Assembly: GCA_963720545.1 (NCBI GenBank) | Contig: OY970399.1 | Span: 2,304,001 to 2,368,000 of the forward strand | Length of the DNA: 64,000 bases | Direction of reading: 5' to 3' | Source of the DNA: an uncultured Acidobacteriota bacterium | GTDB lineage: Bacteria; Acidobacteriota; Vicinamibacteria; Fen-336 | Shown here: in pieces, positions 1 to 64,000 of the stretch | Numbering within the stretch: position 1 is the first letter of the stretch | Layout: every line of letters starts with the position of its first letter | Made by a program: the position numbers and the translations under genes | Notes under the pieces: model-generated | Seen by the model: only the letters and a program-made list of their open reading frames with translations | Told to the model about the DNA's origin: nothing | Database searches by the model: none

Positions 1-1631
1 CGATGCGCGATGACGATGGCCGTGCGGCCGCGCAGCAAAGTGCGCAGCGCGTCCTGGATGAGCGCCTCGGTTTCGGTGTCCACCGATGCCGTCGCCTCGT
101 CGAGCACCAGCACGCGCGGATCGTGCGCGAGAGCGCGGGCGAAGGACAGCAGCTGCTTCTGGCCCACCGACAAGGTCGCGCCGCGCTCCTTGACCTCGGC
201 CGCGTAGCCGCCCGGCAGCGCCTCGATGAAACGGTGGGCGTGCACCGCGCGCGCCGCCGCCATCACCGTCTCGTCGCTGAGCGCCGAGCCGAGGCGGATG
301 TTGGAGGCGATGGTGCCGGCGAACAGGTGCACGTCCTGCAGCACCACCGCGAGCGACGCGCGCAGCTGGTCCGGGTCGAGCGTGCGCACGTCCACCGAGT
401 CGAGCGTGACCGAGCCCTTGTCGACGTCGTAGAAGCGCGACAGCAGGCTCGCGATGGTGGTCTTTCCCGAGCCCGTGGCACCGACGAGCGCGATGCTGCG
501 GCCCGCGGCGACCGTGAAGTCGATGTCCTCGAGCACCCACTTGCCCGGTTCGTAGGCGAACGACACGTTGTTGAAGGCGACCGCACCCGCGACTTCCGGC
601 AGGCGGCGCGCCGCGGCTGGTGCCGTGATCTGCGGTTGCGTGTCGAGCAGCACGAAAATCCGCTCGGACGAAGCCATCGCGGCCTGCAGGATGTTGAATT
701 TCTCGGACAGGTCGGAGATCGGCCGCCAGAAGCGCTCGGTGTACTGGATGAAGGCGACCACCGTGCCGATGGTGGCGACACCCAGCAGCACCTGGCCGCC
801 GCCGTATAGCAGGATGATGGCGATCGCGAGCGCCGCCAGCAGGTCGATCGCCGGGTAGAAGACGGCGTAATAGAAGATCGAGCGCATGTTGGCGTCGGCG
901 TGCGCGCGGTTCAGCTCGGAAAAAGCGGCCTCGTTGCGACTCTCGCGGGTGAACAGCTGGATCACCGACATGCCCGAGAGGTTTTCCTGGATGAAGGCGT
1001 TCATGCGCGCGACGAAGCGGCGCACCTCGCGGAACGAGTCGCGCGCGCCCTTGCGGAACCAGTTGGTGACGAGGAAGAAGAACGGCAGCACCGCGAAGGT
1101 GGCGAGCGCCAGGCGCAGGTTCATGAACGCCATCGCGCCCATGATGCCGAGGAGCTTGAAGACGTCGTGGAACACCGTGACGATGCCGGAGGTGACCAGC
1201 TCGTTGATGGCGTCGACGTCGCTCGTCACCCGCGTCATCAGCCGCCCGACCGGGTTGCGGTCGAAGTAGGCGATGTGCAGCTTCTGCAGGTGCGCGAAGA
1301 TGTCGCGGCGCAGGTCGCGGATGATGCGCTGGCCCATCATCTGCAGCACGTAGGTCTGCACGTAGCTGAGGCCAAAGGCCACCAGCAGGGCCGCGAGGTA
1401 GAGGCCGCCGAGGCGCCACAGGCCGTGCGCGTCGCCGCGCGCCATGTAGCGGTCGATGCCGATCTTGGTGAGGTACGGCCCCACCAGGTCGAGAAGCGAC
1501 AACAGCACGATGAGCACGAACGAGAACGCAACCGACGCCTGGTGCGGCGCCAGATAGCGCAGCAGGCGCCGCAGCAGGCGCCAGTCGTGGCTCTTGACCG
1601 CGGCCGGATCGTCGTCGGGGCCGGCGCTCAT
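1..1631 (-). CDS. ABC exporter TMD-NBD subunit (heterodimer partner, consensus catalytic Glu); truncated by window edge
   Basis: Hand-translated from ATG 1631, which overlaps the upstream stop: MSAGPDDD...[11 protein letters not shown]. Contains Walker [10 protein letters not shown], signature LSVGQKQ and Walker [12 protein letters not shown]. Absent from the ORF track because it runs off the window. Confidence 0.9.
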
Positions 1632-3367
1632 GAGACCGTCGCCACTTCCGCCTCGAGCTGCTGGCGGCGGTTGAGCTCGGAATAGAAACCGCCGCGCGCC
1701 ACCAGTTCGTCGTGCGTGCCGCGCTCGACGATGCGGCCGGCATCGAGCACCACGATGAGGTCGGCAGCCTTCACGGTCGAGACGCGGTGCGAAACCAGGA
1801 AGGTGGTGCGCCCGGCGGTCACGCCGCGCAGGCCGGTGAGGATGTCCTCCTCGGTCTGGGTGTCGACCGCCGACAGCGCGTCGTCGAGGATCAGTATGCG
1901 CGGGTCGACCGCGAGCGCGCGCGCCAGCGTGGCGCGCTGCTTCTGTCCGCCCGAGAGCGTCAGCCCGCGCTCGCCGACCGCCGTCTCGTAGCCGGCGGGG
2001 AAGCCGGCCACGTCCTTGTCGAGCTGCGCTATCCGCGACGCCCACTCGACCCGCCCACCCGGGTCTTCAGCCAGGCCGAGCGCGAGGTTGGCGCGCAGCG
2101 TCTCGGAGAAGAGGAACGGCTCTTGTGGCACGAACGCGACCGTGCGCCGCAGCGCCGCGAGCGGCAGGTCGCGGATGTCGATGCCGTCGATCGCGACCGT
2201 TCCCGGCGGCGGCTCGTAGAGGCGCGGGATCAGGCTCACGAGCGTCGACTTGCCCGAGCCGGTGGCGCCGAGGATCGCAACCGTCTTGCCCGCGGACACC
2301 TCGAGGTCGACATCGTGCAGCACCACGCGGCCGTCGGCGTACGCGAACGTGAGGTTCCGGAAAGACACGGCGCCGGCAAGCGGGCCGGTGGCGAGCGGCG
2401 CATGGTCGCTGATGCCCGGCGGCGCGTCGAGGATCTCGAGGATGCGGCCCATCGAGGCATCGCCACGCTCGAACAGGTTGATGACCCAGCCGACCGCGAT
2501 CATCGGCCACTGCAGCATGGCGAGGTATGCGGAGAACGCCACGAAGTCGCCGAGCGTCAACTGCCCGGTGGCCACCATGCGCCCGCCGAGGATCAGCACC
2601 AGCACCGCGCCGAGGCCCATCAGGAACTGGATGCCGGGATAGAGCGCGCCGTAGAGCTTGATGAGGCTGCGGTTGCGCTCGACGTACTCGTCGTTGGCGG
2701 CGTCGAAGCGCCGCTGCTCGTAGTCCTCCTGCACGTAGGCGCGCACCACGCGCGCGCCCGAGAGGTTCTCCTGGACGCGCGTCGCGAGCGTCGCGAGCTG
2801 CTCCTGCACCCGCTCGAAGCGGTCGTGGATGCGGCGGCCGTAGCGGCGCACCAGGAACGAGACCAGAAGCAGCGGCACCAGCGCGGCCCCGCACAGGAGC
2901 GGCGAGAGGCGCGCCATCAGCGCCATCGCGCCGAGCGCGGTGGCGACGGTGTTGGCGGTGTACATGATGCCGGGCCCGAGCACCATGCGCACCGCCGACA
3001 GGTCGCTCGAGGCGCGGCTCATCAGGTCGCCGATGCGGTGCTCGTGGTAGTAGCTCGCGTCGAGCCGCGTGAAGTGCGCGAACAGGTCGTTTCTCAGCTC
3101 GAACTCGATGTCGCGGCTGAGACCAACGAGCGTCATGCGCATGAGGTAGCGGAACACGCCCTCGAGCACCACCAGGCCGATGATGGCCGCGGCGTAGAAG
3201 AGGAGCTTGTCGCGCGTCAGCAGGAGAGTCAGGTCGTCGATGGCGCGCCGCAGGATCCAGGGCGAGGCCACCGAGAACAAGGTGGTGACGACGAGGAAGA
3301 CGATGCCGCGCACCAGTGCCCCACGGTAGCGGCGCAGGTACGGAAGGAGGCGGCGCAGGGAACGCAT
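1628..3367 (-). CDS. ABC exporter TMD-NBD subunit (degenerate Walker B), heterodimeric multidrug/peptide type
   Basis: N-terminal TM domain; [29 protein letters not shown] (D replaces the catalytic E). Confidence 0.92.
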
Positions 3368-3441
3368 GGCTGCTAGAGGAGGACGATTCTACGGGCGGGA
3401 GTGTTCAAGGCGGGTCCGCGGCGGGCGACGAGGCGGCTTGG

Positions 3442-4200
3442 CTAGCGTCGGCCTTCGAGCTGGCGGGCGGCGCGCAGCAGCCGCGGCAGCGACTTCTTCT
3501 CCCAGGCGAGCGCTTCCTCGTGGCGGGGATAGCGCGCCTCGGCCTCGCGGAACGCTCGCGTGTGATAGACCGTGCGGCCCGACTTGTCGGCGACGCCGCC
3601 CATCTTGTGGTGCAGCATCTCGTGGTACAGGACGCTCTCGACGAAGCACAGGGGCACGTCCTTCGAGTCGAGCACCGGATGGATGCGGATCAGCGCCAGC
3701 ACCGGGTCGTAGCTGCCGAAGGTCAGCCCGCGCCGGCGCGCGCGGCCGGTGCCGCGGCCCCAGGTCACCGGCACCTTGAGCGCCGCGCCGAAGAAGGCGG
3801 CGTTGAGGCGCGCGAACAGCTGCTGCAGGTCGTAGACGCGGCCCTGGGTGTTGAGCGGCGGCAGGCGCCGCTGGCTGCGGCGCACCAGGTGCAGGTTCTC
3901 GTTCATGAAGCGGCGCACTTCCGCCGCGGTGGCGCGCCCGCCGCGGCGCAGGCCGCGCGCGATCGCCGAGGTCACCGACAAGGGCGCGTGCAGGAACATG
4001 CGGTGCAGGCGCAGGCGGATGCCGTCGCTTCTACGCGTGAACGACAGCAGCACCGAGCGGTTGTCGGTGAGCGTCAGGCGCAGCGCGCGCCGCGACTCGC
4101 TCGCCAGCAGCGCCTCGAGCGCGCCCGCGTCGCGCGGCACGGCTGCGCCGCTCTCGAAGCGCAGCGGCAACTGGCGTTCGTCGGCGTTTCCCTTCGGCAT
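3442..4200 (-). CDS. SprT/M48-like zinc metallopeptidase-domain protein
   Basis: LN..FF, GSYD and VLYHEMLH (HExxH) followed by YHTRAFR, typical of SprT/WLM-like domains. Confidence 0.7.
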   Translation of the reverse strand: MPKGNADERQLPLRFESGAAVPRDAGALEALLASESRRALRLTLTDNRSVLLSFTRRSDGIRLRLHRMFLHAPLSVTSAIARGLRRGGRATAAEVRRFMNENLHLVRRSQRRLPPLNTQGRVYDLQQLFARLNAAFFGAALKVPVTWGRGTGRARRRGLTFGSYDPVLALIRIHPVLDSKDVPLCFVESVLYHEMLHHKMGGVADKSGRTVYHTRAFREAEARYPRHEEALAWEKKSLPRLLRAARQLEGRR

Positions 4201-4237
4201 CTGTCGAAGGCAAGCATGGACCCGCGCGAGGGTCGGG

Positions 4238-4873
4238 TCAAGAGGTGCGGGGGACGTAGTACTGGGTGCCGCGCGTCATCGCCTCGATCTGCTTGACGAG
4301 GTCGTCGAGGTCGCCGTCGCTGTTGACGAAATCGACCTCGGCGGTGTTCACCACCAGCAGCGGCGTGCGCGTGTAATGGAAGAAGTAATAGTTGTAGGCG
4401 CGCAGCAGCTCGGTCAGGTACTCCTCGGAAATGTCGCGCGCGCCGCGCGGCGCGCTGCCGGCGAGCCGCCGCATCAGCACCTCGACCGGTGCCTGCAGGT
4501 AGACGACGAGGTCGGGCCGCGGCAGGCTCTCGGCGAGCAGGCCATAGAGCTTGTCGAAGATCAGCAGCTCGCTGTCGTCGAGGTTGAGGTTCGCGAACAG
4601 CTTGCTCTTCTCGAAGGTGTAGTCGGCGAAGGTGGTGCTCGAGAACAGGCTGCGCTGGCGCAGCTCCTGCTGCTGGCGGTGGCGCGACAGGATGAAGAAC
4701 AGCTCGGCCTGGAAGGCGGCGCCGGCGGCGCCGTCGTAGAAGGCGGCGAGGAACGGGTTCGACTCCCATTCCTCGAGGATCGGCTGCGAGTCGCTGCGCT
4801 GCGCGAGGCGGCGGGTGAGCGAGGTCTTGCCGACCCCGATCGGACCTTCGATCGCGACGTACTGGAACCTCAA
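4238..4873 (-). CDS. Deoxynucleoside kinase
   Basis: IEGPIGVGKTSL P-loop, NPFL..FY, PDLVVYL. TTG start overlaps the folK stop. Confidence 0.9.
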   Translation of the reverse strand: MRFQYVAIEGPIGVGKTSLTRRLAQRSDSQPILEEWESNPFLAAFYDGAAGAAFQAELFFILSRHRQQQELRQRSLFSSTTFADYTFEKSKLFANLNLDDSELLIFDKLYGLLAESLPRPDLVVYLQAPVEVLMRRLAGSAPRGARDISEEYLTELLRAYNYYFFHYTRTPLLVVNTAEVDFVNSDGDLDDLVKQIEAMTRGTQYYVPRTS

Positions 4874-5391
4874 GCGCCCACCGCCGCCGGCCACGCCTCG
4901 CCGGCGCACACCTGCGACAGGTCGCGGCAGCCGGCGAGCAGTTCCGCGACGCTCTTGCCGAGGAGCGGATGCCGCCACCCTGGCGCCACCTGCGCGAGCG
5001 GCTGCAGGACGAAGCGCCGCTCGGCGAGCCGCGGGTGCGGAACGTGCAGCGACGGTTCGTCGATCACCGAGTCCCCATAGAAAAGGATGTCGATGTCGAT
5101 GCTGCGCGGGCCGTTCTTCGCACCGCGCTCGCGGCCGAGGCGCTTTTCGATGTCGAGGCAGGCGTCGAGCAGGGCGCGGCAGGTGCCGCGGTAGCGGCCG
5201 GTGAGTGCCGCGTTCAGGAAGAATCCCTGCGGCGGCCCGCCGACCGGTTCGGTCGCGTAGAGATCGCTGCGCTTCATGCCGGTGACGCCCGCGGCTTGCA
5301 GGCCCGCGACAGCCGCGATCAGGTTCTGGGCGCGATCGCCCAGATTGGAGCCAAGCGCCAGCGCGATGGGGGTGTCGGGGGAGTCGCTCAA
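4870..5391 (-). CDS. folK: 2-amino-4-hydroxy-6-hydroxymethyldihydropteridine diphosphokinase
   Basis: ALGSNLG, FLNAA, GPRSIDIDIL, PHPRLAERRFVL motifs. Start (TTG 5391) is approximate. Confidence 0.93.
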   Translation of the reverse strand: MSDSPDTPIALALGSNLGDRAQNLIAAVAGLQAAGVTGMKRSDLYATEPVGGPPQGFFLNAALTGRYRGTCRALLDACLDIEKRLGRERGAKNGPRSIDIDILFYGDSVIDEPSLHVPHPRLAERRFVLQPLAQVAPGWRHPLLGKSVAELLAGCRDLSQVCAGEAWPAAVGA

Positions 5392-5410
5392 GGCGTTTAG
5401 GTTAACCCGC

Positions 5411-5457
5411 TTGACCGCCTTTCCTGCCTCATTCGATAATGAATGGCTGTTCATTCA
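5411..5457 (+). promoter_or_regulatory. Sigma70-like promoter overlapped by a palindromic TetR/FadR operator
   Basis: TTGACC (5411) - 18 nt - GATAAT (5435). Inverted repeat TGAATG-N6-CATTCA at 5440-5457. Confidence 0.8.
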
Positions 5458-5475
5458 AGACCCTACGGAGGCCCG

Positions 5476-6111
5476 GTGGCCCGACCGCGTGACGACGGCA
5501 AGCGCGACAAGATCCTCGAGGCGGCGGTGCGTGTGTTCGCGCGCAAGGGCTACTTCAAGTCGCGGGTCAGCGACATCGCGCGCAAGGCTGGCGTCGCCGA
5601 CGGCACCATCTACCTGTACTTCCGCAACAAGGAAGACGTGCTGGTGTCGCTGTTCGACGACGTCATGGCCCGCCACCTCGCCGAGGCGCGGCGCGAGCTG
5701 GCCGCGCTGCCGGACGCGGCGGCGAAGCTGCGGCGCATCGCCTTGCACCACCTGCGCGTGTTCGGCGGCAACCGCGACCTCGCCATCGTCTTCCAGGTGG
5801 AGCTGCGCCAGTCCACCAAGTTCATGGAACGCTTCACCGCCTCCTGGCTGCAGGACTACTTCGCCGAGGTCGCGGCGGTGATCGAGGCAGGGCAGAAGGA
5901 CGGCAGCTTGCGCGCCGACCTGCCGCGCAAGCTCGTCACCAAGGCGTTCTTCGGCGCGCTCGACGAGATGGTGACGTCGTGGATCCTCTCGGGCAAAGAT
6001 TATGATCTGCCCCAGCTCGCCGAACCGATCGCGGACCTGTTCCTGACCGGGCTCCAGTCGCCGCGCAGGGCCGCGGCGCGCACGCCGCTTCGGGCCGTGG
6101 CGGGCGCTTAG
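5476..6111 (+). CDS. fadR: TetR-family fatty-acid degradation regulator (FadR/YsiA-like)
   Basis: HTH IARKAGVADGTIYLYFRNKE; FQVELRQS motif as in Bacillus FadR; GGAGG before GTG 5476; first gene of the fad operon. Confidence 0.8.
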   Translation: MARPRDDGKRDKILEAAVRVFARKGYFKSRVSDIARKAGVADGTIYLYFRNKEDVLVSLFDDVMARHLAEARRELAALPDAAAKLRRIALHHLRVFGGNRDLAIVFQVELRQSTKFMERFTASWLQDYFAEVAAVIEAGQKDGSLRADLPRKLVTKAFFGALDEMVTSWILSGKDYDLPQLAEPIADLFLTGLQSPRRAAARTPLRAVAGA

Positions 6112-6123
6112 AGGCAAGTGACC

Positions 6124-10238
<4,115 letters not shown>

Positions 10239-10260
10239 GACCAAGGAACCAGGCAAAGAC

Positions 10261-11400
<1,140 letters not shown>

Positions 11401-11413
11401 GGAAGGGTTAGCG

Positions 11414-13204
11414 ATGGCAACCGATACCAGGACCCCCGTGCTCGCCGCCCGCGGCGGCAGCTTCCTCATCGAGGAGCGCCTCCCCGAAGAGGTCTTCACA
11501 CCCGAAGACTTCACCGCGGAGCAGAAGATGATCGGCGAGACCGCCGAGGACTTCATGGAAACCGAGATGGCGCCCCGCATTCCGGAACTCCTGGCGCTGC
11601 GCTACGAAACGACGCGCGAGCTGTTCCGCAAGGCGGGCGAGCTGGGCCTGCTGGGCATCGAGGTCCCCGAGGCTTACGGCGGGCTCGGCCTCGACAAGGT
11701 GTCGGGTTGCCTGGTGTCCGAGAAGTCGGCGCGCGACGGCTCGTTCGCCGTCAGCTACATGGGGCACACCGGCATCGGCACGCTGCCGATCGTCTACTTC
11801 GGCACCCACGAGCAGAAGCAGAAGTACCTGCCGAAGCTCGCGAGCGGCGAATGGATCAGCTCGTACTCGCTGTCCGAGGCCTCGTCGGCGAGCGATGCGA
11901 TGAACGCGCGGGCCAAGGCGGTGCTGTCACCGGACGGCAACAGCTGGATCCTGAACGGCGAGAAGATGTGGCTCACCAACGCCGGCTTCGCCGACGTCTA
12001 CATCACCTTCGCCAAGGTGGACGGCGAGCACTTCACCGCGTTCATCATCGACAAGGGCTCGCCGGGCGTCAGCCTCGGCGCCGAGGAAAAGAAGACCGGC
12101 ATCAAGGGCAGCTCGACGCGGCCGCTGATCCTCGCGGACGCCGTGATCCCGAAGGAAAACCTGCTGGGCGAGATCGGCAAGGGCCACAAGATCGCGTTCA
12201 ACATCCTCAACATCGGGCGCTTCAAGCTCGGCGCCGGCGTCACCGGCGGCGCGAAGCTGGCGCTGCGCGGCGCCATCGAGTACGCCAAGGGCCGCACGGC
12301 GTTCTCGCACCCGGTCAGCGACTTCGGCCTGGTGCGGCACAAGCTCGCCGAAATGGCGATCCGCCTGTTCGTCTCCGAGTCGGTCGTCTACCGCACCGCG
12401 GGCATGATCGACAGCAACCTCGAGGGCGCCCTGCCCGACGATCCCCAGGACGCGCTGCGGCGCATCGAGGAGTACGACGTCGAGTGCTCGATGGTCAAGG
12501 TGTGGTGCTCGGAAATGCTCGACTACGTGGTGGACGAGACGGTGCAGGTCTTCGGCGGCGCCGGGTTCGTCGAGGACTATCCGGCGGAGCGCTACTGGCG
12601 CGACGCGCGCGTCAACCGCATCTTCGAGGGCACCAACGAGATCAACCGCCTGCTGGTGCCCGGCCGGCTGCTGCGCCGCGCGCTGAAAGGCGACCTGCCG
12701 ATTTTCGACAAGGCCACGGCGCTGGTCGCCGAATTCAACGCGGGGCCGGCGTTCGCCGAAATTGACGGCAGCTTCCTCGCCGCCGAGACGGCGATGCTCG
12801 CCGGCGCCAAGAAGGTGGCGCTCATGTGCCTCGGGCTCGCCGCGCAGAAGCACGGCGGCAAGCTCTCGGAAGAGCAGGAGATCCTTGGCCTGTTCGCCGA
12901 CCTTGCGATGCACGTCTACGCGCTCGAGAGCGCGCTGCTGCGGGTGCGCAAGATGGCGGTCGCGCGCGGCGAAGAGCAGGCCGCACTGCACCAGGCGGCG
13001 GTGCAGGTGTTCGCCCAGGATGCGCTCGACGCAGTCGAAACCACCGCGCGCCGCTTGCTCGCTGCGATCAGCGAAGGCGACATGCTGCGTACCTACCTCG
13101 GCGCGCTGCGCCGCTTCACGCGCCGCGAGGCGCTCGACACCGTCGCGTTGCGCAGGGTTGTGGCCCAGGCCGCAATCGAAAGGGGCCGCACTCCACTCGG
13201 CTAA
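11414..13204 (+). CDS. fadE: Acyl-CoA dehydrogenase (FadE/VLCAD-like)
   Basis: LNGEKMWLTN, FNILNIGR, RIFEGTNEINR. Confidence 0.92.
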   Translation: MATDTRTPVLAARGGSFLIEERLPEEVFTPEDFTAEQKMIGETAEDFMETEMAPRIPELLALRYETTRELFRKAGELGLLGIEVPEAYGGLGLDKVSGCLVSEKSARDGSFAVSYMGHTGIGTLPIVYFGTHEQKQKYLPKLASGEWISSYSLSEASSASDAMNARAKAVLSPDGNSWILNGEKMWLTNAGFADVYITFAKVDGEHFTAFIIDKGSPGVSLGAEEKKTGIKGSSTRPLILADAVIPKENLLGEIGKGHKIAFNILNIGRFKLGAGVTGGAKLALRGAIEYAKGRTAFSHPVSDFGLVRHKLAEMAIRLFVSESVVYRTAGMIDSNLEGALPDDPQDALRRIEEYDVECSMVKVWCSEMLDYVVDETVQVFGGAGFVEDYPAERYWRDARVNRIFEGTNEINRLLVPGRLLRRALKGDLPIFDKATALVAEFNAGPAFAEIDGSFLAAETAMLAGAKKVALMCLGLAAQKHGGKLSEEQEILGLFADLAMHVYALESALLRVRKMAVARGEEQAALHQAAVQVFAQDALDAVETTARRLLAAISEGDMLRTYLGALRRFTRREALDTVALRRVVAQAAIERGRTPLG

Positions 13205-13242
13205 CCGGTTCTGCGACAATCCCCCGGGCGGCTCCTGGGACT

Positions 13243-15057
13243 GTGGGTTGCAGCCGCCTGCAAAAGAGGGGTAGCCACACGTCCACCGACACCGTCCCTC
13301 GCGAACGACGGCGCCAGGAAGCCTCGGAAGCGTCGGTATTCGCGCTGTCGATCCTGGTGCTGCTGACGCTTTGCACGCCGTGGGCGCTCGGCGGGGTTTC
13401 GCCGCTCTCGGTGCGCCTCGTGACGCTCACGGCACTCGGCGCCGCGGCGCTGGCCCTCGTGCTTTCGGCGCGCACCGGCATGCTCGTGCCGGCAGTGCCG
13501 GCGTGGCCGTTCCTGGCGCTCGCGGTTTTCGGCCTGCTGCAGCTGCTGCCGCTCCCCCAGGGCCTGCTGCGAATCGTCGCTCCCGGACCGGCGGCGGTCT
13601 GGTTTCCCGCCGAGCCCGCGGCGGCCGCTGTCCTCGCCGGTAGTCGCGGCAGCATCTCGGTCTCGCCCGACGCGACTCTCGTCAGCGTGTGGCTGTTCGC
13701 CGCACTCCTGGCGCTTTCCTTCCTCGCGGGTCCGGCGGCGGCCGCGGTGCGCGGCGGTGCCGACATCGTCGCGTGGGCCGTCGCCTTTTCGGGAGCGGCG
13801 CTCTCCGTATACGCGATCGTGGCACGGGCGCTCTTCGGTCCGTTGCTCTACGGCCGCTTCGCGGTGCCCACGATCATGCCGTTCGGCCCGTACGTGAGCA
13901 AGAACCATTTCGCCGGCTACGTCGCGATGGCCGCGGTCCTGAGCCTTGGCCTGCTGTTCGACATCGCCGACAAGGAGCGCACCACCCGCTCGCCGCTTTC
14001 CTGGATCGACAGCCCGCGCGCCTATCGGGTGCTGCTGTGCGGCGCCGCGGTCGTGGTCATGGTTGCGGCGGTGCTCGTGTCCTTGTCGCGCGGCGGCGCG
14101 ATCAGCCTGGCCGCCGGCGTTGCTGTGTTCCTGGCGCTTCGGTCCTTCGGCGCCCGCCGACCGCTGCGCGTGCTGGTGGCGGTGGCGCTCGGCGCGAGCG
14201 CCCTCGTGGCGGTGCTGCCGCGCGACGTCCACCGCCGGCTCGCGACCCTCGGCGACACCACGGGTGCGCCGGGCGAAGCGGCATCGTTTCGGCTCGACAC
14301 CTGGCGCGACACGCTGCGGCTCTCGTCCACCAGCCCGATGGTGGGTTCGGGTCTGGGCGCCTTCGTCGACGCCCTGCCGCCGGCGAAGCGCTCGGGCGAG
14401 CGCTTTCGCATCGAGCACGCCGAGAACGACTATCTCGAGTGGCTCGCGGAGACGGGCGCCCTGGGCCTGCTGCTGCTCGGCTGCGCCGGATGGTTCCTGG
14501 CGGGCGCGACGCGCACCCGCCTGGCCGGCGGCGCGGCCACGCAGCGCACGCTGCTGCACGGCGCGCTCGGCGCCGTCGTCGTCTTCCTGGTGCACAGCGC
14601 CGTCGACTTCACCGCACGCGTACCGTCGAACGCGCTGCTGTTCGTGCTGCTGCTCGCGATCCTGTGCGGCACGTCGGCGCGCCGCGCCGGCAGGGCGCAG
14701 ACGCTCGCCATGGCGGCGGCGCTCGCGGCGGGCGCGCTCTGGCTGTGGCGCGCGCCGTCGCTGCCGGTGCCGACGCCGCGTGCCGACGCGCTCGCCGCCT
14801 CGGCCATCGGCGATCCGGTGGCGCGCGGCCTGCGGGTGGAGCGCGCCGAGACGGCGCTGGTTACGGCACTGCACCGCCGCCCTGCGGACGCCGAGGCGTG
14901 GTTTCTGCTCGGCTGGGTGCGCTACGCACAGGGCCGCAATGCCGAAGCGGCCGCGTTCGCGCGCCGCGCCCAGGAGCTCGACCCCTCGCGCACGGCGCTG
15001 CGCGAGCGCGCCGCGGCGCTGCTGCAGGCGGCAGGCGGGTCGGGGTCGGGACGTTGA
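13243..15057 (+). CDS. O-antigen ligase/Wzy_C family membrane protein with C-terminal TPR
   Basis: Many TM segments; NHFAGY, SLSRGG, GSGLG, HAENDYLEWLAETG; C-terminal AEAWFLLG..Y...A..LDP. Start uncertain. Confidence 0.82.
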   Translation: MGCSRLQKRGSHTSTDTVPRERRRQEASEASVFALSILVLLTLCTPWALGGVSPLSVRLVTLTALGAAALALVLSARTGMLVPAVPAWPFLALAVFGLLQLLPLPQGLLRIVAPGPAAVWFPAEPAAAAVLAGSRGSISVSPDATLVSVWLFAALLALSFLAGPAAAAVRGGADIVAWAVAFSGAALSVYAIVARALFGPLLYGRFAVPTIMPFGPYVSKNHFAGYVAMAAVLSLGLLFDIADKERTTRSPLSWIDSPRAYRVLLCGAAVVVMVAAVLVSLSRGGAISLAAGVAVFLALRSFGARRPLRVLVAVALGASALVAVLPRDVHRRLATLGDTTGAPGEAASFRLDTWRDTLRLSSTSPMVGSGLGAFVDALPPAKRSGERFRIEHAENDYLEWLAETGALGLLLLGCAGWFLAGATRTRLAGGAATQRTLLHGALGAVVVFLVHSAVDFTARVPSNALLFVLLLAILCGTSARRAGRAQTLAMAAALAAGALWLWRAPSLPVPTPRADALAASAIGDPVARGLRVERAETALVTALHRRPADAEAWFLLGWVRYAQGRNAEAAAFARRAQELDPSRTALRERAAALLQAAGGSGSGR

Positions 15058-16562
15058 CGAGCGCCCGCGGAGCGCTCGCCCGCGACACGTTCGGGCTGGG
15101 GCGTTCGGCAGCGGCGTCGGTGCTCATCGACGTGCTCATCGCGCTCGTCAACATCTTCGTCACGCGCGGGCTGGTGTCGCGGCTCGGCGTCGAGCCCTAC
15201 GGCATCCTCGGCATCGTCACGGTGCTCTCCGGCCAGCTGCTGATCCTGCAGTTCGGCGTGGGCCAGGCGCTCACCAGGCGGCTCGCCGAGTGCCGTGGGC
15301 GCCACGACGCCGCGGAGGCCGACCGCACCCGCCACGCCGGCTTCGCCATCTCGCTCGCGAGCGCCGTGATCCTGGGCGTGGTGTTTGCGAGCGCGGCGCC
15401 GGTAGCGTGGGCGCGGGCGGTGAACGCCACGCCCGCGGTGATGGCCGAAGCCGCGCGCTGCATCCCGCTCGCGGCCGCGGTGGTGGCGGCGCAGCCGATG
15501 CTGGTCGCGATGTACGGCGCGCTGTTCGGCGACGAACGCTTCCTCACAGCGTCCTTGTGCCGCTTCGGCCACGGCGTCGTGCGGCTGCTGGTGCCGCTGG
15601 TGCTCGTCATCGGTGGCGGCGGGGTCGCCGCGGTGCTCATGGGGCAGCTCGCCGTCGACTGGACGCTGGTGGCCGCGTGGCGCGCGACCCTGGGCCGGGC
15701 GCGCGCCGCGACGCGCGCCGAGCGCCTCGCCACGGCCCGCGGCCTGCTGGGGCTCGGCATTCCGTTCGCACTGGCGGCGGTGGTCGCGGCGATGCTCTAT
15801 GACGGCGAGAAGATCGGCATCACCGCCTTCCGCTCGGTTGCCGAGTTCACGCTCTATGCGGTGCCGTTCGGCGCGGCGGTGCGCTTCACCCTGTTCGGCG
15901 CGGCGGTGACCCAGTTCCTGGTTCCGCGCCTCACCAGCGTGCTCGCATCGGGGCGCGACGCCGAGGGCGCGCGCCTCTGCGCCCAGGCGACGCGCATGAC
16001 GACCGCCAGCACCGCGCTCGTGCTGCTGCCGGTCATCGCGCTCGCTCCCGACCTCGTCACGCTCTGGCTGGGGGCGAACTTCGGCTCGCAGGCGGGACTC
16101 TCGACACGTCTGGTGCTCCTGGGTGTGGTGCTGCTCGCGGCCTACAGCGGCGCTGCTTCCGTGGTGCGGGCGCGCGTGCGGCCGACGCGCCTGCTGGCGC
16201 TCTACCTTGCGGAGCTGCCGGTGTTCGCGGCGCTCGTCATCGAACTGGTGCCGCGCTACGGCATCGCCGGCGCAGGCGCCGCCTGGAGCGCGCGCGTGGC
16301 TTGCGACGGCATCGCGCAGTCGGTGATCGCAAGCCGCATCATGGGGCGCCCGGTGGGTCGTTGGGCCGTGTTCGCCGCACCGGCGCTCGCGCTGTTCCTG
16401 GTCGTCGCGTTCGCCGCGCCGGCGCTCGACTCGCATCCCGGCTTCCGCGGCCTCATCGGCATGTGCCTCGGTGTCGTGGCAGCACTGGTGGTGCTCGAGC
16501 GCGACGACTGGGACGCGCTGCGCCGCGCCCTGTGGAGAGCGCCCGCCGAGGCCCGCTCGTGA
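15054..16562 (+). CDS. wzx: Wzx-like polysaccharide flippase
   Basis: ~500 aa with many hydrophobic segments; LGVEPYG motif and P.YGIAGAGAAW; lies at the start of the GT cluster. Confidence 0.8.
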   Translation: MTSARGALARDTFGLGRSAAASVLIDVLIALVNIFVTRGLVSRLGVEPYGILGIVTVLSGQLLILQFGVGQALTRRLAECRGRHDAAEADRTRHAGFAISLASAVILGVVFASAAPVAWARAVNATPAVMAEAARCIPLAAAVVAAQPMLVAMYGALFGDERFLTASLCRFGHGVVRLLVPLVLVIGGGGVAAVLMGQLAVDWTLVAAWRATLGRARAATRAERLATARGLLGLGIPFALAAVVAAMLYDGEKIGITAFRSVAEFTLYAVPFGAAVRFTLFGAAVTQFLVPRLTSVLASGRDAEGARLCAQATRMTTASTALVLLPVIALAPDLVTLWLGANFGSQAGLSTRLVLLGVVLLAAYSGAASVVRARVRPTRLLALYLAELPVFAALVIELVPRYGIAGAGAAWSARVACDGIAQSVIASRIMGRPVGRWAVFAAPALALFLVVAFAAPALDSHPGFRGLIGMCLGVVAALVVLERDDWDALRRALWRAPAEARS

Positions 16563-17605
16563 ACGCCGCTCCGGCCGCGCCGCCGCGCACCCAGCCGCTC
16601 GACTCCTGCCCCATCTGTGGTGCTGCGACGCGCTCGGCCGGGACGTTCATGGAAGTGGCCGACCGCTGGCTGCACACGCCCGGCACGTTCCGCTACGTTC
16701 GCTGTCCGTCCTGCCAGACGGTGCACCAGTCGCCGCAGGTGCTGGCCGCCGACCTGGACGCGCTCTATCCGGGAAGCTATTTCACGCATCTGGAGCCACC
16801 GGTTGCGGCAGCGCCGTCGGCGCCGGCACGTGGCGCAGCGGGTTTGCGCGACGGCATCCGGGGCGCGGTGCGCGCGCACGTCCTTGGCGAAAGCGGCGCG
16901 GGCGCCGCCGGGAGGCTCCTCGCCCACAGCCGCCGCCTGCGCGAGCGCGCGTTCCACTCGCTGCCCGACGAGCTCATTCCTCGGCGCCTCGGCCTGCGCG
17001 CGCTCGATGTCGGCTGCGGCGCGGGCGAGCTGCTGGCGCGGCTCATGCAAGCCGGCTACGTGGCCGAAGGCCTCGACTTCGATCCGTTGGCCGCCGCCGC
17101 TGCCCGGGCGCACAGCGGTGCGGTGGTGCACAGCGGCGCATTCGAAAAGGCGCCGCTCGCGGAGGCGTCCTTCGACCTCGTGGTGCTGTCGCATTCCTTC
17201 GAGCACCTGCCGCAACCGCGCGCAGCGCTGCGGCGCATCGCCTCTCTGCTGCGCCCCGGCGGCCGCGCCGTCCTCCTCTATCCCAACCCCCGCAGCCTCG
17301 GCGCGTGGTGGTTCGGCACGGCCTGGCATTCCTGGGATCCGCCGCGGCACCTGACGCTGCCGCCGCCCGCGGCGATCCGGGCGCTGGGCGCCGCCTGCGG
17401 CCTGCGCTGCGTCACCCGCACGCGCAACCAGCGCGCGGCGGCGATCTACGCGGCCTCGCGCGCGCTGCGCGGCGGCTTCGAAGTCGATGCCGCAACCGCC
17501 TCCGCGGCAGACCGCGCCATGGCACTCGTGAGCGGCGCGCTGGTGGCCGCTGGCGCGCCAGCCGGAGAAGAGCTGGTCGTGACCCTCACCCGCGAGGCGC
17601 AATGA
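16559..17605 (+). CDS. Class I SAM methyltransferase with N-terminal Zn-ribbon
   Basis: CPIC...CPSC; LDVGCGAG; HSFEHL; PPRHL. Confidence 0.85.
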   Translation: MNAAPAAPPRTQPLDSCPICGAATRSAGTFMEVADRWLHTPGTFRYVRCPSCQTVHQSPQVLAADLDALYPGSYFTHLEPPVAAAPSAPARGAAGLRDGIRGAVRAHVLGESGAGAAGRLLAHSRRLRERAFHSLPDELIPRRLGLRALDVGCGAGELLARLMQAGYVAEGLDFDPLAAAAARAHSGAVVHSGAFEKAPLAEASFDLVVLSHSFEHLPQPRAALRRIASLLRPGGRAVLLYPNPRSLGAWWFGTAWHSWDPPRHLTLPPPAAIRALGAACGLRCVTRTRNQRAAAIYAASRALRGGFEVDAATASAADRAMALVSGALVAAGAPAGEELVVTLTREAQ

Positions 17606-18540
17606 ACGCCGCGCCGCGGGTCTCGATCACGATCGTCGCCTACAACTCCGCCGACGTCATCGCGCCGTGCCTGCAGTCGCTGCGCGCCGCGGTGCGCGAC
17701 GGCGTCGCCGAGGTGAGCGTCGTGGACAACGGTTCGCCGGACGAGAGCGCCGCGCTGGTCGCGGCCGAGTTCGGCTTCGCCGCGTTGATTCGCACCGGCG
17801 AGAACCGCGGCTTCGCGGGCGGCTGCAACGCTGCCTGGCCAACAGTTCGGGGCGACTACTGGCTGCTGCTCAACCCGGACACGGTGGTCCCCAGGGGCGG
17901 CGTCGAGGCGCTCACCGCCTTCATGGACGAGCATCCCGCGCTGGGCGCGGCGAGTCCCGCGTTCGTGGATTCGCTGGGCCGCGTCAGCCGCTCCGGCCGG
18001 CGCCTGCCGTCCACCCTGCGCACCCTCGCCGAACTCACGCGCGCACACCTGCTGCTGCCGCGGCGGCTGCGCGCCTCGTTCCTGCTCGGCAGCTACGACG
18101 ACGCCGCGCGGCGACTCGATTGCGACTGGGTGCCGGGCGCCGCGCTCATCGTGCGCCGCGCGGCGGTGACAGCCGCCGGGCTCATGGCGGAGGACATGTT
18201 CCTCTACGGTGAAGACATGGAATGGTGCCACCGGATCCGCAAGGCGGGCTTCGGCATCGGCGCCTGCAACGAGCTCGTCTTCACGCACGCGGGGAGCACC
18301 AGCATCGTGCGCACCTTCGGCGAGGCGGAACGCGACTTCCGCATGTGGCGCGGCATGCACCTCGCCACGTGCAAGATCCGCGGGCGCGTGCGCGCCGCCC
18401 TGATCCTGCGGCTCCTGGCCCTGGGACAGTGGCTGGAAGCGCGGCATCCGCGCCGCTCCGCCGCGGGCCGCGCCAGGAGCGAACGGCAGTTGCGCGCCGC
18501 GCGCGCCGTGATCCGCGGCAAGGAGGCACCGCTCGCATGA
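17602..18540 (+). CDS. GT2 glycosyltransferase (rhamnosyltransferase-like)
   Basis: VVDNGS, NRGFAGGCN, LLNPD, FLYGEDMEWC. Confidence 0.88.
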   Translation: MNAAPRVSITIVAYNSADVIAPCLQSLRAAVRDGVAEVSVVDNGSPDESAALVAAEFGFAALIRTGENRGFAGGCNAAWPTVRGDYWLLLNPDTVVPRGGVEALTAFMDEHPALGAASPAFVDSLGRVSRSGRRLPSTLRTLAELTRAHLLLPRRLRASFLLGSYDDAARRLDCDWVPGAALIVRRAAVTAAGLMAEDMFLYGEDMEWCHRIRKAGFGIGACNELVFTHAGSTSIVRTFGEAERDFRMWRGMHLATCKIRGRVRAALILRLLALGQWLEARHPRRSAAGRARSERQLRAARAVIRGKEAPLA

Positions 18541-19529
18541 CGGCGCCGGCTGCGACCATCATCATTCCGAGCCGCGGCCGCATCGATGCGCTCGCTCAGA
18601 CGCTCGCCGCCCTTGGCGAGCTTGAGCCATCGCCGGCGTGGGAAGTGATCGTGGTCGACAACGGCTCGGCCGCCGCTGAGGTGCGCGAAACCGAGGCGCT
18701 CCTGGCGCGGCTCGGACCGCGCGGCCGCCTGGTCGGCGAAACCAGGCCCGGCCCGGCGGCCGCGCGCAACCGCGGCGCGGCGCAGGCGCAGGCGCCGCTC
18801 CTCATCTTCATAGACAACGACATCCTGGTGCGGCCCGATTTCGTCGCGCTGCACGTCGAAGCCCAGCGACTGGCCGGAGGCGCGTGGGTGATCGGGCGCA
18901 TCGTGCACTCGCCGCGGCTTCGCGAAACTGCCTTCGGCCGCTACCGCGATGCGGTCTGGGAGCGTTTTCATGAAGAACAGGGCGGGGTGCGTCTCGCGGA
19001 GACGGCGGGGATGAGCGCCGCGAACCTGGGCGTCGCGCGCACGCAGTTCCAGGAGCTGGGCGGCTTCGACGAGCAGTTTGCGATCGCGTCGTGCGAAGAC
19101 GCCGAACTCGGCTACCGGGCGCGCGCCCGCGGCCACCGCATCGTCTACGACCCGCAGAACGTGGTGCTGCACAACGACTGGGCCATCACCCTCGAGTCGT
19201 TCTGCGAGCGGCAGCGGCTCTACAGCATTTCCGACGTGCTGCTGCACCGCAAGTACGGCGAACGCAGCCCGCGCGCCGCGCTGCTGCTCGCGATGTCGCC
19301 GCGAAGTGCCGTGGACGGCCGCGGCTCGCGGGTGCGCAAGGCGCTGCGCGCGACGCTCGCAATGAAGCCGCTGCGCGCCGCTGCCACGCTTTTCGCCAGG
19401 GCCCTCGGGCGCGTGAGCCCGGACAGCGCGCTCGCGCGCCGCGCCTATGACGTTGTGGTCGGACTCGCGATCCGCGACGGCGTGCGCGAGGGCCTGCGGC
19501 GCTACGGCGCGCCCGGGGACAATCCCTAA
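18537..19529 (+). CDS. GT2 glycosyltransferase
   Basis: VVDNGS, GPAAARN, FIDND, GGFDE, CEDAEL. Confidence 0.88.
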   Translation: MTAPAATIIIPSRGRIDALAQTLAALGELEPSPAWEVIVVDNGSAAAEVRETEALLARLGPRGRLVGETRPGPAAARNRGAAQAQAPLLIFIDNDILVRPDFVALHVEAQRLAGGAWVIGRIVHSPRLRETAFGRYRDAVWERFHEEQGGVRLAETAGMSAANLGVARTQFQELGGFDEQFAIASCEDAELGYRARARGHRIVYDPQNVVLHNDWAITLESFCERQRLYSISDVLLHRKYGERSPRAALLLAMSPRSAVDGRGSRVRKALRATLAMKPLRAAATLFARALGRVSPDSALARRAYDVVVGLAIRDGVREGLRRYGAPGDNP

Positions 19530-20633
19530 GTGAAGCCGAAGCCGGAGCCAAGGGCGCGCATCGTGCACCTCATCGACCGCAACGCCGACACCGCCTACTT
19601 CCGCGCGATCGCGCGCCATCACGACGCGGCGCGCTATCCGGTCAGCATCGGCTCGCTGGCCGCGGCCGGGCCGCTGCAGGCGGCGATGCAGGAACTGGGC
19701 GTCGCCACCTTCGCGCTCGGCGCCTCCCGGCGTTCGCAATACGCCGGCGCGGTGCGCCGCCTGGCCGCGCAGGTCGCGCGTCCACCGGTGATCCTGCACG
19801 CGCACTGCTTCGACCCGACGCTCGTGGGCCTCGCTGCCGCCTGGTGGCGCGGCGCACCCTTCGTCTTCACCCGCCATCATTCCGACCATCACATTCGCCT
19901 CGGCAAGGTCTGGCACACGCGCCTCGACGCGCACAGCGCGCGCCGCGCCGCGCGCGTCATCGCGGTCTCGGAAGCCACGCGCCGCATCCTCATCGATGTC
20001 GAGGGCGTGCCCGCGGCGAAGATCGCCGTGGTGCGCAACGGCATGGAGCGCATGCGCCAGCCCGCCGCCGCGGCGATCGCCGCCCTGCGCGGCAGCGTGC
20101 CGGCCGGGACGCGCATCGTCCTGCACGTGGCTCGGCTGCACGAGGAGAAGGGCCACGCGGTGCTGTTCGCGGCGCTGCCCGCGGTGCTCGCCGCCGCCGG
20201 TCCGCTGGTCGTCTGGCTTGCCGGTTCCGGCAGGGAGCGCGCGGCGCTCAGCGCGCAGCTCGAGGCGCTCGAGCTCCAGCACGTGGTCTCGTTCCTCGGC
20301 GAACGCCAGGACATTCCGGAGCTGCTCGCGGCCGCGGACGCGGTGGTGCTGCCGAGCCTGGCGGAATCCTTCGGCTTCGCAGCGCTCGAGGCGCTCGCGG
20401 CTTCGCGACCGCTGGTGGTGAGCGACGCGGGCGGATTGCCCGAGATGGTGGGCGAGGCGGCGCTGGTTGTGCCGCGCGGCGAGAGCGGTCCGCTCGGCGC
20501 GGCGCTCACGCACCTCCTCAACGACCAGGCGCTCGCGGCGCGCCTGCGGGCCGCGGGGCCGGCTCGCGCCGCTCTCTTCGACGCCGCGGAAATGGTGCGC
20601 GGCTACGAGAAGGTCTATGACCAACTCGATTGA
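19530..20633 (+). CDS. GT4 glycosyltransferase
   Basis: ARL..EKG; PSLAESFGFAALEA (Ex7E). Confidence 0.88.
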   Translation: MKPKPEPRARIVHLIDRNADTAYFRAIARHHDAARYPVSIGSLAAAGPLQAAMQELGVATFALGASRRSQYAGAVRRLAAQVARPPVILHAHCFDPTLVGLAAAWWRGAPFVFTRHHSDHHIRLGKVWHTRLDAHSARRAARVIAVSEATRRILIDVEGVPAAKIAVVRNGMERMRQPAAAAIAALRGSVPAGTRIVLHVARLHEEKGHAVLFAALPAVLAAAGPLVVWLAGSGRERAALSAQLEALELQHVVSFLGERQDIPELLAAADAVVLPSLAESFGFAALEALAASRPLVVSDAGGLPEMVGEAALVVPRGESGPLGAALTHLLNDQALAARLRAAGPARAALFDAAEMVRGYEKVYDQLD

Positions 20634-21642
20634 GCCGGTCGCCGCCAGCATCATCATCACCACCCTGAACCGCAAGGACGCCTTGCTCGAGACGCTGCGG
20701 GCGGTCGCCGGCCAGCAACCCGGCACGCCGGCGTTCGAGATCCTGGTGACCGACGACGGCTCGACCGACGGCACCAGCGAAGCCGTCGCCGCCCTCGACC
20801 TCGGCGTGCCCTTGAAGACGTTCCGCCACCCGCGCAACAAGGGCATTTCCGCCGGCCGCAACCTTGCGATCAGCGAGGCGCGTGGCCGGGCACTCATCCT
20901 GCTGAGCGACGACCTGCTGGTGCCGCCCGCCTTCGTGCGGCAGCACCTCGCGACGCTGCGTGAAAACCCCGGCTTCTGGGTGGTGGGCGGGGTCCGCCAG
21001 CTGCCCTCGCTGCGCGCCACCGCCTTCGGCCGATACCTCGACGACCTCGAGGAGAGCTTTACGGCCGCGCGCAAGACGACGCCGCTGCGCGCCGGGCTCT
21101 GGGAGCTGCACACGCCGACCGCCCGCAACCTGTCGCTGCCGCGCGCCGACTTCGACCAGGCGGGCCCGTTCGACGAACGCTTCCGGGTCACCTGCGAGGA
21201 CCAGGACCTGGCAGTGCGCGCCCGCGACCTTGGGATCCGCTTCCTCTATGACGAGAGCATCGACTGCGTGCACAACGACCAGGCGGGCGACCTGCTCCGC
21301 TGCTGCCGCGGCCAGCGCCGCGGCACCCACGACACGGTGCTGTTGTGCGCCAAGTACCCCGTGACACACAAGGACAGCCGCTTTATCAGCGAATGTGGAC
21401 CGCTACGCGCCGGCGACGGGCCGCGCCTGTGGCTCAGGAAGATGGTGAAAGCTTCGTTGTCGACCGATGCGGGCCTGCGCCTCGCCGGCGCGATGATCGC
21501 CGCCTGCGAGAGCGTGGGAGCCACGGAACGCGTGCTGCGTTCCCTCTACCGACGATTGATAGGCCTCTACACCTTTCGCGGCTGGCGCGAAGGCCTGGCA
21601 ACCGTGCATGCCGCGCACGGCTCCCTGGGAGGACTCCTGTGA
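20617..21642 (+). CDS. GT2 glycosyltransferase
   Basis: TDDGSTD, AGRN, LSDD, PFDE, CEDQDL. Confidence 0.86.
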   Translation: MTNSIEPVAASIIITTLNRKDALLETLRAVAGQQPGTPAFEILVTDDGSTDGTSEAVAALDLGVPLKTFRHPRNKGISAGRNLAISEARGRALILLSDDLLVPPAFVRQHLATLRENPGFWVVGGVRQLPSLRATAFGRYLDDLEESFTAARKTTPLRAGLWELHTPTARNLSLPRADFDQAGPFDERFRVTCEDQDLAVRARDLGIRFLYDESIDCVHNDQAGDLLRCCRGQRRGTHDTVLLCAKYPVTHKDSRFISECGPLRAGDGPRLWLRKMVKASLSTDAGLRLAGAMIAACESVGATERVLRSLYRRLIGLYTFRGWREGLATVHAAHGSLGGLL

Positions 21643-21853
21643 CGAGGTTTGCCAGGCGCGCCGCGCGCTCAAGCGGCTCGCGTCTCACGGCCAGTACCGC
21701 CCTCCTGATTTCGCCATAGGTGTGGTGGTCGGGCGCCCGACGACATGACGTTCGGCGCGAACCACCGGAGCGAGCCCCTGCGGTCGGAGCGCGCATCCAG
21801 TCGGGCTGGCGCTGGGGCCTGGGGCAGTATCGAGGGGGCGCATAATACCGGCC

Positions 21854-22450
21854 ATGTGGACGCCTCGCGACCTCAAGGAAGGCGTGGCGCGGCTGCTCGG
21901 CCGTCCGCGGCGCGACGATTTCCTGCGGCTGTTGCCGAAATACTCGATCGGCGCCGAGATCGGCGTGTTCCGCGGCCAGTACACCGATCACATCCTGCGC
22001 ATCGCGAAGCCGCGCGAACTGCACCTCATCGACGGTTGGTGGCTCGTCTACGGCGAGCGCTTCCCCGACTGGGGCGCCTACACCGATCACGGCCGCCTCA
22101 CGACACACGCGGCTTACAACGAAGTCCGCCGGATCGTCCGCCGCCGCGGCGCCGCGGACAAGGTGCGGATCCACGTGGCCGAGGACCTGGTCTGCCTCGA
22201 GGCGTTCTCCGAACGCAGCTTCGACTGGGTCTATCTCGATTCCTCGCATCAATACGAGCACACCCGCGACGAGCTGCAGCTGCTGCTGCCGCGCATGCGC
22301 AGCGGCGGCGTCATCAGCGGCGACGACTGGCAGGACGACCCGGCGCACCCGCACCACGGCGTCGCCAGGGCGGTCGGCGAATTCTGCGACCGGCACGGCT
22401 GGTCGCTGCAGCATCGGGATGCCTTCGGCCAGTGGCTCATCAAATCCTGA
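21854..22450 (+). CDS. SAM methyltransferase (Methyltransf_24-like)
   Basis: AEIGVFRG, FDWVYLDSSHQYE, GGVISGDD. Confidence 0.82.
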   Translation: MWTPRDLKEGVARLLGRPRRDDFLRLLPKYSIGAEIGVFRGQYTDHILRIAKPRELHLIDGWWLVYGERFPDWGAYTDHGRLTTHAAYNEVRRIVRRRGAADKVRIHVAEDLVCLEAFSERSFDWVYLDSSHQYEHTRDELQLLLPRMRSGGVISGDDWQDDPAHPHHGVARAVGEFCDRHGWSLQHRDAFGQWLIKS

Positions 22451-22457
22451 GCGCGCG

Positions 22458-24563
22458 ATGCGGGTGAGCGTGGTGGTCCCGGTCTTCAACCAGCAGCGCT
22501 ATGTCGCCGAGGCGGTCGCAAGCGCGCTCGCCCAGAGCCGCGCCGCGCACGAGGTGATCGTGGTGGACGACGGCTCCACCGACGGCACGGCGCAGGCACT
22601 CGACGGGTTCGGTGCCGCGATCACCGTCCTGCGCCAGGAAAACCGCGGGGTCGCGGCCGCGCGCAACCGCGGCATCGCGGCGGCGTCCGGCGACGCGGTG
22701 GCGTTGCTCGACGCCGACGACGTCTGGGAAGAGGACAAGCTCGCGGCGCAGGTCAAGGCCTGCAGCGCTTCGGGCGCCGGTCTCGTGCACTGCGGCGTCA
22801 CCGACATCGACGCCGGCGGCGGCGCGCTGCGCACGCATCTGGACGGGCTGTCGGGATCGGTGTGGAAGGAGATGCTGCTGCTGCGCCGTCCCGTCATCCT
22901 CGGCGGCGGCAGCGGCGCACTCATACCGCGTGCCGTACTGGAGGCCGTCGGCGGCTTCGACGAGACGCTCTCGACCTCGGCCGACTGGGACCTCTATTAC
23001 CGCATCGCCCGGCGCTACCAGGCGGCGTTCGTGCCGCGGCCGCTGCTGCGCTATCGCATCCATGCCGGCAACATGCACGCCGGCATCGGGGCGATGGAGC
23101 GCGACATGCTACGCGCCTACGCGAAGGCCTTTGCCGAACCAGACCCCGCGGTGCATGCGTTGCGCCGGCGCGCGTCGGGGCGGCTGCATGCCGTGCTCGC
23201 GGGCTCGCACTACCGCGCGGGCAGTCTCTCGGGCTTTGCCCGCAATGCTCTCGCTGCCGTCAGCCGCACGCCGAGCGCCGCCCTGCGCTTCGCCGCCTAT
23301 CCGCTGCGGCGGCTGCGCCCGCGGCGCGCGGCGCGGCCCGGCGCGCTCTACGTCTGCTACCTCGACGTGCGCGAGCCGCTGGTCGAGACGCAGGTGCTTG
23401 CCTACGTGCGCGGCCTGGCGCGCGCCGGCTATCGCATGCACCTGCTCACCTTCAACGCACCGCATCCGCATGCCGCCGAGCGCACCGCGCTGCGCGAGCG
23501 GCTGGCGCAAGACGGCATCCGGTGGCACGCGGCCCGGTATCACCGGCGGCCGTCGCTGCCCGCGACGCTCTACGACATCGCGGCCGGCAACCTGCGCGCG
23601 TTGTGGTTGTGCGCGCGCCACCGCTTGTCGCTGGTGCATGGCCGCTCGCACGTCGGCGCCGCGATGGGCCTCGGCGCACAGGCGCTGCTGGGCGCGAAGC
23701 TCGTCTTCGACATCCGCGGCCTGCTCGCCGAGGAATACGTGAGTGCCGGCCACTGGCGCCAGGGGGGCCTGGCCGCGCGCCTGACGGAAAAGGCTCAGCG
23801 CTTCCTCATCGGCCACGCGGACGGGCTCGTGGTGCTGACCGAACGCATGCGTACCGAGCTCGCTGCGGTGCGCCCGGTAGACGCTACGGCGCCGCTCGTG
23901 GTGATTCCATGCTGCGTCGACGGCGCGGTGTTCGCCGCCGGCGCCGATCGCCAGCAGCAGCGCCTCGCCCTCGGACTAGCGGCGCGGCGCGTGCTGCTCT
24001 ACGTCGGCAAGCTCGGCGCCCGCTACGGCGTCGCCGACACCGTGGCGCTCTTCGATATCCTGCGGCACCGCGACCCGCGGTGGTTCCTGATGGTCCTGAC
24101 CCAGAGCGAGCCTGGCGAACTGGCAGCGGCGCTCACCGCCGCCGGGCTGCGCGACGGCGCCGATTACCGCATCGGCCGCGCTCGGCCGCGCGAGATCGGC
24201 GCGCAGATGATCGCCGCCGACGCCGGTGTCGCCCTGCTCCTGGGCGCCCCCGCCGAACGCGCCTCGTCGCCGACGAAAGTGGGCGAGTACCTGGCCGCCG
24301 GCCTGCCGGTCGCCGTCACCGTCGATGTCGGCGACCTCGACGCGCTCCTCGGCGCGCATCGCTGCGGCGCCTTCTTCGTCCGCGGCAGCGAGCGCGGACT
24401 CGAGGCCACAGCCGAGCAACTGGAGGCGCTCGTCGACGATCCCGGCACCCGGGCCCGCTGCCTCGACCTCGCGGCGCGCGAGCTCTCGGTTGCCGGCATC
24501 GGCGTGCCTCGCTACCAAAGCCTGTATGCGCAGCTCATCGGCGTGACGGAGACCGCGCGATGA
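22458..24563 (+). CDS. Fused GT2-GT4 glycosyltransferase
   Basis: N-terminal VDDGSTD and LDADD; C-terminal GT-B with SPTKVGEYLAAGLPV; one continuous ORF. Confidence 0.85.
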   Translation: MRVSVVVPVFNQQRYVAEAVASALAQSRAAHEVIVVDDGSTDGTAQALDGFGAAITVLRQENRGVAAARNRGIAAASGDAVALLDADDVWEEDKLAAQVKACSASGAGLVHCGVTDIDAGGGALRTHLDGLSGSVWKEMLLLRRPVILGGGSGALIPRAVLEAVGGFDETLSTSADWDLYYRIARRYQAAFVPRPLLRYRIHAGNMHAGIGAMERDMLRAYAKAFAEPDPAVHALRRRASGRLHAVLAGSHYRAGSLSGFARNALAAVSRTPSAALRFAAYPLRRLRPRRAARPGALYVCYLDVREPLVETQVLAYVRGLARAGYRMHLLTFNAPHPHAAERTALRERLAQDGIRWHAARYHRRPSLPATLYDIAAGNLRALWLCARHRLSLVHGRSHVGAAMGLGAQALLGAKLVFDIRGLLAEEYVSAGHWRQGGLAARLTEKAQRFLIGHADGLVVLTERMRTELAAVRPVDATAPLVVIPCCVDGAVFAAGADRQQQRLALGLAARRVLLYVGKLGARYGVADTVALFDILRHRDPRWFLMVLTQSEPGELAAALTAAGLRDGADYRIGRARPREIGAQMIAADAGVALLLGAPAERASSPTKVGEYLAAGLPVAVTVDVGDLDALLGAHRCGAFFVRGSERGLEATAEQLEALVDDPGTRARCLDLAARELSVAGIGVPRYQSLYAQLIGVTETAR

Positions 24564-25429
24564 GTGTTCGCTGCGTGGCGTGCGACACCGCCGGTGCTCA
24601 GCGCGACCTTGGAATGAAGCACGGCTTCGCGCTGCAGGAGTGTGCCGGGTGCCGCTCGCTCTCCGTCACGGCGCTGCCCACGGGTGCCGCCGCCTCTGAT
24701 CTCTATCAAGACGCCTATCGCGAACCCGAACCGCCGCCGCCACACGCGGTGCGTTCTCTGGAGCGACTGGTGGACGCGGCCGAGCCGTGGCGCTCGCAGG
24801 GTCGCTGGCTCGACGTCGGCTTCGGCGCCGGCGACCTGCTCGACATCGCGGCCCGGCGCGGCTGGCAAACCTACGGCACCGAGGTGTCGCGGCCGGCCCT
24901 GGCGCGCGCTCAGGCCCGCGGCCACGTGGTTGCGGACGCGTTCGCGGACCAGCTCTTCCGTCCCGGAAGCTTCGACGTAGTCACCATGGTCGAGCTCGTC
25001 GAGCACGTGCCGGCCGCAGCGTTTTTCCTCGGCGCGGCGCACCGCCTGCTGCGTCCGGGCGGCCTGCTCTACGTCAGCACCCCCAACGCGCGCTCGCTGA
25101 ACCGCCGCGTCCTCGGCAGCGCGTGGAGCGTGGTGTCGCCGCCCGACCACCTGGTGCTCTTCAGCCCGCAAGCGCTCACGGCGCGGGTGCGCGCCGCCGG
25201 CTTCGCGGTGCGCACGGTGCGCTGCGAGGGGCTCAACCCGGCGGAACTCCTGGCACGGCTGCGCCGGCGGCAGCTGTCGCCCTCGTTCCATCGCCAGCAG
25301 GCCGCCACCGAGGTCGCGGAAGCGTTCACGCGCAGCCCGCTGCGGCGCGCGGCGAAGCGCGCCGCCAACAGCCTCCTCAGCCCGCCACGGCTCGGCGACA
25401 CCATCAAGATATGGTCGGTGCGCCCATGA
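24560..25429 (+). CDS. Class I SAM methyltransferase with N-terminal Cys pairs
   Basis: CVAC...CAGC; LDVGFGAG; ELVEHV; STPN. Confidence 0.85.
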   Translation: MSVRCVACDTAGAQRDLGMKHGFALQECAGCRSLSVTALPTGAAASDLYQDAYREPEPPPPHAVRSLERLVDAAEPWRSQGRWLDVGFGAGDLLDIAARRGWQTYGTEVSRPALARAQARGHVVADAFADQLFRPGSFDVVTMVELVEHVPAAAFFLGAAHRLLRPGGLLYVSTPNARSLNRRVLGSAWSVVSPPDHLVLFSPQALTARVRAAGFAVRTVRCEGLNPAELLARLRRRQLSPSFHRQQAATEVAEAFTRSPLRRAAKRAANSLLSPPRLGDTIKIWSVRP

Positions 25430-26532
25430 AAGAGCTGCGCGTCGCCGCGTTCGTGCCATACGCGCTGGAAACCACGCCTTCGCAGCGCTTCCGCCTCGAG
25501 CAATGGGCGCCGCATCTGCGCTCCCAGGGCATCGCCTTCACCTTCTTTCCGTTCGCCGACGCGGCCCTCGTGCGACTGCTGCCGCAGCGCGGCGCGGCTG
25601 CGGCGGCGGCGAAGGCGAAGGCCCTCGTCGTCGCATACGCCGTGCAGCGGCAGCGTGCGGCCGTGCTCAGGGGCTTCGACGTGGTCGTGGTCCACCGCAC
25701 GGCGTCGATCGTCGGCCCGGCGGCCATCGAAAGGCGGCTGGCGCGCCACGGGGTGCCGCTCGTCTACGACTTCGACGATGCCGTGTGGCAGACCCACACC
25801 GCCGCGGCCAACCGCGGCTTCCGCTGGCTGAAGTTTCCCGGCAAGACCGCGCGGATCTGCGCGCTCAGCCATTCGGTCGTGGCCGGCAACGAGTACCTCG
25901 CGGACTACGCGCGCTCGCACGCGCGTCTCGTGCAGATCGTGCCGACGAGCGTCGACACCGAGCGCTTCGCGCCGCGACCGCACGCCGGGCCGGCGAACGG
26001 CCGCCGCCTGGTCGTCGGCTGGACCGGCAGCGGCACCTCGCAGGTCAACCTCGAGGCGCAGGCCGGGGTGCTCGCGGAAGCGCAGCGCCGCCACGGCTTC
26101 GAGGTGCGCGTGCACTCCGACCGCGCGCCACTCCTGCCCGGCGTCGCCTTCGACTGGCGCAGATGGACGCCGCACAACGAGGCCGCGGAGGTCGCAGAGT
26201 TCGACATCGGCATCATGCCGCTCCCCGACGACCAATGGTCGCGCGGCAAGTGCGCGCTCAAGGCGCTCCTCTACATGGCGAGCGGCCTGCCGGTGATCCT
26301 GTCGCCGGTGGGCGCCAACCGAGAGGCGGTCCGCGACGGCGTCGACGGGCTGTGGGCTTCGGGGCACGAACAGTGGCTGCGCGCCTTCGATACGCTCGCC
26401 GGCGATGGCGCGCTGCGCGAGCGGCTCGGCCGGGAAGCGCGCCGCACCGTGGAAACGCGCTACTCGGCCGCGGCCTGCGCCGCGCTCTTTGGCAGCGTGC
26501 TGCAAAGCGCCGCGGCGGGTTCGCAACCATGA
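25426..26532 (+). CDS. GT4 glycosyltransferase
   Basis: YDFDDA, GWTGS, GKCALKALLYMASGLPV. Confidence 0.86.
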   Translation: MKELRVAAFVPYALETTPSQRFRLEQWAPHLRSQGIAFTFFPFADAALVRLLPQRGAAAAAAKAKALVVAYAVQRQRAAVLRGFDVVVVHRTASIVGPAAIERRLARHGVPLVYDFDDAVWQTHTAAANRGFRWLKFPGKTARICALSHSVVAGNEYLADYARSHARLVQIVPTSVDTERFAPRPHAGPANGRRLVVGWTGSGTSQVNLEAQAGVLAEAQRRHGFEVRVHSDRAPLLPGVAFDWRRWTPHNEAAEVAEFDIGIMPLPDDQWSRGKCALKALLYMASGLPVILSPVGANREAVRDGVDGLWASGHEQWLRAFDTLAGDGALRERLGREARRTVETRYSAAACAALFGSVLQSAAAGSQP

Positions 26533-27335
26533 CCTCGAACGAGCGCCAGAAAAACGCAGCGGTCCTGCAGCATTCCCGCCAGGCGGGGCAGTTCGACGAG
26601 CGCTACCTCGGCAACGACGCGTTCGCCTCGTGCTTCGCCTACAGCCGCGCGCGGCTGGCGGCGTGGCTCGAACTGCTGGTGAGCGCGGACGGCGCCGGCA
26701 AGCGCGCCCTCGACATCGGCTGCGGCACCGGGCATCACGTCCAGTGGCTGCGTGCCCGCGGCTACGAAGTGGTCGGGGTCGACGGCTCCGCGGACATGCT
26801 GCGGCTCGCACGCGAGAACAACCCCGCGGTGCGCTTCGAGCAGTGCGACGTGGAGAGCCTGCCGCTGCCGGACGGCGCTTTCGACCTGATACTCTGCGTC
26901 GAAGTCTTGCGCTACCTGCCCTCGCCGCACCGTGCGCTCGCCGAAATGGCGCGCGTCCTGCGCCCCGGCGGACTCACCCTGGCGACGGCGGCGCCGCTCT
27001 TCAGCCTCAACGCCTATCCGCTCGTCAACCGCGTCGCGAGGGCGGTGCCGGTTGCGGACCTGGTGCGCCTGCGGCAGTTCTTCATCACCGCTCGCGGCTT
27101 GCGCCGCGCGGCGCGGCGCGCGGGCCTGGCCGACATCGAGGTGCACGGCGTCTACACCGGCCCGCTCAACTGGATCGAGCGGCTCACGCCGCGCCTGCTG
27201 CCGCGGGCCTTGCGCCTCCTCGACCCGGTGCAACCGGCGCTCGCCGACGCGCCGCTGCTGCGGGCCTTCGCCAACATGTTCCTGCTGGTGGCGCGCAAGC
27301 CGCCGGCTGCCGGTGAACCCGGGGCGGCGCGATGA
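26529..27335 (+). CDS. Class I SAM methyltransferase (Methyltransf_11-like)
   Basis: LDIGCGTG, GVDGS, LP..DGAFD, RVLRPGG. Confidence 0.86.
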   Translation: MTSNERQKNAAVLQHSRQAGQFDERYLGNDAFASCFAYSRARLAAWLELLVSADGAGKRALDIGCGTGHHVQWLRARGYEVVGVDGSADMLRLARENNPAVRFEQCDVESLPLPDGAFDLILCVEVLRYLPSPHRALAEMARVLRPGGLTLATAAPLFSLNAYPLVNRVARAVPVADLVRLRQFFITARGLRRAARRAGLADIEVHGVYTGPLNWIERLTPRLLPRALRLLDPVQPALADAPLLRAFANMFLLVARKPPAAGEPGAAR

Positions 27336-28318
27336 GCCGCCCGCCGGCAGCATTCGTGCTGAGCCTCGACTTCGAGCTCATCTGGGGCACGCTCGACCTC
27401 CATGGGGTCTCGGGTTACGGCGAAATCTGCCGGCTCGAGCGCGAGCAGGTTTTCGACAAGCTGCTGGCACTCCTCGACGAGTTCGAGACGCGCGCATCGT
27501 GGCTGGTGGTCGGGCACCTCGCCCTCGACGGCTGCCCGACGCAAGCCCCGCATCATCCGCAGCTCGCGCGCCCGCAGCACGCCTGGGCGAGGGACGACTG
27601 GTTCGCGCACGATCCCGGCGGCAACGAACGGCAGGCACCGCTCTTCTTCGCCCGCAGCCTCATCGAGCGCCTGGGCCAGACCGCCGTGCGCCACGAGATC
27701 GGCTGCCATTCCTTTTCCCACGTCATCTATGGCGATCCCGGCTGCAGCGAGGCGGCGGCGCGCGGCGACCTCGAGGCCGCGGTGGCGGCTTTGGCCGGCA
27801 TCGGCGTGGCACCGCGCAGCTTTTCCTTCCCGCGTAACCGCGTCGGCCATGCCGAACTCCTCGCGCAGCACGGCTTCTCCTGCTTCCGCACCCCGGAACC
27901 GCGCTGGTACTGCGACGGCCGCTGGCCCGACGCGCTGCGGCGCGCCGGACACCTGGTGGACGTGGTCACGGCCCGCACCCCGGGGGTCTGCCGTCCGCGA
28001 CGCCGCGCCGACGGCGTCGTCGAGATTCCCGGCTCGATGCTCTATTTCCCGATGCACGGCCGCCGCCGCCACCTGCCGCTCGCGCTGCGGATCGCGCGCG
28101 CCCGCAAGGGCATCGCGGCCGCGATCGACGCCGCGGCGGTCTTCCACCTGTGGACGCATCCCACGAACCTCGCCGACCCGATGGCGCCGATGTTCCGCGG
28201 CCTGCGGCGCATCCTCGAAGCGGTGCGCACCGAGCGCGAGCGCGGCCGCCTCGAGGTGCTGACGATGGGCGAGGTGGCGCGCGACTGGCAGCGCTTCGCC
28301 GCCCCCGGGGCGGCATGA
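27332..28318 (+). CDS. Polysaccharide deacetylase (CE4-like)
   Basis: SLDFELIWG, HEIGCHSFSH, FPRN, FHLWTHP. Confidence 0.85.
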   Translation: MSRPPAAFVLSLDFELIWGTLDLHGVSGYGEICRLEREQVFDKLLALLDEFETRASWLVVGHLALDGCPTQAPHHPQLARPQHAWARDDWFAHDPGGNERQAPLFFARSLIERLGQTAVRHEIGCHSFSHVIYGDPGCSEAAARGDLEAAVAALAGIGVAPRSFSFPRNRVGHAELLAQHGFSCFRTPEPRWYCDGRWPDALRRAGHLVDVVTARTPGVCRPRRRADGVVEIPGSMLYFPMHGRRRHLPLALRIARARKGIAAAIDAAAVFHLWTHPTNLADPMAPMFRGLRRILEAVRTERERGRLEVLTMGEVARDWQRFAAPGAA

Positions 28319-29460
28319 CGCTCGCGCGGCTGGTGCGCTGGGCGCTCTTCCTGCGGGTCGCGACCGTGCTGCTGCTGCATCTCACCGTCAGCGAGAACGC
28401 CTTTGCACCCGACCAGGCGACCTACCACTTCTTCGGCGCCTGGCTCGCGCACTACTGGGAGGGCGACACGCTCGTCTATCCCGACAAGATCGACGCCAAC
28501 CCGCGCGCCTATTACTACATCGTCGCGTCCTTGTACTGGCTGTTCGGCGACTACTCGCTGCTGCCGAAGCTGCTGAACGCGCTGGTCGGCACCTATGCGG
28601 TGAAGCTCGCCTGGGACATCGCGCTCCTCGCTTCCGCCAATGCGCAGGTCGCCTTGCGCGCGGCGCAGCTGACGGCGTTCTTTCCGTCGCTCATCCTGTG
28701 GTCGGCACTGAACATCCGCGACTGCTGGGTGGTGGTGCTGATCCTCGTCATGTGCCGCGCCGGCCTGGAACTGCGCGAGCGGGTGACGATCCCGGCGGTT
28801 CTCTGTCTCGGCGGTTCCATCGTCCTCATCTCGGGCTTTCGCGACTACCTGTTCCTGGCGCTGGCCGCACCGGTGGTCGTTTCCTTCGTCCTCGGCCGCG
28901 GCAACAACGCCCTGCGCAACGCGCTCCTCGGCGCGGTGGTCGCGGGCGGGCTCATCTATTTCGACCGCGTCTCGGGCGCCGACCATTCCAGGCTCGTCGA
29001 CCTCGACGCCATCCAGGAAACCAGGAACTTCACGAACTTCGGCACCAGCCGCTTCCAGGACGCCGTCGACATCTCGACGCCAGCCAAGGCGCTCTGGTTC
29101 CTGCCGCGCGGCCTGGTCTTCTTCCTGCTCTCGCCCTACCCGTGGGACATCCGCAGCGCACGCCAGGCGGTGACCTTTCCCGAAATGCTCTTCTTCTATT
29201 CGCTCATCCCGTCGATCGTCGTCGGCTTCCGCCACCTGCTGCTCGCGCACGGCTCGAAGGCGATGCTGCTGTGCCTGGTCACCGCCTGTCTCACGCTCGG
29301 CTACGCGCTCGGCGAAGCGAACGCCGGCGGCGCCTACCGCCACCGTGCGCAGGTGCTGGTGCTGCTGCTGGTGTTCAGCGCGGTCGGCGGGGAGCTGCAG
29401 CGGCGCAGGAAAGAGGCGCGCGATCGCGCCGCGGCGGGCCTCCTGCCGCGCGAGATCTAG
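28315..29460 (+). CDS. Putative Wzy polymerase / GT-C membrane protein
   Basis: Multi-TM protein within the GT cluster; DQATY, WSALNIRD, N.G..YRHR. Confidence 0.6.
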   Translation: MTLARLVRWALFLRVATVLLLHLTVSENAFAPDQATYHFFGAWLAHYWEGDTLVYPDKIDANPRAYYYIVASLYWLFGDYSLLPKLLNALVGTYAVKLAWDIALLASANAQVALRAAQLTAFFPSLILWSALNIRDCWVVVLILVMCRAGLELRERVTIPAVLCLGGSIVLISGFRDYLFLALAAPVVVSFVLGRGNNALRNALLGAVVAGGLIYFDRVSGADHSRLVDLDAIQETRNFTNFGTSRFQDAVDISTPAKALWFLPRGLVFFLLSPYPWDIRSARQAVTFPEMLFFYSLIPSIVVGFRHLLLAHGSKAMLLCLVTACLTLGYALGEANAGGAYRHRAQVLVLLLVFSAVGGELQRRRKEARDRAAAGLLPREI

Positions 29461-29467
29461 CGCGCCC

Positions 29468-31384
29468 ATGTGCGGCCTCGCCGGCATCGTCGACCTCGAC
29501 GGCGCGCCCATCGCGCGCAGCGAGCTCTCCGCCATGGGTGCTTCGCTGTGCCACCGCGGCCCGGACGCCGAAGGCATCTTCGTCGACGAGAGTGCCGCGC
29601 CTTCGGTCGGCTTCGTGCACCGGCGGCTCGCGATCATCGACCTGTCACGGCGCGCCGACCAGCCGCTCGCTTCGGAAGACGGCGCGGTGCGCGCGATGCT
29701 GAACGGCGAGATCTACAACTTCGCGCAGCTGCGCGCCGCACTGCAGGCGCGCCACGTGTTCGCCTCGCAAGGCGACACCGAGAGCGTGGTCCACGGGTAC
29801 GAAGAGCACGGCGACGCGATCTTCGCGCGGCTCGACGGCATGTTCGCGCTGGCGCTCTGGGATGCCCGGCGGCGGCGCGTGCTGCTGGCGCGGGATCCGT
29901 TCGGCAAGAAGCCGCTGTACGTCGCTCGCTCCGCGAACGGCCGGCGCCTCTTCTTCGGCTCGGAGATCAAGGCGCTCCTCGCCGCGGGCGTGCCGGTGGC
30001 GGCAGCCGCCGAAAACCTCGGCGAATACCTGGCCTTCGGCTACGTCCCGTCGCCGCGCACTTTCTTTCGCGGCATCGAGAAGCTGCCGCCTTCGTCCTTC
30101 ACCGCGATCGACGCGCATGGCATCGAAGCACCGCAGCGCTACTGGGAGCTGAGGTTCCCGGCGCAGGGCGAAGCCGCCGCCATGTCCGAGCAGGAGGCGA
30201 TCGAGCGCACCGACGCTCTGCTGGTCGCGGCGGTCAGGAAGCGCCTGGTCGCCGACGTGCCGCTTGGCATCCTGCTCTCGGGCGGCATCGATTCCAGCGG
30301 CGTCGCCGCCATCGCAGCCGCCGCGGCGCGGGCCAGCGGCGGCCCGGCGGTGCGCACCTTCTGCGTCGGCTTCGAGGACGCGACGTTCGACGAGCGGCCG
30401 TACGCCGCGGCGGTGGCGCAGCATATCGGCGCCGACCACCACGCGGAGCTGGTGAAGCCGGACGCGGCCGCCCTCATCGAGACGCTGATCGCGCATCACG
30501 ACGAGCCGTTCGGCGATTCGTCGGCGCTGCCCACCTATCTCGTCGCGCAAGTGGCGCGGCGCCACGTCACGGTGGCGCTCAACGGCGACGGCGGCGACGA
30601 GGCGTTCGCCGGCTACGACCGCTTCTATGCGGCGCTCCTGGCCGAGCGGCTGCCGGCGCCCGCCATAGCGCTCGCCGATCGCACGCTGCGGCTCTTCGGC
30701 TCGGGCCAATTGCCGAACCGCCACCCGCTGCGCCAGGCGCAGCGCTTCGCCGCCAAGGCGTCGCGGCCGTTCCTCGAGCGGTATTTCGCATGGAGCACGT
30801 TCAACGATGTCGCGGACGTCGCGCAGCTCGCCGGCGCCGCAACAGCCGACCCGCAGCGCCTCCTGTCTTCCTGGCGCGAGACCCTGGCTACACTCGACGC
30901 CGCGCAGCCGCGCGCGTCGGTGCTGTCGCGCCTGCTCTACCTCAACGCGCGCACCTACCTGCTCGACGACCTGCTGCCGAAGATGGACCGCATGACGATG
31001 GCGCACGGGCTCGAGGCGCGCAGTCCGTTTCTCGACCGCGACCTCTTTGCGTTCGCCGCGTCGCTGCCCGACCGCTTCAAGCGCAGCGGCCGCGAGGGCA
31101 AGGTGGTGCTGAGGAAGGCGCTCGTGGACCGGCTACCTCCCGGCATCCTGCGCCGGCCCAAGCAGGGCTTCGGGGTGCCTCTCGGCCGCTGGTTCCGCGA
31201 GGACCTGAGGGAGCTTGCGCACGACACCTTGCTCGATCGGCCCCGCTATCGTGGCCTCATCCCGGTGGATAATGTGCGCCGGGTGCTGGCCTCCCATGAG
31301 ACCAGGGAACGTGACAATGGTCACGCCTTGTGGATCCTCCTGACCCTCGAGCTGTGGCTGCGCCGTCATGGGCTCTCCTTCTGA
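29468..31384 (+). CDS. asnB: Asparagine synthase (glutamine-hydrolysing)-family amidotransferase
   Basis: N-terminal MCG, HRGPD, NGEIYN, LSGGIDSS, GDGGDE, RPKQGF. Confidence 0.92.
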   Translation: MCGLAGIVDLDGAPIARSELSAMGASLCHRGPDAEGIFVDESAAPSVGFVHRRLAIIDLSRRADQPLASEDGAVRAMLNGEIYNFAQLRAALQARHVFASQGDTESVVHGYEEHGDAIFARLDGMFALALWDARRRRVLLARDPFGKKPLYVARSANGRRLFFGSEIKALLAAGVPVAAAAENLGEYLAFGYVPSPRTFFRGIEKLPPSSFTAIDAHGIEAPQRYWELRFPAQGEAAAMSEQEAIERTDALLVAAVRKRLVADVPLGILLSGGIDSSGVAAIAAAAARASGGPAVRTFCVGFEDATFDERPYAAAVAQHIGADHHAELVKPDAAALIETLIAHHDEPFGDSSALPTYLVAQVARRHVTVALNGDGGDEAFAGYDRFYAALLAERLPAPAIALADRTLRLFGSGQLPNRHPLRQAQRFAAKASRPFLERYFAWSTFNDVADVAQLAGAATADPQRLLSSWRETLATLDAAQPRASVLSRLLYLNARTYLLDDLLPKMDRMTMAHGLEARSPFLDRDLFAFAASLPDRFKRSGREGKVVLRKALVDRLPPGILRRPKQGFGVPLGRWFREDLRELAHDTLLDRPRYRGLIPVDNVRRVLASHETRERDNGHALWILLTLELWLRRHGLSF

Positions 31385-31408
31385 CCCAAGTCCCTGCGGC
31401 AGAATGCT

Positions 31409-31438
31409 TTGACCGCGTGAAATTGGCCGTGCTATCCT
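31409..31438 (+). promoter_or_regulatory. Internal sigma70-like promoter
   Basis: TTGACC - 18 nt - TATCCT with an extended TG, 19 nt upstream of the GT4 start. Confidence 0.55.
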
Positions 31439-31457
31439 CTCGCCCGTCCAGACGCTC

Positions 31458-32651
31458 GTGAACGCCTCAGGAACTGGCCCAGTCCGTGTGGTTCGGCTTT
31501 TTTCGCGGCTGAACATTGGCGGTCCCAGTCTTCACGTCACACTACTGACCGAGGGATTGGGTGTACGGGGCTTCGAGACCCGACTAATAGTGGGTCGCGA
31601 AGGGTCTGGGGAGGGCACGATCAGAAATACGTCGCGAGACCGGAACGTATCCGTCGAGCGATTGCCCGGGCTCGGACGGGAGATCAGGCCTCTGGCCGAT
31701 CTGAGGACCCTGCTGGCGCTTTATCGCATCATCAGCGGATACCGGCCGCACATAGTTCATACCCACACCTCCAAAGCTGGATTCCTGGGGCGTATCGCAG
31801 CTCGCATGGCGGGCGTGCCGGTGATTGTCCACACGTTTCACGGGCACGTGCTCCATGGATACTTCCGTGGACCCACTACCAAGTTCTTCGTATTGGCCGA
31901 GCGGCTCCTGGCCGGGATCAGCACAGCACTGGTAGCAGTGTCGGAAACGGTGCGTGCAGAGTTGCTGTGCCTCGGCGTTTCAGTCCCGGCGAAAATTCAC
32001 ACGATTCCCCTCGGCCTCGACCTCTCGGCCCTCAGCGGCGCCTTGCCGCGCGGTGCGCTGCGCGCGGAGCTCGGCAAGCCGTCGCAGCTGCTCGTCGGCA
32101 TCGTCGGCCGGCTCGCGCCGATCAAGGACGTCGCGGCGTTCCTGCAGATGGCGCGGCTGCTGCGCTCGCGGCGCGCCGACCTGCACTTCGTCATTGCCGG
32201 CGACGGCCCGGAGCGTGCAGCGCTCGAGGCCGAAGCGCTTCGTCTCGGCGTCGCGGAGTCGGTTTCCTTCCTTGGCTGGCGCCATGACCTGGCGCAGCTC
32301 TACGCCGATCTCGACGTGGTCGTGAACTGCTCGCGGAACGAGGGCACTCCGGTCGCCCTCATCGAGGCACTCGCCGCGGGCAGGCCTGTGGTGGCAACCC
32401 GGGTCGGCGGTAACGGCGATTTGCTTCAGGACGGACAGTTCGGGCAGCTGGTAGCGCCAGGCGACATCGCGGCCCTGGCCGCGGCCGTCGAAAAGGCGCT
32501 GGCCGGAGGCGGCACTCACGCCGCCGCGGCCGCCACCGCCGCCGCGCGCGCACACATCATCGAACGCTATTCCAGCAACCGCCTCATCGACGACATGGAG
32601 CGCTTCTATCGCAAGCTGCTTGCGGCTTCGCCGCGCGCGAGCAACGCCTGA
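31458..32651 (+). CDS. GT4 glycosyltransferase
   Basis: RLNIGGP, HTHTSKAG, GRL..IK, NEGTPVALIEA. Confidence 0.9.
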   Translation: MNASGTGPVRVVRLFSRLNIGGPSLHVTLLTEGLGVRGFETRLIVGREGSGEGTIRNTSRDRNVSVERLPGLGREIRPLADLRTLLALYRIISGYRPHIVHTHTSKAGFLGRIAARMAGVPVIVHTFHGHVLHGYFRGPTTKFFVLAERLLAGISTALVAVSETVRAELLCLGVSVPAKIHTIPLGLDLSALSGALPRGALRAELGKPSQLLVGIVGRLAPIKDVAAFLQMARLLRSRRADLHFVIAGDGPERAALEAEALRLGVAESVSFLGWRHDLAQLYADLDVVVNCSRNEGTPVALIEALAAGRPVVATRVGGNGDLLQDGQFGQLVAPGDIAALAAAVEKALAGGGTHAAAAATAAARAHIIERYSSNRLIDDMERFYRKLLAASPRASNA

Positions 32652-33773
32652 ATGGAACCGGCGCTCCTGACTGGCCTCACGTTCCTGGCAACTGCAAGCC
32701 TCAGCGCCGCGCTGGTGCCGCCGGTGCGCGCGCTGGCGCGCCGCGTCGACGTCATCGACCGTCCCGGAGGACGCCGCGGCCACGTGGCACCCACCCCGCG
32801 CCTCGGCGGGCTCGCCATCTTCTGCGCGTTCTTCGCCATCGTCCTCGGCGGCTACTGGCTCGCCCTCACGATGGGCGAAGCCGGCATCGCGCGCACCACC
32901 CTCGGCGCGGCGGCGGAGCGGCTGCGCGAGGCGTGGCGGGTCGAGGGCAAGCTGCTCGGCATCATGGCAGGCAGCATCCTCATCTTTGCGGTCGGCATGA
33001 TGGACGACATGTTGGGCGCCCGCTTTCCGGCGCTCGCCAAGCTGCTCGGCGAGCTGGCCGCGGCAGCGATCGTCGTCTATGCGGGCGTGCACACCACCTT
33101 CATGCCCGCCCACTGGATGAACGCGGTGGTGACGCTCCTGTGGATCGTCGGCATGACCAACGCGTTCAACCTGCTCGACAACATGGACGGGCTCGCCGCC
33201 GGCGTCGCGTTCATCGCCGCCTTTGCCCTGCTCGTCAATGCCTGGAGCCTGGGCACCTTCTTCGTCTGCCTCATCCTGGTCGCCTTCATGGGCAGCCTGC
33301 TGGGTTTCCTCCTCTACAACTTCCACCCGGCGTCCATCTTCATGGGTGACGCCGGCAGCCTGTTCATCGGCTTCGTCATGGCGACGATCACGCTGCTCGA
33401 GACTTATGTCTCGAAGGCGTCGAGCTCGCTGTTCCCGGTGCTGATGCCGGTGCTGGTGCTGGCGGTGCCGCTCGTCGATACCGCCACGGTGGTGATCATC
33501 CGGCTGCTCGAGCGGCGTCCGATCTACGTCGGTGACCAGCGCCATCTCTCGCATCGGCTGGTGGCGCTCGGCTTCTCGCGTCCCGCGGCGGTACTGCTCA
33601 TCTACTTGTTTTCGCTCTGCCTCGGGCTGGGTGCCGTCTCCCTGGTCGATGCGACCCCCCTGCAAAGCGCTCTGGTCCTGCTCCAGGCGGTCGTTTTTGT
33701 CACGCTGCTCCTCTTTCTGATGTTCGCGCCGCGCGGGACTGCCCGCGATGCGCTCCAAAGGTCCACCGACTGA
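32652..33773 (+). CDS. wecA: WecA/TagO-like undecaprenyl-phosphate HexNAc-1-P transferase
   Basis: PRLGG, GMMDD, NAFNLLDNMDGL, IFMGDAGS, HLSHRL. Confidence 0.85.
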   Translation: MEPALLTGLTFLATASLSAALVPPVRALARRVDVIDRPGGRRGHVAPTPRLGGLAIFCAFFAIVLGGYWLALTMGEAGIARTTLGAAAERLREAWRVEGKLLGIMAGSILIFAVGMMDDMLGARFPALAKLLGELAAAAIVVYAGVHTTFMPAHWMNAVVTLLWIVGMTNAFNLLDNMDGLAAGVAFIAAFALLVNAWSLGTFFVCLILVAFMGSLLGFLLYNFHPASIFMGDAGSLFIGFVMATITLLETYVSKASSSLFPVLMPVLVLAVPLVDTATVVIIRLLERRPIYVGDQRHLSHRLVALGFSRPAAVLLIYLFSLCLGLGAVSLVDATPLQSALVLLQAVVFVTLLLFLMFAPRGTARDALQRSTD

Positions 33774-35161
33774 TGTCCACCGCGCTCTTCCTCGCCGCGT
33801 TGCTGCTGGCCCAGGCCCCGGCACCGGCACCGACGCCCTCGCCGGACGTGAGGGCGCTGTTTCCAGAGCCCGAGGCGCCCCCCGAACCGCCGCCGCCCGC
33901 CCCGAGTGAAAACGGACCGCCAGGCATCGCCATCGGCGCGGGCGCGCTGCAGCCGTCGCTGGTCCTGTCGCTGATCCGCGGCGACATCTTTCCGAGCGCC
34001 ACCGCCGAACGCCCGTTCAAGGTGCGCGACACCTACTTCCAGATCGAGCCGCGCCTCAACTTCGTTTATCCGGTGGGCGCGGGCGGCGAGTTTCGCGCCG
34101 GTTACGAACCGGCGTTTCGCCGCGGCAGCGCCCTTCAAGAGGTGACAGCGTCGAGCCACCGGCTCGGCGCCGGGATCGAACTGCCGCTGGGAACGAGCTT
34201 CCTGCTGCGCGCCGCCGATCAGTGGTCGAAGGGCATCCTCGACGTCACCCAGGTGGATCCCGGCCAGGAATATTTCTTCCGCCTGCAGCCCTTCAGGCAC
34301 AACGTCTTCGACGTGAATGGCACGCTCGCGGGCGGCGACACCAGCATCGACGGCGGCGCCACCCTCAGCCGCGTCACGATCGAGCCCGGCTCGGGCTTCT
34401 TCTCGAACCGCTCGCAACAGTATTACGGCGGCATCAGCCGCAGCCTCGCCGCCACGCTGCGGCTGCGCCTCGGTTACACCCGCGAGCGCATCCCGCGCCC
34501 CATCGACCGGCCCGAGGTCGAGAGCCGCGCCAACATCTACACGCTCAGCCTCGACGGCACCCTGGCACCGCTGCTTGACGGGCAGATCTCGGCCGGCTAT
34601 CGCGACCAGAAGACGCCGAACGCCGGCGCCGGCGGCCGGAGCTTCAAGGGTCTGGTGGTCGCCGGGCGCCTCGAGAAGGAGTTCACGCGTTCGACCCGCC
34701 TCGCGCTCTGGGGCAGCCGCGACACCCGCGTGGACCTGCTGCGCCGCAACGGGCTCTACGCGACGACCGGCGGCCAGCCCGAAATCGCACTGCCCACCAC
34801 CTCCGCCTTCGAGGAGAACGCCTTCTACGTCGCCAAGGCATTCAACTCCGAGCTGCAGTTCGAGCTGCCTCTGCAACTCACGGCGCGCGCCGCGGCGCAG
34901 TGGCAGAACAACGAATACCGCACCGTCGCCTCGGCCATCGGCAAGCGGCGCAGCGACGATTTTTTCGGCTGGGCGCTGGGCTTCGGGCGTTCCCTCACAC
35001 GCCACGCCTGGGTGAGAATCGACTATCGTCGTGACCGCCGGGACTCCAACATCGACGTCTTCGACGTCAGGACCGAGGCGCTGCTGGTGCAGCTCGGCTT
35101 TGGCTTCCAGGGATCGCGCGGCCGGCCGAAATTCAGCGGCGGCAGCGAGAGCCAGGACTAG
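33773..35161 (+). CDS. Outer-membrane beta-barrel of polysaccharide export (BBP2-like)
   Basis: Signal peptide, Pro-rich linker, amphipathic beta-strands; sits directly before wza-wzc. Confidence 0.65.
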   Translation: MSTALFLAALLLAQAPAPAPTPSPDVRALFPEPEAPPEPPPPAPSENGPPGIAIGAGALQPSLVLSLIRGDIFPSATAERPFKVRDTYFQIEPRLNFVYPVGAGGEFRAGYEPAFRRGSALQEVTASSHRLGAGIELPLGTSFLLRAADQWSKGILDVTQVDPGQEYFFRLQPFRHNVFDVNGTLAGGDTSIDGGATLSRVTIEPGSGFFSNRSQQYYGGISRSLAATLRLRLGYTRERIPRPIDRPEVESRANIYTLSLDGTLAPLLDGQISAGYRDQKTPNAGAGGRSFKGLVVAGRLEKEFTRSTRLALWGSRDTRVDLLRRNGLYATTGGQPEIALPTTSAFEENAFYVAKAFNSELQFELPLQLTARAAAQWQNNEYRTVASAIGKRRSDDFFGWALGFGRSLTRHAWVRIDYRRDRRDSNIDVFDVRTEALLVQLGFGFQGSRGRPKFSGGSESQD

Positions 35162-35165
35162 GCGG

Positions 35166-36029
35166 ATGAAACTACTGTTGCGCAGCGTCAGGTTCGCATC
35201 GCTCGCCGCCGGCCTGCTCCTCGGCCTGGTCGCGGAAAGCCGCGCCCAGGAAACCGCGGCCGCCGCGCCGGACGAGTATCGTCTCGGCGCCGGCGATGTC
35301 CTCGACGTCATCGTGATCGGCAACCAGGACGCCTCACGCGTCGCACCCATCGATCCCGGCGGCACCATCACGCTGCCGCTCGTCGGCGAGGTGCCGGTGG
35401 CCGGTCGCACCCTCGCGGAGGTGCGCCAGGAGGTGACGGCACTGCTCGCGAAGGACTACCTCGTGAACCCGCAGGTTGACGTGCGCATCAAGGAGTACGG
35501 CAGCCGTTTCGCGCTCGTCGTCGGCGAGATGCGCCAGCCGGGCCGGCGCCCACTGCGCGCCAACAGCCGGCTCATCGACGTGCTCATGGAGGCCGGCGGC
35601 TTCACGCCGCAGGCCTCGGGCGATGTGCTCATCACGCGCGTCGATGGCACGTTCCCGGACGGCAGCAAGAGCCTGCGCGTGCGCATCACCGCGCAGAACG
35701 CGACCGCAGCCGACCACGCCGGCGTCGAAACCACGCTGCACGCGGGCGACATCATCGTGGCGGCGCCCAAGGCCTACGTCATCGTCGAAGGCGAAGTCGC
35801 GCGTCCGGGGCGCTTCGTGATCGACGGCAACCTCACGATCACCGGCGGCATCTCCATCGCCGGCGGCCTCACCCGCTACGGCAGCAGCACCGTGAGGATC
35901 CGCCGCACCGATGCCGCGGGCAAGACCGCGATCACGGAGGTCGATCTGAAGGCGATTCGCAAGGGCAAGGCCGAAGACGTGCTGCTGCAGGCGGACGACG
36001 TCGTCAGCGTCAGCCGCCGCCGGTTCTAG
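35166..36029 (+). CDS. wza: Polysaccharide export protein (Poly_export + SLBB)
   Basis: YRLGAGDVL, GTITLPLVG, GEV.RPG, L..DDVV. Confidence 0.88.
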   Translation: MKLLLRSVRFASLAAGLLLGLVAESRAQETAAAAPDEYRLGAGDVLDVIVIGNQDASRVAPIDPGGTITLPLVGEVPVAGRTLAEVRQEVTALLAKDYLVNPQVDVRIKEYGSRFALVVGEMRQPGRRPLRANSRLIDVLMEAGGFTPQASGDVLITRVDGTFPDGSKSLRVRITAQNATAADHAGVETTLHAGDIIVAAPKAYVIVEGEVARPGRFVIDGNLTITGGISIAGGLTRYGSSTVRIRRTDAAGKTAITEVDLKAIRKGKAEDVLLQADDVVSVSRRRF

Positions 36030-36061
36030 GCGCCAGTGGCTTCGCCCATGGGGAGGACGTA

Positions 36062-38185
36062 GTGCCCGCACCGATCACGCTCGCATCGCCGCCAGGTCCG
36101 GCGCTGCCGGGTGCGCACGCCGAAGAGGCGCGCTTCGACCTGCGCTACTACGCGCACCTCCTGTGGCGCGCGCGGCTGCTGCTGGTGGCGGCCGCCCTCC
36201 TGGGCCTCGGGCTGATGACGCTCTACGGCTACCTGCAGACCCCGGTGTACCGCGCCAACGCCATGCTGCAGATCGAGCCGCCGACGCCGATGCTCATGAA
36301 CGTCACCGATTCGCTTCTCGGCAGCGGCTCGTTCTGGCAGAACGCCGACTTCTACAACACGCAGTTCAAGATCCTCAAGTCGCGGGGCCTGGGCGACAAG
36401 GTGGTGGCGGCGCTGAAGCTCGACGCGCAGCCCGAGTTCAAGGGCGCGCGCGATCCGGGCTCCATCTTCATGGGGCACGTCGAGATCGAGCCCATCCCGG
36501 AGAGCCGGCTCGTCAACGTCAGCATCCGCCACACCGACCCGCAAGCCGCGGCCGACTGGGCGAACGCGCTCGCCGACCTGTTCATCCGCGAATCGGTCGC
36601 CAACCGCATGCAGCAGGCGACGCAGGTGATGGACTGGCTCACCGAGCAGGTGAAGCAGACGCAGGCGTCGATGCAGACGGCGCAGACCGAGCTCATCCAG
36701 GGCCTGCAGCGCCGGGACCTCGCGACGACGCCGGGCGCGCAGTCGACGATGGACGCGTCGATCGAAAGGCTGCAGACCGAGTACCTGGAGGCCAAGACGC
36801 GGCGCATCACCATCGAGGCGGCGCTGACGCAGATCCGCGACCTGCGCAGCCGCGACCTCGGACTGCAGTCGGTGCCGCAGGTGGCGGCCGACCAGCAGAC
36901 CGCGGCGCTCGACGCCGAGCTCGCGGGTCTCGAGTCGCAGCTCTCCATCCTGCGCGGGCGCTTTCGCGAGGGCCACCCCGAAGTGCTGAAGGTGACGGCG
37001 CAGATCGCGCAGACCAGGCGCGCCGTCGCCGACCGGGCCAACGCGGTGGCGGCCGGGCTGCAGGCGGAATACACGCAGCTGCAGAAGCGCGAGTCCGAGC
37101 TGCAGGGCGCGATCGGCGGACAGCGTGCCGCCGCCGTCAACCAGTCGCGCGCCACCGCCGAGATGGAGACGCTGCGCAAGCGCACCGACTCCACCAAGAA
37201 CCTCTACGACGTGCTGCTGCAGAAGCTGAACGAGACCAACATCGCCGCCTCGATGCGCAACAGCAACGCCTCGGTGGTGGAGCGCGCCACCGTGCCGGTC
37301 GCGCCGGTGTGGCCCGACAAGCGCCGCATCGCGCTCTTCGGCCTCGGTGCGGGCCTGCTGGCTGGCGTCGGCCTGGTGCTGTTGCGCGATCACCTCGACA
37401 ACACCTTCAAGGATCCGGAGGAAGTCGAGCGCTACCTGCACACCGAACTGCTCGCGGCGATTCCCAGGGCCGGTGATCCGCGCCTGCTGACCGAGGCTTA
37501 CCAGAACCTGCGCACCGCGCTGCTGTTCGCGCGCCGCTCCGAAGAAGGCCAGATCGTGCTGATCACCGGCACGGCGCCGCAGGAAGGCAAGACCACGACG
37601 CTCGTGAACCTCGGCAAGCTGCTGGCGGCGGCGGGAGAGTCGACGATCCTCGTCGACTGCGACCTGCGGCGCGCGCAGGTGCACGATCGCCTGGGGCTGC
37701 CGCGCGAGCCAGGCGTCACCAACTACTTCACCCAGCACCTCGGCATCGACACCCTGGTGCAGTCGGGCGGCGCGCCCGCGCTCGCGGCGCTCACCGCCGG
37801 ACCGCTGCCGCCCAATCCGCCGGCGCTCCTCGCCCGCGGCCAGCTCGACAACCTGTTTGCCGAGCTGCGGCAGCGCTACCGGTGGATCCTCGTCGACTCA
37901 CCGCCGCTCGCCTCCGTGACCGACGCGCTGCTCCTGGCGCGCCGTTCGGACATGGTGGTCGTGATCGTCAAGCACAACGGCATCGACAAACGGCTGGTGC
38001 GCCGCGCCATTGGCGCGCTACGGCGGGTCGGCGCGCCGCTACTCGGCGTGGTACTGAACATGTTGGAACTGCACGTCGGCAACTACTACTACTACTATTA
38101 CAACCGGCAGGAGAGTCCGCCGGGCGCTGTACCGCAGGTCATCAAGCCCCACTTGCGGCGCGTCGCCGCAGGAGACGACCGCTAG
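36062..38185 (+). CDS. wzc: Polysaccharide co-polymerase / BY-kinase
   Basis: Two TM segments flanking a coiled coil; PQEGKTT, DCDLRR, VDSPP; C-terminal YYYYYY cluster. Confidence 0.92.
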   Translation: MPAPITLASPPGPALPGAHAEEARFDLRYYAHLLWRARLLLVAAALLGLGLMTLYGYLQTPVYRANAMLQIEPPTPMLMNVTDSLLGSGSFWQNADFYNTQFKILKSRGLGDKVVAALKLDAQPEFKGARDPGSIFMGHVEIEPIPESRLVNVSIRHTDPQAAADWANALADLFIRESVANRMQQATQVMDWLTEQVKQTQASMQTAQTELIQGLQRRDLATTPGAQSTMDASIERLQTEYLEAKTRRITIEAALTQIRDLRSRDLGLQSVPQVAADQQTAALDAELAGLESQLSILRGRFREGHPEVLKVTAQIAQTRRAVADRANAVAAGLQAEYTQLQKRESELQGAIGGQRAAAVNQSRATAEMETLRKRTDSTKNLYDVLLQKLNETNIAASMRNSNASVVERATVPVAPVWPDKRRIALFGLGAGLLAGVGLVLLRDHLDNTFKDPEEVERYLHTELLAAIPRAGDPRLLTEAYQNLRTALLFARRSEEGQIVLITGTAPQEGKTTTLVNLGKLLAAAGESTILVDCDLRRAQVHDRLGLPREPGVTNYFTQHLGIDTLVQSGGAPALAALTAGPLPPNPPALLARGQLDNLFAELRQRYRWILVDSPPLASVTDALLLARRSDMVVVIVKHNGIDKRLVRRAIGALRRVGAPLLGVVLNMLELHVGNYYYYYYNRQESPPGAVPQVIKPHLRRVAAGDDR

Positions 38186-38206
38186 CAAAGCGCCGGATCG
38201 ACCCCG

Positions 38207-39565
38207 CTACTCCTGGCTCGACGGTGCGCTGGCCTGGACCGGGCTCGGGACTTCCGGGATCGGCACGAAGGGGGAGACGCCAGGAACCGTCGGCGGCTCG
38301 CCGGCAGTCGGAGCCGGCTGCCCGGGAACTGCGACGTGAGTGACCTGCTGTCCCGACGGCGGGTTGGGCTGGGGCGGTGCCACGTCCGCGCAGCTTGCGC
38401 CCATGCTGGCGCGGTTTTCCTTGCGCAGGAAATCAACGGCGTCGACCATCTTGCTGCGCGTGACCGGACCGTCCGGGCCGAGTTCGAGGCCGAGGCCCTT
38501 GAGGGCCGCGACGTACGCGTCCGCGCCGGCCTGCTTGCGCTGCACACGCACAGCTTCGACGGTGGAGTTGGGGCCGAGGCGCACCGCGACCGCGTGTGGG
38601 CCGGCAGTGAAGTCGGATGACAGCACCGGCGTCCATTCGCCCGCAGCGGTGCCGCGCCGCGAGCCGGTGCAGACCACTTGCTTCTTGCAGCCGTCTGCCG
38701 TCCACTGCTGCCCGCCGTTCAGGTTGCCCTTGACGGAGACGGTGTAGAGGCCGGCTTCGGGAACCTGGAACGTGAGCAGGCCTTCGGCGCCTTGCGGGCC
38801 GGAGTCGAAGTTGTCCGTAACGGCCGCCTGCCGCAGCGCCGGCAGGTAGCGTGCGATGGCGCTGCCCGGCAGGTCGAGCGGCACGCCGGCGGGGGCGAGT
38901 TCCGATTCCTTGTCGAGCGCGCGCAGCGTCGTCACCGCCACGTCGTCGGTGGTCGCGACCTTCGCGGTCTGCCAGCCGCCGAGCGGCTCGATGTTGGTGA
39001 CGCACGGCGGCACCACTTCGAAGCGATCGAGCGAAGTGCCGGGCGGCAGCAGCACCGAGGCGAGGTAAGCGCCGCCTGCGAGCTGCACGCGGCCGCCGTC
39101 GACCCAGGCCGCCTGCGCCGCGGGGCGCAGCGTGAACGTAGCGAGCGGCTTGTCGCCCTTGCGATCCGTCACTTCGACGGACGCCGGCTTGTCGGCCGGG
39201 CCGCTGAGGTGTGCGCGAATCTGGTATTCGCCGGGGCGTGCGACGGTGAGCGGATAGCTCGCCTGCCCGACGCCCGCTTCGGCGGCGACCGCGTTCGGCG
39301 GGTCGCCGAGCACGCGCACCGCATCGGCTTTCTCGAACTCGCTGCCCTTGAAAGCCAGGCTCGAGTGCCACGCGAGAGCGCCGAAGGCAACCGACGCCGT
39401 GTCCATTCCCGGGCTTTCGAGGTCGAGGCCACGCAGCATCATGCGCGCCCATTCCGGGTGGCTGACGGCGGACACCCGAGGGTCTCCGTAGAGCGGATAA
39501 AGCAGAGCGAAGCCGACGGTAACCGCAGCCGCGACCGCAATGCCGAGGGAGCTTTTCGACTGCAT
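38207..39565 (-). CDS. Exported/membrane-anchored hypothetical protein with beta-sandwich (CBM-like) segments and a Pro-rich tail
   Basis: Hydrophobic N-terminus; YPLTVARPGEYQI and FQVPEAGLYTVSV repeats; codon usage matches host genes. Confidence 0.7.
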   Translation of the reverse strand: MQSKSSLGIAVAAAVTVGFALLYPLYGDPRVSAVSHPEWARMMLRGLDLESPGMDTASVAFGALAWHSSLAFKGSEFEKADAVRVLGDPPNAVAAEAGVGQASYPLTVARPGEYQIRAHLSGPADKPASVEVTDRKGDKPLATFTLRPAAQAAWVDGGRVQLAGGAYLASVLLPPGTSLDRFEVVPPCVTNIEPLGGWQTAKVATTDDVAVTTLRALDKESELAPAGVPLDLPGSAIARYLPALRQAAVTDNFDSGPQGAEGLLTFQVPEAGLYTVSVKGNLNGGQQWTADGCKKQVVCTGSRRGTAAGEWTPVLSSDFTAGPHAVAVRLGPNSTVEAVRVQRKQAGADAYVAALKGLGLELGPDGPVTRSKMVDAVDFLRKENRASMGASCADVAPPQPNPPSGQQVTHVAVPGQPAPTAGEPPTVPGVSPFVPIPEVPSPVQASAPSSQE

Positions 39566-39590
39566 TACTTGCCTCGTCGGACCTTGGTTT

Positions 39591-39639
39591 TTGACAACTT
39601 GTCCACGGCTAACTTAGCCTCCGAGGCCAGGCATGTCAA
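39591..39639. promoter_or_regulatory. Overlapping divergent sigma70-like promoters
   Basis: Plus strand TTGACA (39591) - 18 - TAGCCT (39615). Minus strand TTGACA (39639-39634) - 17 - TAAGTT (39616-39611). Confidence 0.55.
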
Positions 39640-40691
39640 AGTGTATCCAACACACTCTCATAGACATAGCCCGGGTTCGTCACCTCAAGCGGGTGCCTTC
39701 CGGCATGCCCGGGAACGACCTTTGCCGCGCCGCCGAACGGCAGGGGGTCCTGGCCCTCTTCGGCCCCTCGAAACCACCCGTCTTCGCCGCCGCGATGGTG
39801 CGCGAGGCGGTGCGCACCACCCGGCTCCTCGACCTCGCGCTGCGCCTCCAGGCGCACCTCGAAACACTCGGTGTGCGCTCGCTCACTTTGAAGGGCGCAG
39901 CACTCCACGGCACGGCTTACCCGGATGTCGAGAGCCGTCCGATGGTCGACGCCGACCTGTTGGTGCTCGACGACATCGCGAGCGCCGAGGCGGCGGCGCG
40001 TTCGCTCGGCCTCGTGTTCGTCGAGCGCGCCGATCACGCCGTCGCGTATCGCGAACCCCGAAGTGGCGCGATGGTCGAGCTGCACTGGAGCGTCACCTCG
40101 GCGCCCGGGTTCTTTCCGGTCGACAAGGAATCGCTTTGGCGCGGCCGCCGCCGGCTCGCCACGGGCCTCTTGGCGCCGTCGGCCGCCGACACGCTGGTGC
40201 TGCTCGCGCTGCACGCGGCGTTTCAGCACGGCCTGGTGCTGCGGCTGGTGCAACACGGCGACTTCCACGCCTTGTTGGCGAGTGAGGGGCCCGATCCGCG
40301 GCGCATCGTCGCGCGCGCCGCCGAGTGGCGTGCGGGCCTCGCCGTGGTTGCTGCACTGCAGATCGCCGGCCACTTGCTCGGCACGCCGGACCGAGCGGCA
40401 GCGGTGCTCGCCGAGCTGCGCGATTTCCGGCTGCGCGGGCCGCTCGCGCGCCACGTCGCGAGCGCGGCGGAAACGCCCGAACGCTTTCTCGAGCCGGCCG
40501 AGCCGCGCCTCGCGATGGTGCGCCTCTCACTGGCGCGCGGGCACCGACTCGACCTCGTGCGCCGCACGCTCTGGCCGCTCTCGCCCGACGACGGGAGCGC
40601 GCGCGGCTTCACTCGCGCCGCTTTGGGCGTGCGCCGCGGCGCGCGCCTCGTCGGCCGCCATTTCGCCGGCTGGGCCGGCAGCGCGTCGTGA
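39633..40691 (+). CDS. Nucleotidyltransferase (NTP_transf_5-like)
   Basis: LKGAAL...YP....RPMVDADLLV and VELHW motifs. The real start may be ATG 39705. Confidence 0.82.
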   Translation: MSKCIQHTLIDIARVRHLKRVPSGMPGNDLCRAAERQGVLALFGPSKPPVFAAAMVREAVRTTRLLDLALRLQAHLETLGVRSLTLKGAALHGTAYPDVESRPMVDADLLVLDDIASAEAAARSLGLVFVERADHAVAYREPRSGAMVELHWSVTSAPGFFPVDKESLWRGRRRLATGLLAPSAADTLVLLALHAAFQHGLVLRLVQHGDFHALLASEGPDPRRIVARAAEWRAGLAVVAALQIAGHLLGTPDRAAAVLAELRDFRLRGPLARHVASAAETPERFLEPAEPRLAMVRLSLARGHRLDLVRRTLWPLSPDDGSARGFTRAALGVRRGARLVGRHFAGWAGSAS

Positions 40692-41119
40692 TCGATCACG
40701 ACGGCGCCGCGAGCGCAGCCGTCGCGCGCGAGGCCGTCGCGTTGAACCTCGCGGCCGCGGCCTCGGTGTGCATCCGCGTCAGCGGCCGCTGCATGGAACC
40801 GGCGCTGCTCGCGGGCGAACTGGTGGAGCTGCGGCGCACGCGGCCGCGGGTGGGCGACGTGGTGCTGGCGCAGCTGCCGCAGGGCCTGCGGCTGCATCGC
40901 CTGCTGCTGAAGCTGCCGCTCGGCGCTGGCTGGCGCACCAAGGGCGACCGCTGCGACCCGTGGGACGCGAAGATCTCCGGCCGCGAGGTGATCGCCACGG
41001 TGGTGCGCTCGTGCGCCACCGGCCGTACGCCCCATAGCCGCGGATTGGCTCTGCGTTCGCTCGCGTCTGCGCTACGCTGGCGCCTGCGCGTGCAGCGCAT
41101 CAAGCCGGAGGGACAATGA
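40688..41119 (+). CDS. S24/S26-fold peptidase with Cys in place of the catalytic Ser
   Basis: GTG overlaps the NTase stop; RVSGRCMEP.L..G, GDVV, LHRL, TKGD motifs. Confidence 0.75.
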   Translation: MIDHDGAASAAVAREAVALNLAAAASVCIRVSGRCMEPALLAGELVELRRTRPRVGDVVLAQLPQGLRLHRLLLKLPLGAGWRTKGDRCDPWDAKISGREVIATVVRSCATGRTPHSRGLALRSLASALRWRLRVQRIKPEGQ

Positions 41120-41433
41120 CGCACAACCCGCTGCGCACCATCTACGCGCGCTCCGACCGCATCGTCGGCCGGCGTATCGGCCCGGAGTTCGTGCTGGTGC
41201 CGCTCGTCGGCCACGGCGCCGAGCTCGAGGCGATCTACAACCTCGGCGGCGCGGGCGTCTTCATCTGGGAGCGGATCGACGGCCGCACCGACGGCGACAC
41301 CATCGTCGACGAGATGATCGCGGCGTTCGACGTGCAGCGCCCGGAAGCGGCGGAAGACTACGCGACCTTTACCCGCCACCTCGTCGAGATCGGCGCCCTG
41401 AAGGTGGTTTCGGCGCCGATCCGCCGGAAATGA
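41116..41433 (+). CDS. PqqD-family RiPP recognition element
   Basis: 105 aa; RRIG.E.VLVP, IYNL...G.FIWERIDG, F...L.EIG. Confidence 0.88.
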   Translation: MTHNPLRTIYARSDRIVGRRIGPEFVLVPLVGHGAELEAIYNLGGAGVFIWERIDGRTDGDTIVDEMIAAFDVQRPEAAEDYATFTRHLVEIGALKVVSAPIRRK

Positions 41434-42301
41434 TCGCGCCCACGGCTGCCACCGCCGAGGCGTCCTTGCGAAAGGCGAGCGAGTAGCTCGGCACCGCGCG
41501 CGCGAAGCTCTCTGCGGTGCGCAGCACCGCGAAGAAGGCAGCCGGCTCCCACGGCGGCAGGAACGAAAAGGCCAGCAGCTGGCTGGCGAAGCCCTGCGGC
41601 TCGATGCGCGTGAGCGCGGTGGTGCGCGACTGCTTCAGCACGAACAGTGCCCGCAGCCGCAACGCGCGCGGCGCGGCATGGCGCGCGGTGCCGTGCCACG
41701 GCGTGCCGTACGCCCACCACTGACCGCGCCGCCGGCGGATCACGAGACGATCGTCGCTCAACACGCTGGCGAGCGGAGCATGCCGGCGAAACAGGCGGCT
41801 GATCGTGGACTTGCCCGCCCCCGAATGGCCGGTGAACGCCACCAGGCCGCGGCCGGTGTCGACGCCGCTCGCATGCAGCACCAAGCCGCCGTCGTAGGCG
41901 AAGTGGTGCTGCAGCAGCAGCTCGTCGAGCGGGAACGAAAGCGCGAAGCCGCGGTGAGCGAGGTACTCGCCCGGCGCCAGGTAGAGCGTGCCACGGCGGC
42001 GGCGACGGTCGATGAGGAGGCCGCGTGCCGGCGGGCCCTTGCCCATGGGGCGGCGAAAGACGTAAAGGATCTTCGCGCCGACTTCGTACGCGCGCCAGGT
42101 TCCGCCCGATTCGAAGACCGGTGCTGCGTCTGGCACCGGCACCGGCGCCAGCACCACCTCGAGGTCGATGTCGGCGCCGCTTTTTGCGCCGAACGCTTCG
42201 TAGCCGCGTGGCAGGCGCAGCGCCGGTGCCCTGGTGTCGTAGCGGAGCCTGATGGTCCTGCCGCCGATGCGCAGCCGCAGGCTGTGGGCGCGCCGCCGCA
42301 G
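41369..42301 (-). CDS. HPr-kinase-like P-loop protein (ScmC/HprK-related)
   Basis: VLHASGV, FTGHSGAGKST, LSDDRLVI, YGTPWHG. No ATG is present; the start is CTG 42301 or a GTG inside the rSAM 3' end. Confidence 0.78.
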   Translation of the reverse strand: MRRRAHSLRLRIGGRTIRLRYDTRAPALRLPRGYEAFGAKSGADIDLEVVLAPVPVPDAAPVFESGGTWRAYEVGAKILYVFRRPMGKGPPARGLLIDRRRRRGTLYLAPGEYLAHRGFALSFPLDELLLQHHFAYDGGLVLHASGVDTGRGLVAFTGHSGAGKSTISRLFRRHAPLASVLSDDRLVIRRRRGQWWAYGTPWHGTARHAAPRALRLRALFVLKQSRTTALTRIEPQGFASQLLAFSFLPPWEPAAFFAVLRTAESFARAVPSYSLAFRKDASAVAAVGAIISGGSAPKPPSGRRSRRGGG

Positions 42302-42306
42302 GACGG

Positions 42307-43587
42307 CTAGCTGCGGGCCGCGGCCGCTGCGGCGCGGACCGGGCGCTCGATCTGGATCAGCGCTTGCGCCTGCGGCTGCGCGGGTTCCGAGTGGCTGCAC
42401 GAACCGCAGCCGCCGAGGTGAATCTCGGCATCGGGTCGCGCGGCGAGCACGCCCGCTCCGACGCAGCACGTCGCGTCGCGGCGATGGCCGCTGTCCTTGC
42501 CGAGCGCCGCGAACGCGCGCAGGTGCGTGACCTCGCAGAAGTTGCGCAGCAGCGCCGTCGGGTCGCCGGTGGCAAGCTCGGCCGAACCCGGGCAGTTGCC
42601 GCAGCCGCTGCGCAGCGTGCACGACTGGCATACCGAGTTGTCCTGCCACTGGCGCGAGCGAGCCTGCGGCAGGAACTCGTTCCAGCCGGTGTCGAAGCTG
42701 CCTTGCTTCAGGTCGTAGGAAGCCTTGCGCGCCAGCTGGCACAACTGCAGCTGGCCATAGGGATCGACGGTGAACGACATCTGCCCGGCGCCGCACTCGA
42801 ACACCTGCTCGGCCACGGCGATGCGCACCTCGCCGCCCGCGGCCGCCGCCGCCGGCGCAAAGGCGTTCCAGATCTTCGCGCGGGTCAACTCGTCCGCGAG
42901 GTCCACCGCGAGAATGTCCTCGGCGTTCACCTGCAGCTCGCCGTTGCGGTTGGCGCCGCAGTCGACGCGCGCGTTCAGCAGGCTGTCGTGGCGGAAGCTG
43001 GTGCCGAGGTTCGCGGCGAAAGCGCGCATCGCCTCGATCTCGTGGACGTTCCAGGAGAGCACCATGGTCTTGAGCTTGAGGTTCAGGCCGCGGCGATAGA
43101 GGCGCTCGATGCCGGCTATGCACTTCTCGAACGAGCCCGGCACGCGGGTGACGCGGTCGTAGGTCGCCTTCGTCATCCCGTAGAGCGTGACCTCGATGGC
43201 GGCGGGACGATGCGCGCTGAGGAAGTCGGCGATGTCCTCGGTGACCATGGTCGCGTTGGTGAAGATGCCGACGCGCAGGCCGCGGCCCAGCGCGTGCAGG
43301 TAGATCTGCCTGAAGTCCCTGCGGATCAGGACCTCGCCGCCGGTGAGCAGCAGCTCGAAGGCGCCGGCGTCCGCCACCTCGTCGATCAGCGTCTTCACCC
43401 GTTCCGTCGACAGCTCGCGGCGCATCTCTTCCGCGTCGCCCGCCGGCTTGTTGACGTAGCAGTGGACGCAGTTGAGGTTGCAGCGGAAGGAGGTCTCGAT
43501 GGTTCCGTCCCACGGCAGACGCCGGCCGCTGACGTCGAGGCTGTGGGCGAAATCGGCGATCGAGATTTCGTCGAGTACGGTCGTCAT
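42307..43587 (-). CDS. Radical SAM/SPASM peptide maturase
   Basis: CNLNCVHC, TGGE; SPASM motifs CGAG...DPYG...C and CQSC.....CGNCP...C. Confidence 0.92.
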   Translation of the reverse strand: MTTVLDEISIADFAHSLDVSGRRLPWDGTIETSFRCNLNCVHCYVNKPAGDAEEMRRELSTERVKTLIDEVADAGAFELLLTGGEVLIRRDFRQIYLHALGRGLRVGIFTNATMVTEDIADFLSAHRPAAIEVTLYGMTKATYDRVTRVPGSFEKCIAGIERLYRRGLNLKLKTMVLSWNVHEIEAMRAFAANLGTSFRHDSLLNARVDCGANRNGELQVNAEDILAVDLADELTRAKIWNAFAPAAAAAGGEVRIAVAEQVFECGAGQMSFTVDPYGQLQLCQLARKASYDLKQGSFDTGWNEFLPQARSRQWQDNSVCQSCTLRSGCGNCPGSAELATGDPTALLRNFCEVTHLRAFAALGKDSGHRRDATCCVGAGVLAARPDAEIHLGGCGSCSHSEPAQPQAQALIQIERPVRAAAAAARS

Positions 43588-43612
43588 CCGGGCTTCCCGA
43601 GCCCCGCGCGGG

Positions 43613-43774
43613 CTAGCTGCCCTGAGCCGAGTTGATGAGGGTGCCGCCGCGGTTGCAGACGTTCGCGGACACCATGTTTCGCTTGCAGCCCGTCACGGCC
43701 AGCTCATCGGCAACAAGGTTCACTTTGCGAATCCGGGGTGTCTCGTAAGTGGCCTTCGCCTGCTTCGTCTTCAT
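43613..43774 (-). CDS. RiPP precursor peptide, 53 aa (not in ORF track)
   Basis: Hand translation: MKTKQAKATYETPRIRKVNLVADELAVTGCKRNMVSANVCNRGGTLINSAQGS*. SD AGAGGAG lies 3 nt before the ATG; the stop is 25 nt upstream of the rSAM start. Confidence 0.85.
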   Translation of the reverse strand: MKTKQAKATYETPRIRKVNLVADELAVTGCKRNMVSANVCNRGGTLINSAQGS

Positions 43775-43804
43775 TGACTCCTCTTCCGGCTCGACGGCTC
43801 GGGT

Positions 43805-43872
43805 AGCCTAAGCCCTACCTCGCGCGGGTGTAAAGCCGCGCGTTGACACTGTGCTCTGCCTCACGCTACCCT
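43805..43872. promoter_or_regulatory. Back-to-back promoters for the precursor (minus) and fur (plus)
   Basis: Minus strand TTTACA (43834-29) - 18 - TAGGCT (43810-05). Plus strand TTGACA (43843) - 18 - TACCCT (43867). Inverted repeat CGCGCGG-N8-CCGCGCG at 43821-43842. Confidence 0.55.
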
Positions 43873-43886
43873 CGCCATTCGAAAAA

Positions 43887-44375
43887 GTGAGCGCCCGGGG
43901 AAAGAACGAAACGGCCCGCGAAGAGCGCGAAGTCCTCACCGCGCACCTCGCGGCCAACGGCCTGAAACGCAGCGCCCAGAGAGACGCCGTGGTCGAGGTG
44001 TTCTTCCGCTCCGACAGCCACCTCTCGGTGGACGACCTGCTGAAGCTGGTGAAGCGCAAGAACCCGGCGGTGGGACGCACCACCGTCTATCGCACCTTGA
44101 AGCTGCTCACCGCCGCCGGCCTCGCGACCGAGCTGCAGCTGCGCGGCGAGACCCGCTTCGAGCGCGAATACAAGCGCCACCATCACGACCACTTCATCTG
44201 CAACGGCTGCGGCGCGATCTTCGAGTTCTCGAACGACGAGATCGAGCGCGCTCAGGACGATGCCGCGCAGGAGATCGGCTTCACCATCCAGGGCCACCGC
44301 CACCAGATCTTCGGCTTGTGCGCCGCGTGCACGGCCAAGGCGGCGGCGCCGCACGCCGCATCCCGGCCCGCCTAA
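43887..44375 (+). CDS. fur: Fur-family metalloregulator
   Basis: TVYRTLKLL, HHHDHFICNGCG, C-terminal CAAC. Confidence 0.88.
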   Translation: MSARGKNETAREEREVLTAHLAANGLKRSAQRDAVVEVFFRSDSHLSVDDLLKLVKRKNPAVGRTTVYRTLKLLTAAGLATELQLRGETRFEREYKRHHHDHFICNGCGAIFEFSNDEIERAQDDAAQEIGFTIQGHRHQIFGLCAACTAKAAAPHAASRPA

Positions 44376-44396
44376 CGTGCTGGACAGCCCGCGCGG

Positions 44397-45506
44397 GTGA
44401 GGATCGACCGCGTCGAGGTACGAGAAATCCGGCTGCCGCTGCTGCACCCGTTCGAGACCTCGTTCGGCCGCACCACCGAGAAGGTGTTCCTGCTGGTGTC
44501 GGTGTCTGCCGACGGGGTCACCGGTTACGGCGAGTGCGTCACCGATCCCGATCCCTTCTACCTGCCCGAGACGAACGGCACGGTCGCGCACATCCTGCGC
44601 GACTTCCTGGTGCCATTGGTGCTCGGCCGCGAACTGGCCGGGCCCATGGACGCGTGGCCGGCGCTGGCGCGGGTGCGCGGTCACAACATGGCGAAGGCCT
44701 GCCTCGAGATGGCGATCTGGGAATTGTGCGCCCGTCGCGACTCGCTGCCGCTCTACAAGCTGCTCGGCGGCCGCGGCGGCCGCATCGCTTCGGGCGTCTC
44801 GATCGGCCTGCAGCCGAGCGCCGCGACCCTGGTGCAAAAGGTCGCTCTCGAGGTGGCAGCCGGCTACCGCCGCATCAAGGTCAAGATCAAGCGCGGCCAG
44901 GACCTCGAGCTCGCCGCGGCGGTGCGCGCCGAGTTTCCCAAGGTGCCGCTGATGGTGGACGCCAACAGCGATTACCACCTCGGCGATGCCGCGCACCTGC
45001 AGAAGCTCGACGCCTTCGACCTGATGATGATCGAGCAGCCGCTCGCGTGGAACGACATCGGCGACCACGCCATCCTGCAGCGGCAGCTGCAGACTCCGGT
45101 GTGCCTCGACGAGTCGATCGGCGGCCCCGAGGACACGCGCCTCGCCCTGCAGCTTCGGGCATGCCGCATCATCAACATCAAGGTGGGGCGGGTCGGCGGC
45201 TTCGCGATGGCACGCCAGGTGGAAGCGGCGTGCCGCGCCGCCGCGGTGCCGGTGTGGTGCGGCGGCATGCTCGAGTCGGGCATCGGGCGCCTCGCGAACG
45301 TCCACCTGCAGACGCTGCCCGGCTTCACGCTTCCCGGCGACACCTCGGCGAGCGCGCGCTACTTCGCCGAGGACCTCGTCGATCCGCCGGTCACCGTGAG
45401 CCCGCAGGGCGAGATCGACGTTCCCGAGCGTCCCGGGATCGGCCACGAGGTGGTCTCTTCGCGGGTCGAGAAGGCGACGCAGTGGCGCGAGGAATGGCGC
45501 GCCTGA
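44397..45506 (+). CDS. menC: o-succinylbenzoate synthase / N-acylamino acid racemase (enolase superfamily)
   Basis: PFETSFG, KVKIK, VDAN, IEQP, LDES, WCGGMLESGIGR. Confidence 0.85.
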   Translation: MRIDRVEVREIRLPLLHPFETSFGRTTEKVFLLVSVSADGVTGYGECVTDPDPFYLPETNGTVAHILRDFLVPLVLGRELAGPMDAWPALARVRGHNMAKACLEMAIWELCARRDSLPLYKLLGGRGGRIASGVSIGLQPSAATLVQKVALEVAAGYRRIKVKIKRGQDLELAAAVRAEFPKVPLMVDANSDYHLGDAAHLQKLDAFDLMMIEQPLAWNDIGDHAILQRQLQTPVCLDESIGGPEDTRLALQLRACRIINIKVGRVGGFAMARQVEAACRAAAVPVWCGGMLESGIGRLANVHLQTLPGFTLPGDTSASARYFAEDLVDPPVTVSPQGEIDVPERPGIGHEVVSSRVEKATQWREEWRA

Positions 45507-46713
45507 GCGCTTCACCCACCAGGTAGAGGCTGCCCGCAACCACCACGGTTTCGCCGCTGCGCGCGAGACGCCGTGCGAGCGCCAGCGCCGATTGAGTGCC
45601 GGGCGCCGCGCGCAGGCGCTTGCCGAAGCCGAGCGCCGCGACGCGCCTGCGAATTTGCGCTGGCGTCGCGGCGCGCTTGTTGCGCGGCCGCGTCAGGATG
45701 ACGACGCGCGCCAGCGGAAAGAGCGCACGCGCGCTGGCTTCGATGTCCTTGTCGGCCATCATGCCGAAGACGAGCACCACCGGGGCGAGCGGCCGCAGGT
45801 GCGCCGCGAGCGCGCGCGCGGCGGCCGGGTTGTGGGCGCCGTCGAGGAGCAGCGGCGGCACGCCGCCGAGCTGCTGCAGGCGGCCGGGCCACTGCACGCT
45901 GGAGACGGCGGCAGCGGCGCGCGCAAGCTGCACTCCCAGCCCAGCCTGCCGCGCGGCTTCCAACACCCGCAGCGCCACCTCGAGGTTCTGCCGCTGGTGC
46001 CGGCCGGGGAGCGACGCGGCGCCCGGAAATCGCCGCCGCGTGCCGCGCGCCGCGACCAGGCGCGCACCCGCGCGCCGTGCCTCGCGCTCGACCGTGCGCA
46101 GTGCCGCGGCCGGCAGGGGACCGCGCACGGTCACCACACCGCGCCGCATCACTCCGGCCTTCTCGCGCGCGATCGCCGCGAGCGTCGTGCCGAGATACGC
46201 CTCATGGTCGCGGTCGATGCTGACGATCGCCGACACCAGCGGCGCCACCACGTTGGTCGCATCGAGCCGGCCGCCGAGGCCCACTTCGAGGACCATGGCA
46301 TCGACCCCGCGCGCGGCGAACTCGAGGAACGCGGCCGCGGTCAACACTTCGAAATGAGTCGGCTGGGCGGTGAGCCCGCCGCGCGCGACGAGCGCGTTCG
46401 CGGCCGCGCGCACCCTCTGCAGGTGCCGGCCGAGCGCCGCGCTCGAGATGTCACGGCCGTCGACGGCGATCCGTTCGTTCACCGCGACGAGGTGCGGCGA
46501 GATGTAGCGTCCGGTGCGCAGGCCCGAGGCGCGCAGCACCGCGTCGAGGTACGCCACCACCGAGCCCTTGCCGTTGGTGCCGGCGATGAGCAGCGCCGGT
46601 GCGCAGCGGTGCGGGTCGCGCAACTCGTGGAGCAGCGCGCGCATCGCGTCGAGGCCGAACTTCATGCCGAAGCGGGCGCGGCTGTCGAGGTAGCGCGAGA
46701 CCGAAAACGCCAT
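45391..46713 (-). CDS. folC: Dihydrofolate/folylpolyglutamate synthase
   Basis: AGTNGKGS, SPHL...NER, EVGLGGRLDATN, WPGR, DGAHNP, GSLYLVG. Confidence 0.92.
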   Translation of the reverse strand: MAFSVSRYLDSRARFGMKFGLDAMRALLHELRDPHRCAPALLIAGTNGKGSVVAYLDAVLRASGLRTGRYISPHLVAVNERIAVDGRDISSAALGRHLQRVRAAANALVARGGLTAQPTHFEVLTAAAFLEFAARGVDAMVLEVGLGGRLDATNVVAPLVSAIVSIDRDHEAYLGTTLAAIAREKAGVMRRGVVTVRGPLPAAALRTVEREARRAGARLVAARGTRRRFPGAASLPGRHQRQNLEVALRVLEAARQAGLGVQLARAAAAVSSVQWPGRLQQLGGVPPLLLDGAHNPAAARALAAHLRPLAPVVLVFGMMADKDIEASARALFPLARVVILTRPRNKRAATPAQIRRRVAALGFGKRLRAAPGTQSALALARRLARSGETVVVAGSLYLVGEALRRAIPRATASPSRPAKRPPRGRSRDARERRSRPAGSR

Positions 46714-46798
46714 GCGGGGAACCGCGATTCTCCCAGCAATTCTGAGGACTTGCTGAGGATCGCGGCGCGCGCACAGTCGTAATATCGGCCCAACAACC

Positions 46799-48640
46799 AT
46801 GCCGATGCCGATGAGGCCGACCGCCTGGCTGGCGCTTTTGTCGCTGGTGCTCGCGCCGCCTGCGCTCGCCGACGAAAAACCGGGCGCGCAGAAGAAGGAG
46901 CAGACGCCGGTCGGCACCTGGACCGTGGAACAGCAGCAGGCGCCGCCCAAGGAGGGCAGCCTCTACGAGGAAGCGCTGCGCGCGGCGCCGATCCTCTGGT
47001 TCTCCGACGACGAGCCGCTCCTCAAGGTGCGCAACGGCACCCGCCTCTTCATCCCCGGACCGCTGCCGTGCGACCCCGCGGCCGACCGCGACCGGCCGGT
47101 CGTCTACTACAAGCTCGACAACGTGCGCGTCAACCGGGCGCTCAAGCCCTACGAGCGCACCGCGGTGTACGAGGGGCGGCTGCCGCTCGACTCGATCCGC
47201 CACATGCGCATCAACTACTACTTCTATTACCCCGAGGACAAGGGCCTCGAGCCGCACATCCACGACATCGAGAGCATCAGCATCGAGCTCGACGTCGAGC
47301 GCGACAAGCAGGGACGCGCGCGCGTCGAGCGCAACCGCGTCACCGGCTGGGCGCACGGCTCGGAGCTGATGGCGAACATCCTGCAGATCAAGCCGAGCCT
47401 GCGCAGCGGCAGCGGCGCGCCCGACACCCGCTCGCCGATCACCATCCTGGTGGAGGAGGGCAAGCACGCGAGCTCGCCCGACCGCAACGGCGACGGCGTC
47501 TACACCCCGGGCGTCGACGTCAACGTGCGCGTCGCCGATGCCTGGGGCATTCGCGACGTGTTCGGCAGTGGCGTCATCGGCTCGCGCTACCAGGCGCAGA
47601 TGAGCAAGAACCGCCTGACGCCGGTGATGGCGGGCACCCTGGAGCTGACGCGCGGCCTCGACGACCTCGCGCGCCAGATGGCTGAACTACGGAAGCGCGT
47701 GGACAACGCACCTGCTCCCGCACCCTCGCCCGCGGCAGCCATCGCGGCCGCCCAGGAGGCCGCGGCGCAGGCCACGTTCGATCCCGGCCGCTACCGCATC
47801 GGCCCGAAGCTGCCAGCCGACCACAAGGTGCTGCAGACCTACGAAGAGGAGCGCCTCGTGAATGGCGGCCTCGAGTACCCGAGCGTGCAATACCAGCTGC
47901 GCGACATCACCAGGATCGGCGACGCGCCCTGCGCGACCGAGCCCGCACCGTTTCCGCGCGGCTTCAAGAAGCCGGCCGACGGCGTCGCCGACGACCACGG
48001 CCGGCTCGACTGGAAGCGCCAGGGTCACATCTTCGCGGCTGCCTGCCCCGAACCCGAGACGCCGCACGACACCACAGGCCGCGTCGACGCCGGCGAGGAC
48101 GCAATCCTCATTCCGGAGCCCGACAGCTGCGGCTACCTCAACCTGCCGGCTTCGGTTGCCGAGCTGCAGGGCCGGCCGCCGATCAACCGCAGCAAGTTCA
48201 CGTACAAGTACGGCAAGTGGTGGCCAATCCAGCCGTTTCGCAACGCCTTTCTCGGCGCGCGCTACGACCGCGGCGGCAAGGGCATCACGGCCGGCTTCTA
48301 CTCCGGCTATGGTCTGCCCAAGGTCGGCGGCTGGTTCAACGCCGGCGTCACCATGGTGCGCCGCCAGGAGCACTGGGTGATCGCGACCAACGTCTGGTTC
48401 ACGCCGTCGATCGCGACTCTCGCCACCTGGTATGCGGGCGTCGGCTACGACAACGAAAACAAGTCGCTCGCGGACACCACCGGACATTTCGCGCTCGAGG
48501 GCGGCGTCCAGGTGCGCCACAACGTCCTTGGGTTACGGATCGGCGTGCGCTCGCGCCTGTCGAGCGGCGGCCTGCGCAACTCGGGCATCGTCAGCGAGTT
48601 CGTGTTTGGCCCGACGCCGCGAGGGACGCGGGTCCATTAG
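46799..48640 (+). CDS. Secreted hypothetical protein, 613 aa
   Basis: Signal peptide ending ALA-D; host-like codon usage; C-terminal amphipathic beta-strands. Confidence 0.75.
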   Translation: MPMPMRPTAWLALLSLVLAPPALADEKPGAQKKEQTPVGTWTVEQQQAPPKEGSLYEEALRAAPILWFSDDEPLLKVRNGTRLFIPGPLPCDPAADRDRPVVYYKLDNVRVNRALKPYERTAVYEGRLPLDSIRHMRINYYFYYPEDKGLEPHIHDIESISIELDVERDKQGRARVERNRVTGWAHGSELMANILQIKPSLRSGSGAPDTRSPITILVEEGKHASSPDRNGDGVYTPGVDVNVRVADAWGIRDVFGSGVIGSRYQAQMSKNRLTPVMAGTLELTRGLDDLARQMAELRKRVDNAPAPAPSPAAAIAAAQEAAAQATFDPGRYRIGPKLPADHKVLQTYEEERLVNGGLEYPSVQYQLRDITRIGDAPCATEPAPFPRGFKKPADGVADDHGRLDWKRQGHIFAAACPEPETPHDTTGRVDAGEDAILIPEPDSCGYLNLPASVAELQGRPPINRSKFTYKYGKWWPIQPFRNAFLGARYDRGGKGITAGFYSGYGLPKVGGWFNAGVTMVRRQEHWVIATNVWFTPSIATLATWYAGVGYDNENKSLADTTGHFALEGGVQVRHNVLGLRIGVRSRLSSGGLRNSGIVSEFVFGPTPRGTRVH

Positions 48641-48645
48641 TCCGA

Positions 48646-48660
48646 GGGCGCGAAGCGCCC
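48646..48660 (+). terminator. Possible hairpin after the hypothetical gene
   Basis: GGGCGC-GAA-GCGCCC; no clear U-tract. Confidence 0.25.
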
Positions 48661-48734
48661 GAGTTCCGTTCCCGAGGTGCTGGAGGCATTTGTCGCTTGC
48701 GTCGCCCGAGGCATCGCCATCGACCGCTACCGTT

Positions 48735-48763
48735 TGTGGAAAAGTGGGAGAAAGTGTGGAAAA
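48735..48763. promoter_or_regulatory. MraZ-box-like repeats overlapping two DnaA-box consensus matches
   Basis: AAAGTG at 48741 and 48751 (10-bp period); TGTGGAAAA (reverse complement TTTTCCACA) at 48735 and 48755. Confidence 0.6.
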
Positions 48764-48776
48764 CTTGTAGCTCGCT

Positions 48777-49202
48777 GTGTTCAAAGGCACTTACCGCTAC
48801 AAGATCGACCCGAAAGGACGCCTTCCGGTGCCGCCGGCGTTTCGCCGCGCGCTCGCCCGGCAGGGCCAGTCGCTGGTGGTGACGCCGCTCGATTCCTGCC
48901 TCGCCGTCTACACCGAAACCGAGTGGGAAAGGCTGCGCCAGCAGCTCGAGAGCCTGCCGGCCTTTTCTCGCCAGGCGCTCACGCTCACCCGGCTGGTGGC
49001 GAGCCGTGCGGTCGATGCGGCACTCGACGTCCAGGGCCGCCTGCTGTTGCCGGCGCCGCTGCGCTCCGCCGCGCATCTCACCCGCGACGCGGTCGTCGTC
49101 GGGGTCTTGAGCCGGTTCGAGATCTGGGGCGCCGCCTCCTGGGACAGCTTCGTGAAGGACGCCGAGAAGCTCCTCGACGAAGCCGGGTTTCCGGGAGTGT
49201 GA
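48777..49202 (+). CDS. mraZ: MraZ transcriptional regulator (copy 1)
   Basis: MFKG.Y...IDPKGRL..P..FR; LDVQGRL; FEIW. Confidence 0.9.
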   Translation: MFKGTYRYKIDPKGRLPVPPAFRRALARQGQSLVVTPLDSCLAVYTETEWERLRQQLESLPAFSRQALTLTRLVASRAVDAALDVQGRLLLPAPLRSAAHLTRDAVVVGVLSRFEIWGAASWDSFVKDAEKLLDEAGFPGV

Positions 49203-49251
49203 TCCAGCTTTCTTCCACAGGCTAGGTCCCGTCTTTCGTTCGCTTTTCGCC

Positions 49252-49310
49252 TTGACTAAGGTTCCGACGGGCCCATAGACTCGCCGTGGCTTTTTGTGGG
49301 CGAAAGTGGG
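49252..49310 (+). promoter_or_regulatory. Promoter plus three GTGG direct repeats (MraZ operator) before mraZ copy 2
   Basis: TTGACT (49252) - 18 - TAGACT (49276); GTGG at 49286, 49296 and 49306. Confidence 0.72.
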
Positions 49311-49311
49311 C

Positions 49312-49755
49312 ATGCTTCGCGGTAATCATCCAGCTCGGGTCGACGACAAGGGACGCCTCAAGATCCCCAACGGATTTCGCTCGTTCATCACGTCCCAGCA
49401 CGGCACCGAGCTGTTCGTCACGAGCCTCAGCGGCGAGCACGTCCGCATCTATCCCATGCCGATCTGGCTCGAGATCGAGCGCAAGCTTCTGACCGTCCCG
49501 TCCACCAACCCGTCGCGGGCCCGCTTCCTCGACCGGGTGAACTTCTTCGGCCAGGCCGTTTCGCTCGACCCGCAGGGCCGGGTACTGCTGCCGCAGCTGC
49601 TGCGCGAACGCGCCGCGATGCAGGGCGACGTCTGCGTCCTCGGCCTGCAGAACCAGCTCGCCGTGTGGAACAAGGAGCGCCTCAGCGAGCGGCTCTTCAA
49701 GCAGGACCCGTTCACCGACGAGGACGCCCGCGCGCTCTCGGAGTTCGGGATCTGA
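49312..49755 (+). CDS. mraZ: MraZ transcriptional regulator (copy 2)
   Basis: MLRG....VDDKGRLKIP..FR; LDPQGRVLLP. Confidence 0.9.
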   Translation: MLRGNHPARVDDKGRLKIPNGFRSFITSQHGTELFVTSLSGEHVRIYPMPIWLEIERKLLTVPSTNPSRARFLDRVNFFGQAVSLDPQGRVLLPQLLRERAAMQGDVCVLGLQNQLAVWNKERLSERLFKQDPFTDEDARALSEFGI

Positions 49756-49756
49756 T

Positions 49757-50638
49757 GTGGCGATCGCCCACGAGAGCGTCCTGCTCGACGAAACGATGCG
49801 GTGGCTCGCGGTGAAGCCGGACGGCCGGTACTTCGACGGCACGGTTGGCCTTGGCGGCCATGCCGAAGCGATCCTGCAGCGCAGCGCGCCCGCCGGCACG
49901 CTGATCGGCATGGACCGCGACGCCGAGGCGCTGGCGCTGGCGCGGGAACGGCTCAAGCCGTTCGGCGCGCGCTGCGCGCTGCACCACGGCGACTTCCGCG
50001 CGGCCGCGCCGCTGATCGCGGCCGCGCCGCTCGACGGCGCCATCGTCGACCTCGGCACGAGCGCGCTGCAGCTGCGCGACCCGGAGCGTGGCTTCAGCTT
50101 TCGCGCCGACGCGCCGCTCGACATGCGCATGGACCGAAGCTCGGGCGAGACCGCAGCCGATGCGCTGCGCCGCCTCAGCGAGAAGGAACTCGCCGACGTC
50201 CTGCACTTCTACGGCGAGGAGCGGTACGCGCGGCGCATCGCGCGCGCGATCGTCGCGGCGCGCCGCAGCCACCCGCTGCGCACCACCACAGAACTCGCGA
50301 CGCTGGTGCGCCGCAACGCGCCGCGCTCGGCGCGTCCCGGCCACGACGCTGCCACCCGCACCTTCCAGGCGCTGCGCATCTACGTCAACGACGAGCTGCG
50401 GGCGCTCGGCGAAGCGCTGGCACAGCTGGCGCAGAGCCTCGCGTCTGGCGGCCGGCTGGTGGTGATCGCGTTCCACAGTCTCGAGGACCGCGCCGCCAAG
50501 CTCGCTTTGCGCGGCCTGCCGCGCGCCGAGTTCACGGTGCTGACGCGCAAGCCGCAGCGGCCGGGCGAGGCAGAAGTGGCGAGGAACCCGTCGGCGCGCA
50601 GCGCCTGCCTGCGCGCGGTCGAGCGAGTGGCCGCGTGA
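49757..50638 (+). CDS. rsmH: 16S rRNA m4C1402 methyltransferase
   Basis: HESVLL, DGTVGLGGHA, RGFSF, PLDMRM, FQALRI.VN.E, FHSLED. Confidence 0.95.
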   Translation: MAIAHESVLLDETMRWLAVKPDGRYFDGTVGLGGHAEAILQRSAPAGTLIGMDRDAEALALARERLKPFGARCALHHGDFRAAAPLIAAAPLDGAIVDLGTSALQLRDPERGFSFRADAPLDMRMDRSSGETAADALRRLSEKELADVLHFYGEERYARRIARAIVAARRSHPLRTTTELATLVRRNAPRSARPGHDAATRTFQALRIYVNDELRALGEALAQLAQSLASGGRLVVIAFHSLEDRAAKLALRGLPRAEFTVLTRKPQRPGEAEVARNPSARSACLRAVERVAA

Positions 50639-51078
50639 ACGCGCGCAACCGCAGCGCCCTGTTCGCCAAGGCGATCGACAACTCGCAGGTGATCCGCGAG
50701 CGCGATCCGCACGCCCACCGCCGGCTCGGCACGGTACTGCTGGTGGTCGCGCTCCTGGTCGGCGGGCTGGTGCTCTACGCCTGGCCGCACTTCGAGTCGC
50801 TGCAGACCGGGATGGCGGCGGAGCAGCTGCAACGCGAGAAGGAGCGCCTGCGCGAGGAGAACCGCAAGCTGCAGCTCGAGCGCGCGACGCTCGAGGACCT
50901 GGCGCGCGTCGAAACGATCGCCGCGCGCCGCCTTGGGCTCGAGAAGCCAAAGCCGGGACAGGTCGTGGTGGTGGAGCGACTGCCCGCCGCCGCTGCCGAC
51001 GAGCGCAGCGCGCGCCGCTCGGCGCGCGAGGACAAGAGCCGGGACCGCGATGACGACCAGCGGGAGCGCCGCCAGTGA
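50635..51078 (+). CDS. ftsL: Cell division protein FtsL
   Basis: Single TM followed by a leucine-zipper coiled coil and RVETIA..LG; lies between rsmH and ftsI. Confidence 0.82.
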   Translation: MNARNRSALFAKAIDNSQVIRERDPHAHRRLGTVLLVVALLVGGLVLYAWPHFESLQTGMAAEQLQREKERLREENRKLQLERATLEDLARVETIAARRLGLEKPKPGQVVVVERLPAAAADERSARRSAREDKSRDRDDDQRERRQ

Positions 51079-53141
51079 GCGAGGCGCGTCCGATGCTGGT
51101 GCCGCCGCTCACGCCGGAGGCCGCCGCGCGCGCCAACCAGTTGACGCGGCTGCGGCTGATGCTCGTCGGGCTGGCGGCGAGCGCCTGGTGCCTGGTGATC
51201 GTCTTTCGCCTGGTGCAGCTGCAGGTCCTCGACCGCGGCTTTTTCCTGAAGCGCGCCGCCCGCCAGAGCGAGCGCACCATCAACCTCGACCCGCGCCGCG
51301 GACCGATCCTCGACCGCAACGGCCGCTCGCTGGCGGTGTCGGTCGACGCCGAGAGCGTCTACGCCGTGCCGCAGGACGTCGAGCGCCCGGTGCAGACGGC
51401 GGCGGCGCTGGCGCAGGCGCTGGGACTCACCGGGCAGGAGCGCGGCGAGGTGCTGGAGCAGCTGCGCAAGACCCGCGGCTTCGTCTGGATCAAGCGCAAG
51501 GTCGATCCGGCGCGGGCGCGCGCGGTGCGCGAGGCGCAGCTCGAAGGCGTCGGCCTGCTCACCGAGAACCGCCGCTACTATCCGAAGCGCGAGCTGGCGG
51601 CGCAGGTGCTGGGCTACGTCGGCATCGACAACGCCGGCATGAGCGGCGTCGAGTACGCGCTCGACCGGGACATCCGCGGCCACGCCGCGAAGGTGGTGGT
51701 CGAAACCGATGCGCGCCGCCGGCCGCTGAGCCACGTCGAGAAGCCCTCGACGGACGGCGCCACCATCACGCTCACCATCGACGAGGCGCTGCAGCACATC
51801 GCCGAAACCGAGCTCGACCGCGCGATGGACGAGACGCACGCGCTCACCGGGATGGTGGTGGTCATGGATCCGGTGACCGGCGAGGTGCTGGCGCTCGCCA
51901 ACCGGCCGACCTTCAACCCCAACCGCTTCGCCGACTTCACCAGCGCGGGCTGGCGCAACCGCGCGGTCGCCGATGCCTACGAGCCCGGCAGCATCTTCAA
52001 GATCGTGGCGGCAGCCGGCGCGCTGCAGGAGCAGGTGGCCGAGCCCGGGGAGATCATCGACTGCGGCGACGGCCACATCGAGATCGGCGGCGTGCGCATC
52101 AACGACCACAAGGTGTTCCACCGGCTGTCGTTCCAGGACGTGGTCGCCGAGTCGAGCGACATCGGCACCATCCGGCTGGCGCAGCGCCTCGGGCGCGAGA
52201 ACTTCAACCGCTACATGCGCGACTTCGGCTTCGGCGTGCCCACCGGCATCGAGCTGCCGGGCGAGTCGCCGGGCCTGCTGAAGCCGCTGGCGCGCTGGGG
52301 CAGCCTGTCGCTCGCCGTGATGTCGTTCGGCCAGGAGATGGCGGTGACCGGGGTGCAGATGGCCGCCGCCACCGCCGCGGTCGCGAACGGCGGCCGCCTG
52401 ATGAAGCCGCAGATCCTGCAGCGGGTCGCCGACAAGGACGGCCGCGTGCTGCGCGAGTTCCAGCCCGCGGTAGTGCGCGAGTTCCTGCAGCCGCGCACCG
52501 TCTCGCTGCTCACCGACATGCTGGTGCGGGTCGTGACCGACGGGACCGGCAAGCGCGCCGCGGTCGCGGGCTACACGGTCGCCGGCAAGACCGGCACCGC
52601 GCAGAAAATCGATCCGCGCACCCGCGCCTACTCGGCCACCGACCATGTTGCCTCGTTCGTCGGCTTCGTGCCGGTGGCGCAGCCGGCGCTCGTCATCGTC
52701 ACGACGCTCGACTCGCCGCGCGGCCAGTACCACGGCGGCGAGGTGGCGGCGCCGCTGTTCGCGCGCGTCGCCGAAGCGTCGCTGCGGCGGCTCGCGATAC
52801 CGCCGGACGACCCGCTGCGCCGGCTGCGGGTGCGCGAGCCGAGCCCGCTGCGTGAAGCCGCCTACCATCCTCCCGCGCCGCTCGTGGCGCCCGCGCCCGT
52901 TGCGATCGGCGACGGCGCCGCGCTGATGCCCGACCTGCGCGGCCTCTCGGCGCGCGACGCGGCGCTCGCCGCCGCCCGCCTCGGCCTCATCGTCAGGCTG
53001 CGCGGCACGGGCAGGGTCGCGGCGCAGGTGCCGCAGCCGGGCGAGGAGGTCGCGGCTGGTGCCGCCTGCTCGTTGCTCCTCGGCGACGCCGCAGCGCCCG
53101 GTGCCGTGGCAGGAACCGCGGCCGACGGGACGCTTCGTTGA
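51075..53141 (+). CDS. ftsI: Penicillin-binding protein 3 with PASTA domain
   Basis: RGPILDRNG, EPGSIFK, KTGTAQK, C-terminal MPDLRG. Confidence 0.93.
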   Translation: MSEARPMLVPPLTPEAAARANQLTRLRLMLVGLAASAWCLVIVFRLVQLQVLDRGFFLKRAARQSERTINLDPRRGPILDRNGRSLAVSVDAESVYAVPQDVERPVQTAAALAQALGLTGQERGEVLEQLRKTRGFVWIKRKVDPARARAVREAQLEGVGLLTENRRYYPKRELAAQVLGYVGIDNAGMSGVEYALDRDIRGHAAKVVVETDARRRPLSHVEKPSTDGATITLTIDEALQHIAETELDRAMDETHALTGMVVVMDPVTGEVLALANRPTFNPNRFADFTSAGWRNRAVADAYEPGSIFKIVAAAGALQEQVAEPGEIIDCGDGHIEIGGVRINDHKVFHRLSFQDVVAESSDIGTIRLAQRLGRENFNRYMRDFGFGVPTGIELPGESPGLLKPLARWGSLSLAVMSFGQEMAVTGVQMAAATAAVANGGRLMKPQILQRVADKDGRVLREFQPAVVREFLQPRTVSLLTDMLVRVVTDGTGKRAAVAGYTVAGKTGTAQKIDPRTRAYSATDHVASFVGFVPVAQPALVIVTTLDSPRGQYHGGEVAAPLFARVAEASLRRLAIPPDDPLRRLRVREPSPLREAAYHPPAPLVAPAPVAIGDGAALMPDLRGLSARDAALAAARLGLIVRLRGTGRVAAQVPQPGEEVAAGAACSLLLGDAAAPGAVAGTAADGTLR

Positions 53142-54628
53142 GGCTCGACGCCCTGGCGGCGCGGCTTCGGGGCGCCGAACTCTCCGGTGACGGTGCCGCC
53201 GAAGTCGACATCCGCCAGGTGGCCCACGACTCGCGCGGCGTCAAGCCTGGCGCCTTGTTCGTCGCCATTCGCGGCCTGCTGGCGGACGGCAACGACTTCA
53301 TAGACCAGGCGCTGAAGCAAGGCGCCGTGGCGATCTGCTCGGAGGCGCCGGCCCGCCCCGGCGTCGCGTGGCTGCGCGCCCCCGACGCGCGCGAGGCGCT
53401 GGCGCTGCTCGCGGCCGAGTTCTTCGTGCGTCCCGCCGAGGCGCTGCGCCTCGTCGGGGTGACGGGAACCAACGGCAAGACCACGACCACTTACCTGATA
53501 GAGGCGGCGCTGCGCGAATGCGGCCAGAAGGCGGGGCTGATCGGCACCATCCAGTACCGGATCGGCGGCAGCTTGTGGGAGTCCGAGCGCACCACTCCGG
53601 AATCGTCCGACCTGCAGGCGCTGTTCGCGCGCATGCGCGACGCTGCCTGCAGCCACGTGGTGATGGAGGTGTCCTCGCACGCGCTGGTCATGAAGCGCCT
53701 GGTCGGCACCACCTTCGCGGTCGCGGTGTTTACCAACCTGACCCGCGACCACCTCGATTTCCACGGCGACATGGATTCGTACTTCGCCGCCAAGCAGCTG
53801 CTGTTCGACACCTACCTGCGCAGCGACGGCGTCGCCGTGATCAACGCCGACGACGACCGCGCCGCTCTGCTGCAAAAGCGCAGCCGCGGCCGGGTGCTCA
53901 CCTACGGCATCGAGAAGGCTGCCGAGGTGCGCGCGCACGACCTGGTTCTGAGCCTCGACGGCGCGCGCTTCACCGCGCGCACGCCGCAGGGCGACGTCGA
54001 GATCGCGAGCCCGCTGCTCGGCCGTTTCAACGTCCACAACGTGCTGGCGGCGCTCGCCGCTTCGCTGGCGCTGGGCCTGCCGCTCGCGGCCGCGGCGCGC
54101 GGCATCACTTCGGTCAGCGGCGTCGCGGGGCGCATGGAGCGGGTGGCGGCGCCCGATCTCGGCTTCGCGGTGATCGTCGACTACGCCCATACCGACGACG
54201 CGCTGCGCAAGCTGCTCGAGACGGTGCGCGACCTGAAGCCACGCCGCGTCATCACCGTGTTCGGCTGCGGCGGCGACCGCGACCGCAGCAAACGGCCGCT
54301 GATGGGCGCGGTTGCCGGGCGCCTTTCCGATATTGTCGTCATCACCTCCGACAACCCACGCAGCGAACCGCCCGAGGCGATCATCGACGAAATCCAGAAG
54401 GGCATCAACGGCGGCTCGCGCGCGGTCGAGCGCTTCGCCATCGTCGACCGCCGCGAGGCGATTGCGAAGGCGCTGGAGCTGGCGCGCGCCGGCGACGCCG
54501 TGGTGCTGGCCGGCAAGGGCCACGAGACCTACCAGGTGCTGCGCGACCGCCAGGTGCCGTTCGACGACCGGCAGGTGGCGAAGGACGTGCTGAACCGCCT
54601 CGCCGACGGGCGCAGGGCAAAGGCGTGA
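53138..54628 (+). CDS. murE: UDP-MurNAc-tripeptide synthetase (meso-DAP type)
   Basis: GTNGKTT, EVSSH, DYAHT, DNPR, GKGHE. Confidence 0.95.
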   Translation: MRLDALAARLRGAELSGDGAAEVDIRQVAHDSRGVKPGALFVAIRGLLADGNDFIDQALKQGAVAICSEAPARPGVAWLRAPDAREALALLAAEFFVRPAEALRLVGVTGTNGKTTTTYLIEAALRECGQKAGLIGTIQYRIGGSLWESERTTPESSDLQALFARMRDAACSHVVMEVSSHALVMKRLVGTTFAVAVFTNLTRDHLDFHGDMDSYFAAKQLLFDTYLRSDGVAVINADDDRAALLQKRSRGRVLTYGIEKAAEVRAHDLVLSLDGARFTARTPQGDVEIASPLLGRFNVHNVLAALAASLALGLPLAAAARGITSVSGVAGRMERVAAPDLGFAVIVDYAHTDDALRKLLETVRDLKPRRVITVFGCGGDRDRSKRPLMGAVAGRLSDIVVITSDNPRSEPPEAIIDEIQKGINGGSRAVERFAIVDRREAIAKALELARAGDAVVLAGKGHETYQVLRDRQVPFDDRQVAKDVLNRLADGRRAKA

Positions 54629-56037
54629 TGGGTGGCATCGCGACCTTGAGAGCGACCCTCGGCATCGACGACATCCTCCAGGGCACCGGCGGCCGCCTCG
54701 CAGGCGCGGGTGCCGCGGCGCCGCCGGCGAGCGGGGTCTCGATCGATTCGCGCACGGTGGCGCGCGGCGAGGTGTTCTTCGCGATTCGCGGCCCGAACTT
54801 CGACGGCCACCGGTTCACCGCCGAAGCCGCGGCGCGTGGTGCCCGCATGCTGGTCATCGCGGACGAGTCGGCAGCGGTCGCCGCGCTGCCGTCGGTGGTG
54901 GTGAAGGACACGACACTCGCGCTTGGCGACCTGGCGCGGCACTTCCGCCTCGCCGCCGGCATTCCGGTGGTGGGCATCACCGGATCGATGGGCAAGACGA
55001 CCACCAAGGAAATGACCGCGGCGATGCTGGAAACGCGCGCTCCGGTGCTGCGCACCCAGGGCAACCTCAACAACCGCTTCGGGCTGCCGCTCTCGATCCT
55101 GCGGCTCGGCGCGAACGACTCTGCGGCGGTCCTCGAGATGGGCATGTCGGCGGCCGGTGAGATGCGCGAGCTGTCCGGCATCGCCCGGCCCGACGTCGCG
55201 GTCATCACCAACGTGGCACCGGTGCACCTCGAGTTTTTCGCTTCGCTCGACGCGATCGCAGCCGCCAAGGCCGAGATCCTCGAGGGCCTGCAGCCGGGCG
55301 GCGTGGCGGTGCTGAACGGGGACGACCCGCGGCTGCGCGCGGTGGGCGAGCGTCACCGGGGCCCGGTCATCTGGTTCGGCAAGCAGCGCGCCTTCGCGGT
55401 GTGCGGAGAGAACTGGCGCGGCACCACCCGCGGCATGCGCTTCGACCTGCGCATCGGCGGCGAGACCGTGGACATCGCGCTGCCGTTCGCCGGCATCCAC
55501 TTCATGCACAACTTCCTTGCGGCAGCGGCCGCGGCCCACCATCTCGGCATCGCCCCGGCGCAGATCGCGGCGGCGGCGCCCGAGCTCTCGCCCGGAGCGC
55601 ACCGCGGCCGGGTGCTGCGGCTGCGCGGCGCGGTGACGCTCGTCGACGACTGCTACAACTCCAATCCGCAGGCGCTGGTCGCCGCGGTCGCGACCCTGGG
55701 ACTGCAGACGAGCGCGCGGCGCGTGGCGTTCGTCGGCGACATGCTCGAACTCGGCGCGCGCGCCGCCGAGCTGCACCGCGCGGCCGGCGAGAGCGTTGCC
55801 GACAAACTCGAGGTGGTGGTGGCGGTGGGGCCGCTCGCGGCGGAGTTTCTTGCCGGCGCTGTCGCGGGCAACCCGGCCCTCAAGGGACACGCGTTCGCAA
55901 CCGCTGCCGCGGCCGCGCAGGCCGCGAACGACATCGTCGTCGACGGCGACGCGGTGCTCGTCAAGGGTTCACGCAGCGTGCGCATGGAAGCGATCGTCAA
56001 CGCCCTGGTCGCGCACCGGGGAAGGACCGAGGTGTGA
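54628..56037 (+). CDS. murF: UDP-MurNAc-pentapeptide synthetase
   Basis: GSMGKTTTKE, EMGM, DCYNSNP, GDMLELG, KGSR. Confidence 0.95.
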   Translation: MGGIATLRATLGIDDILQGTGGRLAGAGAAAPPASGVSIDSRTVARGEVFFAIRGPNFDGHRFTAEAAARGARMLVIADESAAVAALPSVVVKDTTLALGDLARHFRLAAGIPVVGITGSMGKTTTKEMTAAMLETRAPVLRTQGNLNNRFGLPLSILRLGANDSAAVLEMGMSAAGEMRELSGIARPDVAVITNVAPVHLEFFASLDAIAAAKAEILEGLQPGGVAVLNGDDPRLRAVGERHRGPVIWFGKQRAFAVCGENWRGTTRGMRFDLRIGGETVDIALPFAGIHFMHNFLAAAAAAHHLGIAPAQIAAAAPELSPGAHRGRVLRLRGAVTLVDDCYNSNPQALVAAVATLGLQTSARRVAFVGDMLELGARAAELHRAAGESVADKLEVVVAVGPLAAEFLAGAVAGNPALKGHAFATAAAAAQAANDIVVDGDAVLVKGSRSVRMEAIVNALVAHRGRTEV

Positions 56038-56040
56038 GCC

Positions 56041-57132
56041 TTGCTCTACCACCTCATCTACGCGCTGCGCAACGACGTGGCCGGTGCCGGAGTCGTCCGC
56101 TACATCACCGTGCGCACCGCGGTCGCCAGCCTGACGGCTCTGTTTCTGGTGCTGTTCCTCGGGCCGTTCATGATCGAGCGGCTGCGCCGGCTGCAGATCG
56201 GCCAGTACATCCGCGCCGAGGGGCCGCAGGCGCACCAGGTGAAGGCCGGCACGCCGACCATGGGCGGGCTGCTGATCATCGCCGGCATCGTCATCCCGAC
56301 GCTCCTCTGGGGCGACCTCACCAGCCGCCACGTCTGGCTGCTGATCTTCGCGACGCTGGGGTTTGGCGCGATCGGCTTCACCGACGATTACCTGAAGACG
56401 GTGCGCAAGCAGAACCTCGGCCTGCCGGGCCGCACCAAGCTGCTGCTCACCATCGGCATCGGCGTGGTGCTGGGCGGCGTCCTCTATCTCGAGTCGCGCG
56501 TCGACCCGACCCAGTACTCGACGCGGCTGGTGGTGCCGTTCTTCAAGAACATGATGCCGGAGCTGGGCGCCTTCTACATCCTGTTCGCGACCGCGGTGCT
56601 GATCGGCTCGAGCCATGCGGTGAACGTCACCGACGGCCTCGACGGGCTGGCCATCGGCTCGACGCTCATTGCCGCCGCCGCCTTCACCGGCCTCACCTAC
56701 GTCACCGGCCACCGCAAGCTCTCGGAGTACCTCGACCTGTTGTTCCTGCCTGGCGCCGCGGAAGTGACGATCTTCTGCGGCGCGATGGTGGGCGCCGCCA
56801 TCGGCTTCCTGTGGTGGAACTGCTATCCCGCGCAGGTTTTCATGGGCGACACCGGCAGCCTGGCGCTCGGCGGCGCGCTCGGCACGGTGGCGGTCCTCAT
56901 CAAGCAGGAGCTGCTGCTGTTCTCGGTGGGCGGCCTGTTCGTGCTCGAGGCGCTGTCGGTGATCGTCCAGGTGGGCTCCTACAAGCTGCGCGGCAAACGC
57001 GTCTTCCGCATGGCGCCGCTGCATCACCACTTCGAGCTGGTCGGCTGGAAGGAGCCGCAGATCATCATCCGCTTCTGGATCGTGGCGTTCATCTTCGCGC
57101 TGTTCAGCCTGACCACAATCAAGCTGAGATAG
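56041..57132 (+). CDS. mraY: Phospho-MurNAc-pentapeptide transferase
   Basis: KAGTPTMGG, DDY, TDGLDGL, FMGDTGS, MAPLHHHFE. Confidence 0.96.
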   Translation: MLYHLIYALRNDVAGAGVVRYITVRTAVASLTALFLVLFLGPFMIERLRRLQIGQYIRAEGPQAHQVKAGTPTMGGLLIIAGIVIPTLLWGDLTSRHVWLLIFATLGFGAIGFTDDYLKTVRKQNLGLPGRTKLLLTIGIGVVLGGVLYLESRVDPTQYSTRLVVPFFKNMMPELGAFYILFATAVLIGSSHAVNVTDGLDGLAIGSTLIAAAAFTGLTYVTGHRKLSEYLDLLFLPGAAEVTIFCGAMVGAAIGFLWWNCYPAQVFMGDTGSLALGGALGTVAVLIKQELLLFSVGGLFVLEALSVIVQVGSYKLRGKRVFRMAPLHHHFELVGWKEPQIIIRFWIVAFIFALFSLTTIKLR

Positions 57133-57147
57133 GCGAGTGAGGAGTCC

Positions 57148-58551
57148 TTGGAGCTTCGCGGCAAGCGCGTGGTCGTCGTCGGGTTGGCGCGGTCGGGCAT
57201 CGCGGCGGCGCGCGAACTCGTGGCCCGCGGCGCGCACGTCACGGCGCTCGACCGCAAGCGCGCCGCGGAGCTGGCGGCGGAAGCCATGAGCCTGCAAGCG
57301 GCGGGAGTGACGCTGCGGCTCGGCGGCGAAGGCGGCGACGTGCTGCGCCAGGCCGACCTCGTCGTGGTGTCGCCCGGCGTGCCGTGGATGCTCGGCGAAC
57401 TCGTGGACGCGCGCGCCTTGGTGCCGATGATCGGCGAGCTGGAGCTCGGCGCGCGCCTGCTGCGCGGCAGCATCGCGGCGATCACCGGCACCAAGGGCAA
57501 GTCGACGACCACGGCGGCGCTGGGCGCGATGCTGCGCGCCGGCCGCGCCCGGGCCGACGTGCGCGTCGGCGGCAACATCGGCAAGGCGCTCACCGAACTC
57601 ATCGCCGGCTCCAATGACGACACGCTGTTCGTGGTCGAGGCCTCGAGCTTCCAGCTGCAGGCAACCAGCGGCTTTCATCCGCGGCTCGCGGTGTTCCTGA
57701 ACCTCACGCCGGACCATCTCGACCAGCACCGCGACTTCGACGAGTACCAGGGCGCCAAGGCGCGCATCTTCGCCAATCAGCAGTCGTCGGACTTCGCGGT
57801 GGTGAATGCCGACGACCCCGCGGTGCTGCGCGCCGCACAGGCCGGGCGGGCGCGCATCGTGACCTTCACGGACTCCGGCACGCCGCCGCCGCCCGGCGGC
57901 GACGGCGCGTGGTTCCAGGGCGACCGCGCCATGCTGCGGCTGAGAGGCAGCGATGCCGACGACCAACAGCTGTTCCTGCGCTCGTCGCTCAGGCTGCGCG
58001 GCAGCCACCTGGCGCAGGACCTCCTGGCCGCGGCCACAGCCGCCCGCATCCTGGGCGCGGCGCCGCAAAACATCGCCGCTGCGGTGGCCGACTTCCGCGG
58101 CGCCGAGCATGTCCTGGAAGACGCGGGATCGCTCGGTGCCGTGGCGTTCGTCAACGACTCGAAGGCGACCAACGTCGCCGCTGCCAAGCGCAGCCTGGAG
58201 GCCTTCGATGGCCCGCTGGCGGTGATCCTCGGCGGCCGCCACAAGGGCGGCGACTTCGCCGAGCTGCTGCCGTATCTCGAGCGCGCCGACCGCACGGTCA
58301 TCGCCATCGGCGAGGCGCGCGTGCGCATCGTCGCCGACCTCGGCAAGCGCGCCATGGTCGTCGCCGCCGATTCGATGGACGAGGCGGTGCGTCTTGGCTA
58401 CGACGCGCTGCGCGGCGCAGCCAGGGGCGGCACGGTGCTGCTGGCGCCGGCCTGCTCATCCTTCGACATGTTCGCGGACTATGCGGCGCGCGGCCGTGCC
58501 TTCAAGGACGCGGTCGCGGCGCTGCGCGAGGCGCACCTTCACCATGGCTAG
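57148..58551 (+). CDS. murD: UDP-MurNAc-L-Ala-D-Glu ligase
   Basis: VSPG, GTKGKSTT, SSFQL, NDSKATN, PACSSFDMF. Confidence 0.94.
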   Translation: MELRGKRVVVVGLARSGIAAARELVARGAHVTALDRKRAAELAAEAMSLQAAGVTLRLGGEGGDVLRQADLVVVSPGVPWMLGELVDARALVPMIGELELGARLLRGSIAAITGTKGKSTTTAALGAMLRAGRARADVRVGGNIGKALTELIAGSNDDTLFVVEASSFQLQATSGFHPRLAVFLNLTPDHLDQHRDFDEYQGAKARIFANQQSSDFAVVNADDPAVLRAAQAGRARIVTFTDSGTPPPPGGDGAWFQGDRAMLRLRGSDADDQQLFLRSSLRLRGSHLAQDLLAAATAARILGAAPQNIAAAVADFRGAEHVLEDAGSLGAVAFVNDSKATNVAAAKRSLEAFDGPLAVILGGRHKGGDFAELLPYLERADRTVIAIGEARVRIVADLGKRAMVVAADSMDEAVRLGYDALRGAARGGTVLLAPACSSFDMFADYAARGRAFKDAVAALREAHLHHG

Positions 58552-59635
58552 GCGCCTCGCCGCCGACCTGCAGCTGCAGATCACGACCGCCGTGCTGGTC
58601 GGCACCGGCCTGGTGATGGTGTGGAGCGCGTCCTCGCCGCTCGCCCACGAGACGCAAGGCAGTGCCTACTATTTCTTCCTGCGCCAGGCGCTGTGGGCGG
58701 CCATCGGCCTCGCGGCGATGGTTGCCATCACGCGCCTCGACTACCGCCTGCTCAAGCAGCCGAAGGTGGTCTACGGCGCTGCCGGCATCACCATGGCGTG
58801 CCTGGTGCTGGTGCTGTTCCTGCCGGCGGTGAACGGCCACCACCGGTGGATCAGGCTCGGGCCGCTGTCGTTCCAGCCGGCCGAGCTCGCGAAGATCACG
58901 ACAGCGCTGTACATGGCGTACTTCATCGACCGCAAGCGCCAGCAGATCAACGAATTCCTGCCGGCGCTGCTGCCGGCGCTGATGTTCCTCGGCTGGTTCG
59001 GCTTCCTGATCTTCATCCAGTCCGACCTCGGCAGCGCCGCGGTCGTGATCTTCATCGGCGTTTCCATGCTGTTCCTCGCCGGCGTCAAGCTGCGCTATTT
59101 CGCGGCGCTCATCGGGCTCGGCATCCCGGTGCTCTACGAAGCCATCATGATGGCGGCGTACCGGCGCGACCGCATCGGCGCCTTCCTCGACCCGTGGTCG
59201 GATGCACGCGGCTCCGGCTACCAGATCATCCAGAGCCTGATCGCCGTCGGCACCGGCGGCATCACCGGCGTCGGCCTCATGGAAGGCCGGCAGAAGCTCT
59301 TCTACCTGCCCTATCCCTTCAGCGACTTCGTGTTCGCCGTGATCGGCGAGGAGCTGGGCCTCATCGGCGCGGTGCTGCTGGTCTTCGGCTTCCTGTTCTT
59401 CCTGTGGCGCGGCATCCGTGCGGCGTTCCGCGCGCCGGATCCCTTCGCCATGTTCCTCGCGGCCGGCCTCAGCGTCGCCATCGTTTCGCAGGCGCTCATC
59501 AACATCAGCGTGGTGCTCGGCCTGCTGCCCACCAAGGGCATCCCGCTGCCGTTCATCAGCGCCGGCGGCTCGTCGCTGCTCTTCACCCTGGTCGGCGTGG
59601 GGCTGATCCTGAATGTTTCCCAGCATGCGGACTGA
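58544..59635 (+). CDS. ftsW: SEDS peptidoglycan polymerase FtsW
   Basis: RWI.LG..SFQPAE, GYQIIQSL, DFVFAVIGEELG, PFISAGGSS. Confidence 0.95.
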   Translation: MARRLAADLQLQITTAVLVGTGLVMVWSASSPLAHETQGSAYYFFLRQALWAAIGLAAMVAITRLDYRLLKQPKVVYGAAGITMACLVLVLFLPAVNGHHRWIRLGPLSFQPAELAKITTALYMAYFIDRKRQQINEFLPALLPALMFLGWFGFLIFIQSDLGSAAVVIFIGVSMLFLAGVKLRYFAALIGLGIPVLYEAIMMAAYRRDRIGAFLDPWSDARGSGYQIIQSLIAVGTGGITGVGLMEGRQKLFYLPYPFSDFVFAVIGEELGLIGAVLLVFGFLFFLWRGIRAAFRAPDPFAMFLAAGLSVAIVSQALINISVVLGLLPTKGIPLPFISAGGSSLLFTLVGVGLILNVSQHAD

Positions 59636-59644
59636 GGAGGAAAA

Positions 59645-60724
59645 GTGCCACGCACGTTCCTCATCGCCGCCGGCGGGACGGGCGGCCACCTGTTTCCCGG
59701 CATCGCCGTCGCCGACGAGCTGCGCCGCCGCCATCCCGATTGCGAAATCGCCTTCGCCGGCACCAGCCGCGGCCTCGAGACGCGGCTGGTGCCGCGCGCG
59801 GGCTATGCGCTGCGGGTGCTGCCGATCCTGCCGCTCAACGGCGTCGGCCTCGGCCGCTTCCTCCTCGGTGTGGCGGCGCTGCCGTTCGGCCTCGCCAGCG
59901 CGGCGCTGCTCGTGCTGCGCTCGCGGCCGGACGCGGTGCTGGGCGTCGGCGGCTATGCCGGCGGGCCGGTGGTGCTCGTCGCATCGCTCTTCGGGGCGCG
60001 CACGGTGATCCTCGAACCGAACGCGATTCCCGGCTTCACCAACCGCGTGCTGCGGCGCTTCGTCGACGCGGCCGCGTGCGCCTACCAGGAAACGACCGGC
60101 TTCTACGGGCGCAAGGCGCGTGTCACCGGCAACCCGGTGCGCAGCGCGTTCTTCGCGCCGGCTTCATCGACCGCGCCGGCCGCCGCGGGCACTGCGGCGC
60201 TGCTGGTGTTCGGCGGCTCGCAGGGTTCGCAGGTGCTGAACGACGCTGTGGTGGCTGCGCTCGGCGCGCTGCCGGGGGCCGAACGGCTGCAAATCGTCCA
60301 CCAGACCGGCGCGCGCATGCGCGATTCGGTCGCCGCCGCGTATGCGGCCGCGGACCGGCCGGCCGAGGTCGTGGCATTCCTCGACGACATGCCGCAGCGG
60401 CTGCGCCAGGCGGACCTCGTGGTGTCGCGCAGCGGCGCCACCACCTGCGCCGAGCTGTGTGCGGCGGGGCGGGCCGCGGTGCTGGTGCCGTTCGCGGCCG
60501 CCGCCGACGATCACCAGAAGACCAACGCGCTCGCGATGGTGCGCAAGGACGCGGCGCTGATGGTGGAAGAGAGCGATCTCGGCACCGGCGCCCTCGCGGC
60601 GCGCATCGCGGAACTGGTCGCCGCTCCCGAAGAGCGCGCGCGCCTCGCGCACAACGCTCGCGGCCTGGCGCGTCCCGATGCCGCTGCGCGTGTCGCCGAC
60701 CTGCTGGAGGACGCCGGTGTTTAG
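59645..60724 (+). CDS. murG: Lipid II GlcNAc transferase
   Basis: GGTGGH, GGY, GNPVR, GGSQG, DHQ..NA. Confidence 0.95.
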
Positions 60725-62093
60725 GTCCTTCCAGCACGTGCACTTCGTCGGCATCGGCGGCGCCGGCATGAGCGGCATCGCCGAGGTGCTGCTGAACCTC
60801 GGCTACGTGGTCTCGGGCTCGGACCTGAAGCGCTCGGCGGTCACCGAGCGGCTCGCGGCACTCGGCGCGCGCGTCTACCAAGGCCATCGCGCAGAACAGG
60901 TGCAGGGCGCGCACGTGGTCGTCACCTCCACCGCGGCGCGCGCGGACAACGCCGAGATCGCCGCTGCCCGACAGCTCAATGTGCCGGTGATCCCGCGCGC
61001 CGAGATGCTCGCCGAGCTGATGCGCCTCAAGTACGGCATCGCGGTGGCCGGCAGCCACGGCAAGACCACCACCACCTCGATGGTGGCGCTGGTGCTCGAC
61101 AAGGGCGGGCTCGACCCGACGGTGGTGGTCGGCGGCGTCCTCAACGTGCTGGGCTCGGGCGCGCGGCTCGGCAAGGGCGACTACATGGTGGCGGAGGCCG
61201 ACGAATCGGACCGCTCCTTCCTCAAGCTCACGCCAACCCTCGCGGTGGTCACCAACATCGACCGCGAGCACCTCGACACCTACCGCGACCTGTCCGACAT
61301 CCAGGACGCATTCGTCGGCTTCGTGAACAAGGTGCCGTTCTACGGCACCGCCATCGTCTGCGCCGACGACCCGCCGGTGCGCGCGGTGCTGCCGCGCATC
61401 GAGCGCCGGGTCGTCACCTACGGGCTCTCGGCCGGCTGCCAAACCACGGCGCGCGACCTGCGCGCGGACGGCTTCGGCACGCGCTACACCTGCTCGTGGC
61501 AGGGCGAGACGCTGGGCGAGATCGAGATCCGCGTGCCCGGCGCGCACAACGTGCTCAACTCGCTGGCGGCCGTGGCCGTGGGCCTCGACCTCGATATTCC
61601 GTTCGCCGCGGTGCGCGACGGCCTGCAGGCCTTCACCGGCGTCGATCGCCGCTTCCAGGTGCGCGGCACGCAGAACGGCATCACGGTCATCGACGACTAC
61701 GGCCACCATCCCACGGAGATCCGCGCCACCTTGCAGGCACTGCGCATGCGCGCCGGCAAGGCGCGCACCGTGGTGCTGTTCCAGCCGCATCGCTTCACCC
61801 GCACGCAAGCGCTGTGGCAGGAGTTCTGCACCGCCTTCGCCGCCGCCGACGTGCTGCTGGTGACCGACATCTACCCGGCGAGCGAAGAGCCGATCGCGGG
61901 CATCGACGCGCGCGCGCTCGCGGCGGCGATCGCTGCCGGCGGCCACCGCGATGCGCGCTACGCCGGCGACCTCAAGGCGGCCACCGCGGCGCTGCGCGAG
62001 GAAGTGCGGGAAGGCGATTTCGTGTTGACGCTCGGCGCCGGCAGCGTCTCACGCGCCGGTGAAGAGGTGCTCAGGTCATGGACCCTGCGGTGA
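60717..62093 (+). CDS. murC: UDP-MurNAc-L-Ala ligase
   Basis: [34 protein letters not shown]. Confidence 0.96.
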
Positions 62094-62977
62094 GCGCCGC
62101 GTTGCGGGAGGCCGGCGTGCCGTTTCGCGAGCAGGAGCCGTTCGCCCGCCACACGACGATGGGCGTCGGCGGCCCGGCGGCTCTCATGGCCTTCCCGCGC
62201 TCGCGCGACGAACTGCGCAAGACGCTGCGCGTGCGCCGCGACTTCCAGGCGCCGCACCGCATCCTCGGCGGCGGTTCGAACCTGGTGGTGGTCGACGCCG
62301 GGCTCGACGAGCTGGTGGTGAACACGGAACACCTGAGCCGCGTCGAGCTGCACGACGACGGCTCGGTCAGCGCCGAGGGCGGCGCCAACGTGATCCGCAC
62401 CGTGGTGCGCTGCTGCCGCGCCGGCCTCAAGGGCGTGCAGAGTGCCGTCGGCATCCCCGGCTCGGTCGGCGGCGCCGCGGTGATGAACGCCGGCGCCTAC
62501 GGCTTCTCGATCAGCGACGTGATGACGCGCATCGAGGTGCTCGACGCGGACGGCGAGCAGGTGGCGCCGCCGCAGGGCTGGCAGTTCCACTACCGCGGCT
62601 CGACGATCCCCGAAGGCAACACCGTGGCGTCGATCACGCTCGCCCTGGAGAGAGCCGACCCGGCGCCGCTCGCAGCGGAGATTCGCGAGCTGCAGATGCA
62701 GCGCGTGCGCAGCCAGCCGCGCGGCCGCAACGCCGGCTGCGTCTTCAAGAACCCCGCGGGGGCCTCGGCCGGGCGCATCCTCGATCAGGTGGGCCTCAAG
62801 GGCACGCGCCGCGGCCATGCGGTGATCAGCGACCAGCACGCGAACTTCGTGGTCAACGAGGGTGGCGCCACCGCCGCCGAGGTCCTCGAGCTCGTGGACC
62901 TCGCGCGCGACAAGGCGCGCGCCGACGCGGGCATCGCGCTCGAGATGGAAGTCAGGGTCTGGAGGCCGCGCGCATGA
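62078..62977 (+). CDS. murB: UDP-N-acetylenolpyruvoylglucosamine reductase
   Basis: [28 protein letters not shown]. Confidence 0.94.
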
Positions 62978-63933
62978 GCGAGCCGGTCCAGAAGAAGCTC
63001 GCCTTCAGCGCCGCGGCCAGGCCGCGGGTGCGCCCGCTGAAGACTCCGGACACGGAAGCCAGCGGCGGCAACGACGACGCGCCGTTCCTGCGGCCGAAGA
63101 CCCGCATGCGCGTGCGCCGCGGCCGCCGCTCGCTGGCGGCGCGGGTGTTGCTGGGCGCGCAGCTGCTGGCGGCCGTGCTGATCACCGTCGCCGGCACCTG
63201 GTATGCGGTGCAGTCGGTGCTGCACAGCGAGCGGCTCAAGGTGCGGCGCCTGCTGGTGCGCGGCAATCACTACCTTTCCGATGGGGAAGTGCGCGAGCTG
63301 CTGGGCCCGGCGCTCGGCGAGAACATCCTGGCGCTCGACATCGCCGAAGCGCGCGGGCGCCTCGACGCCTCGCCGTGGGTCGCCGCGGCCACCATCCGCC
63401 GCAGCCTGCCGAACGGCCTGCAGGTCGAGATCGTCGAGCGCCATCCAGTGGCCCTCGCCGAGATCGACCAGCTGTACCTGATGGACGGCGACGGCACGCT
63501 CATCGACATCTACGGCCCGCGCACTTCCGAGTTCGACCTGCCGGTGGTGCGCGGCCTCAGCGGCATCTCGGTCGAGGCGCGCGGCTGGCGCGCGGAACGC
63601 GCCGGCGCCCTGCTCGCCGACCTCGGCGAGAAGGCCGACGAGATCTCCGAAGTGACCGTCGAGCCGAGCGGCGACCTGCGCGCGGTGCTGCGCGGCAGCC
63701 AGGTGGTGCTGCGCCTCGGGGCGCCGCCCTACCTGCGGCGCTTCGAGCGCTTCCTCGCGCTGCGCGACGAACTCTTGGAGCGCACGCCGAACGCCGAGTA
63801 CTTCGACCTTCGTTTTCGTGACCGGATCCTCGCCAAGCTGCCCTCCGCCGGGGCGGTCGCCGCGGTCTTCGGAGCGCACGGCTCCCTGACCCCGGCGTCG
63901 CTCGGGCAAGCGCTGGCGCCGATACCGGATTGA
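62974..63933 (+). CDS. ftsQ: Cell division protein FtsQ/DivIB
   Basis: TM followed by POTRA (V.GN, PWV..A.IRR.LP..L.VEI.ER); C-terminal YFDLRF. Confidence 0.9.
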   Translation: MSEPVQKKLAFSAAARPRVRPLKTPDTEASGGNDDAPFLRPKTRMRVRRGRRSLAARVLLGAQLLAAVLITVAGTWYAVQSVLHSERLKVRRLLVRGNHYLSDGEVRELLGPALGENILALDIAEARGRLDASPWVAAATIRRSLPNGLQVEIVERHPVALAEIDQLYLMDGDGTLIDIYGPRTSEFDLPVVRGLSGISVEARGWRAERAGALLADLGEKADEISEVTVEPSGDLRAVLRGSQVVLRLGAPPYLRRFERFLALRDELLERTPNAEYFDLRFRDRILAKLPSAGAVAAVFGAHGSLTPASLGQALAPIPD

Positions 63934-63965
63934 AGCGCACTCGCAATGCGGGGAGGCAAAGAGCA

Positions 63966-64000
63966 GTGACCAGGAAAAAAGACCGCTACATAGTCGGACT
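63966..64000 (+). CDS. ftsA: Start of cell division protein FtsA (truncated by window)
   Basis: GGAGG, then GTG-TRKKDRYIVGL, matching the FtsA N-terminal IVGLD motif; follows ftsQ. Confidence 0.7.
   Translation, partial: MTRKKDRYIVG

Follow-up and report, generated by a model that had tools for sequence, protein, structure and literature searches.

The 64,000-nucleotide stretch of Acidobacteriota DNA analysed here (the window) encodes a small protein that is probably a cytoplasmic peptidase from the archaeal/ER-type branch of signal peptidase I. It has no transmembrane (TM) segment, probably belongs to a RiPP pathway, and would use Cys35 as its nucleophile to cut the leader from the precursor, a radical-SAM substrate encoded by adjacent genes. 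This reading draws on motifs, fold, family-wide conservation, gene linkage, gene fusions and the exchange of Ser for Cys in a single cluster type. The gene and its key residues lie as follows.

40688..41119, forward strand: soluble peptidase homologue of the S26 fold (SEC11/SipW/LppS-like), 143 aa, with Cys35, His70, Asp87 and Asp93
40790..40792, forward strand: TGC, encoding Cys35; this residue takes the nucleophile's place in the GxSMxP box (residues 33-38, GRCMEP)
40895..40897, forward strand: CAT codon of His70, within GLRLHRL; aligns with the catalytic His of SEC11A
40946..40966, forward strand: Asp87-Asp93 segment; this Asp pair aligns with the pair in the TKGDNNxxDD box of SEC11

The gene starts with GTG, which overlaps the stop of the NTP_transf_5 gene (GTGA, 40688-40691), and its own stop codon shares ATGA (41116-41119) with the start of the PqqD gene, in agreement with the coupling to PqqD proposed in the first-pass annotation. 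The ORF reading also bore out the claim made there that the GxSMxP motif reads GRCMEP, with TGC at 40790-40792. The TKGD motif, described as retained, lies within RTKGD at residues 83-87; Asp87 is encoded by GAC at 40946-40948 and Asp93 by GAC at 40964-40966. No clear N-terminal TM segment had been seen, and none was detected in our analysis: the 19-residue Kyte-Doolittle mean (KD19) peaks at 1.54 (residues 11-29), the charged or polar residues R14, E15 and N20 fall inside this most hydrophobic segment, and residues 10-24 form a 15-residue helix in the AF2 model. In 200 of the 211 Cys-type homologues there is no KD19 value of 1.6 or higher; the TM-bearing Ser relatives show values of 1.7-2.35.

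The TGC codon is unchanged in contigs of runs X1 and X2, which belong to two other soil studies and for which differences are listed only at 40819, 40846, 40873, 40879, 40927, 40953 and 41035. The X3 contig begins at 40789 and thus carries little weight on the Cys codon, and contig cover is absent over parts of 40600-40750. Both P0001 (98% identity) and P0002 (90% identity) have GRCMEP. The homologue set comprised 251 sequences, of which 23 are N-truncated and have a gap at the nucleophile column; among the 228 that cover the column, 214 have Cys, 14 have Ser, and no other residue occurs. Since TGC is kept in the independent X1 and X2 contigs and Cys in 214 of 228 homologues, Cys35 is not a base error, and the reading that it stems from faulty sequencing or assembly, or from a strain-specific mutation that inactivates the enzyme, is refuted, with practically no probability left to it. 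The two checks suggested for this residue in the first-pass annotation, namely exclusion of a base error and alignment of homologues for a subfamily trait, thus both spoke for a genuine Cys. Mapped onto the tree of the family, the Ser state requires 8 changes, and well-supported branches compel at least 2 of these. Besides the nucleophile column, a single column is often Cys: it aligns with Asn20 of the window protein and has Cys in 130 of the 251 homologues. A disulfide or metal-site role for Cys35 was ruled out, as no second Cys is co-conserved. To our knowledge, the S24/S26 fold is otherwise represented by serine peptidases only.

By sequence alone, the family assignment of the peptidase would be weak: Pfam Peptidase_S24 (PF00717) matched with E 0.017 and 15.2 bits (cut-off 23.3) and NCBIfam sigpep_I_arch (TIGR02228) with E 0.0063 and 16.4 bits (cut-off 51.85), both below the cut-off. 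The structure model, a further check that had been suggested, has a pLDDT of 90 and the S24/S26 fold, and its structural matches were S24/S26 proteins only. Fold and profile searches together establish the S24/S26 assignment. Searches of the ESM Atlas returned S24-labelled clusters only, most frequently in Acidobacteriota, Myxococcota and Bacillota, and with the soluble Ser-type P0208 as query, 6 matches were obtained. When the family profile was compared with the PDB, the best sequence matches were human SEC11A (E 0.0055) and SEC11C. In the profile alignment, Cys35 falls on the Ser of SEC11A SGSMEP, His70 is matched to the His in VHRV, and Asp87 and Asp93 lie on TKGDNNxxDD. Because the best match is an archaeal/ER-type signal peptidase with Ser/His/Asp, a His base is ordinary for the branch to which the peptidase belongs. 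The first-pass annotation had correctly recognised the His of LHRL (His70) as the base, but it is no second oddity, being normal for the SEC11/SipW/LppS branch. Likewise, the cytoplasmic RRE-coupled thiol leader peptidase in the role of lasso B2 that it proposed is the best-supported reading, though the two conserved Asp residues favour a Cys/His/Asp arrangement over a bare Cys/His dyad.

His70 is kept in 250 of the 251 homologues, Arg71 in all 251, and Asp87 and Asp93 in 246 each. This conservation bears on a possible role as pseudo-peptidase or scaffold, in which the protein would only hold or chaperone the precursor-RRE complex for the radical SAM (rSAM) enzyme, the kinase or the nucleotidyltransferase. 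SipA of Streptococcus pyogenes, an inactive signal-peptidase homologue, provides a model for such a protein. We consider this role improbable, since a scaffold would have no need of four nearly invariant catalytic positions and a nucleophile column of Cys or Ser only. Moreover, Ser-type orthologues hold the equivalent place in the same cluster type, and peptidase activity has been demonstrated for the Ser homologue LppS (PMC13381572, from excerpts of that paper).

The peptidase gene is part of a conserved cluster that encodes a precursor, an rSAM/SPASM enzyme, an HprK-like kinase, an NTP_transf_5 protein, the peptidase and a PqqD RRE. The other members in the window are as follows.

39633..40691, forward strand: NTP_transf_5 (PF14907) nucleotidyltransferase-like gene (Pfam E 7.9e-34)
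41116..41433, forward strand: discrete PqqD-family RRE (PF05402 E 7.7e-13; lasso_PqqD_Bac 1.3e-7, below cut-off)
41369..42340, reverse strand, start approximate: HprK-related/ScmC-like P-loop protein, putative peptide kinase (HprK_rel_B 2.9e-5 and ScmC 7e-5, both far below cut-off)
42307..43587, reverse strand: radical SAM/SPASM peptide maturase (Radical_SAM E 2.2e-21)
43613..43774, reverse strand: precursor peptide, 53 aa, with a YxxP leader motif

No second protease gene is present within this cluster of the window. Neither a natural Cys variant of S24/S26 nor a cluster of rSAM, HprK and peptidase genes was found described in the literature searched (open-access papers and bioRxiv), and term look-ups in the available parts of PMC7470986 and PMC12710340 returned neither. 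The search of genome contigs yielded 3 related loci, and a wider genome search was run for breadth; the comparison set consisted of 23 large related loci, 7 of the Cys type and 16 of the Ser type. An rSAM gene was present in 18 of these (5/7 Cys-type loci and 13/16 Ser-type loci, the latter mostly with PqqD and HprK-like genes as well) and PqqD in 17; tblastn detected HprK-like genes in 14 of the 23 and NTP5 in 5. A precursor of the same family was recognisable in 8 of the rSAM-bearing Ser-type loci. Ser and Cys peptidases thus interchange within one acidobacterial cluster type. Among the longer homologues (n = 56), all of which have Cys, 52 are fused to PF14907 (NTP_transf_5), and one, P0115, is a natural peptidase-PqqD fusion.

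Linkage between the Cys-type gene and the precursor-rSAM block is seen in the window and in L036, L002, L034 and L037. The cluster genes of L036 and L002 are co-directional, in the order (NTP5-)peptidase-PqqD-precursor-rSAM-HprK. In L035 (=G059) and L001 (=G401), the NTP5-peptidase-PqqD trio is separate from the precursor-rSAM-HprK block and still adjoins BBP2-Wza-Wzc-unk452 and Fur; the precursor-rSAM-HprK genes of these genomes are on other contigs, and one copy has its own PqqD. Since the trio stands apart from the rSAM block there, it could act on another substrate. An active thiol peptidase whose substrate is not the rSAM precursor, tied for example to the neighbouring polysaccharide-export locus, would also be in keeping with the Ser-type paralogues that adjoin secA without any RiPP genes. 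Nevertheless, this is an unlikely explanation in view of the linkage and the shared gene direction described above, and of the same-family precursor that the trio-only genomes still encode elsewhere.

An alignment of 14 precursors (A2) showed that Tyr10 and Pro13 of the YxxP motif, Glu24, Cys30-Lys31 and Cys40 are invariant, and that Gly-Ser forms the C-terminus, with no follower peptide behind it. The segment from Tyr10 to Leu25 comprises 16 residues, a spacing equal to that from Tyr-16 to Thr-1 of LppA (as given in excerpts of PMC13381572), which would put Glu24 at the position of LppA Glu-2. The residue before the invariant Cys is Gly or Ala in Cys-type loci and Ser, Ala, Phe or Asn in some Ser-type loci. 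A classical cut before Cys30, with small residues at -3/-1, agrees with the Cys-type precursors and disagrees with the Ser-type precursors that have Phe or Asn. The cleavage site is thus ambiguous and would lie between Glu24 and Cys30-Lys31.

Cys catalysis, RRE dependence, the cleavage site and the order of the steps are predicted as follows. The PqqD RRE would bind the 53-aa precursor by its YxxP leader and hand the leader to the peptidase, whose N-terminal helix (residues 10-24) probably serves for docking, as judged from LppS. Cys35, which replaces the Ser nucleophile and would be partnered by His70 as base and by Asp87/Asp93, would attack, with its thiol, a peptide bond in the stretch from Glu24 to Cys30-Lys31, both invariant, and the resulting leader-thioester would then be hydrolysed. 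The core would be modified by the rSAM/SPASM enzyme, with the HprK-like kinase and the NTP_transf_5 enzyme probably adding further changes, for which the conserved C-terminal Ser may be the site.

The thioester acyl-enzyme might instead carry out acyl transfer (transpeptidation or ligation), in which case the switch to Cys would be adaptive for a new chemistry. Cys/His enzymes such as sortases favour thioester aminolysis, the Cys clade is large and stable, and an invariant Cys-Lys follows the leader. However, the acyl group in leader removal is the leader itself, so that its transfer has no evident purpose; the interchange of Ser and Cys within one cluster type argues for the same reaction; and a C-terminus of Gly-Ser with no follower peptide is also unfavourable to it. 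Acyl transfer is thus very unlikely, and hydrolysis of the leader-thioester is preferred.

On a broader scale, we lean towards the view that the peptidase belongs to a natural and widespread Cys-nucleophile lineage of the S24/S26 fold, consisting of RRE-guided Cys/His/Asp leader peptidases in several phyla with repeated exchange of Ser and Cys, and that the acidobacterial member serves an rSAM/HprK/NTP RiPP. As part of this joint reading, the RiPP would have rSAM cross-linked Cys, HprK-type phosphorylation and nucleotidyltransferase tailoring, and its genes would adjoin a locus for exopolysaccharide export. Should catalysis depend on the thiol, the signal-peptidase/LexA fold would be among the few protease folds that run naturally with either Ser or Cys. 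The Ser/Cys enzyme pairs in one cluster family offer a natural experiment on the reason for the nucleophile switch, which may be the reducing cytoplasm beside an Fe-S enzyme. The results also suggest that LppS-type leader peptidases reach beyond Bacillota and are joined to radical-SAM chemistry, and they flag, in uncultured soil Acidobacteriota, a compact cluster of six genes for an undescribed peptide. A small, RRE-guided leader peptidase that can be switched by thiol reagents could serve RiPP engineering.

The window peptidase shares its fold and the SM-P, GD, HR and KGD..D boxes with SEC11A/SEC11C, SipW and archaeal signal peptidase I. Those enzymes are membrane-anchored and cut secretory signal peptides outside the cytoplasm with a Ser nucleophile, whereas the window peptidase has Cys and no TM segment and, unlike them, scores under the curated cut-offs. 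LexA, UmuD and lambda cI (S24) and the bacterial LepB/SpsB (S26) use a Ser/Lys dyad, whereas the base of the window peptidase, His70, sits in the HR box common to SEC11, at variance with the Lys base of S24; the window peptidase has neither a DNA-binding domain nor a self-cleavage site. An engineered Ser90Cys form of E. coli leader peptidase is reportedly still active and newly sensitive to thiol reagents.

The likeness to lasso B2 is that of a thiol peptidase, predicted here to require a PqqD-type RRE and a YxxP leader. Lasso B2 is a transglutaminase-fold Cys protease that works with the B1 RRE, and the S24/S26 fold of the window peptidase is unrelated to it. Lasso systems have a cyclase partner, whereas no lasso cyclase (Asn-synthase-like) gene is found among the genes of the window cluster. 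In some Firmicutes clusters, lasso B2 is also fused to a nucleotidyltransferase (PMC8498205, excerpts).

The nearest described counterpart is LppS, as presented in excerpts of Popov et al. (Nat Commun 2026, PMC13381572), with which the window peptidase was compared by published description and gene content. LppS, an SpI-like enzyme, removes the leader from linear polyphosphorylated peptides (LPPs) of Bacillota; it is a soluble SipW-like serine peptidase whose gene accompanies those for an RRE, an HprK kinase and an NTP transferase. It needs the RRE in order to cut the YxxP leader, and activity is lost in the variants S29A, H68A and D93A. Both LppS and the window peptidase are small and soluble, have an N-terminal helix in place of a TM anchor, and show SipW/archaeal-type signal-peptidase homology. 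Both clusters encode a discrete PqqD-type RRE, a kinase resembling HprK, an uncharacterised NTP transferase and a precursor with a YxxP leader, and both adjoin polysaccharide genes. The catalytic sets, S29/H68/D93 in LppS and C35/H70/D87,D93 in the window peptidase, conserve His and Asp and differ in the nucleophile. Unlike the LppS cluster, the window cluster has an rSAM/SPASM maturase and a Cys-containing core, and unlike LPP clusters it is adjoined by no exporter gene, no MsbA-like one being present among the window ORFs from 33.7 to 48.6 kb. The phyla also differ, Acidobacteriota for the window and Bacillota for LppS, to which LPPs are termed restricted in PMC13381572. The BLASTP set of that study, seeded with the P. 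alginolyticus peptidase, contains a Ser-type protein of Acidobacteriota that is accompanied by an RRE and resembles the Ser-type loci matched by our family profile at E 1e-17 to 1e-28. Its Supplementary Data 1 includes Acidobacteriota homologues, the one displayed row being of the Ser type, and two Cys-bearing singletons, from Thiolapillus brandeum and Paenibacillus kobensis; the word "cysteine" occurs twice in the main text, and both displayed occurrences concern the lasso B2 peptidase. An RRE-dependent RiPP leader peptidase of the signal-peptidase fold has thus already been published as LppS and, set against those excerpts, the novelty of the window peptidase is limited to its Cys nucleophile and its rSAM context.

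The peptidase gene was read together with its neighbours. The GRCMEP, LHRL and TKGD motifs named in the first-pass annotation were all present in the ORF, and the cluster comprises the following features.

Features of the peptidase gene and its cluster (coordinates in the window, strand)
39633-40691, plus strand: NTP_transf_5 gene, upstream of the peptidase (PF14907, E 7.9e-34)
40688-41119, plus strand: peptidase ORF, 143 residues, GTG start
40790-40792, plus strand: TGC codon of Cys35, in GRCMEP (residues 33-38)
40895-40897, plus strand: CAT codon of His70, in GLRLHRL
40946-40948, plus strand: GAC codon of Asp87, in RTKGD
40964-40966, plus strand: GAC codon of Asp93, 3' of RTKGD
41116-41433, plus strand: PqqD-family leader-binding protein (RRE), downstream (E 7.7e-13)
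about 41369-42340, minus strand: P-loop protein, convergent, with weak likeness to HprK-related kinase B and ScmC (HprK-like)
42307-43587, minus strand: radical-SAM (rSAM)/SPASM enzyme, beyond the HprK-like ORF
43613-43774, minus strand: putative precursor ORF, 53 aa, next to the rSAM/SPASM gene

The GTG start of the peptidase gene shares GTGA with the stop of the upstream gene, and its stop shares ATGA (41116-41119) with the ATG of PqqD. Both overlaps are compatible with translational coupling, which the first-pass annotation had stated for PqqD. The 3' ends of the PqqD and HprK-like ORFs share 65 bases (41369-41433), so that two convergent operons share sequence. Hydrophobicity of the peptidase in a 19-residue window reached its maximum of 1.54 at residues 11-29, which include Arg14, Glu15, and Asn20, and the AF2 model has only a 15-residue helix in this N-terminal region. 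Therefore, no membrane anchor was seen, in agreement with the earlier reading that a clear N-terminal transmembrane segment is lacking. The gene is present as a single copy in the source genome (one contig, 4.09 Mb).

One flank (33773-39565) carries a porin-like gene, Wza-like and Wzc-like polysaccharide export genes, and a gene for a 452-aa protein without a Pfam match. This order lies directly beside the cluster and recurs in three relatives (loci L036, L035, and L001 of other genomes). The other flank carries Fur, an enolase-superfamily gene, and a Mur-ligase-family gene, which we read as FolC-like. The Fur-family gene begins 77 bases away from the precursor (43774-43851) and is oppositely oriented; since Fur keeps its position in relatives with or without the block of precursor, rSAM, and HprK-like genes (rSAM block), the adjacency may be mere synteny. 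No other protease or transporter gene was found among the cluster genes and their flanking genes in the window.

A base error at Cys35 was checked against public soil-metagenome contigs. Two contigs from other studies (X1 and X2) span the codon and leave its TGC unchanged, differing from the window solely at 40819, 40846, 40873, 40879, 40927, 40953, and 41035; a third (X3) starts at 40789 and carries little weight for this codon. A word-index search yielded 124 homologues at E <= 1e-3, and the nucleophile box in the best 120 of these 124 was GxCMxP in 99, GxCLxP in 10, and GxSMxP in 2, while the remaining 9 start at or after the box Met, which suggests truncated gene calls. An exhaustive search of 50%-identity representatives returned 270 proteins at E <= 1e-3. 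When all 251 collected sequences were aligned to the family profile, the nucleophile column was occupied by Cys (214 sequences), Ser (14), or a gap (23), with no residue besides these two; His70 was kept in 250, Arg71 in 251, and Asp87 and Asp93 in 246 each. The homologue counts are skewed toward sequences related to the query. They establish Cys as a trait of the clade, but not that it outnumbers Ser in general. No second Cys was conserved together with Cys35 among the 251 sequences. Cys is frequent at just one further column, that of residue 20 in the N-terminal helix, which is Asn in the window protein and Cys in 130 of the 251. On a FastTree phylogeny of the 229 rows covering the nucleophile column, computed with that column omitted, the Ser label needed 8 changes, at least two of them forced by well-supported branches, although rows had few columns and many forks were unresolved. 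The Cys-type peptidase feature is thus real and conserved.

Family models recognized the peptidase weakly (Peptidase_S24, E 0.017, 15.2 bits against a cut-off of 23.3; the archaeal-type sigpep_I_arch, its top NCBIfam model, E 0.0063, 16.4 bits against 51.85). An AF2 model computed from an alignment of 40 sequences (mean pLDDT 90.0, pTM 0.83) matched S24/S26 proteins in all of the best 12 Foldseek rows (UmuD', LexA, SpsB, SEC11C, SipA; top E 1.9e-3) and in the first 38 VIA-align rows, as expected from the fold proposed earlier. The closest solved relatives by family profile were human SEC11A (E 0.0055) and SEC11C. In this alignment, Cys35 falls opposite the SGSMEP Ser, His70 opposite the VHRV His, and Asp87/Asp93 opposite the TKGDNNxxDD box. 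Bacterial LepB and LexA use Lys as the base, whereas the window peptidase has His70 at this position. From the SEC11 matches and the archaeal model, His70 is therefore predicted to be the normal base of the Ser/His/Asp branch and not a substitute for the LepB/LexA Lys; the first-pass annotation was right about the His, which is no second departure from the norm. Among the weakest Ser-bearing matches, some have an N-terminal hydrophobic anchor (P0233 and P0234, KD19 1.7-2.35) and others are soluble like the query.

The family profile matched 116 of 401 sampled genomes of the phylum at E <= 1e-5, and the named relatives belong to Acidobacteriota, Vicinamibacteria, and Holophagae. In 23 larger loci (20 regions of 12-16 kb from 20 genomes, with up to 8 kb on each side of the match and a few ending at contig ends, plus L001-L003), tblastn with the window proteins detected rSAM in 18, PqqD in 17, HprK-like in 14, and NTP_transf_5 in 5; the PqqD of L042 was missed by tblastn and seen by Pfam. 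L036 and L002 have the order (NTP_transf_5-)peptidase-PqqD-precursor-rSAM-HprK in one direction. Fourteen precursors of the same family from 13 places share invariant Tyr10, Pro13, Leu20, Glu24, Cys30, Lys31, and Cys40 and a near-invariant C-terminal Gly52-Ser53, and the small ORF thus represents a real gene family. In L035 (genome G059) and L001 (G401), NTP_transf_5, peptidase, and PqqD keep their position, flanked by the polysaccharide genes and by Fur, but lack an adjoining rSAM block; this block lies on other contigs of these genomes (L056, L057). Therefore, the system is modular.

The nucleophile was read in every examined locus. Besides the window, L001, L002, L003, and L034-L037 are Cys-type, while the 16 loci L038-L053 are Ser-type; 13 of the latter contain an rSAM gene, most of them also with PqqD and HprK-like genes, and 8 of these 13 contain a same-family precursor. 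The best 29 non-self loci of the phylum search comprised 4 Cys-type and 25 Ser-type loci, the latter including L030 from the unpublished genome G152. Since both types occur in the same kind of cluster, orthologous clusters run on either nucleophile, which provides the best argument from this analysis that Cys35 would perform the role of the serine. The Cys-type peptidase is almost certainly functional. Three Ser-type loci encode paralogues of ~205 aa without a transmembrane segment and with a long C-terminal extension (L045:7809-8450, L046:7800-8414, and L053:7794-8399, all minus strand), located between secA and an acyl-CoA dehydrogenase or hexapeptide-transferase gene; two of the three have RNase Y and an acyl-CoA dehydrogenase gene upstream. 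Since their surroundings in these loci lack RiPP genes, the paralogues may be housekeeping soluble S26-like proteins.

Fusions were also found. In all 10 representatives of at least 404 aa, NTP_transf_5 is N-terminal to the peptidase domain (9 above the Pfam cut-off, 1 weak), and in a search limited to longer proteins PF14907 was present in 52 of 56 matches, all 56 with Cys at the nucleophile position. This parallels lasso-type clusters, in some of which the B2 leader peptidase carries a fused nucleotidyltransferase (PMC8498205). A single metagenomic sequence (P0115) joins a Cys-type domain to PqqD (24.5 bits; cut-off, 23.4), and in the 1391-aa P0310 an N-terminal Cys-type domain (GDCMRP) is joined to a Peptidase_C25 region. 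In L044, the rSAM gene is directly followed by a gene for a 1389-aa C25 protein (10125-14291, plus strand).

Popov et al. (Nat Commun 2026, PMC13381572) described 'linear polyphosphorylated peptides' (LPPs), stated to be restricted to Bacillota, with clusters often within capsular-polysaccharide loci, a position echoed by the polysaccharide-export flank of the window cluster. Their LppS cleaves a YxxP leader after Thr-1 solely with LppB present, is inactive as S29A, H68A, or D93A, and is affected in its cleavage by leader Phe-3, Glu-2, Thr-1, and Leu-10; in an AlphaFold3 model, the RRE-leader sheet sits against the LppS N-terminal helix. In the mechanism proposed here, the PqqD protein would bind the YxxP leader and the resulting complex would dock on peptidase helix 10-24, His70, oriented by Asp87/Asp93, would activate Cys35, and Cys35 would attack the scissile bond to give a leader-thioester that is then hydrolysed. 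Cleavage may occur after residue 25, with the 16-residue Tyr spacing of LppA and Glu24 at -2, or directly before the invariant Cys30-Lys31, where flanking residues are small in Cys-type loci and not in all Ser-type loci. The two to four core Cys are candidate rSAM/SPASM substrates, and the conserved C-terminal Gly-Ser/Thr may be modified first by the HprK-like kinase and thereafter by NTP_transf_5. In paeninodin-type lasso precursors HprK homologues phosphorylate the C-terminal Ser, and in pseudomycoidin that phosphate acquires hexoses through a nucleotidyltransferase (PMC8498205).

Neither a naturally occurring Cys version of the S24/S26 fold nor a cluster of this type was found described in the open-access papers and preprints searched. 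The authors of PMC13381572 regard SpI-like peptidases as previously undescribed in RiPP pathways, and both displayed occurrences of 'cysteine' in its main text, which has two, concern lasso B2. Its Supplementary Data 1 includes Acidobacteriota homologues (OLE53994.1 is Ser-type with an adjacent RRE), and a scan with six CMxP strings gave at least two Cys-bearing SpI singletons outside this phylum (rows 182 and 192), from Thiolapillus brandeum (GHCMAP, with an RRE beside it) and Paenibacillus kobensis (GNCMHP). No comment on them was found, and they hint that Ser was exchanged for Cys independently in other phyla. Likened by its published description, the window peptidase is a predicted cysteine-nucleophile variant of the LppS-type leader peptidase, and what is new relative to LppS is the Cys nucleophile, the radical-SAM context, and the phylum.

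Follow-up and report, generated by a model that had tools for sequence, protein, structure and literature searches.

A radical SAM/SPASM peptide cassette with a predicted HprK/PEPCK-fold kinase and a conserved C-terminal serine as its candidate phospho-acceptor

The uncultured Acidobacteriota bacterium from which the 64,000-nucleotide stretch analysed here (the window; contig OY970399.1) derives carries a six-gene cassette encoding a precursor peptide, a radical SAM (rSAM)/SPASM enzyme, a kinase, a PqqD recognition protein, a Sec11/SipW-type peptidase and a nucleotidyltransferase (NTase). Our best reading, drawn from sequence conservation and from analogy with characterized systems and given somewhat better than even chances, is that the kinase would phosphorylate the C-terminal residue of the precursor, Ser53. 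That the NTase would subsequently act on phospho-Ser53 is a weaker claim than the phosphorylation step, possible but doubtful. Both steps, on a non-lasso scaffold, had been put forward in a first-pass annotation of this DNA, which is partly supported by our data. The features are:

43613..43774, minus strand: precursor gene, a 53-aa ORF (MKTKQAKATYETPRIRKVNLVADELAVTGCKRNMVSANVCNRGGTLINSAQGS-stop) ending in ...AQGS
43616..43618, minus strand: AGC codon of Ser53, the proposed phospho-acceptor, read from the sequence
42307..43587, minus strand: radical SAM/SPASM maturase, 426 aa (PF04055, E = 2.2e-21; cluster motif CNLNCVHC)
41369..42301, start uncertain, minus strand: HprK/PEPCK-fold P-loop kinase, about 310 aa, predicted from motifs and the fold of an AF2 model
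41116..41433, plus strand: PqqD-family RiPP recognition element (RRE), 105 aa (PF05402, E = 7.7e-13)
40688..41119, plus strand: Sec11/SipW-type (archaeal/ER-type) signal-peptidase-I-like leader peptidase, 143 aa, by a homolog-profile match
39633..40691, plus strand: nucleotidyltransferase, 352 aa (PF14907 NTP_transf_5, E = 7.9e-34)
43775..43850, no strand: intergenic region between the precursor gene and the divergent Fur-family gene, read from the sequence
43851-44372, divergent from the precursor gene: Fur-family gene (PF01475, E = 8.2e-33)

The observations from which the earlier proposal started were borne out: the minus-strand ORF 43613-43774 ends in ...AQGS-stop, a co-oriented P-loop kinase-like gene with GHSGAGKST and LSDDR motifs lies two genes after it and ends at 41369, and the gene at 39633-40691 is an NTase by its PF14907 match (117.8 bits; gathering score 31.2). 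The interval 41369-43618 given for the proposal does hold the kinase, from 41369 to about 42301 or 42400 only; it consists mostly of the radical SAM/SPASM gene, which had gone unmentioned. A 714-aa ORF (41369..43513) was rejected as a read-through of high-GC DNA that crosses the rSAM gene in a different frame. The scaffold is non-lasso as proposed, with no lasso cyclase among the six cassette genes, all of which are assigned to other families, and with both an Asn-synthetase-like macrolactam cyclase (C) and a B2 cysteine protease absent from these genes and from the scanned neighbors. The flanking genes that were scanned encode Poly_export, a Wzz/GNVR kinase, a 452-aa protein lacking a Pfam match and Fur, and no exporter was seen among them. 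Of 63 other loci, 8 resemble the window in having exopolysaccharide (EPS) export genes alongside the cassette. The promoter of the precursor-rSAM-kinase operon presumably lies in the intergenic region; a consensus scan of 41000-44000, uninformative for the host organism, returned no sigma-70-like site.

In several respects the cassette resembles the phosphorylated lasso peptide systems as these have been described (paeninodin with PadeK; ThcoK/SyanK; pseudomycoidin with PsmK and PsmN), which likewise combine an HprK-type kinase carrying a catalytic DD, a discrete PqqD-type RRE with a YxxP leader motif, and a precursor ending in Ser, that Ser being the phospho-acceptor there. An NTase is also shared with pseudomycoidin, in which PsmN is reported to elaborate the phosphate (+hexose). 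Unlike the lasso systems, however, the cassette is without the lasso cyclase and B2 cysteine protease and has a radical SAM/SPASM enzyme, a Cys-containing core and a Sec11/SipW-like leader peptidase.

A kinase-plus-NTase pair on a non-lasso scaffold was already published in 2026 as the linear polyphosphorylated peptides (LPP; LppA/K/B/S/D/N; Popov et al., Nat Commun 2026, PMC13381572). As described there, the LPP accessory set is that of our cassette (an SpI-like, archaeal-type leader peptidase, a discrete RRE, a kinase of the HprK-like type and a PF14907 NTase), and a YxxP leader motif and a position beside polysaccharide loci are shared as well. The main text of that report has 0 mentions of a radical SAM enzyme, whereas our cassette carries an rSAM/SPASM gene between precursor and kinase, and LPP are reported there in Bacillota only, whereas the cassette spans several other phyla. 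The LPP phospho-site is described as core Ser3 in peptides with variable C-termini, whereas the cassette precursors nearly always keep a terminal Ser and conserve no equivalent of Ser3, a Lys following the invariant Cys instead. Only the YxxPx[IVL] part of the reported LPP leader consensus (YxxPxVLxHQxIxFETxxS) is found in the cassette precursors; the core has two to three invariant Cys, in this clade Cys is the nucleophile of the peptidase, and no counterpart of the MsbA-like exporter described for LPP was seen among the scanned adjoining genes.

SynChlorMet (TIGR04249, TIGR04248, TIGR04250, TIGR04251) was the only curated family set to touch three cassette genes, with all scores far below the respective cut-offs: the kinase against ScmC TIGR04249 (8.5e-5, 22 bits, cut-off 125), the PqqD protein against ScmD TIGR04248 (5.5e-7, 29.7 bits, cut-off 100), and the rSAM enzyme against ScmE TIGR04250 (5.5e-25, 88 bits, cut-off 400) and ScmF TIGR04251 (7.4e-21, 74.9 bits, cut-off 400). 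In the nearest ESM Atlas clusters, Pfam ScmC (PF27840) is assigned to 17-51% of the members. SynChlorMet has two rSAM enzymes, whereas the cassette has one, and a full-text literature search returned no paper containing 'SynChlorMet'. Sactipeptide and ranthipeptide pathways resemble the cassette in their radical SAM/SPASM enzyme, PqqD-type RRE and short core containing conserved Cys, and the rSAM protein gives weak matches, all far under cut-offs, to the StsB, AlbA, PapB and CefB maturases. We know of no kinase, NTase or signal-peptidase-like protease in those pathways, and all three are present here. A literature search for the rSAM-plus-kinase combination returned only lasso, LPP and cyanobactin papers, and the combination was not found in print.

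The cassette pathway is widespread in soil bacteria. Gene maps show the rSAM, precursor, kinase, PqqD and peptidase genes grouped together across related loci, in MAGs labeled Acidobacteriota, Omnitrophota, Chloroflexia, Nitrospirae, Planctomycetes, Myxococcales, Binatia and Dongiaceae. Among 61 related genomes, 34 have both kinase and rSAM, three the kinase only, two the rSAM only and 22 neither, and in three loci that lack an adjoining kinase gene the kinase is encoded elsewhere in the genome; the first-pass annotation had treated the kinase as tailoring, a description that does not hold, the kinase being instead a core, always-present enzyme. The three kinase-only genomes are 77, 78 and 90% complete. 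In the two rSAM-only genomes the rSAM matches are weak and sister-type.

The best NCBIfam matches of the rSAM protein (NirJ2, mycofactocin, AhbD, StsB and ScmE) all fall far under cut-offs, and its orthologs in related genomes are 53-58% identical. The PqqD protein matches lasso_PqqD_Bac at 1.3e-7, under cut-off like its match to ScmD. On the plus strand, the PqqD ATG overlaps the peptidase stop codon and the peptidase GTG (40688) overlaps the NTase stop codon as GTGA. A profile built from 36 peptidase homologs matches SEC11C and SEC11A (E = 1e-10), with SMEP...GD...HRV...TKGD...D aligned; 25 of these homologs match Pfam Peptidase_S24 and seven Peptidase_S26. The window copy matches neither, and its nucleophile Ser is replaced by Cys (SGRCMEP).

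The NTase is an accessory to the cassette, since it was found in 24 of the 34 kinase-plus-rSAM genomes (single query); it is present in 27 of 64 loci as fetched. Its invariant residues are G88, R102, D106, D108, G126, H151 and H194, and the catalytic G...DxD (G88, D106, D108) is invariant in 20/20. The AF2 model (pLDDT 91.6) matches MenT1 (Z 14.3), TglT (12.9) and ANT(2'') 4xje (12.4; 160 aligned, rmsd 3.2), the last being the entry cited for PsmN by Zyubko et al.; LppN (supplement file 1, PMC13381572) and PbaN are given as PF14907 members, as is the NTase here. Whether its substrate would be phospho-Ser53 is where the proposal meets its strongest competitor, namely that the NTase nucleotidylates another peptide group or carries out phospho-transfer onto it, acts on a polysaccharide intermediate, or needs a partner not encoded here, which we regard as a real, if minority, prospect. 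Many cassettes lack the NTase, PF14907 copies occur away from the cassette in related genomes (e.g., G027 and G036), and the closest folds are tRNA- and antibiotic-modifying nucleotidyltransferases and FKRP rather than glycosyltransferases. Deletion of LppN is likewise reported to have had no detectable effect, its authors suspecting a missing partner or substrate (PMC13381572). Action on the phosphopeptide is favored by the report that PsmN is needed for the +162 Da additions, which were found only on phosphorylated pseudomycoidin, and by gene order, as in the window the NTase gene shows translational coupling with those for the peptidase and the PqqD protein, and in two Omnitrophota loci (L023, by Pfam scan; L024, on the jackhmmer map only) it is fused to the peptidase.

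The case for Ser53 as the phospho-acceptor is carried by its conservation. Precursor relatives were gathered through gene context, and in the related loci the genes for them adjoin that of the rSAM enzyme or that of the kinase. Across 42 aligned precursors P13, E24, C30, K31 and C40 are invariant and Y10, G52 and S53 near-invariant, and the C-terminal residue is the only conserved hydroxyl residue, no other Ser/Thr column being conserved. The conservation check suggested by the first-pass annotation, run on 71 homologous precursors from several phyla, gave a terminal Ser in 68, Thr in two and Arg in one (49 Ser and two Thr among 51 from genome loci; Ser in 19/20 from metagenome loci). Only 13% of the 40-120 aa ORFs of the same loci end in Ser (1.9% in GS), so the terminal Ser of the precursors is far beyond chance. 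Its codons among the 68 are AGY in 31 and TCN in 37, with all six Ser codons present, and six distinct precursors of a sister cassette that is more distant, and whose cores are unrelated, end in Ser as well. PadeK, ThcoK, SyanK and PsmK are reported to phosphorylate the C-terminal Ser of their precursors.

A C-terminal site is not a rule for such kinases, however, since BsfK and LppK (PMC13381572) are described as targeting core Ser3, where phosphorylation promotes leader cleavage. No relative with precursor and rSAM genes but without the kinase, which would serve as a natural control, was found among the 61 related genomes, and the rSAM enzyme, export or the target of the product could thus be what preserves the terminal Ser, while the kinase modifies a Ser/Thr near the leader-core junction or a variable one in the core. 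We consider this unlikely. The cores do carry one to ten further Ser/Thr, and the one Arg-ending precursor, a divergent one (L116) with a kinase present, has Thr-Ser directly after its first Cys (CHTS); yet in the alignment the invariant Cys is followed by Lys and then by variable residues, the last residue is the sole conserved Ser/Thr column, and the sister cassette keeps its terminal Ser on unrelated cores. The two Thr-ending precursors are consistent with phosphorylation at the C-terminus, as BsfK is reported to accept Thr at its site; LppK is reported not to (PMC13381572).

No ATG, GTG or TTG lies near the conserved N-terminus of the kinase, whose start candidates are CTG 42301 (5 nt past the rSAM stop) and GTG 42400. 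Residues H138, G153-S-G-A-G-K159-x-T161, L176-x-D178-D179-R180 and G-T-P-W 194-197 are invariant in 15/15 aligned sequences, and the family comprises 1,854 representatives at 50% identity (E <= 1e-30). The AF2 model (pLDDT 89.7) gives the kinase an HprK/PEPCK-like P-loop fold, matching PEPCK at Z 14.3 (253 aligned, rmsd 5.9) and 12.0 and HprK/P at Z 11.7 (125 aligned, rmsd 3.0), 11.4, 11.3 and 11.1 in VIA-align, where other P-loop kinases score at or below 5.8. The protein is too divergent for HPr-kinase sequence models, unlike the HprK-type kinases of phosphorylated lasso peptides: it has no Pfam Hpr_kinase match at E <= 0.01 (weak AAA_33 and AAA_16 matches alone), reaches 23.1 bits against TIGR04355 (cut-off 200), and its profile against PDB sequences finds P-loop matches only, with HprK/P at a non-significant E = 0.04. 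For BsfK itself the reported identity is <35% with HPr kinases and <21% with other lasso kinases. The D158A/D159A mutation is reported to inactivate PsmK, and D178-D179, matched by position without an alignment, would correspond to these residues.

This divergence, the whole-length structural matches being best to PEP carboxykinases rather than HprK, and the EPS export genes beside some cassettes would also suit a kinase of a small molecule or sugar tied to polysaccharide export, or a non-catalytic partner of the rSAM enzyme. We judge either role improbable. In nearly every locus the kinase gene has the precursor or rSAM gene as its direct neighbor, its occurrence follows theirs genome by genome, and there is no variation in the catalytic His, the P-loop Lys or the DD. 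The cassette also shows the RiPP-kinase trait of a discrete RRE (41116-41433) with a precursor bearing a [Y/W]xxP leader motif (Y10-x-x-P13-x-I), and the RRE, SpI-like peptidase and PF14907 NTase are the genes described beside peptide kinases of proven activity in the LPP and lasso clusters.

The precursor gene has a ribosome-binding site (AAGAGGAG) 5 nt before its ATG and encodes a leader with YETPRI, a YxxPxI motif. A word-index search with the precursor found nothing beyond the cluster to which it belongs and a single fragment of 93% identity. One 199-nt RNA-library contig covers 43445-43641, from the precursor 3' end into the rSAM gene, and two metatranscriptome runs have short contigs on the rSAM gene; these are a weak hint only, because DNA can occur in such libraries. 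That the 53-codon ORF is a chance ORF with a meaningless C-terminal Ser is next to inconceivable, for although spurious ORFs abound in high-GC DNA and the precursor has no Pfam or NCBIfam match, dozens of loci in several phyla have a homolog in this position, the residues P, E, CK and C are invariant among these, the YxxP-to-CK spacing is fixed at 20 residues in 48/51, the ribosome-binding site is strong, the RNA contig (a weak hint) runs out of the ORF, and no loss of frame was seen in close relatives.

Maturation may proceed in five steps. From its family and the leader motif, the PqqD protein would bind the YxxPxI leader and present the precursor to the enzymes. The radical SAM/SPASM enzyme would then act on the Cys-containing core, where thioether-type cross-links at Cys30 and Cys40 are the probable modification. 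The kinase would use ATP to place a phosphate on the Ser53 hydroxyl, as conservation and the paeninodin and pseudomycoidin precedent suggest. In the weakest step, which would take place in the host organism and in roughly two of every three relatives, the phosphate may be elaborated by the PF14907 NTase, as PsmN is reported to add hexose to phospho-pseudomycoidin. The Sec11-like peptidase, with a Cys nucleophile here, would finally cut off the leader close to the invariant Cys-Lys.

Natural products of the ribosomal peptide type are rarely phosphorylated, and up to 2026 this modification had been associated with lasso peptides. At the locus a radical SAM enzyme is combined with the same toolkit, consisting of a kinase, a recognition protein, a signal-peptidase-like protease and a nucleotidyltransferase, and the kinase family spans soil phyla poorly explored for natural products. 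If Ser53 is phosphorylated, C-terminal phosphorylation would extend to a second peptide scaffold, and the cassette would offer a tractable system for PF14907 chemistry and for the recurrent link between peptides and polysaccharide export. More speculatively, and with the odds well against it, the cassette may represent an undescribed, phylum-spanning RiPP class, in which a C-terminal phosphoserine is obligatory on an rSAM cross-linked peptide and gives the NTase a handle for coupling the peptide by a phosphodiester to a sugar, nucleotide or polysaccharide. The product would then be tied to the exopolysaccharide export machinery and the giant surface proteins that recur beside the cassette, and would be a peptide-glycan conjugate or a surface-assembly factor rather than a free antibiotic.

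In the window the NTase, peptidase and PqqD genes are translationally coupled on the plus strand and converge on a minus-strand operon of precursor, radical SAM/SPASM (rSAM) gene and kinase, and the cassette is flanked by polysaccharide-export genes:

35160-36026, plus strand, Poly_export/SLBB gene, flanking the cassette
36062-38182, plus strand, Wzz/GNVR tyrosine-kinase type gene, flanking the cassette
39633-40691, plus strand, nucleotidyltransferase (NTase; PF14907, E = 7.9e-34)
40688-41119, plus strand, peptidase of 143 aa with a GTG start at 40688 that overlaps the NTase stop as GTGA
41116-41433, plus strand, PqqD protein (PF05402, E = 7.7e-13)
ending at 41369, minus strand, P-loop kinase gene directly after the rSAM stop, with GHSGAGKST and LSDDR
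42307-43587, minus strand, radical SAM/SPASM gene of 426 aa (PF04055, E = 2.2e-21) with a CNLNCVHC motif
43613-43774, minus strand, precursor open reading frame of 53 codons, reading MKTKQAKATYETPRIRKVNLVADELAVTGCKRNMVSANVCNRGGTLINSAQGS

The ribosome-binding sequence AAGAGGAG lies 5 nt ahead of the precursor ATG, and 25 bases separate the precursor from the rSAM gene downstream. The first-pass annotation had correctly recognized the precursor, the P-loop gene downstream of it on the minus strand and the NTase at 39633-40691, which is a PF14907 protein; the interval it assigned to its claim (41369-43618) does enclose the kinase but consists mostly of the rSAM gene, which it did not mention. No ATG, GTG or TTG occurs near the conserved N-terminus of the kinase (HSLRLRIGG), leaving as start candidates CTG 42301, 5 nt past the rSAM stop, and GTG 42400, the nearest canonical codon, which entails a 94-nt overlap with the rSAM gene; the short form is favoured because relatives measure about 290-300 aa. 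The kinase and PqqD genes are convergent and overlap by 65 nt at their 3' ends (41369-41433). Since close relatives carry all six genes on the same strand, the layout in the window suggests that the NTase-peptidase-PqqD block has been inverted. A 452-aa protein (38207-39565, minus strand), hydrophobic over an N-terminal segment and unmatched in Pfam, adjoins the NTase, and three close relatives also have it next to their cassette (43-45% identity); a 714-aa entry in the list of open reading frames was rejected as a high-GC artefact. Weak hints of expression come from short contigs of two metatranscriptome libraries that fall on the rSAM gene, and from one metatranscriptome contig that covers 43445-43641, crossing the 3' end of the precursor.

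Sequence searches place the kinase only loosely: Pfam returned weak AAA matches only, the NCBIfam models HprK_rel_B and ScmC scored 23 bits (cut-off 200) and 22 bits (cut-off 125), respectively, and a PDB profile search reached HprK/P at E = 0.04. The AF2 model (pLDDT 89.7, pTM 0.85) points to a clear HprK/PEPCK-like fold, with PEP carboxykinases ranking first in Foldseek and aligning over the whole protein in the all-against-all structural alignment (Z 14.3 and 12.0), four HprK/P structures aligning over residues 133-295 (Z 11.1-11.7) and other P-loop kinases reaching Z 5.8 at most. His138, the P-loop Lys159, Asp178-Asp179 and the GTPW motif are invariant in 15/15 sequences. The family comprises 1,854 representatives at 50% identity (E <= 1e-30), and its nearest ESM Atlas clusters come largely from Acidobacteriota, with some of their members assigned to the new Pfam family ScmC.

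A search with the kinase alignment recovered 28 MAG loci, labelled Acidobacteriota, Omnitrophota, Chloroflexia, Nitrospirae, Planctomycetes, Myxococcales, Binatia and Dongiaceae, together with 61 metagenome loci. When the window and 63 loci were mapped with iterative HMM searches, the genes for PqqD, rSAM, precursor, kinase and peptidase were grouped almost everywhere, and in three loci that have no adjacent kinase the gene lies on another contig. Orthologues of the rSAM enzyme are 53-58% identical in related genomes and were found in 36/61 of these at E <= 1e-30. Kinase and rSAM occur together in 34 of the 61 genomes and are both missing from 22, while three genomes (completeness 77-90%) have the kinase without the rSAM gene and two have rSAM without the kinase, the latter as weak sister-type matches. 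Because of this genome-by-genome co-occurrence the kinase is a core enzyme of the cassette family and not an optional tailoring activity, and the relatives therefore offer no kinase-less control. In one relative (L004 / L051:8695-10239, plus strand) the kinase reading frame is broken across two frames, through a frameshift or else an error of assembly. One relative holds a second cluster (L081; G037:C2:3445500-3465499) with a kinase of this family, three radical SAM/SPASM genes and a longer candidate precursor that has four Cys and ends AAS.

The residue proposed as phospho-acceptor, Ser53, is the last of the precursor. Conservation of this terminal Ser, the check proposed in the first-pass annotation, was borne out: among 71 homologous precursors, relatives of shared ancestry and so not independent events, 68 end in Ser, 2 in Thr and 1 in Arg. 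Genome loci contributed 51 distinct precursors (49 Ser-ending, 2 Thr-ending, with Gly as the penultimate residue in 46) and metagenome loci 20 (19 Ser-ending, 1 Arg-ending), compared with a background of 13% Ser-ending and 1.9% GS-ending among open reading frames of 40-120 aa in the same loci. All six Ser codons are used (AGC 23, AGT 8, TCC 14, TCG 11, TCT 6, TCA 6), so selection acts on the amino acid and not on the DNA. In an alignment of 42 precursors P13, E24, C30, K31 and C40 are invariant and Y10, G52 and S53 nearly so, with no conserved Ser/Thr column other than S53. For a more distant sister cassette, ordered kinase-PqqD-peptidase-rSAM, six distinct precursor candidates were chosen by eye on leader motif and position with the last residue ignored; their leaders are Lys-rich with a YxxP motif, their cores are unrelated, and each of them has a terminal Ser (RWS, LNS, KMS, KTS, ISS, AAS). 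Tandem precursor pairs occur in two loci (L067:9255-9625, minus strand; L035:6577-6951, plus strand), every copy Ser-ending. The sole precursor without a Ser/Thr end, a divergent metagenome sequence (L116:2391-2573, plus strand), ends GPGR and has a core beginning CHTS rather than CK, so that Thr-Ser adjoins the first Cys; it may be a member with a core-proximal phospho-site.

The best-supported mechanism, and on balance a probable one, is that the kinase would phosphorylate Ser53, because the kinase is always present, the last residue is the only conserved hydroxyl and a C-terminal Ser is where enzymes of this class classically act. In the pseudomycoidin pathway PsmK places the phosphate on the C-terminal Ser of the precursor, and a PsmK mutant with DD changed to AA is inactive (Zyubko et al., 2019; PMC6993621); the lasso phosphorylations reported before Bsf were all on a C-terminal Ser (PMC10368454). 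The main rival is a phospho-site elsewhere in the precursor, with the terminal Ser being kept for the rSAM enzyme, export or a target. Precedents for another site are the lasso kinase BsfK, which acts on core Ser3, takes Thr and is sped up by an RRE (PMC10368454), and LppK, the kinase of linear polyphosphorylated peptides (LPP), which polyphosphorylates core Ser3 and rejects Thr (Popov et al., 2026; PMC13381572). Should Ser53 be the site, the NTase may act on it once phosphorylated, after the kinase, a reasonable extrapolation from the pseudomycoidin NTase PsmN that we regard as tentative, since it has one precedent only and many relatives do without the NTase. Described as an uncharacterized NTase that resembles 4xje and 5cfs according to Phyre2, PsmN is required for the addition of hexose (+162 Da), which occurs on phosphorylated forms only (PMC6993621); deletion of the LPP NTase LppN brought no change (PMC13381572). 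For the predicted peptide, the reading put forward in the first-pass annotation, phosphorylation of Ser53 and then action of the NTase, is partly supported, the NTase step being the weaker part.

The NTase model (pLDDT 91.6) has MenT1 (Z 14.3), TglT (12.9) and ANT(2'') 4xje (12.4) as its closest folds, and G88, R102, D106, D108, G126, H151 and H194 are kept in 20/20 sequences. The gene is more loosely associated with the cassette than the others, being found in 27/64 sources (loci as fetched) and in 24/34 of the genomes with kinase and rSAM by a single-sequence query, which overlooks some copies. Where present it is part of the pathway: it is translationally coupled in the window and fused to the peptidase domain in an Omnitrophota locus (L023:7828-9435, plus strand; Pfam Peptidase_S24 at residues 7-105, NTP_transf_5 at 188-434). 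The same fusion in another Omnitrophota locus (L024:3892-5973, plus strand) is seen by the jackhmmer map and peptidase alignment only. The peptidase itself is a signal peptidase I of the archaeal/ER type, because its 36-sequence profile matches human SEC11C and SEC11A (E = 1e-10) in an alignment running through SMEP...GD...HRV...TKGD...D, matches bacterial SPase I and LexA far more weakly, and 25 of the 36 homologues match Pfam Peptidase_S24. Throughout the peptidase clade of the window Cys replaces the nucleophile Ser (SGRCMEP), which is kept in more distant clades. In four Acidobacteriota loci (L022:7854-14843, L025, L027, L028; plus strand) the peptidase domain forms the N-terminus of an open reading frame of >2,330 aa, that of L022 being rich in DUF11 and CARDB repeats, and in a Chloroflexia locus (L026:7726-10725, plus strand) it is followed by Propeptide_C25 and Peptidase_C25 domains; these five are either true fusions or adjacent genes in the same frame.

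In 8/63 other loci, distant phyla included, a Wzz homologue occurs no more than 7 kb from the cassette, and loci with export genes nearby include L023, L035, L038, L041/L083, L049, L051 and L053. LPP clusters, defined in Bacillota by Popov et al. (2026; PMC13381572), are likewise reported in a capsule-locus setting. The cassette, which lies outside Bacillota, shares the phosphorylation toolkit of LPP and lasso clusters but differs from them in that this toolkit is combined with a radical SAM/SPASM enzyme and a core that carries Cys. Literature searches for a published description of the rSAM and kinase combination found none, and radical SAM is not mentioned in the main text of Popov et al. 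(2026); their supplementary neighbour-domain matrix covers 834 domains, with Radical_SAM, DUF11 and Peptidase_C25 among them, and their raw data may therefore contain a few cassettes of the kind seen in the window. HprK-type peptide phosphorylation is known; what is new here is its predicted occurrence on a radical-SAM scaffold.

Follow-up and report, generated by a model that had tools for sequence, protein, structure and literature searches.

A conserved small open reading frame beside a radical-SAM gene probably encodes the precursor of a RiPP cassette in Acidobacteriota

Introduction

What is encoded by an open reading frame (ORF) of only 53 codons that ends just ahead of a radical-SAM (rSAM) gene, and which of the genes around it act on its product? 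The locus lies in a 64,000-nucleotide stretch of contig OY970399.1 from an uncultured Acidobacteriota bacterium (the whole stretch is hereafter called the window), and to our knowledge the natural products of this phylum are largely unknown. An earlier note on this DNA had proposed that the ORF encodes an unannotated precursor peptide, with a leader that is bound by a RiPP recognition element (RRE) and a core that holds two cysteines. Here we find that the 53-residue ORF is a real, conserved gene under purifying selection, and that it very probably encodes the precursor peptide of a RiPP cassette spread across Acidobacteriota.

Results

The small ORF is conserved beside radical-SAM genes

Translation of the ORF (Table 1) gave a peptide identical to the 53-residue sequence quoted in the earlier note, and the ORF lies directly upstream of the rSAM gene as described there, with the rSAM start 25 nt past the peptide stop. 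The strong Shine-Dalgarno sequence that the note had reported is also present, and an SD-like core (GGAG, GAGG or AGGA at -17 to -5) precedes 17 of 30 homologous peptide ORFs. Two other statements were not confirmed. The peptide is not unannotated, as an identical 53-residue protein is already held, with no name shown, in public protein collections (NCBI, Logan, ENA), and the promoter of its own that had been predicted was not recovered by a sigma-70 scan of positions 41000 to 44500 (0 sites), the best promoter-like element by eye, TTTACA-N17-TAGGCT (5/6 and 3/6), falling under the scan threshold. One RNA run (1 of 20 listed runs; 0.05 share of words) yielded a 261-nt contig inside the rSAM gene (43041 to 43301, 1 mismatch) and a 34-nt fragment; the peptide ORF had no coverage in that run, which is compatible with transcription or with none.

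Whether a small ORF accompanies homologous rSAM genes had been set beforehand as a test of the proposal. Such a homologous ORF adjoins the rSAM gene at 28 of 30 loci from relatives (the exceptions being loci L022 and L028), and the main idea, a precursor peptide tied to a radical-SAM gene, holds. The dN/dS ratio was 0.08 to 0.55 in 20 of 20 pairs. A word-based protein search recovered nothing beyond the peptide and a single frameshifted variant, so that a profile search was needed to reveal the family. The profile from our main alignment (A1) matched 38 of 401 sampled Acidobacteriota genomes, in 27 of 228 genera, and 1396 cluster representatives at E<=1e-3 (60 at <=1e-10) in a library of 1.84 billion proteins. 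A contig scan with a smaller alignment (A2) returned 11 loci, all from Vicinamibacteria or Acidobacteriota, by a single narrow pattern that is uninformative on other phyla. The window's genome carries one copy of the precursor gene.

Residues Y10, P13, E24, C30, K31, C40, G52 and S53 are invariant in A1 (25 sequences for Y and P). Searches of Pfam and NCBIfam, even at E<=10, assigned no family to the window peptide or to eight other members, bar a weak match of one member to the StsA sactipeptide model (E 0.0084), and the public names of homologues are "hypothetical protein" or none.

The peptide gene belongs to a recurrent cassette

Wherever the peptide family is encoded, a SPASM radical-SAM gene lies no more than about 1.5 kb away; genes for a PqqD protein and for a kinase-like protein of HprK/PEPCK fold are almost always near it, and a gene for an S26B-like peptidase often is. 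In loci fetched around the matches of the phylum-wide profile scan (L043 to L071), an rSAM homologue lay at most 1.5 kb from the peptide at every locus (29/29) and a kinase-like gene was present in 24 of the 29. Eighteen wider loci held rSAM and kinase-like genes without exception (18/18 each), and the PqqD gene and the peptide in 17/18 each. Homologues of the window's NTP_transf_5 gene occur in many Vicinamibacteria-type loci, and tblastn found none in 18 distant wide loci.

Table 1. Positions of the peptide gene and its proposed partners within the window
Feature	Position	Strand	Basis
Precursor peptide gene, 53 aa	43613..43774	-	Translation, alignment A1 invariants, dN/dS, profile matches
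Shine-Dalgarno-like GGAAGAGGAG	43778..43787	-	AGGAG core 3 nt upstream of ATG
Radical SAM / SPASM enzyme, 426 aa	42307..43587	-	PF04055 at 77.2 bits, above cut-off
HPr-kinase/PEP-carboxykinase-fold P-loop kinase-like protein	41369..42400	-	Weak HprK models, profile, fold
PqqD-family RiPP recognition element, 105 aa	41116..41433	+	PF05402, E 7.7e-13, above cut-off
Soluble archaeal-type (S26B, Sec11/SipW-like) signal-peptidase-like protein	40688..41119	+	Profile against PDB, fold
NTP_transf_5 nucleotidyltransferase-family protein, 352 aa	39633..40691	+	PF14907 at 117.8 bits, cut-off 31.2

The PqqD, peptidase-like and nucleotidyltransferase genes form a convergent operon, in which the PqqD gene comes last and its start overlaps the peptidase-like stop by 4 nt; because this operon is on the strand opposite to the peptide, co-regulation of the peptide with it is an assumption. 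No exporter or immunity gene was identified adjoining the cluster. Wzc/Wza/WecA-type genes do adjoin it in the window, and we rejected such adjacency to EPS genes as a conserved rule because only 4 of 18 distant loci, and none of 8 larger Vicinamibacteria-type loci, had Wza/Wzc homologues at a distance of up to 8 kb. Absent from the earlier note are the pairing of a near-invariant terminal serine with a kinase-like gene, the genes for the Sec11/SipW-like peptidase and the NTP_transf_5 protein, and the minority status of the two-Cys form of the peptide.

The leader carries an RRE-recognition motif

The proposed leader (residues 1 to 29) contains Y10-E-T-P13-R-I15 and ends in E24-L-A-V-T-G29. 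The RRE-recognition motif claimed for it, Y-x-x-P-x-[I/V/L], proved to be conserved, with Tyr10 and Pro13 invariant, and Y10-E-T-P13-R-I15 is of the form [Y/W]xxPx[L/V/I/F/A], described as the motif bound by discrete RREs of the lasso type and of the linear polyphosphorylated peptide (LPP) type in the available text of two reports (PMC13381572; PMC10368454). The PqqD protein scored 49 bits against PF05402 (cut-off 23.4), and among NCBIfam models it comes closest to lasso_PqqD_Bac, with an E of 1.3e-7 that misses the cut-off.

Binding of the precursor by this PqqD protein, as suggested earlier, stands as a structural prediction graded "weak support": the predicted complex scored 0.49 against 0.01 for the best control. 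It thereby reached a mark that is attained by 116 of 157 solved complexes and by 2 of 215 mismatched pairs, and a score of 0.60 or less while reaching the mark was seen in only 18 of those 157 solved complexes and in both mismatches. The runs agreed in at least 92% of contacts, with a partner pLDDT of at least 51. Solved RRE-leader complexes exist, and the pass may reflect likeness to these.

The radical-SAM enzyme is of SPASM type

The rSAM protein has CxxxCxxC at residues 36 to 43, a seven-Cys SPASM-type pattern and a Cys-rich C-terminal tail, and is without an N-terminal RRE domain. Its best NCBIfam models (NirJ2, MftC, AhbD, StsB, ScmE and PapB) all score far under their cut-offs. MftC, the second-best match, reached 118.5 bits against a cut-off of 265, and the corresponding values were 89.3 against 625 for StsB, 60.2 against 850 for AlbA, 58.2 against 340 for PapB and 61.9 against 381 for PqqE. 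The top models NirJ2, MftC and AhbD do not form thioethers, and curated cut-offs place the enzyme in no named thioether-maturase family. Among solved sequences the thioether-forming SkfB comes closest (E 3.7e-11), and the rSAM gene adjoins the precursor gene as it does for sactipeptides and ranthipeptides. Four rSAM orthologues contain an in-frame TGA, which is the true stop, read through, in three of them and internal in one (L022).

The core has a cysteine framework and a near-invariant terminal serine

The proposed core (residues 30 to 53) is 24 residues long and runs C30-K31 ... C40 ... N48 ... G52-S53. Both cysteines on which the earlier note had based its two-Cys core are invariant in A1, and its leader/core boundary near Cys30 fits the conservation as well as a signal-peptidase-like -3/-1 pattern. 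To describe the family we took the best 150 profile matches and analysed 141, leaving out two long repeat proteins, six sequences missed by the pattern and the frameshifted variant (P0003). For a cut directly before the Cys, position -1 is Gly in 110 and Ala in 13 of the 141, and position -3 is Ala in 78, Val in 31, Leu in 15 and Ser in 10. Cleavage immediately before Cys30 is, by a small margin of preference, where we would place the cut.

Three cysteines are present in 132/141 members, so that the window's two-Cys form is a minority subtype; at position -6 from the C-terminus this subtype has another residue in place of the third framework Cys, most often Asn. Asn, which the earlier note had put forward as a possible thioether acceptor, is common there without being invariant. 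The spacing of the cysteines is kept, and the sequences of the loops between them vary widely. The peptide ends in Ser in 140/141 members and in GS in 126/141. A thioether from Cys30/Cys40 would be the most likely outcome of the rSAM reaction; that the product itself carries Cys-derived thioethers we rate at somewhat less than an even chance.

The partner proteins resemble a leader peptidase, an HPr kinase and a nucleotidyltransferase

When compared with the PDB as a profile, the peptidase-like protein matched SEC11A (E 0.0022), with its Cys35, His70 and TKGD...D aligned to SGSMEP, HR and TKGDNN..DD of SEC11, and its fold matches were LexA, UmuD, SEC11C and SpsB (E of at least 1.7e-3). TIGR02228 matched 6 of 11 members of the family, the best at E 9.4e-7, below cut-off. 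Invariant in 11 sequences are C35, H70, D87 and D93, and in the window's protein Cys35-His70-Asp replaces Ser-His-Asp; the nucleophile position is of Cys type in 17 loci and of Ser type in 15 distant loci. For the SpI-like enzyme LppS (S29/H68/D93), RRE-dependent removal of a leader has been proven (PMC13381572), and by resemblance to LppS the peptidase-like protein is the likely leader peptidase of the cassette.

Where the kinase-like gene starts is uncertain, the candidates being the GTG at 42400 and a non-canonical codon further along. Its product matched HprK_rel_B (E 2.8e-5) and ScmC (E 6.8e-5) below cut-off and stayed under the cut-offs of all HprK models; its profile matched the HPr kinases 2qmh/1jb1 (E 3.5e-5), and a single-sequence search of the PDB gave only P-loop matches to ABC transporters. 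The predicted model (pLDDT 92.1) has PEPCK as its best structural matches (Z 15.0, rmsd 5.6, 257 aligned), and HPr kinase is not among the Foldseek and VIA matches listed, which are filled by PEP carboxykinases. Lasso precursors receive a phosphate on their C-terminal Ser from homologues of HPr kinase and, on this phosphate, a sugar from a nucleotidyltransferase (PMC8498205). By this analogy the near-invariant Ser53 may be the target of the kinase-like protein and be phosphorylated, a proposal to which we give even odds, and the NTP_transf_5 protein is a possible decorator of the phosphorylated peptide. Against this, the two characterised relatives LppK and BsfK phosphorylate core Ser3, not the last residue (PMC13381572; PMC10368454), and position 3 of the window core is Arg.

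Discussion

A RiPP precursor processed by the PqqD, rSAM, kinase-like and peptidase-like proteins is the best overall explanation of the locus, to which we assign a probability of about 0.8, its enzymatic steps being ones that we infer throughout. The leader (residues 1 to 29) would bind the stand-alone PqqD protein through the strand motif Y10-x-x-P13-x-I15, and because the rSAM enzyme has no RRE domain of its own, the PqqD protein would present the precursor to the enzymes. The rSAM/SPASM enzyme would then modify the core, most likely by thioether cross-links from Cys30 and Cys40 as in sactipeptides and ranthipeptides. The kinase-like protein would phosphorylate Ser53, a step with a precedent in the action of HPr-kinase homologues on lasso precursors, and the NTP_transf_5 protein may add onto the Ser53 phosphate. 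Removal of the leader after Gly29 by the Sec11-like peptidase, with Cys as its nucleophile here, would release a 24-residue core beginning Cys-Lys.

The alternative that survives best, unlikely as it is, takes the product to be a linear phosphopeptide that is RRE-bound, phosphorylated, perhaps glycosylated, and cleaved, with its cysteines free or in a disulfide and the rSAM acting on another substrate or performing an epimerisation or methylation. The LPPs of Bacillota (LppA/LppB/LppS/LppK/LppN; Popov et al. 2026, Nat Commun, PMC13381572) have as their core gene set an RRE, an SpI-like peptidase, a kinase resembling HprK and an NTP transferase, and from the available text of that paper several features recur in the window. 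The RRE is discrete and of PqqD type, and the leader peptidase (a proposed one here) is soluble and resembles archaeal-type signal peptidases. Genes for an HprK-like kinase and for an NTP transferase are present in both, and both leaders carry a [Y/W]xxPx[L/V/I] motif, the LPP leader consensus being shared in its first part only. LPP clusters are placed in capsule loci, and Wzc/Wza/WecA-type genes adjoin the window's cluster. That the rSAM is above no thioether-maturase cut-off and that the family's third Cys is dispensable in the window's subtype would also agree with a linear product. However, the rSAM is the peptide's most constant neighbour (29/29 and 18/18 loci) and its gene immediately adjoins the peptide, Cys30 and Cys40 are invariant, and because three is an odd number, disulfides alone cannot use up the cysteines of the family (132/141). 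LPPs are defined as linear and without another class-defining enzyme, whereas the window has a SPASM rSAM as constant partner, and the available text of the LPP paper mentions neither radical SAM nor Acidobacteria (PMC13381572). Further differences from that description are the Cys at the nucleophile position of the window's peptidase where the LPP enzyme has Ser-His-Asp, and the short core with its Cys framework and terminal Ser where LPP precursors span 35 to 200 aa with variable C-termini and phosphorylation at core Ser3 (PMC13381572). No MsbA-like exporter was seen beside the window's cluster.

More doubtful still is the idea that the peptide, like those of the PQQ and mycofactocin pathways, gives rise to a small redox cofactor or signal; the rSAM and PqqD proteins would then act on the C-terminal Gly-Ser or on Cys-Lys, and a small fragment would be kept. 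The match to MftC as second-best model, the match to PqqE, the single copy in the window's genome and the strongly conserved framework with its invariant C-terminal dipeptide are in keeping with such a role, as is the presence of a peptidase and a transferase, both of which the mycofactocin pathway includes. The rSAM nevertheless scores far below the MftC and PqqE cut-offs, the peptide ends in Gly-Ser with neither a C-terminal Val-Tyr nor a Glu/Tyr pair, variable loops between cysteines of fixed spacing are typical of a peptide product rather than of a cofactor, and no dependent dehydrogenase genes were seen adjoining the cluster.

A lasso-peptide precursor is highly improbable, even though the YxxPx[I/L] leader motif, the lasso chaperone as nearest NCBIfam model of the PqqD protein, the nearest named Atlas cluster (a lasso leader family, 0.81, a lead only) and the HPr-kinase and nucleotidyltransferase genes, typical of paeninodin-type clusters (PMC8498205), all point towards one. 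Phosphorylated and phosphoglycosylated lasso peptides (paeninodin, pseudomycoidin, Bsf) are described as having a leader of YxxPxL type to which a PqqD-like B1 protein binds, as proposed here. A homologue of HPr kinase phosphorylates a Ser in their linear precursor, which in the paeninodin type is the C-terminal one (the window precursor also ends in Ser), and a nucleotidyltransferase, to be set beside the product of the window's NTP_transf_5 gene, adds a hexose to the phosphate (PMC8498205, PMC10368454). But the proposed core (CKRN...QGS, residues 30 to 53) is without any Asp or Glu and therefore offers no macrolactam acceptor, which in a lasso peptide would stand at core position 7 to 9, no cyclase gene is present among the neighbouring genes, and the transglutaminase-like B2 leader-protease family PF13471 has no match above cut-off genome-wide (best 21.9 bits, far from the cluster); in their stead the window has an rSAM and an S26B-like peptidase. 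That the ORF arose by chance in GC-rich DNA between genes might be read from its shortness, from the many spurious ORFs of GC-rich genomes (126 ORFs of at least 30 aa in 16 kb) and from the lack of a Pfam or NCBIfam family. This reading is refuted: frame, length, motifs and position are all conserved across the phylum, dN/dS is below 1 in all 20 pairs, and the profile has 1396 matches.

Returning to the RiPP precursor, two more known systems come close to the window's cassette. In the SynChlorMet (SCM) cassette (TIGR04248 ScmD, TIGR04249 ScmC, TIGR04250 ScmE, TIGR04251 ScmF), SPASM rSAMs occur together with a protein like PqqD and a P-loop protein like HprK, as here, and all four models match weakly, each under its cut-off (ScmD 29.7 against 100, ScmC 22.3 against 125, ScmE 88 against 400, ScmF 74.9 against 400); SCM has two rSAMs, whereas the window has one. 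This cassette is a bioinformatic definition on which we found no paper, and we know of no characterised product or substrate. Sactipeptides and ranthipeptides (SkfB, AlbA, StsB, PapB and CteB types) share with the window a short precursor, a Cys core and an adjoining SPASM/Twitch rSAM; the StsB, AlbA and PapB models match the window rSAM, none at cut-off, and a cross-link here would be an extrapolation from these classes. Their RRE is an N-terminal domain of the rSAM, whereas that of the window is a separate protein, and the kinase-like and S26B-like partners belong to the window's cassette and are not features of either class.

Our literature search found no paper describing a system of rSAM, HprK and PqqD proteins and no named family for the peptide, and neither HPr kinase nor Acidobacteria is mentioned in the main texts of the RRE-Finder and rSAM compendium papers, whose supplements may list such clusters. 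The peptide gives a well-supported substrate family for a very common, unnamed radical-SAM/kinase cassette of soil Acidobacteriota, and its invariant Y10, P13, C30, K31, C40 and S53 make the function of the rSAM and HprK-like proteins directly testable. It also connects three lines that were described separately, namely phosphorylated lasso peptides, the LPP family of 2026 and the SCM cassette; one toolkit, common to them, seems to be combined with varying core enzymes.

More tentatively, and as a reading that we hold to be possible rather than probable, the family may represent a large RiPP class in which the lasso/LPP toolkit of leader, RRE, kinase and S26B peptidase is joined to a SPASM rSAM, giving a Cys-cross-linked product with a (poly)phosphate, perhaps a sugar, on the last Ser; in the window's Vicinamibacteria-type clade the peptidase nucleophile would have changed from Ser to Cys, and in the two-Cys subtype the third Cys would have been replaced. 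If this is true, loss of the third Cys (at -6, mostly to Asn) may alter the cross-link made there, and the peptidase of the window's clade would be a Cys-His-Asp enzyme on an S26 fold, a Ser-to-Cys change of nucleophile that is of interest to protease enzymology.

A conserved precursor peptide adjoins the radical-SAM gene

We found that the minus-strand translation of the small open reading frame (ORF) is identical to the 53-residue peptide claimed in the earlier note, and that its Shine-Dalgarno-like sequence and its site directly upstream of the radical-SAM (rSAM) gene are likewise as claimed, the rSAM start lying 25 nt past the peptide stop on the same strand. The promoter claimed for the peptide was not recovered: a sigma-70 scan of 41000-44500 returned 0 sites, and the sole promoter-like sequence picked out by eye was TTTACA-N17-TAGGCT. 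Nor is the peptide strictly unannotated, as the exact 53-aa protein is already in public collections with no name shown; no family for it was found in Pfam or NCBIfam. The gene divergently oriented to it belongs to the Fur family.

Features of the peptide cassette in the window
Feature	Position	Strand	Remark
Precursor peptide, 53 aa	43613-43774	-	translation
Shine-Dalgarno-like GGAAGAGGAG	43787-43778	-	AGGAG core 3 nt before ATG
rSAM/SPASM protein, 426 aa	42307-43587	-	next gene after peptide
P-loop kinase-like protein	41369 to ~42400	-	downstream of rSAM; weak HprK-related kinase B and ScmC matches
NTP_transf_5 protein	39633-40691	+	PF14907, 117.8 bits
Peptidase-like protein, 143 aa	40688-41119	+	second operon
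PqqD-family protein	41116-41433	+	PF05402

Searching the rSAM protein against 61 genomes of relatives gave a match in 36 (E<=1e-30), and a small ORF of the same pattern (51-68 aa) stood beside the homologous rSAM gene in 28 of 30 fetched loci; no matching ORF was found at the other two (L022 and L028). Eight positions (Y10, P13, E24, C30, K31, C40, G52 and S53) are invariant in an alignment of homologous peptides (n = 25 sequences), and dN/dS was 0.08-0.55 in 20/20 pairs (Nei-Gojobori), indicating selection on the protein. A profile built from this alignment matched 38 of 401 sampled phylum genomes and 27 of 228 genera. The relatives carrying matches were Vicinamibacteria/Acidobacteriota in a genome scan that ran one narrow pattern and so does not bound the peptide's taxonomic range. 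In a library of 1.84 billion cluster representatives, 1396 matched the profile at E<=1e-3 (60 at <=1e-10), nearly all of them 50-65 aa long and aligned to their last residue; two long repeat proteins were false hits. The peptide finding is real, and the main reading of the earlier note holds.

From the best 150 of these 1396 representatives, 141 were analysed, leaving out the two repeat proteins, six missed by the regular expression, and P0003. The latter, from a metagenome contig, is a 62-aa variant (93% identity to the window peptide over 79% of it) that agrees with it across the leader and the start of the core and then diverges, and looks like a frameshift. In one relative (L021:2703-3076, minus strand), two precursor genes, both of the two-Cys type, stand in tandem upstream of the rSAM gene.

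Linkage of the cassette genes

Among 29 loci fetched by peptide-profile match alone (L043-L071, 1.5 kb either side), an rSAM homologue was present in 29 and a kinase-like gene in 24. When 18 distant loci were enlarged to ~16 kb, rSAM and kinase-like genes were found in 18/18 and PqqD and peptide genes in 17/18 each, usually in the order PqqD - rSAM - peptide - kinase-like. A motif scan also recovered the peptidase-like gene, at 32 distinct loci, and the nucleotidyltransferase was found mainly at Vicinamibacteria-type loci. In the window, the NTP_transf_5, peptidase-like and PqqD genes form a second operon, translationally coupled by 4-nt overlaps and convergent with the peptide operon; the 3' ends of the PqqD and kinase-like genes overlap by 65 nt (41369-41433).

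The cassette is best described as a radical-SAM RiPP system that draws on the toolkit of lasso and LPP peptides: their type of leader, RRE, kinase and signal-peptidase-like protein. The nearest defined systems are the SynChlorMet cassette models, the linear polyphosphorylated peptide (LPP) family and phosphorylated lasso peptides. No rSAM-plus-HprK cassette was described in the literature searched, which took in the large rSAM and RRE surveys at the level of their main texts, and the LPP paper (PMC13381572) mentions neither radical SAM nor Acidobacteria.

Proposed leader recognition and removal

The YxxPxI leader motif proposed earlier fits [Y/W]xxPx[L/V/I/F/A], which is recognised by discrete lasso-type RREs (PMC13381572; PMC10368454); its Y10 and P13 are among the invariant residues. 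The rSAM protein opens directly with its CxxxCxxC region; lacking an RRE domain, it needs PqqD as a separate partner. A predicted PqqD-precursor complex scored 0.49 versus 0.01 for the best control (graded 'weak support'), although solved complexes are similar and the score may reflect likeness only.

If the cut falls just ahead of the invariant Cys, position -1 is Gly in 110 and Ala in 13 of the 141 representatives, and position -3 is Ala in 78, Val in 31, Leu in 15 and Ser in 10. Signal peptidases prefer small residues at -1 and -3, with which this sequence pattern agrees.

The family profile of the peptidase-like protein best matched SEC11A/C, eukaryotic signal peptidase catalytic subunits (E 0.0022), its G-x-C-M-E-P, H-R and T-K-G-D...D aligning on S-G-S-M-E-P, H-R and T-K-G-D-N-N..D-D. 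C35, H70, D87 and D93 are invariant across 11 sequences, and archaeal-type signal peptidase I was the best NCBIfam match in six of these 11, under cut-off. The model (pLDDT 86.9) matched LexA, UmuD, SEC11C and SpsB at E >= 1.7e-3 only. By motif scan, the nucleophile position held Cys at 17 Vicinamibacteria-type loci and Ser at 15 distant loci. In this S26B (Sec11/SipW-like) peptidase-like protein an invariant Cys occupies the place of the family's catalytic Ser, possibly a natural change of nucleophile from Ser to Cys within the signal-peptidase fold. LppS, shown to be the RRE-dependent leader peptidase of the new RiPP family LPP, is an SpI-like protein (S29/H68/D93) with a Ser nucleophile (Popov et al. 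2026, PMC13381572); the window's protein has Cys35 at that position.

Core chemistry

Three Cys were present in 132/141 representatives and two in 9/141, the window peptide being of the two-Cys minority type. We tentatively favour thioether cross-links for the core, since invariant cysteines in a short core adjoin a SPASM enzyme. The closest solved sequence to the rSAM protein is the thioether-forming SkfB (E 3.7e-11); its best models (NirJ2, MftC, AhbD, StsB and ScmE) are all far under cut-offs. Most members have an odd number of Cys, which speaks against a core held by disulfides only. A lasso ring is excluded by a proposed core free of Asp and Glu; a lasso B2 family search of the whole genome gave no match above cut-off. 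The third Cys lies six residues from the end in 105/132 three-Cys representatives, a place mostly taken by Asn in two-Cys peptides from genomes and held by Asn in 4/9 two-Cys representatives, and the earlier idea of a nearby Asn acceptor is, from such patterns, a lead only.

After its SPASM region, the rSAM tail (42307-42480, minus strand) is Cys-rich (H-R-R-D-A-T/S-C-C ... G-C-G-S-C), a feature common to close orthologues; distant cassette rSAMs do not align there. The tail may bind an additional metal or cluster. An in-frame TGA lies inside the L022 rSAM orthologue (G037:C2:2333145-2334350), immediately ahead of the SPASM CxxC motif; this locus, with no precursor ORF found, may be decaying or contain a sequencing error.

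The last residue was Ser in 140 of the 141 representatives, with a Gly-Ser ending in 126. The P-loop protein family profile matched HPr kinase structures (E 3.5e-5); the best superpositions of its confident model (pLDDT 92.1) were with PEP carboxykinases (Z 15.0, rmsd 5.6, 257 residues), with HPr kinase absent among the structural matches listed. HPr kinase shares a fold superfamily with PEP carboxykinase. Since the terminal Ser is nearly invariant and a kinase-like gene is constantly present, our best guess, by analogy with lasso precursors, is that the P-loop protein phosphorylates the terminal Ser. In linear lasso precursors, according to a review of lasso tailoring (PMC8498205), HPr-kinase homologues place phosphate on the C-terminal Ser, in some cases more than once, and a nucleotidyltransferase then adds a hexose to that phosphate. 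Counting against terminal-Ser phosphorylation, LppK and BsfK act on core Ser3 (PMC13381572; PMC10368454); core position 3 is Arg in the window peptide and frequently Ser or Thr in relatives.

Genomic surroundings

WecA-like GT4, outer-membrane beta-barrel, Wza-like and Wzc-like genes adjoin the cluster, with polysaccharide genes at 32652-38185 (plus strand). These Wzc/Wza/WecA-type neighbours recall the capsule-locus setting reported for LPP clusters (PMC13381572); Wza/Wzc homologues lay <=8 kb away in only 4/18 distant and 0/8 closer loci. A 452-aa protein (38207-39565, minus strand) with a hydrophobic N-terminus and Pro-rich C-terminus matched no Pfam or NCBIfam family and is kept beside the nucleotidyltransferase gene in two relatives (~43% identity). 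Read from translations, two consecutive plus-strand ORFs (48777-49202 and 49294-49755) are both MraZ-like by eye and lie upstream of rsmH-like and penicillin-binding-protein-like ORFs.
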